A stretch of 12,202 bases of DNA from the IMG/VR virus record IMGVR_UViG_2703718823_000004; one strand, 5' to 3'. Made by a program: the position numbers and the translations under genes. Source of the stretch: a virus (lineage: Duplodnaviria; Heunggongvirae; Uroviricota; Caudoviricetes). Each line of letters begins with the position of its first letter. Positions within the stretch are counted from its first letter, which is position 1. Positions 1 through 12,202 of this stretch are shown here, one piece after another. Under the pieces are notes generated by a model. That model had not been told where the DNA came from, did not search any database, and worked only from the letters and a program-made list of their open reading frames with translations.

Positions 1-720
1 CTTCCCGAAGGCTTCAGCGACTTTATCTACCTCCACACCGGATGCAGACGCAAAACGCGCGACACTCTGGTTAATGGCATCAAACTGTTCACCACCACGC
101 ACACCGGCATTCACCAGGGCTGCCAGTGACTCTCTCGCCTGGTTAAACGTCAGCCCTGCTGCCTGCCCGGCTCTTGAGAGCGTCAGCATACGATCGGCAG
201 TCAGTCCGGCCTGATTGCCGGAAAGGACCAGCGTTTTATTAAATTCTGAAAGCGTGGCGTCGCCCTGGTACCAGGCGTACGCCAGCACACCTGTCGCCAC
301 CGCCAGCGAGGTGACCCCGACCATCGGCAGGGTGATCGCACCGGCAAGCCCCCTGAACATGGGGATCATCCCGCCGAAGGAGTCCTTCACCTGACCACCC
401 TGTTGCAGCAGGATCAGCCAGGGATTCTGACCACCGGCAAGCTGCGTGGCGATATCCGTAAACTGTGCGGGCAGGGTTCGCATGGCCGCTTTATACTGTC
501 CGACGGAAATCCCGGCTTTTTGTGCAGCCAGCGCCTGACGGCTCAGCCCCTGCTCAACAGCAGCGGCCTGTTTCTTAAAAGACTGGCTGACACGCCCGGC
601 CATCAAATCCGCAAGGTCACTGGTTTCACCCAGTTCTTTCTTTACCCGTGCAGCCTCTTCAGAAAAACGGGTTGAATCCAGTGTAAGAACAGCTGTCAGA
701 TCGGCAAAATTACCCGCCAT
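1..720 (-). CDS. H: Tail tape measure protein, gpH-like; N-terminal 240 codons only, 3' end beyond window start
   Basis: ATG at 720-718 preceded by a GGGGG Shine-Dalgarno; frame stays open to position 1. Translation MAGNFADLTAVLTLDSTRFSEEAARVKKELG...AAVEQGLSRQALAAQKAGISVGQYKAAMRTLPAQFTDIATQLAGGQNPWLILLQQGGQVKDSFGGMIPMFRGLAGAITLP matches my memory of the lambda gpH N-terminus. Not in the ORF track because no stop lies inside the window. Confidence 0.9.
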   Translation of the reverse strand, partial: MAGNFADLTAVLTLDSTRFSEEAARVKKELGETSDLADLMAGRVSQSFKKQAAAVEQGLSRQALAAQKAGISVGQYKAAMRTLPAQFTDIATQLAGGQNPWLILLQQGGQVKDSFGGMIPMFRGLAGAITLPMVGVTSLAVATGVLAYAWYQGDATLSEFNKTLVLSGNQAGLTADRMLTLSRAGQAAGLTFNQARESLAALVNAGVRGGEQFDAINQSVARFASASGVEVDKVAEAFGK

Positions 721-811
721 AGCGTACACCCCCTGGAATTCCCTCAGACACCATCATCAGCATGGCTTCATCCTCTGTACTGCTCCGCATGTCATCACTG
801 ACCATAACGAT

Positions 812-1572
812 TTACTTCCCGTCAGCCCCAAAGCGGACACCACCAGAAAGACCTGCCGCTTTCCGCATCAGCATATCGTCCTCATCCGGCATCTCCGTCT
901 GCTCATCATCACGTCGGGATGCCAGCAGACTGAAATCAGAGGGATGCATATCCGGATCGCAAAAAAACAGGCTGAGTACAGCGTACGTCAGCCCGGAAAA
1001 ATGCATATCCAGCTGGGTATCCTGAAAATAATGCGTGCGGTAAAAACGGTGCCAGTCGGCATATTCGGTGGATGTCATCCCGGCAAGCATGGCGCGCCAG
1101 TCGGGTCTCCCCATCTCACGCGCCAGTCTGAGGGCAAAATTCAGCTCGCCGTCGAAGGCTTTCCCGCAGAAAAATCATCATCAGTAAGCGCGTTATTTTT
1201 CGCCACTTCAGTAATATCAGTATCCGGACGAACAGCTTCGATCATCCCGGACAGGCACAACACCACGTCTTCCGCCCGGGCAATGGCATCGGCAGGCCAG
1301 GTGGTGAGCACTTCCTGCTCTATCTTCATCACGGCCTCATTCATTGACGGTGACTGCGTTTTCTGTGGATGGTTATGCCACAGGGACATCGCCACCAGAA
1401 ACGCGCCGGTTCTGACAAGATCTTCCACACTCACCTGCAGGTTGCCGGTGGCTTCAGCCTCTTCTGCCCGCCGTTTCAGGAGGGCAAGATGCTCAATACG
1501 CTGCAGCGCAGACAGCTCCGAAAGCGTGACAGACACACCGTTATATTCAAATTGTTCTGTTTTAAGAAACAT
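812..1572 (-). CDS. T: Tail assembly chaperone G-T fusion made by -1 programmed ribosomal frameshift; the T segment has no start of its own
   Basis: Minus strand reads GCG GGA AAG CCT near the end of G, containing the lambda slippery heptamer G GGA AAG (plus 1159..1165). The -1 frame from there is open to the stop at 812-814 and reads GKAFDGELNFALRLAREMGRPDWRAMLAGMTSTEYADWHRFYRTHYFQDTQLDMHFSGL..., which contains track ORF 812..1114. Confidence 0.8.
1141..1572 (-). CDS. G: Tail assembly chaperone gpG
   Basis: Track ORF 1141..1590 begins at a GTG. The likely start is the ATG at 1572 (MFLKTEQFEYNGVSVTLSELSALQRIEHLAL...), 6 nt after an AGGAGA Shine-Dalgarno, and matches the lambda gpG N-terminus MFLKTE. 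C-terminus ...SAGKPSTAS. Confidence 0.9.
   Translation of the reverse strand: MFLKTEQFEYNGVSVTLSELSALQRIEHLALLKRRAEEAEATGNLQVSVEDLVRTGAFLVAMSLWHNHPQKTQSPSMNEAVMKIEQEVLTTWPADAIARAEDVVLCLSGMIEAVRPDTDITEVAKNNALTDDDFSAGKPSTAS
1159..1165 (-). other. Slippery heptamer G GGA AAG (-1 frameshift site for G-T)
   Basis: Exact heptamer seen 6 codons before the G stop; same position and sequence as the lambda G/T recoding site as I recall it. Confidence 0.8.
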
Positions 1573-1593
1573 GCGTGTTCTCCTAAACACCCG

Positions 1594-2340
1594 TTACGCG
1601 GCAGGGACATTAACGGTTACTGTCGCCAGAGCGACAAAATTACCGTTATCACTCATGACCACGACCGACGTTGTTCCTTTCTCAAGTGCGTTTACCGTCA
1701 CTGTGTTCTCCTTCAACGTGGCTGTGGCCACCGCACGATGCACGGTCGACACCCTTAATGAAGGATCAGACGCATTATCCGGCAACACAGCCACAGTAAG
1801 TGTGCCTGCCTTCCCTTTTTCTAGGGTCAGGGTTTCCGGTTTAATGGTCACACCGGAAACCGGCGTAATTTTAGTGAGATTTTCAGCCATCGACGGGCGT
1901 CCCACATTGGTAACTTTCACCGTTCTGGTGATCACTTCCTTCGCCGTCACGGCCTTACCGATACTGCTGACCCAGCCACTGAACACATCCACCGTACCAT
2001 TCGGGAACCGGATTTTATAGGCCCTGACATCCCCGCTTTCAAACCATGCGATAAGCCCTTTCTGACCTTCCTCACCCGGTTTCCAGGCCAGCGTAAAACT
2101 GGTATCACCTGCAGATTTCTGTCCCTGCCCGGTCGCGGTCCAGTCCGCGTCTTCATCATCCAGGTAGTTATCGTCGTAGGGTTCAGCCGTCATCTCGCCC
2201 GGCGTCAGATCCTTCACCTTAGCCAGTCGCTGCCAGTCATCGTCTGACAACGGGTTTGCATAAGCATCAGCCTTGCCGTTGTAAACCCACAGAGTGGTAC
2301 CGGCACCTTTTACCGGCTCCAGGGGATTTGGTGTTGCCAT
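1594..2340 (-). CDS. V: Major tail protein gpV with C-terminal Ig-like domain
   Basis: 248 aa, ATG at 2340 with a GAGGA Shine-Dalgarno. [49 protein letters not shown]...[25 protein letters not shown]...[48 protein letters not shown] is near-identical to my memory of lambda gpV; the C-terminal ~90 aa are Thr/Val-rich like a Big_2 Ig-like domain. Confidence 0.95.
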
Positions 2341-2347
2341 ATCGTCC

Positions 2348-2746
2348 TCACATCTCGTAGGTAATTTTCCACAGGAGATCTGCCGATCCCCACATCATAA
2401 ACTCATCATCCCGGCGGTAGTCATACCCCTGAAGATTCATCTTCAGCAGTAACGCACTGAGGCCAGGAACCGCCTCCAGCGCAGGAAGGATTTTCTCTTC
2501 CATCCACATATCCAGTGCCGAGTCCGGTTCTTTTGCCCTGAGAAAAACTTCAATATGCAGTGTCGCCTCCCAGGTCCCCTCATCAACGAACTCGTCAGCA
2601 GCAGACGCATCAGTCAGGTAAACAGCAACAGCAGGCAGTTCCTGTTCATCAATAAAAACCGGGCGGCCGTCAAACCAGCTCACCCGCTCAGAAATATTGT
2701 CTTTCAGGGCAGACAGAACTGCCGCCCGTATTTCACGGTGTTTCAT
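2348..2746 (-). CDS. U: Tail terminator protein gpU
   Basis: 132 aa, ATG at 2746 with a GGGAGGG Shine-Dalgarno. [17 protein letters not shown]...FDGRP...AVAVYLTDA...[10 protein letters not shown]...[11 protein letters not shown]...[10 protein letters not shown]...ITYEM parallels lambda gpU (131 aa, MKHTELRAAVLDAL...ITYEM). Confidence 0.93.
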
Positions 2747-2758
2747 ACACCCTCCCTG

Positions 2759-3388
2759 TCATTTTCTTTTCAGCACCAGGCGTAACTGATGCGTCATGGC
2801 TTTCATCATCTGCACTGGTAATTTTTCCCGGTACATCCGATCCCGTTCACGTTCAAAGGTTTCTGCCAGCGGTCCGGCAGTCGGAATTTTCACCACTTCA
2901 ATCGGCAGACGGTGGCGTTTCGGCCTCCCTTTGCTGTCAGCGCCGGTGGACGATGGTGCCCACGGCATACGCTGCATCACATGCCAGCGTCCGTTAGCCA
3001 GCCGGGTGATAAAGGCGTCCGGGATCCGTCTTTTCCCCACAATCAGCACACTGCCGCCCCCTTTCAGGGCCGCACGCTGTCCTTTCTTTCTCCGTTTTCT
3101 GCGGGAAAGTCGAACGCGGGCCTCCCCCAGTTTGATGGCGGGCAGGTTGCCGGTATTGATGTAAACCTTTGCGTAAACCTTATCCGGTCGTGCCGGACTT
3201 AACCGGATGCGGGCACGGATAAGGCGACGGGGAACGGCCAGCTCCCTGGCAACTGAAGTGGCTGTTTTCGCAATGATGGCCCCCGCCACGCGGTTCAGTG
3301 TCGTGGCAGAGGCCCGGGGAACGGCACGGCGGTCAATTGCATCCAGATTTTTCATGGCCTGCGCCAGACCTTTTATTGCCATACTCAT
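2759..3388 (-). CDS. Z: Tail completion protein gpZ
   Basis: MSMAIKGLAQAMKNL...LNRVAG...VARE...NTGNLPAIKLGEARVRLSRRKRRKKGQRAALKGGGSVLIVGKRRIPDAFITRLANGRWHVMQRM... matches the lambda gpZ pattern (MAIKGL...KLGNARV.LSRRRRRKKGQR...KGGGSVL.VG.RRIPGAF...NGRWHVMQR). The ATG at 3388 overlaps the upstream stop (ATGA); the ATG at 3382 (MAIKGL) has better AGGA spacing and may be the true start. Confidence 0.9.
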   Translation of the reverse strand: MSMAIKGLAQAMKNLDAIDRRAVPRASATTLNRVAGAIIAKTATSVARELAVPRRLIRARIRLSPARPDKVYAKVYINTGNLPAIKLGEARVRLSRRKRRKKGQRAALKGGGSVLIVGKRRIPDAFITRLANGRWHVMQRMPWAPSSTGADSKGRPKRHRLPIEVVKIPTAGPLAETFERERDRMYREKLPVQMMKAMTHQLRLVLKRK

Positions 3389-3666
3389 TCCTGTTCGACA
3401 AAAATCCGGGGTTTACCGTTGTACGTGTCATAACGGGTCACCGTCAGTGTACGGCCCTCAAACACAACAACATCATGACGGGCCGGACGGTACCGGGCTG
3501 AAAACACCACCAGTGACAACTGGCTGCCCGAAAGCGCCCCCATCTCCGCGGACTCTTCCTCCGGCATCACGTCATACACGACGCCGTTAATCTCCGCCTG
3601 TTTGCCCATCACCCGAACGGTCGCCCCGTCCATCCGGCAACACATTCGCGTAAACAGATCAGACAT
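3385..3666 (-). CDS. Putative head-tail joining / head completion protein (lambda FII position)
   Basis: 93-aa ORF whose start and stop are each coupled to the neighbouring gene (8-nt overlap upstream, ATGA downstream). Sits where FII does in lambda, with loose resemblance to it; function assigned mainly by position. Confidence 0.7.
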   Translation of the reverse strand: MSDLFTRMCCRMDGATVRVMGKQAEINGVVYDVMPEEESAEMGALSGSQLSLVVFSARYRPARHDVVVFEGRTLTVTRYDTYNGKPRIFVEQE

Positions 3667-3985
3667 TGATTTTTACCGCCACAGTGGCGCTGTTTGCAGG
3701 AGCATTTTCCCAGGCTACCCCCGCTGCCACCGCACCGTCTGCAGCCAGCTGCACAACCCCGTCCTTCAGATAAACCACCGAGCCGGACTGAATGTCGTCA
3801 GCAGACTGTTTGGGCAGCAGGAACACGCCTTCGGCAAAACCGTCACCTGCATCACCGGCAGGAATATCGGTAATGGCCACGACCACCATACTGCCGACCA
3901 CCACCGCAGCACCGCTCAGGATGGTCTGATCTCCGGCATTCACCAGTTCAATGGTGGTACCGTCCTGTACAAAATTTTTCGCCAT
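3659..3985 (-). CDS. Small Ala/Gly/Val-rich head-associated protein, DUF2190-like (possible capsid decoration protein)
   Basis: 108 aa, MAKNFVQDGTTIELVNAGDQ...GVFLLPKQ...; ATG at 3985 with a GGAGA Shine-Dalgarno. Composition and N-terminal MAKN.VQ.G motif resemble the small DUF2190 proteins I remember next to major capsid genes; family assignment is from memory and unverified. Confidence 0.75.
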   Translation of the reverse strand: MAKNFVQDGTTIELVNAGDQTILSGAAVVVGSMVVVAITDIPAGDAGDGFAEGVFLLPKQSADDIQSGSVVYLKDGVVQLAADGAVAAGVAWENAPANSATVAVKINV

Positions 3986-4001
3986 AATGCTGTTTCTCCG
4001 G

Positions 4002-4025
4002 ACAGCCCCTGTGGGGCTGTTTTTC
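4002..4025 (+). terminator. Hairpin plus T-run; intrinsic-terminator-like on the plus strand
   Basis: ACAGCCCC (4002-4009), loop TGT, GGGGCTGT (4013-4020): a perfect 8-bp stem followed directly by TTTTTC on the plus strand. Confidence 0.5.
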
Positions 4026-4031
4026 AGGCAT

Positions 4032-4050
4032 AAAAAAAGCCCTTTCGGGC
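4032..4050 (-). terminator. Hairpin plus U7; intrinsic-terminator-like on the minus strand just after the capsid gene stop
   Basis: Minus strand reads GCCC-GAAA-GGGC followed by TTTTTTT (complement of plus A 4032-4038), about 20 nt after the capsid stop at 4073-4075. The stem is only 4 bp (GAAA tetraloop), so likely a partial terminator at best. Confidence 0.45.
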
Positions 4051-4072
4051 AGTGATTGTGATAACTCGGTTA

Positions 4073-6097
4073 TCAGGCCACCGACGAACGCACCAGCCCG
4101 CGCCAGTCAAGTGGTGCCACTCCGGCATCAATACGGATTTTTGTGGCAATGCCGTCAGTAGTGAAACCTTCCTGCTGATCAATGTATGGAGTGTCCACAC
4201 CATCCAGCCAGGCCACTTCAATGGTGTCAGTGCCCTGTGCCGCCGCCAGATACCAGGTTTTCGGATCTGCCGCATCAAGACGCGCTTCTGCAATCACCTC
4301 AGCAAAGTTCTGGATGGGGTTAATGACACCGGCGTTTGCATCCGCCCCTTTCACACTGGCCGATTTGATGGTCTGGTTCGCCACCGTCTCCAGTGCCACC
4401 GGTACCAGCATAAAGGCCGGACGGATATTCAGGGCGCGATCGCCTTCTTTCTGCAGGCGCATCATCTGACGGGCCGCATCCAGTCCGGAAACGGAAATCC
4501 CACCGGTGGCAATATTTTTGTGATCGGCATGGAACAGCGCCTTACCGTCTGACAGTTTCGGGTTATCCGTCAGCACCTTGTAAACCAGGTCACCAATCGT
4601 TGCCTTCGCCGCACGCCCCATCTTCATCGGCACGTCCACCAGCATATTCAGATCATCATTGATAATGGCCTGGCGGGTGATGGAGAAAATCTCCCCGTAA
4701 GTGGCCAGTGCAATGGTCTCCTTGCGATCTGAGGTGGTGATGTATTTATACTCCGCCCCCTCACGAACCTGGCGCAGAGAACCAAAACCGCCCATCCCCA
4801 CGCGATACGCTGTTTTGAAGTCTGACAGGCGTCCCTTACGGGTCCACTTCTGGAAGGTTTCTTCTGATTCCTCCCAGCCCTGGATCAGCCCCTTGTTCGA
4901 CACATCCAGCAGAATATTGCCAAAATCAGAGGTGCTGTGCGTCAGCGCCAGCCCGACCATCTGCATGGGGTTATAACTGGCCACCCCAATACCGCGCTCC
5001 GTCAGTGACATGCGAGCCCATTCACGCAGGGTCATCCCGTTATAGGCGTTATCCTTCTCGACATTTTCAAATCCGGCACGGGCCAGCATCGCCTGGCGGA
5101 TCCCGTCCCCCACAAAATTGCCGTTTCCGGCATAAATATGGGCCGGTGTGTTTTTGTTGGTCGGCGAGGACTCCTTGCCCATTTCATTCAGCAGACGTTC
5201 ACGGGCCATTTCCAGCGAACAGTCAGGATCAGCCACACACTGCGCCTGAAGCGCCTGATAGCGACCGCCAAACATGGCAAACAGATCGTTAATGCCTGAC
5301 ATGCGGGCTTTCTGCTCAGCCATAACACGGGCGCGAATGGTCGCCTCATCAGACACTGCCGGTACCGGTGATGGTTCTGTTACCGCCGGTGCAGGGATTG
5401 TCACTGTGGTATCACGCGGGGCACTGTTGTATGGCTGCGTGATCATATTTCGGATGGATTCCGGCATCTTTTTAAATTCCTCTGTACGTTTTGACTGAAT
5501 ACATGCCATTGTCTTAACGGCTGGCGTCACCTGGTCTGCAAATCCGTGTGCCAGACACTCGGCACCGGACATCCAGGTCTCATCCGCCAGCATGGCGGCA
5601 ATTTCATCGGTAGTTTTTCCGGTTTTCTGCGCATATACCGGCACCATAACCGACTCAAGTTTGTCCAGACGTTCGGCATAAGTGCGCATTTTCTCCGCAT
5701 CACCACCGCTGATCCCCCAGGGTTTATGGATCATCATGAAGGCATTTTCCGGCATAATGACCGTGTCACCGGCCATCGCAATCAGGGATGCCATCGAGGC
5801 GGCAACGCCATCCACATACACGGTAATGGCCGCACCGTGATTTTTCAGGGCATTAAAAATGGCGATGCCTTCAAAGACATCGCCACCCGGTGAGTTGATG
5901 TGGAGATTAATGTGGGTGATATCACCCAGGGCATTCATATCGCTGACAAACTGCTTCGCGGTAACTCCCCAGAAACCAATCTCGTCATAAATATAAATAT
6001 CCGCCTCACCCTGACCACCCGCCTGCATCCTGAACCAGGATTTATTCTTCATGCTGGCTGTCGGTGGCCTGCTGACGCTGTTGTTCAGTTCCGGCAC
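4073..6097 (-). CDS. Fused prohead protease (ClpP/S14-like) - scaffold-like linker - major capsid protein (HK97-fold-like)
   Basis: One continuous frame. N-terminal part has ClpP motifs (IYIYDEIGFWG, INSPGGDVFEG, GVAASMASLIAMAGD, MMIHKPWG; compare E. coli ClpP AASMGAFLL and MIHQP). A Pro/Ala/Gln-rich middle follows, then a C-terminal ~400-aa capsid-like domain. Track start 6244 is a GTG about 200 nt inside the portal gene. I place the start at the GTG at 6097, 5 nt after AAGGAGG; the ATG at 6052 (MKNKSWF...) is the alternative. Confidence 0.88.
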   Translation of the reverse strand: MPELNNSVSRPPTASMKNKSWFRMQAGGQGEADIYIYDEIGFWGVTAKQFVSDMNALGDITHINLHINSPGGDVFEGIAIFNALKNHGAAITVYVDGVAASMASLIAMAGDTVIMPENAFMMIHKPWGISGGDAEKMRTYAERLDKLESVMVPVYAQKTGKTTDEIAAMLADETWMSGAECLAHGFADQVTPAVKTMACIQSKRTEEFKKMPESIRNMITQPYNSAPRDTTVTIPAPAVTEPSPVPAVSDEATIRARVMAEQKARMSGINDLFAMFGGRYQALQAQCVADPDCSLEMARERLLNEMGKESSPTNKNTPAHIYAGNGNFVGDGIRQAMLARAGFENVEKDNAYNGMTLREWARMSLTERGIGVASYNPMQMVGLALTHSTSDFGNILLDVSNKGLIQGWEESEETFQKWTRKGRLSDFKTAYRVGMGGFGSLRQVREGAEYKYITTSDRKETIALATYGEIFSITRQAIINDDLNMLVDVPMKMGRAAKATIGDLVYKVLTDNPKLSDGKALFHADHKNIATGGISVSGLDAARQMMRLQKEGDRALNIRPAFMLVPVALETVANQTIKSASVKGADANAGVINPIQNFAEVIAEARLDAADPKTWYLAAAQGTDTIEVAWLDGVDTPYIDQQEGFTTDGIATKIRIDAGVAPLDWRGLVRSSVA

Positions 6098-7544
6098 TGT
6101 TGCCTCCTTTGTCGTTGACGGGGTCAGTATCAAAGACCAGCCCCAGTCTGCTGTTTTCATCAATTTCAGCCTTGCGGCGACGTTTGACCTCATCCGGATT
6201 GCGCCCGCCTGCACGCACCCAGTCAGATTCTGTCGCTGCACCACCCCGGATCTGAATTCTCCAGGCTTCAGCTTCCTTAACCGGGTCGATCCACGGCATC
6301 ACCGGACCGGAATACGTCGCGTTATATAGCGTTTTCATCTCCACATCCGCCGGAATTTTCAGCAGACCTGCCGCAACCACCATATTCAGCCATGTCCGGT
6401 ACACCGGGCGGGTTACCGCGCCAATAAAACAGTCCTGCAGGATCAGGTAACCATCCGTGGACTCGACCAGCTCCTGCCGCTGGGCACTGTAGGTGCCGTT
6501 ATAGTTACGCGCCGCACTGGAAAAACTCAGACGACTGCCAGCTGCCACTGCACGCAACTGGCCGTTGCGGAAAGTTTCAAGGTTGGGATTGGGACGGTCA
6601 GATTTGACCATGCCGATATCCTCGCCCTTGCGCAAATCGTCATAAATAATACCCGGGGTGATATGGACTTCCCGGTTGGTATCTTTGATCCCCGGATCTT
6701 CATAGTCCTGTCCGTCCCCTTTACGGATATACAGTCCCAGCGCCGCGGCAATACGCGCAGCCGTCAGTTCCGCATCCTCATATTCCTTAAGGGCACTGAT
6801 CCGCATCAGCACCCCCGATAACATGGATGAGCCTCGCGTCTGATGCAGACGGCGTATGAACTTCAGGTGGATCATTTTTCCGGCAGCGATTTCTTTCGTA
6901 TCACTCTGCCGACCGCTGACCGGATAATTTTTATAAACCAGATATTTTTTCGGTCTTCCCCACTCATCAAGAAAAACCCCCTGATTCAGCCCGGCGGATT
7001 CATCAGTGCGCATGGGAACAAAATCCGGCTCCATCGCCTCAAGCCAGAATGGCACTCCCGCCGTCCGTTCCAGACCGTTTCCCGCGCCACTGACCATCTG
7101 CGCAAACACTTCACCATCCCGCAGCCAGGTCCGCAGCAGTAAACGTTCAAGCACGGGACGGGTATACTGCCCTGTCACATCCGGACTCACGGACCATTCA
7201 GCCCACAACCGGCGGATATCCGCAGCCAGCTCTGCCGCCATTTCCCCGTTTTTTCGTAATGGCTGAGGCTCCACAATAATTCCCCTGGCACCAATCACCC
7301 GCTCTTCCAGCTTGTCAAACACACCAATCACCAGGTCATGATTGATATCCAGAAAACGGGCCTGCTCCCGCAGGGAAACCGCACCGTATTTACTGAGCTG
7401 ATCAGCAGAGCGATTTTCCCGCCGGGCTTTATGTGTCCGGGTCGGTTTCACCGCCTCATAGGCCATGATTAACGCCCTTGAACGCAGTCTGGCTGCTTTC
7501 CACCCGGGGGAAAACACGCCTATCACATCATCAATAATTGCCAT
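6042..7544 (-). CDS. B: Portal protein, gpB-like
   Basis: 500 aa, ATG at 7544 overlapping the W stop (TAATG). Size, position immediately after terminase and W, and overall similarity to lambda-family portal proteins as I remember them. Confidence 0.92.
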   Translation of the reverse strand: MAIIDDVIGVFSPGWKAARLRSRALIMAYEAVKPTRTHKARRENRSADQLSKYGAVSLREQARFLDINHDLVIGVFDKLEERVIGARGIIVEPQPLRKNGEMAAELAADIRRLWAEWSVSPDVTGQYTRPVLERLLLRTWLRDGEVFAQMVSGAGNGLERTAGVPFWLEAMEPDFVPMRTDESAGLNQGVFLDEWGRPKKYLVYKNYPVSGRQSDTKEIAAGKMIHLKFIRRLHQTRGSSMLSGVLMRISALKEYEDAELTAARIAAALGLYIRKGDGQDYEDPGIKDTNREVHITPGIIYDDLRKGEDIGMVKSDRPNPNLETFRNGQLRAVAAGSRLSFSSAARNYNGTYSAQRQELVESTDGYLILQDCFIGAVTRPVYRTWLNMVVAAGLLKIPADVEMKTLYNATYSGPVMPWIDPVKEAEAWRIQIRGGAATESDWVRAGGRNPDEVKRRRKAEIDENSRLGLVFDTDPVNDKGGNSAGTEQQRQQATDSQHEE

Positions 7545-7780
7545 TAAAACCTCGCCAGTTTAAATCCTGGTTTTCCCCGCCTGCGGCTCACCATCGCGGC
7601 AAGCCTGCGTTCCCACTCCTGACGTCCGGCGCGGATCTGAGAAAGGCTTTCCAGCGTCAGTTGCTGTCCGTTGAAGGTGACAGACTTCCCCTCAAGTACG
7701 GCCATTTCCGCTTCACGGTACCGCTGTATCATTTCTCTGGCTTCTTCTGTGCTCACAACCAGCCTCCTGATGTTATCCAT
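7544..7780 (-). CDS. W: Head-tail joining protein gpW
   Basis: 78 aa, MDNIRRLVVSTEEAREMIQRYREAEMAVLEGKSVTFNGQQLTLESLSQIRAGRQEWERRLAAMVSRRRGKPGFKLARF; the C-terminal RRRGKPGF resembles the lambda gpW C-terminus RRRGPAGF, and it lies between terminase and portal as in lambda. Confidence 0.85.
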   Translation of the reverse strand: MDNIRRLVVSTEEAREMIQRYREAEMAVLEGKSVTFNGQQLTLESLSQIRAGRQEWERRLAAMVSRRRGKPGFKLARF

Positions 7781-9876
7781 GGATTATCTTCCGCACGCTC
7801 CGTCCGCAGTTTTTTCTTCCGGCGACGGCGTTTTTCTGCCCCGGCCGTCAGTTCCGGGGATACCGTTTCACCAGAACACTCCTGCGGGAAGACGAGCCAC
7901 GTTTCCCGCTGTGCCCAGTCCGGTGCGGAGGGCCAGCGGATCTTTTCGTAACCATGCAGAACGGCAAGCGCATCCGCATAAACCAGCAGGTCAAACGCCT
8001 CGTTAGCTCCCCTGCCCGGTTTTCGCCATTTTCCGTCACTGCCGCGCTCTTCATAGGTCAGCTCATCGTAAAACCATCGCCCCAGCCAGTCGGGAAAGTG
8101 GATATAGTTCGGCCCTGGTGTGTCACGCCACAGGGCATTATTTACACGGTCCTTAAACGCATCCGTCTGAACCAGCCACAGCGCGACATCGCCACTGGCT
8201 CTGGCACGGCGGGCACTTCTGCCGGTATTATCCGGGAAGGTACGGTTAATCAGCCTGTCACGGCGAAGTCCATCCCCCTTGAACAGAAACACCCTGTTGC
8301 CCAGTCCGTCACTCCGGCAACGACGCCAGAAACGATAGGCGTTATCTGTCACCCCGGCTTCCCCTCCCGTATCCACCGCCATGGCCATCAGACGCATGCG
8401 CACATCCGGATCAGAAGCCAGCGGCCATGTTTTATGGAACACATCCGTCAGCAACAAATCCCAGTCCTCCGGATATGCCGCCGGATCAACCGGCAGACTT
8501 TCACCGTTGGGACTGCAGCGCAGTGAATGCCGGATGTTATAGCGATCAACAATCCAGCGTTCCCCCTGCTCTCCGTATCCGGTGATCTGCACAACAAAAC
8601 GGCGATTTTTACCGCCCTGTACGTCAACCGTTGCCTCAATAAAACGCACACCATCCGGCACAGATCGCCGGGGAAACGGCTCGGCACGCTGTTCAAGCAG
8701 TTCACTTTTACGCTGTTCCGTGGCTGAACGGGGCAGATAGGGTCGTCCGATATCGGTGTTCACCACCGCTTTCAGGGTCTCTTCACTGCCGGTTCGCTCA
8801 TACTCTTCTTCTGCCGCCAGCAGTTTAAAAATCAGTTGTTCCCAGGTCTGAAACGCCGCGGCCGGCCCCTCCATCCAGAATGACGCAATCCGGGAATTTC
8901 GTGGCGTTCCGGTGATACTGCCGTCCGCCACCGCCCGTTCACCTTCACGAAGCCAGATCCCTTTGTTATTCAGTTCGCGTTTCTGCTCAGGGGCAATCAG
9001 CCCGCGACAATGCGGACACATCAGACGGGCAGCCTGACCGGCAGCCACAAAATCCGGGTTATTCCGGTATCCGGTCATGTTATCCATCACCGGCTGAAAA
9101 TATTCCCCGCAGTGCGGACACGGCCAGTACCACCGGCGGCGGTCTCCCCGGTTATACAGTGACAGGATCCCCGTTGTTGGCGGTGCCTCATGTGCGCCGC
9201 CACAGCGCCATTTGGTGTCAGTGATATCCCGCCCCGGCGAACTCTCGACCAGGGTCATCCCCGAGGACATAAAGGTGGTGGTACGCTTTGATGCCAGGGT
9301 GAAGGCATCCCCTTCCCCGTCCACGTTTTCAGGGAAACGGTCATAATCCGTCAGCGCCACACGACGGTAATCCGAAGAAGAAAATACAGTGATCGACGGC
9401 CAGCCAATCTTCAGGAAGGAGCCGTCAAGAAACATTTTATCGTGGACGTTGTTGTCATTACGGGAAGGACTGAGACGCTTACTGACCTCCGGGCTGTGAC
9501 GAAACGTTCTGGAAAGACGCGTTCTGGAGTGTTCCCGCGCCTTCGTCTCGGTCATTTGCACCACCAGCATATCCGCCGGATCACAGATGATGCCGTACAC
9601 AATCCAGCCGTCAATCAGCCCTTCGGTTTTCCCGGTTCGCGCAGGTCCCACAAACACCACCGCGTCATATTCACGGGCTGATAATGTATTAATGGGGTCA
9701 ATCATATAGGGCGTCAGCGATGACTCCCACGGACCGGAAGTATTGGCTCCCCGTGGTACCCGCATATAACGCCTGATGGCTTCCGCTACTGGTAACCGGC
9801 TGGGCGGGCGAAACAGCGAGGCCACTTCGCGCCAGATATCGGATGCGCGGCTATGGCTCTCGTTCACCTGATTCAC
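7753..9876 (-). CDS. A: Terminase large subunit, gpA-like
   Basis: 707 aa. GTG start at 9876 overlaps the Nu1 stop (minus ATGTGA); lambda A also starts with GTG as I recall. N-terminus MNQVNESHSRASDIWREVASLFRPP parallels lambda MNISNSQVNRLRHFVRAGLRSLFRPEP. Walker A VFVGPARTGKTE; Cys pairs CPHCGEYF...CPHCRG as in the gpA zinc-finger region. Confidence 0.95.
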   Translation of the reverse strand: MNQVNESHSRASDIWREVASLFRPPSRLPVAEAIRRYMRVPRGANTSGPWESSLTPYMIDPINTLSAREYDAVVFVGPARTGKTEGLIDGWIVYGIICDPADMLVVQMTETKAREHSRTRLSRTFRHSPEVSKRLSPSRNDNNVHDKMFLDGSFLKIGWPSITVFSSSDYRRVALTDYDRFPENVDGEGDAFTLASKRTTTFMSSGMTLVESSPGRDITDTKWRCGGAHEAPPTTGILSLYNRGDRRRWYWPCPHCGEYFQPVMDNMTGYRNNPDFVAAGQAARLMCPHCRGLIAPEQKRELNNKGIWLREGERAVADGSITGTPRNSRIASFWMEGPAAAFQTWEQLIFKLLAAEEEYERTGSEETLKAVVNTDIGRPYLPRSATEQRKSELLEQRAEPFPRRSVPDGVRFIEATVDVQGGKNRRFVVQITGYGEQGERWIVDRYNIRHSLRCSPNGESLPVDPAAYPEDWDLLLTDVFHKTWPLASDPDVRMRLMAMAVDTGGEAGVTDNAYRFWRRCRSDGLGNRVFLFKGDGLRRDRLINRTFPDNTGRSARRARASGDVALWLVQTDAFKDRVNNALWRDTPGPNYIHFPDWLGRWFYDELTYEERGSDGKWRKPGRGANEAFDLLVYADALAVLHGYEKIRWPSAPDWAQRETWLVFPQECSGETVSPELTAGAEKRRRRKKKLRTERAEDNPWITSGGWL

Positions 9877-10349
9877 ATATCGGCCTCATCACAACAGTCA
9901 ATGACTGCCTTTTCCAGTGTGTCGCGGATCTCATCAACCACAATCTGTACTTCATTCAGTTGTGATGCGGTCCACCCTCTGTCCCTTTCCAGCCGGTCAG
10001 GCCAGGTTTCCAGTACCTGAACTATCGCTTTCACCACGACAGAAAAGGACCGCCTGACATCACTGACAGGCACAAGCTGAACAGTTTCATGCTGAAATTT
10101 AAGACGCTCGCGCTCGGACTGATACCATGCCTTCCGATCATGTGGGTTCATCTCTTCATCTTCGGAAGTCGGTGGTTTTTCCAGCAACGAAATAATCAAA
10201 TCCGTCAGGAGATACAGTTTTTTCTTTTCATTACTGCCTGGTGCAAGAGGAACATCCGCCATTCTGGCGGCAACAGTCTGCCGGTGCAGACCTGAAAGGG
10301 CTGCCAGTTGATTAATATTTAACTTCATATTTTTCAGCTCGCCGTCCAT
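9873..10349 (-). CDS. nu1: Terminase small subunit, Nu1-like, with N-terminal winged-helix DNA-binding domain
   Basis: 158 aa. ATG at 10349 with a GGAGGG Shine-Dalgarno 5-6 nt upstream. MKLNINQLAALSGLHRQTVAARMADVP resembles lambda Nu1 MEVNKKQLADIFGASIRTIQNWQEQGMPV; acidic C-terminus; directly upstream of and overlapping the large subunit. Confidence 0.88.
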   Translation of the reverse strand: MDGELKNMKLNINQLAALSGLHRQTVAARMADVPLAPGSNEKKKLYLLTDLIISLLEKPPTSEDEEMNPHDRKAWYQSERERLKFQHETVQLVPVSDVRRSFSVVVKAIVQVLETWPDRLERDRGWTASQLNEVQIVVDEIRDTLEKAVIDCCDEADM

Positions 10350-10532
10350 TTACATCCCTCCACATAAACCGCTGAACAAAAGTGGCTCTTTTTTTGTAAA
10401 GAAATGCCGCCATATAAAGATGTCGAACAAAAATCAACCATAATCATCATCTTTTTAATGCTAAACACATTAAAAACAATAAGTTACCATTATGATGATG
10501 ATGACGATAAAATCACAAAAATGCGCCTTTTT

Positions 10533-10549
10533 CCGCGCCGCCCGCCCCG
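10533..10549 (-). other. Candidate cosN (cohesive-end site)
   Basis: Minus strand reads ACACGGGGCGGGCGGCGCGGAAAAAGG, sharing ACGGGGCGG with the lambda cos junction (TTACGGGGCGGCGACCTCGCGGG). It lies about 185 bp upstream of the Nu1 start (lambda: about 190 bp), followed toward Nu1 by AT-rich DNA with repeated GGCG(G)CATTT and ATTTTTGT motifs. Confidence 0.4.
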
Positions 10550-10586
10550 TGTTCAGGCCCACCCCACCAGGAGGACCCGCAAAAAT

Positions 10587-10605
10587 GATAATGATTATCA
10601 TTTTC
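10587..10605. promoter_or_regulatory. Fur-box-like palindrome (18/19 match to GATAATGATAATCATTATC on the minus strand)
   Basis: Plus GATAATGATTATCATTTTC; minus GAAAATGATAATCATTATC. Embedded in a perfect palindrome AAAATGATAAT-G-ATTATCATTTT (10582..10604). Function unproven; could instead be a terminase or other dimer-binding site. Confidence 0.35.
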
Positions 10606-10915
10606 AATGTAGTCCAGTTTCTTCCACCATCGCACCGGACAGGCGACTATGAGGGGACAACGCCGCGCTCCGTTAACGCGGTAAACCCCGGTGTGTATCG
10701 TTTTTGATTATCCCCGCACACTCGCGCAGAGGAGTCTCCCGGTAGGGCTGCGGTCTCTGTTCATGTGGGAATACGGCGACGATACTGCGCAAAGACATGC
10801 TTCAGAAATACATAAGTAAACTAAAATATTGTATCTCTGTGGCTAATTACGTAAATTGGTGGCTTGGCCCCTTTAGCCACCGGCAAATCTTCAGCGGATT
10901 ATCCTTGGCCGGTTT

Positions 10916-11383
10916 TTATCTGAGGCATTGCTCACGAATGTATAGCTGTGCCCCTTCCAGCTGCTTCTGCATTGTCATCAACCGTTCTCTGAGGATGAAA
11001 TAATCCCGTTCAGCGGTGTCTGCCAGTCGGGGGCCGGTTGCATTATCCACGCCGGAGGTGCCGGTGGCTTCACGCACGGTACCGTGGCAGGTGGCGTTGA
11101 TCCGCAGGCGCTTACGACCAGCGGCAACATCAGCACGCAGAGTTTCATTTTCAGCTCTCGCATCAGCTAATTCCCTCGAGTATTTTGCATCGAGCGCAGC
11201 AACATCGCGCTGGCGCACCTGCATATCAGTAATGGTTGCGTTTGCCAGCTCCAGCTCTCTGGCTTTTTTATCTCGCTGCGCTTTGTAGGTGATGGCGTTA
11301 TCGCGGTAATGATTCAGCCCCAGACTAAGCGCACCACAGGCCACCAGCAGGACAATAATCACCACACACAGAACACGGTTCAT
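10916..11383 (-). CDS. Rz: Rz i-spanin (inner-membrane spanin subunit)
   Basis: 155 aa with N-terminal transmembrane segment [21 protein letters not shown] followed by a charged helical region ([55 protein letters not shown]); ATG at 11383 with a GAGGGGGA Shine-Dalgarno. Confidence 0.9.
10978..11163 (-). CDS. Rz1: Rz1 o-spanin lipoprotein, embedded in the +1 frame of Rz
   Basis: [61 protein letters not shown]: lipobox LVVSAC, proline-rich mature part, and the conserved [25 protein letters not shown] signature of lambda Rz1. Confidence 0.88.
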
Positions 11384-11390
11384 ATCCCCC

Positions 11391-11522
11391 TCACCCCAGC
11401 ATCCCCGACGAAGACAACATCATCCAGCCCAGGGAAAGAAAAATAGCAACCAGCATTAGTGAAAATGAAATGCCGACGATTACACAGAGGATCTTCGCCA
11501 GCGTTATGAGCTTGTCTGACAT
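11391..11522 (-). CDS. Hypothetical 43-aa single-pass membrane peptide between endolysin and Rz
   Basis: Below the ORF-track size cutoff. ATG at 11522 follows an AAGAGG Shine-Dalgarno by 7 nt: [43 protein letters not shown]; stop TGA at 11391-11393, 8 nt before the Rz ATG. Same frame as the endolysin and as an upstream helix-like stretch (see findings). Confidence 0.4.
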
Positions 11523-11675
11523 GCTTAATCCTCTTCACGATTTCAACGCAATGACCAGTTTTGCCAGTCCATACAGCATCGGAGACACAGCAATACCGAC
11601 CGCCACCCACTTAATAGCAAAAGCCAGCGCTCTGCTGATGTCATCAGTTACAGGCAATTCAGCAAAATATTCTGC

Positions 11676-12202
11676 TTATCTGTCAATTCCCCAGCACGCC
11701 AGCGCACTCTCCTGGTCGCGACGGGATACCTGACCGTAACAGTTGTTTGAGCGAATACGGCAGTCTCTGCCACCGTCCTTAATCCACCAGCGAATCGCTT
11801 CGCATGCTCCCCTGCGATCACCTGCATTAATTCGTCTGTAAAACGTCGACGGGAAACACTTACCGGGACCAATGTTGTACGGACAGAATGACGCGATCCC
11901 CGCTTTCTGGGGTTCGGTCAGCGGCACTCTGATGTTTTTCTCCACCCACGCCAGCGCCTTATCACGCTCAATGGCGTTAACCTGGTCGCATTTTTCCTTC
12001 GACAACTTCATGCCCGGAACGACAGGTTTGCCATCCACCATGATGGCACCACGGCAGATGGTCCAGATACCTGCACCATCACGGTATGCCGTGGTGTGGT
12101 TACCTTCCTTTTCATCCAGAAACTGGTCGAGAATTTCAGGCGCAGAAGCCCCTGCGGCAATCAGCGCCAGAACGGCAGCCGACAGGCCGTATTTGATTTT
12201 TG
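11676..12202 (-). CDS. R: SAR endolysin (T4-lysozyme-like, GH24), 5' end beyond window
   Basis: Frame open from 12200 to the TAA at 11676-11678: ...KSNTACRAAVLALIAAGASAPEILDQFLDEKEGNHTTAYRDGAGIWTICRGAIMVDGKPVVPGMKLSKEKCDQVNAIERDKALAWVEKNIRVPLTEPQKAGIASFCPYNIGPGKCFPSTFYRRINAGDRRGACEAIRWWIKDGGRDCRIRSNNCYGQVSRRDQESALACWGIDR. The Gly/Ala-rich weakly hydrophobic AAVLALIAAGASA is a SAR domain; EGNHTTAYRDGAGIWTICRG matches the E-x8-D-x5-T catalytic motif of P21-type endolysins (compare [20 protein letters not shown]). Confidence 0.9.
   Translation of the reverse strand, partial: KIKYGLSAAVLALIAAGASAPEILDQFLDEKEGNHTTAYRDGAGIWTICRGAIMVDGKPVVPGMKLSKEKCDQVNAIERDKALAWVEKNIRVPLTEPQKAGIASFCPYNIGPGKCFPSTFYRRINAGDRRGACEAIRWWIKDGGRDCRIRSNNCYGQVSRRDQESALACWGIDR

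Follow-up and report, generated by a model that had tools for sequence, protein, structure and literature searches.

A conserved terminator-like hairpin and a covarying second hairpin lie between the capsid and decoration genes in the late operon of lambdoid prophages

We analyzed a 12,202-nucleotide stretch of Caudoviricetes DNA (IMG/VR record IMGVR_UViG_2703718823_000004; hereafter, the window), which is E. coli lambdoid prophage DNA 98 to 99% identical to VT1-Sakai and CP-1639 (Stx-converting or related lambdoid prophages). Throughout the window, the sizeable ORFs with Pfam matches are encoded on the minus strand, and ORF calls and Pfam matches together give the layout of a lambda-like late operon (Table 1). 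Just upstream of the region considered here is a fusion gene with matches to CLP_protease (E = 1.8e-36) and Phage_capsid_4 (E = 8.9e-56), whose product is named [quoted passage not shown] by PGAP in E. coli genomes; its longest ORF extends into the portal gene, and translation therefore probably begins further 3′. The next gene encodes a head decoration protein (Phage_cement_2, E = 7.7e-18), homologs of which are labeled "head decoration" in the records of phages mEp213 and mEp460, and it is followed by tail genes. These matches bear out the gene assignment of an earlier reading made from the sequence alone (the sequence-only reading), which had placed the major capsid gene upstream and head/tail genes downstream. 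Other neighboring genes in the array overlap or stand 3 to 12 nt apart, and the 87 nt between the capsid and decoration genes form the sole sizeable gap in the terminase-to-tail array. With its flanks, this gap is present in 529 of 5,426 complete E. coli genomes (∼10%, Shiga-toxin phages included), in up to 4 copies per genome.

Table 1. Genes and sequence features of the window, in the order in which the minus strand is read
Feature	Position	Strand	Details
Small terminase gene	9873-10349	minus	Pfam/ORF
Large terminase gene	7753-9876	minus	Pfam/ORF
Short W-like ORF		minus	between large terminase and portal in gene order
Portal gene	6042-7544	minus	Pfam/ORF
ClpP-like prohead protease/scaffold/major capsid fusion gene	4073-6244	minus	723-aa longest ORF; stop TGA 4075-4073
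AT-rich stop-codon hairpin	4059-4075	minus	UGAUAAC-CGA-GUUAUCA; 7 bp; ΔG −4.8
Whole gap	3986-4072	minus	TGA-UAACCGAGUUAUCACAAUCACU-GCCC-GAAA-GGGC-UUUUUUU-AUGCCUGAAAA-ACAGCCCC-ACA-GGGGCUGU-CC-GGAG-AAACAGCAUU-AUG
Hairpin 1	4039-4050	minus	GCCC (4050-4047)-GAAA-GGGC (4042-4039); 4 G-C pairs, GNRA-type tetraloop
U7 tract	4032-4038	minus	abuts hairpin 1 directly
Spacer	4021-4031	minus	AUGCCUGAAAA; 11 nt; consensus AU-R-C/U-CUGAAA
T5 run	4020-4024	plus	3′ of hairpin 2; the run begins on the final base of the 8-bp stem, leaving U4 after the stem
Hairpin 2	4002-4020	minus	ACAGCCCC-ACA-GGGGCUGU; 8 perfect pairs, 3-nt loop; palindrome, folds on the plus strand too
Hairpin 2 arms as inverted repeat	4002-4009, 4013-4020		ACAGCCCC/GGGGCTGT
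Shine-Dalgarno GGAG of decoration gene	3996-3999	minus	2 nt 3′ of hairpin 2, 10 nt 5′ of ATG
Head decoration/cement gene	3659-3985	minus	108 aa; DUF2190/PF09956; ATG 3985-3983
Gifsy-2/FII-like protein, then Z, U, and tail tube protein V		minus	3′ of decoration gene

The gap contains two hairpins, whose sequences and coordinates are as the sequence-only reading described them. Hairpin 1 begins 22 nt past the TGA of the capsid fusion gene and has the features expected of an intrinsic terminator: a GC-rich stem-loop with an abutting U-tract on the transcribed strand, at a noncoding site past a stop codon in the direction of transcription. A stem of 4 bp puts it near the bottom of the range for intrinsic terminators, and a terminator scan of the window with a threshold of 5 pairs did not call it; the same scan flags the homologous hairpin of Gifsy-2, where the stem has a fifth, G-U pair, as terminator-like. 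Folding on both strands, which had been proposed as a check with weak energies for both stems counting against a terminator, showed hairpin 1 to be weak (ΔG −6.7 kcal/mol) and hairpin 2 to be stable both on the minus strand (−13.8 kcal/mol) and as plus-strand RNA (−16.2 kcal/mol), where two G-U pairs lengthen the stem. Between the U7 tract and hairpin 2 is a short spacer with a mean unpaired probability of 0.5 to 0.7, and the predicted accessibility of both the spacer and the Shine-Dalgarno sequence is moderate.

Taken singly, this sequence makes a case for the hairpins that is suggestive but not compelling. A hairpin of the form GC4-loop-GC4 followed by T6 or longer arises in 1.3% of dinucleotide shuffles of the window, and the exact hairpin 1 motif arises in none of 200 shuffles. 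A perfect 8-bp inverted repeat such as that of hairpin 2 occurs at least once in 62% of dinucleotide shuffles of the 12-kb window (mean, 1.1), and folding of the 107-nt region gives modest z-scores (minus strand, −1.9; plus strand, −2.2). That about one perfect 8-bp repeat is expected per 12 kb speaks for a reading in which the hairpins are accidental palindromes of a spacer under no selection, or a feature of the DNA itself (e.g., a joint left by recombination of head modules), and do nothing as RNA. Nor does the whole gap exceed the flanking coding DNA (62 to 75%) in its identity to relatives (48 to 73%), although to come near the identity of coding DNA is unusual for noncoding DNA at such a distance. 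That the hairpins are nonrandom is argued by conservation and covariation and not by features of the single sequence.

The comparative set comprised 313 loci with relatives of the decoration protein (35 to 100% identity), drawn from GenBank phages and IMG/VR; a scan of genome contigs with the decoration protein gave 3 distant loci, and diversity came through IMG/VR scans with four queries. The sequences extracted from capsid stop to decoration start at the 313 loci reduce to 71 distinct versions, 66 of which were put to an automated hairpin test. By this strict test, 58 of these 66 versions contain a hairpin followed by a U-run; the Pseudomonas types fail solely because their U-run is interrupted. 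Almost all related lineages, E. coli, Pseudomonas, and metagenomic phages among them, have a hairpin and U-run at the same position, and among the extracted loci a few distant ones have no terminator of any kind (e.g., L012, whose gap is 16 nt). At least six different stem sequences occupy the hairpin 1 position, each followed by a U-run: GCCC/GGGC in Stx and mEp types, AGCCC/GGGCU in Klebsiella, GGCCC/GGGCU in Fels-1 and Gifsy-2, GACCGCC/GGCGGUU in Citrobacter, AACCGUC/GGCGGUU in Hafnia, AGCCCCGC/GCGGGGCU in the Pseudomonas LESphi2 type (with the interrupted U-run), GGCACCUC/GAGGUGCC and ACCCCGC/GCGGGGU in metagenomic phages, and AAGGGCUGC/GCGGCCUUU in a Microbulbifer prophage. Pairing is therefore kept through sequence change in relatives. 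Within Enterobacterales the stem is nearly invariant, and for this reason its formal covariation is weak in our alignment (A4); U5 to U8 is nearly invariant there as well, and the 22 nt between the capsid stop and hairpin 1 are not conserved.

The records of mEp213, mEp460/mEp043, and Ayreon mark the homologous hairpin as a rho-independent terminator (NC_019720, NC_019716, and MF807953). In these phages, whose flanking genes have ∼70% DNA identity to those of the window, a GCCC-GNAA-GGGC stem, U7 to U8, the spacer, and a second hairpin stand at the same position; the annotations are computational and cover hairpin 1 only. Hairpin 1 of the window lacks an extra closing pair that is present in some relatives. 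Given a position kept with differing stems, together with these prior annotations, the terminator motif after the capsid gene is a selected, ancestral feature of the head module, and the original proposal that hairpin 1 and its U7 form a terminator on the coding strand holds up. The same proposal had called the terminator partial, which fits the weak 4-bp stem; we consider it probably leaky. The strict retention of the U-run makes it likely that real termination is involved, since a U-run matters for termination or Hfq binding and not for blocking exonucleases.

Hairpin 2 is limited to Enterobacterales lineages; in Pseudomonas and metagenomic types the U-run is followed by the Shine-Dalgarno sequence within about 10 nt, with neither spacer nor hairpin 2. 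Across lineages its stems read ACAGCCCC, CAGCCCC, CAGCCC, UCCGGCAC, UCCGGUCA, UCCGGCU, AAGGCGGC, and GGGGCGGC, and the loop is hypervariable even between prophages that are 97 to 99% identical (ACA, ACU, GCA, GUC, CCG, and others). A covariance model of the two-hairpin module (R1), built from 29 sequences, has one match in the window (76 bits, E ∼1e-24) and matches all 47 enteric representatives. Five of the six inner pairs of hairpin 2 have changed on both sides, and 90.9% of cells are paired in an alignment that was fitted to the model and so favors structure; the raw gap sequences show the same. For the whole two-hairpin structure, the number of double-change cells is 37, compared with 9.1 ± 2.4 in column shuffles (none of 500 reached the observed value), and when partners are slid by 1 to 3 columns the covariation score falls from 0.235 to 0.04 to 0.11. 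Retention of a stem around a hypervariable loop is the signature of a selected structure as read from these sequences, and pairing is conserved rather than sequence, as in stabilizing stem-loops. Covariation is silent on which strand, or whether the DNA itself, is under selection, because hairpin 2 is palindromic; the count of G-U versus A-C wobbles (13:2 in the raw data) shrinks to 2 or 3 informative cases, pointing in both directions, once misaligned Citrobacter rows are discounted. No Rfam 15 family matches the window at its gathering threshold, and relaxing the E value to 10 over positions 3900 to 4160 returns a single 9.7-bit chance hit inside the decoration gene.

The position of hairpin 2 is tied to translation signals of the decoration gene: it ends 1 to 4 nt 5′ of an invariant GGAG in E. 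coli, Klebsiella, Salmonella, and Providencia types, and GGAG itself is invariant or nearly so across Enterobacterales (alignment A2). The spacer sequence is also shared across genera, even where both stems differ (alignments A2 and A4). Neutral drift would be a poor account of U7, spacer, and GGAG remaining nearly invariant amid varying neighboring bases, of a hairpin and U-run recurring in place with unrelated stems across genera, or of compensatory changes in hairpin 2 so far above the shuffle and slide controls. The reading of the hairpins as chance palindromes or a DNA-level joint is already disfavored by these observations, and we give it almost no credence.

A second claim of the sequence-only reading was that hairpin 2 is followed on the plus strand by T5, so that the pair looks like a partial or bidirectional terminator whose plus-oriented member could block antisense transcription. 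The T5 run exists, but its first T lies inside the stem, so that only U4 follows the hairpin. In such a convergent pair, hairpin 1 with U7 would stop coding-strand transcription and hairpin 2 with the T-run would stop antisense transcription arriving from the tail side. The stability of hairpin 2 as plus-strand RNA, with U4 to U5 after it in the window lineage, would suit this role, as would the existence of antisense small RNAs (sRNAs) in the late regions of Sakai prophages related to this one, such as EcOnc22 (located between tail genes I and J) and HnrS (3′ of Rz); convergent termination sites 4 to 40 nt apart are known in phages, where such pairs mostly lie between head-to-head genes (PMC9163698). 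The opposite-strand U-tract, however, is not conserved in relatives. It is U4 in Providencia, and it shrinks to A/G-UUUCAGG in mEp-, Klebsiella-, and Salmonella-type relatives that keep the hairpin, most relatives reading AUUUCAGG or GUUUCAGG. In the Citrobacter/Hafnia group a U-run (UUUUCCUUUU, UUUUUUGU) instead stands 3′ of hairpin 2 on the coding strand, where hairpin 2 looks like a second, tandem coding-strand terminator. The plus strand of the region encodes no gene, all genes of the region being on the minus strand and none convergent; promoter-like matches on the plus strand occur at chance frequency with none close upstream, the nearest being a weak match at 3376 to 3405. A role in stopping antisense RNA would also leave the tie between hairpin 2 and the Shine-Dalgarno sequence unaccounted for. 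Since the T-run is peculiar to one lineage and shares a base with the stem, it makes a weak basis for the antisense-terminator idea: an antisense terminator is possible for the window lineage, yet on the comparative data it would not be what selection kept, and we regard a convergent terminator pair as improbable. The bidirectional part of the original claim is thus not sustained.

A stem-loop followed by at least seven U residues is also typical of the terminators of Hfq-binding sRNAs (PMC4104026), and late regions of EHEC prophages encode several Hfq-bound sRNAs. Hairpin 1 with U7 might accordingly be the Hfq-binding 3′ module of an sRNA derived from the capsid mRNA, or sit at an RNase E site that releases one. 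Neither HnrS nor any other EcOnc sRNA maps to the gap. The copy of the gap in Sakai prophage Sp15 (NC_002695.2, 2911142-2911228) has no Hfq-CRAC peak among the 60-odd orphan peaks in Table S2 of Tree et al. (2014); as the cells were an uninduced lysogen and IS629 interrupts the capsid gene of Sp15, this counts against an sRNA only weakly. The lack of conservation in the 22 nt between the stop codon and hairpin 1 likewise speaks against an sRNA, an explanation that we consider very unlikely.

Expression data from a homologous locus bear on whether the gap divides two transcripts. In Salmonella 14028s, Gifsy-2 genes STM1034-8 (decoration to major tail) are reported to form a HilA-responsive unit that omits the capsid gene STM1033, their expression correlates with that of SPI-1 genes in lysogens, and Rockhopper called a transcription stop where STM1033 ends; the HilA response rests on RNA-seq, HilA ChIP having failed in that study (PMC5013294). 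By analogy, these data lend independent, if indirect, support to the homologous gap as a transcript boundary and make an internal start a possibility. The gap would then be a full unit boundary combining a terminator with a start, with the decoration-to-tail transcript beginning in the spacer and hairpin 2 serving as its 5′-terminal stabilizing stem-loop. Besides the omission of the capsid gene from the Gifsy-2 unit, this is favored by retention of the spacer U7-AU(A/G)CCUGAAA across genera despite change in both stems, and by the reading that a start ∼7 nt past TAT(A/G)CC would hit the first bases of hairpin 2. Promoter scans of the gap, both in the window and in Gifsy-2, detected no sigma-70-like promoter. 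In TAT(G/A)CC the essential −7 T is missing, and Fels-1-type relatives read TACGCC, so a sigma-70 promoter there was rejected, as were, by eye, sigma-32, sigma-S, and sigma-E readings and one with CTGAAA as a −35 element, in each of which the spacing or the −7 T is wrong. Further, the HilA evidence comes from RNA-seq, E. coli does not have HilA, and Pseudomonas and metagenomic relatives have the terminator with neither spacer nor hairpin 2. We therefore judge an internal start unlikely. More doubtful still is a fuller version of the idea, also drawn from Gifsy-2, by which the decoration-to-major-tail block would be expressed in a lysogen separately from the capsid gene and outside the lytic program, by way of a composite boundary of terminator, start, and 5′ hairpin. 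The conserved U7-AUACCUGAAA would in that case be a promoter or processing determinant, and hairpin 2 a protected 5′ end.

Sequence, strand, position, conservation, and covariation are shown directly; that termination occurs, how efficient it is, whether the RNA is processed, and what hairpin 2 does are inferred. The most probable reading, which we hold with some but not high confidence, is a leaky coding-strand terminator, or a boundary between transcripts, within the late (morphogenesis) operon, combined with a leader hairpin of the decoration mRNA. Hairpin 1 and U7 would act as a weak intrinsic (factor-independent) terminator for polymerase that lacks the antitermination modification, and Q-modified polymerase would mostly pass it during the lytic cycle. 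The terminator would thereby trim or insulate transcription into the decoration-tail block and may modestly lower its transcript level, and where termination occurred it would leave a capsid mRNA with a hairpin-capped 3′ end. Hairpin 2, on this account separate from the terminator, would most probably serve, on the coding-strand RNA, as a stabilizing or insulating stem that frees the decoration ribosome binding site, and it could become a protected 5′ end if the RNA were cut, or started, in the A/U-rich spacer.

Two considerations qualify the leaky-terminator reading. A 4-bp terminator is expected to be mostly read through by Q-modified polymerase in lytic growth. Read-through should be high because late transcription is Q-antiterminated, and such override would leave the strict retention of U7 unaccounted for. 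The suggestion of the sequence-only reading that the terminator lowers expression of downstream genes is, moreover, incomplete and would be a poor fit if the decoration protein is needed in capsid-like amounts, a demand assumed by analogy with lambda gpD. Late transcription of Sakai Stx phages is known to need Q antitermination at tR′ (PMC7547250). Intraoperon terminators that close the procapsid module have been described in lambdoid phages, their roles being unknown (PMC8022706), and long-read transcriptomics of other phages indicates that most phage terminators are leaky and balance expression (PMC9163698).

Terminators after coat genes in phage late operons are a recognized, if poorly understood, kind of element, and a homolog of this one is already annotated in sister phages; what is added here is modest, namely, a covarying second hairpin tied to the decoration ribosome binding site and a spacer conserved in sequence. 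The leaky terminator T-phi of phage T7 also follows the major capsid gene. It resembles hairpin 1 in its place after the structural gene of highest abundance, and its substantial read-through balances transcripts; it differs in serving the phage's own RNA polymerase with a long, stable hairpin, whereas the window has a 4-bp stem and depends on host polymerase with a Q-type antiterminator. For hairpin 2, the comparison is with E. coli mRNAs of the ompA and papA type, which carry 5′-proximal stabilizing stem-loops, and with intercistronic hairpins that set segmental mRNA stability. Shared features are a stable GC-rich hairpin 5′ of the ribosome binding site, an adjoining A/U-rich single-stranded segment, and conservation of structure rather than sequence; those hairpins are defined by lying a few nucleotides from the mRNA 5′ end, whereas hairpin 2 of the window is placed by its distance to the Shine-Dalgarno sequence. 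The terminators at the procapsid end of P22-like and other lambdoid phages are alike in being predicted intrinsic terminators after the head-shell genes of a single-promoter, antiterminated late operon, and the authors of the phage L study suggested partial termination there, or a stop to transcription begun without antitermination (PMC8022706). They differ in that the head module is unrelated (P22 coat rather than a ClpP/capsid fusion) and no second, conserved leader hairpin has been described. In Pseudomonas phages, leaky terminators whose read-through balances transcripts have been mapped by ONT-cappable-seq (PMC9163698).

If the terminator works, it would set the ratio of capsid mRNA to decoration and tail mRNA, and, in a head module that ∼10% of complete E. 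coli genomes carry in their prophages, it would keep stray transcripts out of the tail block. The element is useful for annotation and engineering of these phages and bears on why antiterminated late operons retain internal terminators, without revealing a new mechanism. The two-hairpin layout and spacer would gain weight only with demonstration of an internal start or processing site, one whose expression is lysogen specific, as hinted for Gifsy-2.

Other candidate elements in the gap did not survive comparison with relatives. An upstream ORF from the AUG after U7 exists in the window lineage only, the triplet being AUA, GUA, or ACG elsewhere, and pairing of CCUG in the spacer with CAGG in decoration codons 7 and 8 is absent from mEp460. 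RNAfold gives some E. coli and Klebsiella variants an attenuator-like fold, in which the 3′ arm of hairpin 1 and the U-run pair with the A-run and the 5′ arm of hairpin 2; we rejected it because Salmonella and Providencia types, with their unrelated hairpin 2, cannot form it and because the polymerase reaches segment 3 only once it has passed the U-tract. The AT-rich hairpin over the capsid stop codon is swapped for unrelated sequence in three close relatives (L077, L078, and L081) and is probably incidental.

The loop of hairpin 2, the perfect 8-bp stem with a 3-nt loop that lies in the gap between the protease/capsid fusion gene and the decoration gene, differs between prophages in both sequence and length. 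At window 4010-4012 and the homologous positions of loci L014-L093, this variation takes in the innermost stem pairs as well as the loop, with variants that include ACA, ACT, GCA, GTC, CCG, CCCG, and an extra G. Prophages with differing loops are 97 to 99% identical across the rest of the gap, and comparison of these sequences therefore suggests that the centre of the palindrome is a local mutational hotspot.

The genes downstream of the gap have a counterpart in Gifsy-2, where STM1034-8, running from decoration to major tail, are reported from RNA-seq as likely HilA targets coexpressed with SPI-1 invasion genes; the capsid gene is left out of this set (PMC5013294). A lysogen would then express decoration and tail-completion genes alongside invasion genes.

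Upstream of the gap, the protease/capsid fusion gene is intact in the window (4073-6244), in contrast to its copy in Sakai prophage Sp15 (NC_002695.2, 2911229-2914566), which is interrupted by an IS629 (IS1203) insertion, and the window therefore comes from a prophage other than Sp15. The source prophage is possibly functional. The longest fusion open reading frame begins with a GTG codon at 6244 and so shares about 200 nt with the portal gene (6042-6244); because the overlap in the annotated Sakai homologue is just 56 nt, the true start is probably near 6100.

Hairpin 2 aside, all other perfect inverted repeats of at least 8 bp in the window, at 10453-10475 and 10582-10604, are confined to the non-coding region that separates Rz from the small terminase gene and is presumably the site of cos. 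On the plus strand of this region, 10613-10791 shares 93.9% identity with the segment directly 3′ of Rz in Sakai prophage Sp9. That segment carries EcOnc12 (HnrS), an Hfq-bound multicopy sRNA and hha repressor (PMC13502914). Its Hfq peak maps to approximately 10680-10727 (plus strand) in the window, and, as judged from homology, an HnrS-like sRNA, oriented antisense to the late operon, is probably encoded within 10613-10791.

Coordinates of features in the window and in related prophages
Feature	Position	Strand	Remarks
STM1034-8 block	Gifsy-2 locus (L005) 1759-3153; window homologues 1594-3985		
Non-coding region	window 10350-10915		566 nt; between Rz and small terminase gene
Terminator-like hairpin with T7 run	window 10369-10395	plus	directed into antisense strand of terminase gene
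EcOnc22	Sakai Sp15 (L314) ~2902714-2902774	plus	tail gene I/J gap; antisense to late operon; outside window

EcOnc22, an Hfq-bound sRNA of about 85 nt that is destabilised without Hfq and has further copies in Sp11 and Sp14, is another non-coding element inside a morphogenesis operon of the late-operon type found in the window.

Follow-up and report, generated by a model that had tools for sequence, protein, structure and literature searches.

A ClpP-like protease, a probable scaffold and a major capsid protein in one reading frame of a lambdoid Escherichia coli prophage

Organization of the head gene locus

The DNA analysed here is a stretch of 12,202 nucleotides (hereafter the window), in which an earlier note had described a protease-capsid ORF with no internal stop. 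The frame is indeed uninterrupted, and its strand, which had been left unstated, is the minus strand: the ORF list gives 4073..6097 as a stop-free ORF of 674 aa counted from GTG 6097, while the longest stop-free version of the same frame covers 4073..6244 and gives 723 aa from a GTG. The features surrounding this gene are listed below.

9873..10349: terminase small subunit (Pfam DUF1441; PHROG 141)
7753..9876, minus strand: terminase large subunit of the lambda gpA type (Pfam GpA_ATPase, 2.3e-81; GpA_nuclease, 5.7e-84)
7544..7780: head-tail adaptor (PHROG 118)
6042..7544, minus strand: portal protein of the lambda family (Pfam Phage_portal_2, 6.8e-80; PHROG 21)
6110..6103, minus strand: Shine-Dalgarno sequence AAAGGAGG, within the 3' end of the portal gene, with a 5-nt spacer to GTG 6097
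4073..6097, minus strand: fused gene for prohead protease, scaffold-like segment and major capsid protein, with the stop codon at 4075..4073
4032..4050, minus strand: hairpin GCCC-GAAA-GGGC followed by T7, 22 nt past the stop codon, resembling an intrinsic terminator
3659..3985, minus strand: head decoration ('cement') protein of 108 aa (Pfam Phage_cement_2, 7.7e-18; PHROG 122 'head decoration', 1.1e-38)

The 3' end of the portal gene and the start of the fusion gene overlap by 56 nt, and the decoration gene, whose product shares 53% identity with the one encoded there in Gifsy-2, adjoins the fusion gene directly downstream. The overall gene order (TerS-TerL-adaptor-portal-fusion-decoration-FII-like-Z-U-V-G/T) is that of Gifsy-2, and the order portal-fusion-decoration is common to Gifsy-2, Fels-1, mEp460, mEp213 and F10. 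The hairpin was found by reading the sequence; its stem is too short for the scan tool, whose threshold is 5 bp. At the matching position, mEp460 and mEp213 have annotated rho-independent terminators. A near-consensus Fur box is also present in the window (10587-10605, 1 mismatch, with 0 such sites expected by chance). It was rejected as a conserved regulatory site, the closest relatives having at least 2 mismatches and mEp460 being without it.

Two start codons were considered for the fusion gene. The RefSeq/PGAP call is ATG 6052, which gives 659 aa, and a sequence scan found that AAAGGAGG together with GTG 6097 is the best pair of Shine-Dalgarno sequence and start codon anywhere in the frame. 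In the alignment, the proteins of Gifsy-2 and mEp213 begin 'MPE...' or 'MPK...' in register with GTG 6097, and a conserved 'SW[FY]' motif lies shortly past the portal stop codon, upstream of the later Met24. Since both the register of the MPE/MPK starts and the position of this motif point upstream, the predicted start is GTG 6097 or ATG 6052, and not Met24.

Domain composition of the fusion protein

The reading frame can be divided into five successive regions, all on the minus strand.

5513..6025, minus strand: ClpP-like (peptidase S14 clan) prohead protease domain, aa ~25-195
5797..5795, 5728..5726 and 5581..5579, minus strand: putative catalytic residues Ser101, His124 and Glu173, from profile alignment and conservation
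5438..5512, minus strand: conserved extension after the protease domain, ...MACIQSKRTEEFKKMPESIRNMIT, aa 196-220, block identity 0.65-0.70
5348..5437, minus strand: variable Pro/Ala/Thr/Val-rich linker, aa ~221-250
5138..5347, minus strand: central segment, predicted helical, ...IRARVMAEQKARMSGINDLFAMFGG...CVADPDCSLEMARERLLNEMG..., aa ~251-320, presumed scaffolding or delta-like domain
4076..5137, minus strand: major capsid protein region, aa ~321-674, with the Pfam core at aa 384-671 (4085..4948)

The N-terminal region matches Pfam CLP_protease at 1.5e-36 (aa 45-191) and solved ClpP structures at 5e-23 in a profile comparison, and it scores 220.8 bits against the NCBIfam model NF045542 'head maturation protease, ClpP-related' (cut-off 120); the Pfam scan of the fusion protein returned no match to Peptidase_S78. 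The ClpP relationship proposed in the earlier note is thus borne out by profile search, and both motifs on which it was based are where they were said to be, AASMASL at aa 99-105 (5803..5783) and MMIHKPWG at aa 121-128 (5737..5714). Ser101 and His124 align with the catalytic Ser and His of ClpP, and Glu173 with its catalytic Asp. All three residues are invariant in two alignments, one of 8 diverse and one of 41 closer homologues. The position of the Asp in the ClpP-type Ser-His-Asp triad is thus occupied by an invariant Glu, and the neighbouring D172 is not conserved; judging from these alignments, the catalytic triad may be Ser-His-Glu and not, as in ClpP, Ser-His-Asp.

The extension at aa 196-220 is conserved in both alignments. 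It is followed by the least conserved block of the protein, at aa ~221-250, where identity is 0.37-0.44 compared with 0.6-0.9 elsewhere and where length varies between homologues. The earlier note had described a Pro/Ala/Gln-rich linker; the linker itself and its Pro and Ala content are upheld, whereas a richness in Gln is not, as there are 0-1 Gln per 30-aa window.

The central segment (aa ~251-320) is again conserved in both alignments, with a downstream edge of variable length. C287 and C293 are invariant among the 41 closer homologues, and helices are predicted here even in low-confidence AlphaFold models. Scanned alone against Pfam, the segment gave no family match and matched no described scaffold family, and a scaffold role is therefore assigned from its position; it also rests on the descriptions of Gifsy-2 and MD8 (PMC8508860). 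By this analogy, the linker and the central segment together most likely serve as an internal scaffold, corresponding to the delta domain of HK97 or to lambda Nu3.

The C-terminal region matches Pfam Phage_capsid_4 at 7.4e-56 (aa 384-671) and Mu-like_gpT at 6.8e-10; the Phage_capsid_4 match, like that of the N-terminal region to CLP_protease, is well outside the range of chance. Its profile also matches the solved structures 8rkc/8rkx ('Mu GpT domain-containing protein') at 7e-11 and 9jod ('Major capsid protein') at 1e-8. Two AlphaFold2 runs, one from the single sequence and one from an alignment of 41 homologues (74-96% identical), had a mean pLDDT of ~36 in both cases and were unusable, so that the assignment of ClpP and HK97-like folds comes from sequence profiles only. 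Pfam, PHROGs, NCBIfam and PDB profiles agree with the original proposal that a single ORF carries a ClpP-family serine protease and, beyond a linker or scaffold-like segment, a complete capsid domain.

Family membership and distribution

The whole protein belongs to a described family. Against the NCBIfam model NF045540 ('ClpP-like prohead protease/major capsid protein fusion protein') it reaches 995 bits (cut-off 475), with aa 32-672 aligned to model positions 2-651 of 652, and it matches PHROG 133 at positions 2-667 of 668 with 1142.7 bits. Every residue that is invariant in the family is retained. Eight homologues were aligned whose phages have hosts in five genera of gamma- and alpha-proteobacteria, namely E. 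coli, Salmonella, Providencia, Pseudomonas and Paracoccus. They are 28-77% identical to the prophage protein, and the frame is continuous in 8/8; a Klebsiella phage also carries a full-length match. At least 80% of the fusion gene is covered in one place in 82 phage records. DNA matches to the gene occur in 2070 of 5426 complete E. coli genomes (~38%), a ranking that was sampled from top to bottom and whose weakest row is a 125-bp match only; the sampled records that cover the gene are all annotated by RefSeq as the fusion protein. Positions 3300-7800 of the window are 100% identical in DNA to E. coli NZ_CM129862, and the fusion gene alone is 100% identical to E. coli NZ_CP075852, with the same annotation in both.

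We conclude that the protease-capsid fusion gene is real, intact and already known, and that this head module is the standard one across a very large group of lambdoid prophages. The arrangement is ordinary, because it is described for Gifsy-2 and is found in so large a share of complete E. coli genomes. It had been called atypical for lambda-like heads, which is accurate insofar as the arrangement differs from that of lambda itself but understates how common it is.

Two readings would deny that this is a single gene for a virion protein. One holds that an error of sequencing or assembly, or else a recent frameshift mutation, joined what had been separate genes for the protease and the capsid protein, and it could draw on database entries of 1158-1159 aa in which the neighbouring portal is joined to the fusion gene through indels. 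In those entries, however, the shift of frame falls at differing positions, unlike the junction of protease and capsid, where the linker region is coding-like and aligns in frame. Homologues with two separate genes, which the earlier note had named as evidence against the fusion, were not found among the 82 phage records and the sampled E. coli records, all of which have one continuous frame, nor was any close relative seen with two ORFs split by a one-base difference. Since the frame is also continuous in homologues as distant as those of the five host genera, and since identical DNA is present in independent complete genomes, an artefact is hardly conceivable. The other reading denies the product a place in the virion and makes it a subunit of a cellular, ATP-dependent ClpP-type protease, extended at its C-terminus by an unrelated sequence; it may appeal to the clear similarity to ClpP and to the many database entries named 'Clp protease ClpP'. 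The protein nevertheless reaches 64.5 bits against TIGR00493, whose cut-off is 308.6, and it falls likewise far below the cut-off of all other ClpP models, while the phage head-maturation protease model is scored above its cut-off. With a C-terminal half that belongs to a capsid protein family and a gene placed between the portal and decoration genes, the probability of a cellular ClpP is negligible.

A larger fusion of portal, protease and capsid, suggested by ~10 of the database entries of 1158-1159 aa, was considered and rejected, because each entry changes from the portal frame to the fusion frame at a position of its own. These entries result from independent indels, all within the ~200 nt at the 3' end of the portal gene over which the fusion frame has already opened.

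Comparison with Gifsy-2 and related phages

A 'tripartite capsid gene' of Gifsy-2 was reportedly described by Effantin et al. in Virology in 2010. Its product, STM1034.3n, is 60% identical to the prophage protein end to end, with no large gaps and with the same order of protease, central segment and capsid, which again agrees with the reading of a fusion in one ORF. The flanking genes are alike as well, with a lambda-family terminase and portal upstream and a homologous decoration gene downstream. The two products differ in length by 22 aa, and most of the differences between them fall in three places: the N-terminal leader, the Pro/Ala linker and a variable stretch just ahead of the capsid domain. 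They also differ in host: Gifsy-2 is a Salmonella phage and the gene studied here comes from E. coli. PMC12315714 describes the protease and coat genes of Gifsy-2 as fused and the heads of mEp213/LLS as similar. In the literature, a decorated T=7 capsid and the proteolytic loss of the protease and scaffold part, which yields the mature shell protein, are known for Gifsy-2 only. The Gifsy-2 capsid carries a trimeric decoration protein at its 3-fold axes (PMC8538268), and one study failed to obtain an HK97-fold capsid protein for Gifsy-2 (PMC8814770).

Among lambdoid phages of E. coli, the gene is present at full length and in one frame in CP-1639 (99.4% identical), in several Stx1/Stx2-converting phages (96-99%), in the mEp460/mEp213/LLS group (~75%), and in mEp043 and cdtI. 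There is no substantive difference between these relatives and the prophage, although start calls vary, as do labels ('head maturation protease', 'protease/scaffold', 'major capsid protein'). The same architecture is found further away in Pseudomonas phage F10, with 57% identity across 98% of the protein, and in Psul1, which is 28% identical and has a longer and highly acidic central region. The Pseudomonas MD8/F10 phages and the Paracoccus prophages differ from the present one in their hosts and in their diverged linker and central segments. A single gene for protease, scaffold and major capsid protein, with ClpP-like and Mu-gpT-like parts, has been proposed for the Pseudomonas MD8/F10 phages (PMC8508860), and the same reading has been given for 34% of Paracoccus siphovirus prophages (PMC6536676).

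Comparison with lambda and HK97

In phage lambda, the scaffold gene Nu3 is nested in the gene for the S49 protease, C, and the capsid protein has a gene of its own, E. The prophage follows lambda in both type and order for its gpA-type terminase, its portal and adaptor, and the tail genes Z, U, V and G/T. Two further features resemble lambda, namely a protease placed ahead of the scaffold function and a small decoration gene that adjoins the capsid gene; however, the decoration gene follows the capsid gene in the prophage, and in this the gene order differs from that of lambda. No similarity to lambda E was detectable by hhalign (probability 0.2%), lambda C gave a marginal and unusable hhalign match to the protease region (probability 2.6%), and BLASTP detected no similarity between lambda D and the decoration protein (E = 4.2).

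In HK97, the gp4 protease is encoded by a separate gene and belongs to the unrelated S78 family, and the shell is stabilised by crosslinks and not by a decoration protein. Fusions involving S78 are present in other members of the same capsid clade. The likeness to HK97 is one of concept: here a presumed scaffold segment precedes the capsid domain in the same chain, and in HK97 the delta domain is covalently joined to the capsid protein gp5 at its N-terminus until the prohead protease takes it off (PMC8508860).

Proposed head assembly and alternative readings

Taking these comparisons together, we are highly confident that this ORF encodes the head shell of a lambdoid E. coli prophage of the Gifsy-2 type, and that it is composed of a ClpP-like protease, a probable scaffold and a Mu-gpT/Phage_capsid_4 capsid protein. 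Homology to Gifsy-2, together with general knowledge of HK97 and lambda, makes the following course of assembly, self-cleavage, scaffold action and decoration binding likely. Translation from GTG 6097 (or ATG 6052) would be coupled to that of the overlapping portal gene and would give a full-length precursor of ~74 kDa. Such precursors would together build a procapsid around the portal, their protease and scaffold parts pointing inward, and crowding would then switch on the Ser101/His124 protease, probably with Glu173. The protease is expected to cut once or more in the interval from about aa 220 to 380 and to degrade the N-terminal half, so that roughly 300-350 aa remain as the capsid protein. 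The shell would expand during DNA packaging by the lambda-type terminase, after which the product of 3659..3985 would bind as a decoration or cement protein, with decoration trimers stabilising the expanded shell.

How the precursor is expressed, and whether the prophage still makes use of it, are matters on which other readings have to be weighed. By analogy with lambda, where Nu3 is annotated as made from a start inside C, most subunits could arise from an internal in-frame start, as scaffold plus capsid protein or as capsid protein alone, with the full-length chain in the minority. A conserved Met past the protease domain (M211, in the motif 'EEFxxMP') occurs in 7/8 homologues and is preceded at 9 nt by AGGAG in Gifsy-2 and F10. 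This residue is equally well explained by constraints on the protein, however, and both the PHROG and the NCBIfam families model the full-length product. After aa ~195, 0 internal in-frame starts of the prophage gene have a Shine-Dalgarno match of at least 5 nt, and there is none before M211; the sole internal matches are two 5-nt GGTGA motifs within the protease domain. An in-frame start scan across eight homologous genes likewise found no conserved internal pair of Shine-Dalgarno sequence and start codon. We therefore regard nested expression as very unlikely, and the same low probability applies to its particular form, in which one frame yields a minority of full-length chains and a majority of scaffold-capsid chains started near Met211. 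Were it true, the fusion would set the ratio of protease to shell protein, instead of placing one protease on each subunit. A different doubt concerns the prophage as a whole, which could be defective and non-inducible, either a decaying remnant or only a source of recombination for incoming phages, although the fusion gene is intact. The tail-assembly T frame contains an in-frame stop and is marked as a pseudogene by RefSeq in the identical chromosome, and because of this stop the prophage may not produce virions in spite of its intact head gene; the related VT1-Sakai copy is interrupted by IS629, and the PAN70 copy is annotated as frameshifted. On the other side, every head gene of the window has its full length and scores strongly against its family, and the fusion protein keeps every family-invariant residue. 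We consider a defective prophage rather unlikely, and it would bear on the state of the prophage and not on the identity of the gene.

Significance for annotation

Given that the arrangement was reportedly described in 2010 for Gifsy-2, has its own NCBI family name and is present as DNA in about two fifths of complete E. coli genomes, the locus has little value as a discovery. The family is nonetheless attractive as a minimal system in which to study how self-cleavage is timed when a shell protein brings along both a scaffold and a protease of its own. The practical value lies in annotation, since many database copies still carry no other label than 'Clp protease ClpP' or 'head maturation protease'; such labels mask the major capsid protein, and pipelines that search for capsid genes can miss the fusion gene.

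Domain composition and family of the fusion protein

The gene at 4073..6097 (minus strand) belongs to the Gifsy-2 / NF045540 family of protease-capsid fusions, because its product reaches 995 bits, where the cut-off is 475, with the NCBIfam model NF045540 ('ClpP-like prohead protease/major capsid protein fusion protein'), matches PHROG 133 end to end and shares 60% identity over its entire length with the gene product of Salmonella phage Gifsy-2. It scores far below all of the cellular ClpP family cut-offs. The earlier note had read this region as one stop-free ORF, and this is borne out: the frame is open from 6244 to the stop codon at 4075..4073 (723 codons) and encodes 674 aa from GTG 6097. 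A ClpP-family protease and a capsid domain do reside in the same polypeptide, as Pfam recovers CLP_protease (aa 45-191, 1.5e-36) and Phage_capsid_4 (aa 384-671, 7.4e-56), the latter together with Mu-like_gpT. Both motifs quoted for the protease are present (AASMASL at aa 99-105 and MMIHKPWG at aa 121-128), and the ClpP relationship holds in a profile search, in which a profile of eight homologues retrieves solved structures of ClpP (5e-23). There, the catalytic Ser and His of ClpP are paired with Ser101 and His124, and its catalytic Asp with the invariant Glu173. For the C-terminal 365 aa, a profile search recovers solved Mu-gpT-type capsid proteins (8rkc/8rkx, 7e-11; 9jod, 1e-8).

The two domains are joined by a linker (aa ~221-250) that is the least conserved block of the protein. 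It is real and rich in Pro and Ala as had been proposed, but its composition is Pro/Ala/Thr/Val-rich and not Gln-rich. The following segment (aa ~251-320) is conserved and helical in poor-quality predicted models, and a Pfam scan of it returned no family; we infer that it acts as a scaffold. The abstract of Effantin 2010 reportedly describes a central domain of ~200 residues with a possible scaffolding role.

Gene neighborhood and start codon

The window is filled by a prophage late region transcribed from the minus strand.

Genes of the late region (from the ORF list and Pfam/PHROG)
9873..10349, minus strand, small terminase
7753..9876, minus strand, large terminase of the lambda-gpA type
7544..7780, minus strand, head-tail adaptor
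6042..7544, minus strand, portal of the lambda family
between portal and decoration gene, minus strand, fusion ORF
3659..3985, minus strand, decoration ('cement') protein
beyond the decoration gene, minus strand, FII-like protein, then tail genes Z, U, V and G/T

The decoration protein and the corresponding protein of Gifsy-2 share 53% identity. A hairpin (GCCC-GAAA-GGGC followed by T7; 4032-4050, minus strand) separates the fusion gene from the decoration gene, at the place where terminators are annotated in the E. coli lambdoid phages mEp460 and mEp213, and is followed by a second hairpin of 8 bp without a T tail (~4018..4000).

PGAP places the start of the identical gene at ATG 6052. GTG 6097 lies just downstream of AAAGGAGG, the best ribosome-binding site anywhere in the fusion frame. 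The sequence comparisons favor this upstream start, because it fits the alignment with the Gifsy-2 ('MPEVK…') and mEp213 ('MPKPK…') proteins and because an SW[FY] motif is conserved just 3' of the portal stop codon. A search for a conserved internal start across eight homologous fusion genes found none.

Is the fusion genuine?

If the fusion were an artefact, relatives should carry two separate genes. It survives this comparison, as the frame is unbroken in mEp460, mEp213, Fels-1, Gifsy-2, Providencia PSTCR8lys, Pseudomonas F10 and Paracoccus Psul1, at identities from 77% down to 28%. Chromosomal DNA in NZ_CM129862 is 100% identical to 3300-7800 of the window, and DNA in NZ_CP075852 is 100% identical to the fusion gene itself. 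Phage records matching the fusion protein number 1787, most of them through no more than the protease domain; in 82, a match in one place spans at least 80% of the protein. Matches occur in 2070 of 5426 complete E. coli genomes; among the records checked down the ranking, all those covering the gene annotate a fusion protein, the weakest row examined being a 125-bp match only. The capsid domain alone was also searched against 1.84 billion 50%-identity representatives. Among the best 150 matches, 117 are proteins of at least 600 aa whose C-terminal half holds the capsid match, and 79 of these 117 contain a ClpP-like domain, so that fusion is the rule in this Phage_capsid_4 capsid clade. The observation is confirmed and its interpretation supported, but such fusions have been described before and are very common; the same reading is in print for Pseudomonas MD8/F10 phages (PMC8508860) and Paracoccus prophages (PMC6536676).

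The fusion frame is already open 147 nt upstream of its start, within the portal 3' end (6042-6244). Any single-base indel there joins portal to fusion, which accounts for the roughly ten database 'proteins' of 1158-1159 aa that contain both (P0073-P0092). These do not represent one lineage but independent indels, either errors or mutations, since the frame-switch point differs in all five entries read (P0073, P0074, P0077, P0089 and P0092).

Disrupted copies also occur. In the Stx1 prophage VT1-Sakai of E. coli O157:H7 Sakai (AP000400, 1570-4838), IS629 splits the homologous gene, which is annotated as two unrelated proteins, and the annotation of the copy in Pseudomonas PAN70 gives it as disrupted by a frameshift. 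In one database protein (P0122, 661 aa) the capsid domain occurs together with a GpA_ATPase domain of a terminase; this protein is most likely a deletion or assembly chimera.

Comparison with HK97 and lambda

The fusion protein resembles HK97 in that the scaffold is joined to the capsid protein, and the system resembles lambda in that the protease is joined to the scaffold and a decoration protein is present; by analogy, the gene would work as a combination of the two. The fusion protein has no homology to lambda E and the decoration protein none to lambda D, similarity of the fusion protein to lambda C is only marginal, and the Pfam scan found no S78 protease in the fusion protein. Elsewhere, Phage_capsid_4 is fused to the HK97-type Peptidase_S78 (database proteins P0137, P0138, P0140, P0152, P0169 and P0206) or to the lambda-C-type Peptidase_S49 (P0178, P0243 and P0254), in agreement with the second NCBIfam fusion family, NF045541. 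Across the S78, S49 and ClpP-like capsid fusions, the protease is exchanged and the fused layout retained.

In Gifsy-2 the protease gene is fused to the coat gene (PMC12315714), the capsid is listed as T=7 (PMC8814770) and the 3-fold axes bear a trimeric decoration protein (PMC8538268). By homology with Gifsy-2, a T=7 procapsid would form from the full-length precursor, its interior holding the protease and scaffold parts; the N-terminal half would then be cut off by the protease, and the shell would expand and be decorated by the product of the next gene. The cleavage boundary plausibly lies at the variable-length stretch before 'AHIYAGNGNF' (aa ~310-320).

Candidate cos site and tail region

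A probable cos site (10532-10578, minus strand) lies in a GC-poor gap that separates the Rz-like lysis gene from the gene for the small terminase. GGGTCCT at 10578..10572 resembles lambda cosQ. GGGCGGCGCGGA at 10543..10532 agrees at 10 of 12 bases with the mEp213/LLS cohesive end GGGCGGCGCGCT (PMC12315714). PhiR5_1, a phage with a lambda-type terminase, has the upstream DNA in common and carries lambda's GGGCGGCGACCT at the equivalent place. The nearby palindrome GAAAATGATAATCATTATC (10587-10605) has one mismatch to the Fur-box consensus, with a chance expectation of none. We reject it as a conserved Fur site, since it is degraded (at least two mismatches) in the closest relatives NZ_CM129862, Stx2_95 and PhiR5_1 and is absent from mEp460; it is probably fortuitous or cos-related.

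In the G/T tail assembly chaperone region (710-1165, minus strand) the lambda slippery heptamer GGGAAAG is retained at 1165..1159. The T frame meets an in-frame stop after 100 codons and is a pseudogene according to RefSeq in the identical chromosome; the prophage may be tail-defective.

Follow-up and report, generated by a model that had tools for sequence, protein, structure and literature searches.

The minus strand of positions 10419-10578 of the window, by which we mean the whole 12,202-nt stretch of tailed-phage DNA analyzed here, very probably serves a lambdoid prophage of the VT1-Sakai and Stx2a long-tailed phage type as its cos site, an assignment that covers its identity and architecture and holds for any length of the cohesive end. 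A sequence-only reading of this DNA had proposed a cos site of lambda-like architecture here, and the proposal stands up well: cosQ, the left half of cosN and the I2 element align with phage lambda, the order R3, IHF-type site, inverted R2 and R1 recurs in all subgroups of related sites, and the infectious phage Phi1720a-02 carries the same core (PMC6328086). We regard the site as real and almost certainly functional, and as a new allele in a known class of site.

Genomic setting and terminase proteins

The minus strand of the window is the late region of a lambdoid prophage, with the lysis gene Rz (10916-11383) followed by the small terminase gene, the large terminase gene, the portal gene and the head genes, an order that agrees with the annotations of VT1-Sakai and of E. 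coli S19-651. The 650 bp around cos are 94–96% identical to Stx2a-converting phages (for example Stx2_499) and to VT1-Sakai (Sp15), and a 311-bp stretch around cos is matched in 815 of 5,426 complete E. coli genomes. The closest of these, S19-651, is 99.4% identical over the 311 bp, and its annotation has the same unbroken packaging and head gene set as the window, where the packaging and head ORFs are likewise unbroken and of sizes that agree with the annotated relative. The packaging module is also found in Stx phages.

The large terminase (707 aa, 7753-9876, minus strand) belongs to the gpA family, with ATPase and endonuclease parts (PF05876 and PF20454, approximately 1e-81 to 1e-84), and is 24% identical to lambda gpA (E = 6e-19). 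The small terminase (158 aa, 9873-10349, minus strand), which the sequence-only reading had taken for Nu1, is instead a DUF1441 protein: this is its sole Pfam match (PF07278, 6.5e-49), it matches phrog_141 (terminase small subunit) strongly and phrog_57 weakly (5e-10), and BLASTP against lambda Nu1 detected no similarity. With a PF07278 small terminase adjoining a gpA-type large terminase downstream of Rz, the locus is a DUF1441-type lambdoid packaging module. A model of small-terminase residues 1–64 (pLDDT 86) has a strand-helix-helix-wing-strand-helix topology, and its best Foldseek matches are small DNA-binding domains of two phage-packaging entries (7lw0/7lwr/7lxs and 6hn7_B) and MerR-type winged helix-turn-helix domains, at weak E values of 0.03–0.3; from this model we predict a Nu1-like N-terminal winged helix-turn-helix. 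By sequence comparison the window cos is homologous to that of lambda in cosQ, cosN and I2 and belongs to the branch with DUF1441 small terminases, along with Fels-1, Gifsy-2, mEp213/LLS, mEp460, cdtI and VT1-Sakai. Gifsy-1 was also considered as a member of this family and was rejected, its small terminase being annotated as a lambda Nu1 homolog and similar to that of phage 21.

cosQ and the cosN left half match lambda

We built the lambda junction by placing the right end of its record next to the left one, and aligned this to the window. The lambda junction reads GATGATAATCATTATCACTTTAC-GGGTCCT-(23 nt)-ACG/GGGCGGCGACCT/CGCGGGTTTTCGCTATTTATG (slashes mark nick positions throughout) and that of the window AATGATAATCATTATCATTTTTGC-GGGTCCT-(24 nt)-ACG/GGGCGGGCGGCGCGGAAAAAGGCGCATTTTTG, with base-for-base alignment in cosQ, the left half of cosN and I2. 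The cosQ heptamer GGGTCCT (10572-10578, minus strand), a packaging-termination element whose role and conservation are described elsewhere (PMC4669245), matches the lambda one exactly and is kept across relatives; it lies 24 bp upstream of the predicted top-strand nick, compared with 23 bp in lambda, and just outside the interval that the sequence-only reading had singled out. Downstream of it, cosN (10533-10550, minus strand) can be written ACG/GGGCGGGCGG(CG)/CGG, its nick positions being predicted by homology. From 10550 to 10533 the minus strand reads ACGGGGCGGGCGGCGCGG, 183–201 bp upstream of the small-terminase ATG at 10349, which bears out an earlier estimate of about 185 bp.

The lambda junction TTACG/GGGCGGCGACCT agrees with the window through ACGGGGCGG and then parts from it, just as had been noticed from the letters alone. 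The segment ACG/GGGCGG (10550-10542) is identical in lambda, Gifsy-1, cdtI and mEp213, as is the CG flank. Exact ACGGGGCGG occurs once in the window, and the composite GGGTCCT-N(20-26)-ACGGGGCGG had a single match there and none across 200 shuffles, so the site exceeds what chance would produce. In lambda-like phages cosQ, bp 1–6 of the end and the CG flanks are conserved while bp 7–12 vary naturally (PMC4669245), and the divergent right half in the window is therefore expected and unsurprising. As a positive control, the same reading rule applied to Gifsy-1 returned ACG/GGGCGGCAGCGT/CG, from the junction ACG/GGGCGGCAGCGT/CGCAGG; the published Gifsy-1 variant is GGGCGGCAGCGT, with changes at bp 8, 9 and 11 (PMC4669245). 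Of the features of a lambda-like cos, the window has cosQ within 20–25 bp upstream of the predicted top-strand nick, ACG/GGGCGG, I2, a complex cosB layout and a gpA-family large terminase. Between the window and lambda, the DNA site is far better kept than the enzyme that would act on it: near identity in cosQ, I2 and the left half of cosN stands against only 24% in the large terminase.

A literature text search did not find the window end sequence GGGCGGGCGG(CG), and text searches with candidate ends (GGGCGGGCGGCG, GGGCGGGAGCGT and others) matched only unrelated primers or constructs. A search of IMG/VR for contigs ending inside cosN, as a proxy for virion ends, gave only one that ends adjacent to cosN; it has an isolate-genome-type UViG identifier, and its end is probably an assembly break. 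An Rfam search of 10200-11000 gave no meaningful match.

A separate observation concerns the DNA 8 bp upstream of cosQ, where GAAAATGATAATCATTATC (10587-10605, minus strand) matches 18 of 19 positions of the 19-bp Fur-box consensus, with 0 such matches expected by chance. The equivalent place in lambda reads GTAGATGATAATCATTATC (16/19), and some relatives carry a different palindrome or a T-run there; a literature search found no paper connecting cosQ with a Fur box.

A cosB-like layout conserved by position

Between cosN and the terminase gene the DNA is AT-rich (28–39% GC against about 50% around it), as the sequence-only reading had remarked. Nearest to cosN is the I2-equivalent CGCGGAAAAAGGCGCATTTTTGTGATTTT (10509-10537, minus strand), which lies between cosN and cosB and aligns with lambda CGCGGGTTTTCGCTATTTATGAAAATTTT and with the corresponding DNA of cdtI, yong2 and Cr-LKS3. 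In lambda, cdtI, yong2, Cr-LKS3 and the window alike, a GC(N2-3)TTT(T) motif begins 11 nt after the start of CGCGG, so that CGCGGAAAAAGGCGCATTTTTG of the window I2 aligns with lambda CGCGGGTTTTCGCTATTTATG at an equal 11-nt offset.

Beyond I2 stand motifs in the order and orientation of lambda cosB, R3-I1-R2(inverted)-R1 (PMC9026076). The R3-equivalent (10494-10507, minus strand; +41 to +54, counted from the end's first base) consists of three overlapping TC(G/A)TCATC octamers formed by TCATCATC repeats and aligns with lambda R3, TTCTTCTTCGTCAT; other small-terminase subgroups have an R-like motif at +42 to +50. The I1-equivalent (10474-10486, plus strand), between R3 and the inverted R2, is an IHF-like site, AAACAATAAGTTA, with one mismatch to WATCAANNNNTTR and an adjoining A/T tract. 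One-mismatch matches to the IHF consensus are not enriched in the window, and the consensus is perfect at the same position in two sister subgroups. The R2-equivalent TCATCATC, extended to ATCATCATCTTTTTA (10444-10451, plus strand; +97 to +104), is inverted relative to R3 and R1, and sister subgroups have an inverted R-like motif in the same position. The R1-equivalent TCGACATC, extended to TTCGACATCTTTATA (10419-10426, minus strand; +122 to +129), is in direct orientation and takes part in a repeat pair, CATCTTTTTA and TATAAAGATG. Across the family R2 and R1 carry shared subgroup-specific variants.

Against an expectation of 2.5, the window has 10 copies of the octamer TCRWCATC, 5 of them falling within the 89 bp from 10419 to 10507. 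When 106 related loci from IMG/VR and GenBank were grouped by the helix region of their small terminase, R-like or IHF-like motifs appeared at +42–50, +61–63, +96–98 and +121–123 in every subgroup examined. This positional conservation supports reading the R3-, R2- and R1-like motifs and the IHF-like site as putative small-terminase and IHF sites. The complementary ATC and GAT runs noticed in the sequence-only reading are real, ATCATCATC (10443-10451) and GATGATGAT (10494-10502) being the arms, 42 nt apart, of a perfect 9-nt inverted repeat, and the suggestion that they are candidate small-terminase sites flanking an IHF-type site is consistent with the layout conserved across the subgroups.

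Of the direct repeats, GGCGCATTTTTGT and GGCGGCATTTCTTT do both lie on the minus strand, but we rejected them as paired binding sites. Conservation outside the window subgroup is limited to the first of them, which is the I2-equivalent; the second is found in that subgroup only. ATTTTTGT is present twice (as ACAAAAAT on the plus strand, 10427-10434 and 10515-10522), at a spacing of 88 bp and not the roughly 120 bp first given. Five more exact TCATCATC octamers lie on the plus strand between 903 and 2810, in the tail and head gene region, and we left them out of cos. A terminator-like hairpin, CCGCTGAACAAAAGTGG followed by a T-run (10369-10385, plus strand), sits just upstream of the start of the terminase gene on the opposite strand and is present only in the window's small-terminase subgroup.

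The cohesive end may be shorter than 12 nt

The top-strand nick (window minus strand) is predicted by homology to fall after ACG, between 10548 and 10547. For the bottom strand (window plus strand) homology offers two places, 10538/10537, which would leave the 10-nt GGGCGGGCGG, and 10536/10535, which would leave the 12-nt GGGCGGGCGGCG, and a CG is present after both, at +10 as CGCGG, the homologous flank, and at +12 as CGG. From the comparisons that follow we tentatively favor a cohesive end of 10 nt, 5'-GGGCGGGCGG. The earlier expectation that the end would differ from the lambda 12-mer stands for its right half, and the 12-nt length is the part that may have to give way.

The distance from ACG to the flank CGC(G/A)GG is 12 nt in lambda, Gifsy-1, cdtI, mEp213, phi458 and Fels-1, 11 nt in VT1-Sakai and 10 nt in the window. 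A first scan of IMG/VR found 12 nt between ACG and CGCGG at 105 of 124 loci. In the window's own subfamily, defined in IMG/VR by the left flank GGCCTGAACACG, the distance is 10 nt in 43 of 65 loci, 11 in 18, 12 in 3 and 7 in 1, and cosQ lies 24 bp from ACG/ rather than 22. The distance from cosQ to CGCGG stays at 34–35 bp, as 24+10 in the window, 23+12 in lambda and 26+9 in Cr-LKS3. Spacer and overhang lengths are anticorrelated (Spearman -0.82) over 64 haplotypes that fall into about four independent lineages, and with so few lineages behind it a compensation between spacer and overhang is only suggestive.

Deposited genome records and one measured end also bear on the place of the bottom-strand nick. 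The records of lambda, cdtI and Cr-LKS3 begin at the cohesive end with CGCGG directly after it, that of cdtI with GGGCGGGAGCGT/CGCGG, and the yong2 record begins exactly at CGCGGG. For Cr-LKS3, whose record has CGCGGAA after the end, the authors report an experimentally determined 9-nt 5' end, GGGCTCGCG (PMC9303873), which means that end length is not fixed at 12 in the small-terminase family of the window. Record starts at or before CGCGG, the constant distance from cosQ to CGCGG and the 9-nt end of Cr-LKS3 together favor placing the bottom-strand nick immediately ahead of CGCGG, which would leave an end of 10 nt. A further record, mEp460_4F5 (LR595868.1), starts with CCACGGGGCGGGAGCGCGGAAAAAGG, a cosN 3 nt shorter than that of mEp460 (GGGCGGGAGCGGCGCGG), which could be a real variant or an end-joining artefact.

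Closely related prophages have spacers of 10, 11 and 12 nt, although some copies could be decayed sites. Perhaps related E. coli prophages carry a natural polymorphism in cohesive-end length, in which the two conserved nick sites, each flanked by CG, stand 10, 11 or 12 nt apart and indels in the spacer between cosQ and cosN offset the change, keeping cosQ 34–35 bp from the bottom-strand nick. If this is true, a lambda-type terminase would work without a rigid 12-bp stagger, distance from cosB and cosQ would set the place of the bottom-strand nick and recognition of CG/GGGC that of the top-strand nick, and the 9-nt end of Cr-LKS3 would be one point on a continuum also present inside E. coli.

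The competing reading of the length, which we consider somewhat unlikely, accepts the same cos and disputes the overhang alone: a rigid 12-bp stagger measured from ACG/ would give the 12-nt GGGCGGGCGGCG, with the bottom nick at 10536/10535, 2 bp nearer to cosB than in relatives. Both nicks would then follow a CG, and the CG flank is reported to be highly conserved (PMC4669245); the resulting 16-bp CG-12mer-CG has 10 of 16 symmetric positions by hand count, as does lambda cosN (PMC9026076). In the frame ACG/X/CGGAAAAAGG, X is 12 nt in 43 of the 65 IMG/VR loci of the window subfamily, and lambda tolerates small changes of cosN-cosB spacing, though a 3-bp deletion is already severe (PMC9026076). 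Against this, CGCGG with the I2 motif 11 nt later is the right flank in lambda, cdtI, yong2 and Cr-LKS3, and the window has its equivalent starting 10 nt from ACG/. A 13-nt X, as in some sister prophages, would cost them the CG flank, yet the phage DNA of one of these, in strain 12E129, is packaged (PMC8112680), and Cr-LKS3 is an instance within the family of an overhang other than 12 (PMC9303873). We consider improbable a 12-nt end that lies 2 nt farther left, and leave a little weight for other outcomes.

Evidence that the site is functional

The phage Phi1720a-02 (KF030445) has a cosQ-cosN-I2 block identical to that of the window, joined to a different cosB and small terminase. Phi1720a-02 is infectious and was used to lysogenize Citrobacter rodentium (PMC6328086); having lysogenized a new host with this very block, it indicates that the module is functional. 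Strain 12E129 carries Stx2a phages with an additional G in cosN, the 11-nt spacer variant; these were packaged into DNase-resistant particles (PMC8112680), as was Sakai Sp15 (PMC2669165). The record of ASU11 (ON416862.2), derived from mitomycin-induced particles, lacks exactly 44 bp relative to 1720a-02, GAACACGGGGCGGGCGGCGCGGAAAAAGGCGCATTTTTTGATTT, which span cosN and I2; this stretch was probably dropped from the physical ends of the genome in assembly, in which case the deposited record is without the cos core.

The comparison with 1720a-02 also places mosaic joints inside the cos region (window 10509-10640). The DNA to the left of cosQ is common to phages with a true lambda cos and Nu1 (PhiR5_1), and the cosQ-cosN-I2 block is common to two types of cosB and small terminase, that of the window and that of 1720a-02, which diverge between I2 and R3.

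That the site is instead a relic, no longer cut in the window element because the prophage is defective or a 2-bp deletion has struck cosN, we judge to be quite unlikely. Most relatives have 12 nt (105/124), so that the 10-nt form resembles a deletion, length variants from 7 to 12 nt occur, and many Sakai-type prophages are defective (PMC2669165). However, in its own subfamily the 10-nt form outnumbers every other allele (43/65), and it is linked to a +2-bp change in the spacer between cosQ and cosN that restores the 34-bp distance; the identical form is found in Phi1720a-02, which produces infectious particles (PMC6328086), and all packaging and head ORFs of the window are intact.

Far less probable still is that this is only an intergenic regulatory region upstream of the late genes (a promoter, under Fur or IHF control), with packaging by another mechanism or from another site. 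There are weak promoter-like matches on both strands at 10484-10518, a near-consensus Fur box at 10587-10605 and AT-rich DNA with an IHF-like site, but the number of promoter-like matches, 3, exceeds only modestly the mean of 1.2 in shuffles (s.d. 1.2). The large terminase is of the gpA family, whose members studied in the literature consulted cut 5' cohesive ends, the agreement of cosQ, cosN and I2 with lambda far exceeds chance, and GenBank records of relatives begin or end exactly at this site. Headful (pac) packaging, with circularly permuted, terminally redundant virion DNA, is argued against indirectly by a large terminase that matches only gpA-type ATPase and nuclease families and by the presence of a complete lambda-type cosQ-cosN.

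A model for cutting and packaging

By homology with lambda, we infer from these elements how proteins would bind and where the strands would be nicked. IHF, at the site between R3 and the inverted R2, may bend the DNA, with DUF1441 small-terminase dimers bound to those two elements across the bend and R1 as a third small-terminase site. The bound small terminase would anchor the gpA-family large terminase on cosN, and the large terminase would nick the top strand after ACG (10548/10547) and the bottom strand 10 to 12 nt downstream, to give a G-rich 5' overhang starting with GGGCGG. In window coordinates packaging would then proceed to the left, by way of the genes for terminase and head, until cosQ and I2 act at the next cos to terminate it.

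Apart from its spacing, the site is an expected feature of a lambdoid prophage. The module is widespread: approximately 15% of complete E. coli genomes have it, as do long-tailed Stx1 and Stx2 phages, and a known cos site fixes the physical genome ends for annotation. In strains with many lambdoid prophages, knowledge of cos also helps to predict cross-packaging of prophages, cosmids and satellite elements. The 10-, 11- and 12-nt spacing variants offer a natural series for testing how a lambda-type terminase measures the distance from nick to nick.

Comparison with known systems

The window shares with lambda the cosQ sequence GGGTCCT, the ACG/GGGCGG left half-site, a homologous I2 and a gpA-family large terminase, as well as three R sites of equal order and orientation, R3 and the inverted R2 enclosing an IHF-type site, and a small-terminase start codon some 190–200 bp from the end. 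The two differ in the R sites themselves, which are CGTTTCC(G/T)TTCT in lambda and TC(A/G)(T/A)CATC in the window, where R3 lies about 10 bp nearer to cosN. They also differ in the small terminase, which is Nu1 in lambda and a DUF1441 protein without BLAST similarity to it in the window. Read as 12 nt, the window end departs from that of lambda at positions 7–10 and 12, and its CGCGG flank stands 10 nt rather than 12 from the predicted top-strand nick.

Closer relatives are mEp213/LLS, cdtI, mEp460, phi458 and Fels-1, whose small terminases are of the same family and 48–59% identical to that of the window. These phages have cosQ, GGGCGG, the CGCGG(A/G) flank, the I2 motif and the R3/IHF/R2/R1 positions in common with it, and the LLS/mEp213 end has been inferred in the literature as GGGCGGCGCGCT (PMC12315714). 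They differ in spacing: in them 22 bp separate cosQ from the nick and CGCGG comes after 12 nt, where the window has 24 and 10. The cosN variants of Gifsy-1 and N15 resemble the window in that only the right half of the end varies, with cosQ, bp 1–6 and the CG flanks kept (PMC4669245). Where they differ is in the small terminase, which is Nu1-type, in the end, for which 12 bases are described (PMC4669245), and in the variants, which are base substitutions and not length changes.

The most distant comparison is with the Cylindrospermopsis phage Cr-LKS3, which has a cyanobacterial host, a genome of 66% GC and no evident R sites of the TCATCATC type, and whose ends were determined experimentally, while those of the window are predicted from homology. 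Nevertheless, its small terminase is of the window's family (33% identity), its end starts CG/GGGC and is followed by CGCGGAA and a GC..TTTTT motif, and a cosQ-like GGGTCCC lies 35 bp (26+9) from CGCGG. Cr-LKS3 is thus a precedent, within the small-terminase family of the window, for an overhang shorter than 12 nt (PMC9303873).

Follow-up and report, generated by a model that had tools for sequence, protein, structure and literature searches.

This locus raises the question of why a binding site for Fur, the iron-dependent regulator of the host, should stand next to the cohesive-end site (cos) of a lambdoid prophage, and whether it acts on transcription, on DNA packaging or not at all. The stretch analysed here, called the window throughout, comprises 12,202 nucleotides (IMG/VR record IMGVR_UViG_2703718823_000004). 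It is the late region of a lambdoid Escherichia coli prophage, reading on the minus strand. In the phage-forward (minus) direction, Rz is followed by the Fur box, then by 7 nt, cosQ, cosN, cosB, terS (DUF1441) and terL; a portal gene and an endolysin gene that is open to the window end are also present (Table 1). A search with the 451 bp around the site matched 138 phage records, Stx-converting phages for the most part (identity to VT1-Sakai is 93%). Among 5426 complete E. coli genomes, 1978 matched, with a best identity of 99.6%.

The initial annotation described a near-consensus Fur box inside a perfect palindrome, and both parts of that description are borne out. The arms AAAATGATAAT (10582-10592) and ATTATCATTTT (10594-10604) are 100% complementary around G10593, and the resulting 11-1-11 palindrome is the longest perfect one within the 12.2-kb window. 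The 19-bp consensus GATAATGATAATCATTATC was said to agree with the minus strand at 18 and with the plus strand at 17 of 19 positions; we count 1 mismatch for minus-strand positions 10587-10605 and 2 for the plus strand. The end coordinate given earlier, 10605, is the last base of this 19-mer, the palindrome itself ending at 10604. The Fur 7-1-7 core TGATAAT-N-ATTATCA (TGATAATnATTATCA) is matched at 15 of 15 positions. No second match to GATAATGATAATCATTATC with up to 3 mismatches was found elsewhere in the window, nor any match in 200 shuffles, and a match by chance to either the 19-mer or the 7-1-7 form is not expected. Most of the window's closest relatives read ...ATGATAATGGTTATCA..., with one mismatch between the arms, and the perfect symmetry is private to this window. 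Throughout, site strength is judged by the number of consensus mismatches and by the published bit scores of homologues.

Table 1. Features of the window around the Fur box and cos (window coordinates).
Feature	Position	Strand	Basis or remark
Perfect 11-1-11 palindrome, extended Fur box	10582..10604	.	AAAATGATAAT-G-ATTATCATTTT
Fur 7-1-7 core	10586..10600	.	0 mismatches
19-bp Fur-box match GAAAATGATAATCATTATC	10587..10605	-	18/19
cosQ GGGTCCT	10572..10578	-	identical to lambda cosQ (L005 2474-2480 = lambda 48473-48479)
Predicted 12-nt cosN cohesive end GGGCGGGCGGCG	about 10536..10547	-	inferred from alignment with lambda GGGCGGCGACCT
cosB-like A+T-rich leader (inferred)	10350..10535	-	between cosN and terS; composition
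Inverted motifs CATAATCATCAT / ATGATGATGATG in the cosB-like leader	10439-10450, 10492-10503		inverted-repeat search
Small terminase subunit candidate, DUF1441	9873..10349	-	Pfam PF07278, E = 6.5e-49
Large terminase, lambda gpA type	7753..9876	-	Pfam GpA_ATPase + GpA_nuclease, E about 1e-81 to 1e-84
Rz spanin gene	10916..11383	-	Pfam Phage_lysis, E = 2.9e-49
Rz1 candidate, embedded in Rz	10978-11163		ORF list
Highly conserved non-coding block of ~180 bp, 3' flank of Rz	10611..10790	.	alignment

The minus strand reads GAAAATGATAATCATTATCATTTTTGC-GGGTCCT-(22 nt)-CG/GGGCGGGCGGCG, in which the G-rich run GGGCGGGCGGCG aligns with the lambda cohesive end GGGCGGCGACCT. The candidate cosN proposed earlier for this neighbourhood is thus supported by homology to lambda, with cosQ, 22 nt and then the cohesive end; the predicted nick lies 45 bp from the palindrome centre. 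The reading frame just downstream of cos is called terS because it lies just upstream of terL. The cosQ element has been described as a highly conserved 7-bp site, and a further subsite, I2, lies between cosN and cosB (PMC4669245). The 7-1-7 core is separated from GGGTCCT by 7 nt, so that the Fur box stands outside the defined subsites cosQ, cosN, I2 and cosB and is not part of cosQ as defined.

The same layout is seen in well-studied phages. The lambda right end reads ...GTAGATGATAATCATTATCACTTTAC-GGGTCCT-...ACG, which means that lambda carries the same box at 48452-48466, 6 nt from its cosQ. By our own count the window box is nearer to the consensus, at 18 of 19 positions versus 16 of 19 for lambda. 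The cryptic K-12 prophages Qin and DLP12 show the Fur box-cosQ-cosN layout of the window, with the same 7-1-7 core 6 nt from GGGTCCT, and their sites are homologous to that of the window; cosN and then the small-terminase gene follow, the latter about 230-245 bp downstream of the box. They differ from the window in their cosQ-cosN spacer, in a lambda-type cosB, in a terS of the Nu1 rather than the DUF1441 type, and in carrying a divergent DUF3950 gene, the window having no divergent gene. Phage phi80 has a perfect 7-1-7 site beside cosQ, and N15 has one with 3 mismatches, inside which the gp59 stop codon falls; in both of these phages a rightward gene ends at, inside or just before the box. 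In the GenBank record of phi80, the annotation 'cosQ; aka R4 region' covers the 55 bp left of cosN and with them the box. Lambda cosQ, with the old R4 region left of cosN, is the immediate neighbour of the box and is conserved together with it. The box, however, lies outside the 7-bp cosQ proper, has the sequence specificity of a host regulator, and is found neither in satellites nor in 27 of the 62 cos clusters.

These frequencies come from a scan of IMG/VR with the pattern GGGTCCT, 18-26 nt, CGGGGCGG, which describes cosQ and cosN only and does not require a box. The scan yielded 113 lambda-like cos sites in 62 clusters. A 7-1-7 site with no more than 3 mismatches, 3-8 nt before cosQ, is present in 35 of the clusters and absent from the other 27; in all fetched DNA, such matches occur at a background rate of 2.4e-4 per position. 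The distribution of mismatches is bimodal: 35 clusters have 0-3, 25 have at least 6, and 2 fall in between, with 4-5. As to whether the palindrome is kept in related prophages, then, the Fur box is retained in these 35 clusters and the perfect symmetry is confined to the window. Nu1-type terS genes accompany 41 box-positive and 13 box-negative sites, and DUF1441-type genes 17 positive and 15 negative ones. A separate scan of genome contigs, whose pattern required the box and which therefore informs on taxonomic range only and not on frequency, found the box beside cosQ in Kluyvera, Superficieibacter, Serratia, Buttiauxella, Symbiopectobacterium, Kosakonia, Escherichia and Shigella, each of these lineages having its own flank and spacer. 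Many of the matches in that scan are lambda or phi80 DNA contaminating unrelated assemblies. We had been warned that conservation within cos in phages of hosts with another Fur specificity would speak against a Fur site; this is borne out only by half, for the box is indeed conserved beside cos, but the hosts in which it was found all belong to the Enterobacterales. As far as is known, these hosts share the E. coli type of Fur box.

Among the 35 positive clusters, identity is 81% in the box, 50% in the cosQ-cosN spacer and 29%, the random level, in the outer 28 nt, and the outer flanks fall into 28 unrelated groups. The AA upstream and the TTT downstream of the box, outside the 15-mer used for selection, are conserved as well (AAnTGATAATcATTATCATTT). 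The comparison strongly supports selection on the box in its place beside cosQ, whereas the DNA on the far side of the box shows no relationship from one lineage to the next. This bears on a reading in which the box has no function of its own and is an old Fur site that persists by linkage to the essential cosQ and cosN. Such hitch-hiking would be in keeping with a position within about 50 bp of essential cis sites and with the dispensability of the box in 27 of 62 clusters, but a box at 81% identity beside a nearer cosQ-cosN spacer at 50%, an outer flank at random level, and the conservation of the flanking AA and TTT make it improbable.

The initial annotation also considered that a binding site for a phage protein might resemble a Fur box by chance, and more broadly the element could be a hairpin, a weak terminator or a terminase site. 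On the forward strand a T-run comes after the perfect palindrome, the corresponding RNA hairpin is predicted at -7.2 kcal/mol, and the region labelled cosQ in the phi80 record includes the box. Against this, 10 of 11 pairs in the stem are A-U, where an intrinsic terminator would have a G+C-rich stem, and the terminator scan reported nothing at the box. Among the variants, 37 departures from the consensus are one-sided and 1 is compensatory, which indicates that two protein half-sites are kept rather than a hairpin. Two unrelated terS families carry the box, cosQ itself is 7 bp, and homologous sites bind Fur (see below). We therefore regard a site other than one for Fur as very improbable indeed. 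Of the suggestion that the box belongs to cos, what stands is that it is a conserved accessory neighbour of cosQ; a specificity for something other than Fur does not.

Its constant place beside cosQ nevertheless makes a role in packaging or at the DNA end worth weighing, in which Fur bound 3-8 nt before cosQ would be a speed bump or an architectural factor, either helping the translocating terminase to recognize cosQ and cosN at termination or acting on the right DNA end once it has been cleaved or injected. Across at least 28 unrelated outer flanks, cosQ is the only invariant neighbour of the box. The spacing is short and unphased (3-8 nt), a pattern more in keeping with a steric obstacle than with a phased protein-protein contact, and there is an orientation bias, with C as the central base on the forward strand in 31 of 43 sites. 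Defects in cosQ are suppressed by slow-packaging mutations, which makes a slower motor at cosQ a plausible benefit. Of all the explanations, this one best accounts for an unvarying place beside cosQ, a spacing without phase and a biased orientation. On the other hand, cosQ is described as 7 bp, the extent to which saturation mutagenesis is reported to confine it, and some of the 27 clusters that lack a box, L086 among them, have the same cosQ-cosN sequence as the window. The box is also absent from all satellite-like loci, which have several cos sites but lack a phage-type terS; in 7 of their clusters an intrinsic-terminator-like hairpin with a T-run lies just left of cosQ instead. Since these satellites use the same cosQ and cosN, and the same terminase type, without a box, it is unlikely that the box is required for packaging. 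No literature linking Fur to lambda packaging was found. Overall, we consider a packaging role unlikely, although it is the main rival to the reading favoured below.

Binding of Fur to homologous sites has been reported. Chen et al. (2007, PMC2189734) list 'nohB' at 25.3 bits (coordinate 579824) and 'nohA' at 22.3 bits (1634624), both ranking among the top 10 Fur site clusters of K-12. Allowing for offsets between genome versions, these coordinates are the palindrome centres of DLP12 (L004 2102) and Qin (L003 1601), respectively. The DLP12 nohB site is a prediction, whereas an oligonucleotide of the Qin nohA site was gel-shifted by 150 nM Fur (PMC2189734); according to the same paper, Vassinova and Kozyrev (2000) had picked out a Qin nohA fragment by in vivo selection for binding of Fur. 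In CFT073, Fur ChIP-exo under iron-replete conditions gave peak P53 at 1424699-1424711 (Gao et al. 2023, PMC10164565, Dataset 2). This peak falls exactly on GTGATAATTATTCTCG, 5 nt from GGGTCCT and followed by cosN, and a small terminase gene of the Nu1 type lies 233 bp downstream of the box. The CFT073 site has the position of the window site with respect to cosQ, cosN and terS, is occupied in vivo, and has neighbours that are derepressed in delta-fur; it differs in being a weaker box, in its Nu1-type terS and in a leftward secreted-protein ORF. With the gel shift of the Qin homologue and the peak of the CFT073 homologue, Fur binding at this kind of site is already published, and by likeness to them the window site is very probably bound by Fe2+-Fur. 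The earlier proposal of a real Fur operator is supported as far as binding is concerned, while the part that had it serve a small RNA or peptide is not (see below).

Binding is not seen in every dataset. Neither the Qin nor the DLP12 site has a peak in the ChIP-exo list for K-12 MG1655, and the genes flanking them are not named in that for W3110. The Qin and DLP12 loci are near-identical, so the missing MG1655 peaks may be a multi-mapping problem, or they may reflect real non-occupancy. In the Sakai strain, ChIP-exo peak P51 was considered as a further cos site and rejected, as it falls in the Q gene of prophage Sp8. Sakai P51 lies ~900 bp upstream of the holin gene to which it was assigned.

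A strong Fur site on a replicating genome could also be a decoy, in which at least 100 phage copies during lytic replication would titrate Fur and derepress host iron uptake, which would favour phage DNA synthesis. In K-12 the box ranks with the strongest that are predicted, and the Qin copy, as that selection is cited, came to light through a cloned fragment to which Fur bound in vivo. But one site per genome is a weak sink, and titration leaves both the constant adjacency to cosQ and the orientation bias unexplained. A cell contains thousands of Fur molecules. We consider titration very doubtful.

In CFT073 delta-fur (positive log2 values meaning up in the mutant), C_RS26755 changes by +2.95, C_RS07340 by +2.33, C_RS07370 by +2.13 and terL (C_RS07355) by +1.34, and genes of both flanking units are placed in the Fur regulon (PMC10164565, Dataset 4). 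K-12 behaves differently: nohD, nohQ and ydfO are unchanged in MG1655 delta-fur, and ynfO, ydfO, ybcV and ybcW are down in W3110 delta-fur, at very low read counts. The CFT073 derepression could also be indirect, for example through prophage induction by way of SOS in delta-fur; recN is up in delta-fur of several strains, and its value in CFT073 is 0.

One way to read these changes is that the box is the operator of a leftward (window plus-strand) promoter for cargo carried between the lysis genes and cos, such as the DUF3950/DUF1398 genes of lambda, Qin and DLP12 or the small secreted protein of CFT073. The DUF3950 genes diverge from a point ~150 bp from the box and, in our sample, 32 ORFs of this family occur at box-positive sites and none at box-negative ones; in CFT073, a leftward ORF with a signal peptide starts ~100 bp from the box, and the TU53 genes are up 2.3-2.9 log2 in delta-fur. 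However, DUF3950 (ynfO/ylcI) fails as the regulated gene, being confined to a few closely related lambda-type lineages and absent from the window by tblastn; most positive lineages are flanked otherwise. A rightward gene ends at or inside the box in N15 and phi80, the K-12 expression changes are inconsistent in direction, and in the window the conserved DNA left of the box, in the phage-forward direction, belongs to Rz as its 3' flank, where neither a promoter nor an ORF nor an Rfam match was seen. The last point follows from the ~180-bp block at 10611-10790. In L006 this block comes directly after Rz, about 830-1000 bp from cosQ, which identifies it as the 3' flank of Rz rather than cargo; in the window it abuts the Fur box, leaving no cargo gene between Rz and the box. 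A leftward operator is quite unlikely for this window.

Smaller products at the site itself fare no better. The initial annotation had called the 40-codon plus-strand frame from the ATG at 10585 dubious, and we agree. Its ATG and 'MIMIII' codons come from the palindrome and Fur box, its 'AGGAGG' shares bases with the complement of cosQ and is AAAGGA in lambda-type relatives, the frame is broken by a 1-nt indel in the relative L058, and it has no Pfam match. A Fur-regulated sRNA in 10605-10800 was likewise rejected: the interval has no promoter, terminator or unusual folding (the z-scores of the block next to the box are 0.38 and -0.17), and no Rfam family matched at E <= 1, including the sRNA families known from prophages, Esr41, AgvB, AsxR and STnc100. 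A small RNA or peptide under Fur control at this site is accordingly not supported by a promoter, an Rfam match, a conserved ORF or RNA stability. The remark that no convincing promoter overlaps the box also stands, since a simple scan gave no sigma-70-like promoter at or beside it and no conserved -35/-10 elements were apparent by eye.

We therefore favour, tentatively and as a possibility somewhat short of even, that the box is a genuine high-affinity Fur operator at a conserved cos end, where it acts as an iron-dependent transcriptional gate. Fe2+-Fur dimers would occupy the box in iron-replete cells and serve as a repressor or roadblock at the last position before cos, so that transcription arriving from the variable right arm would not run on into cos and the terminase operon. 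In genomes with a leftward cargo gene, the promoter of that gene would be damped too, and iron limitation or loss of Fur would open the gate. As the window has no leftward cargo, only the rightward role (cos, terS, terL) would apply there. The gate mechanism itself is held with much lower confidence than Fur binding. The CFT073 derepression on both sides of the box supports it, as does the fact that Fur is a transcription factor; the hairpin and T-run of the satellites would be another device that stops RNA polymerase at the same spot, and may be counted in its favour. Its weaknesses are real, namely the lack of a promoter and of K-12 peaks, the unchanged expression in MG1655 and the opposite direction in W3110. 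In addition, an ordinary terminator could be used by a phage for the same purpose, and a strong roadblock would be costly because late Q-modified transcription must cross this point.

A Fur site away from a core promoter has a precedent. The Fur sites upstream of ftnA act away from the core promoter and counteract H-NS. Like them, the window box is a Fur site without overlapping -35/-10 elements in A+T-rich, horizontally acquired DNA. As regards H-NS or activation of the ftnA type, only the W3110 data, in which neighbouring genes are down in delta-fur, point that way.

Taken alone, the window gives an ordinary result. Its site is one more Fur site of the nohA/nohB type, known from work on E. 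coli since 2000. More noteworthy is the wider pattern, in which one of the strongest Fur boxes on record stands, at a distance of 3-8 nt, beside the signal for packaging termination in lambda, phi80, N15 and most lambda-like phages of the sample, and across at least 8 enterobacterial genera. A conserved pairing of Fur box and cosQ, lambda included, appears not to have been pointed out before. We found no literature linking Fur with cosQ or with lambda packaging, or a Fur box with terminase and prophage. As far as we found, the Fur-site papers place nohA and nohB 'upstream of noh', apparently without mention of cos. For annotation, this means that Fur-regulon studies assign such sites to 'noh' genes while their position in cos goes unremarked.

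A bolder proposal is that Fur is an unrecognised host factor of lambda-like phages, with the Fur box and cosQ forming a single functional module through which host iron status would act on events at cos. We think this unlikely. If it were true, Fur occupancy near cosQ would modulate the termination of packaging, the fate of the right end or the entry of late transcription into the terminase and head genes, and this would apply to lambda itself, through its box at 48452-48466. Should the box have a role, host iron status would be linked to late gene expression or packaging in the most thoroughly studied of phage families, the Shiga-toxin phages included.

Although the 7-1-7 site at cos is nominally palindromic, it exhibits a strong orientation bias. 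Among Fur-positive cos sites read on the phage-forward strand, 31 of 43 lineages have C as the central base and only one has G, while the preferred base five positions upstream is G. Together, the central C bias and this upstream preference indicate that the 19-bp Fur box is directed towards cosQ.

The spot beside cosQ is occupied by a Fur box in phages, whereas in ten satellite-like loci from IMG/VR (L007, L022, L027, L035, L067, L077, L086, L098, L100 and L104) a G+C-rich hairpin followed by a T-run, e.g. gccggagaaatccggcttttttGC, directly adjoins cosQ. Each of these loci carries 1–3 lambda-type cosQ-cosN sites, in some cases in opposite orientations, and the cosQ-cosN of L086 is exactly identical to that of the window. 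These ten loci are possibly PICIs or capsid-forming PICIs.

The lambda right end was recovered at 100% identity in nine loci (L128, L130, L132, L136, L137, L140, L143, L146 and L148), frequently with the match at a contig end, and one such contig is 48,542 bp long. Assemblies with lambda-identical contigs include those of Oceanobacillus, Neobacillus, Shewanella, Leeuwenhoekiella, Raphidiopsis, Aeromicrobium, an Alicyclobacillus 'plasmid' and several MAGs, and an Archangium contig (L147) is identical to phi80. The presence of these lambda and phi80 sequences in assemblies of unrelated organisms almost certainly reflects contamination from a spike-in or vector.

In the window, an A+T-rich segment between cosN and terS is bracketed by inverted motifs. 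As candidate cosB R-like elements, these motifs may be bound by the DUF1441-type small terminase, and an IHF-type bend may separate them. A terminator-like hairpin lies immediately upstream of the terS start codon, antisense to terS. On the other side of cos, a conserved non-coding block comes after Rz in phages that differ in cos type and neighbours. Within it, an inverted segment pair (CCGCG...CGCGG inside GGGG...CCCC) retains its stem in L024, the most divergent copy. The block has no match in Rfam, and its folding energy is not unusual.

Features of the window and of the CFT073 locus (L127)
Feature	Locus	Coordinates	Strand	Description
Terminator-like hairpin and T-run	window	10369-10385	+	CCGCTGAACAAAAGTGG CTCTTTTTTT
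Inverted motifs	window	10439-10450 / 10492-10503 and 10444-10464 / 10484-10504		CATAATCATCAT / ATGATGATGATG
Non-coding block	window	10611-10790		~180 bp, ~95% conserved
Leftward ORF	L127 (CFT073)	645-965	-	small protein with signal peptide (MKIRNILAISLATSSFSCLA...)

In CFT073, a leftward ORF that is absent from the current RefSeq annotation starts ~100 bp from the Fur box and may correspond to C_RS07340, a gene induced in delta-fur. A TonB-family gene is found further upstream in the same prophage.

A Fur ChIP-exo peak at 1625832-1625844 in E. coli O157:H7 Sakai under iron starvation has been assigned to the holin-lysis operon (Gao et al. 2023, PMC10164565). By the listed coordinates, which may vary by genome version, this peak falls inside the antiterminator Q gene of prophage Sp8 (L126), with the holin gene ~900 bp further downstream. 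The Sp8 Fur-associated site is phage-borne, located away from cos and distinct from the cos-side site.
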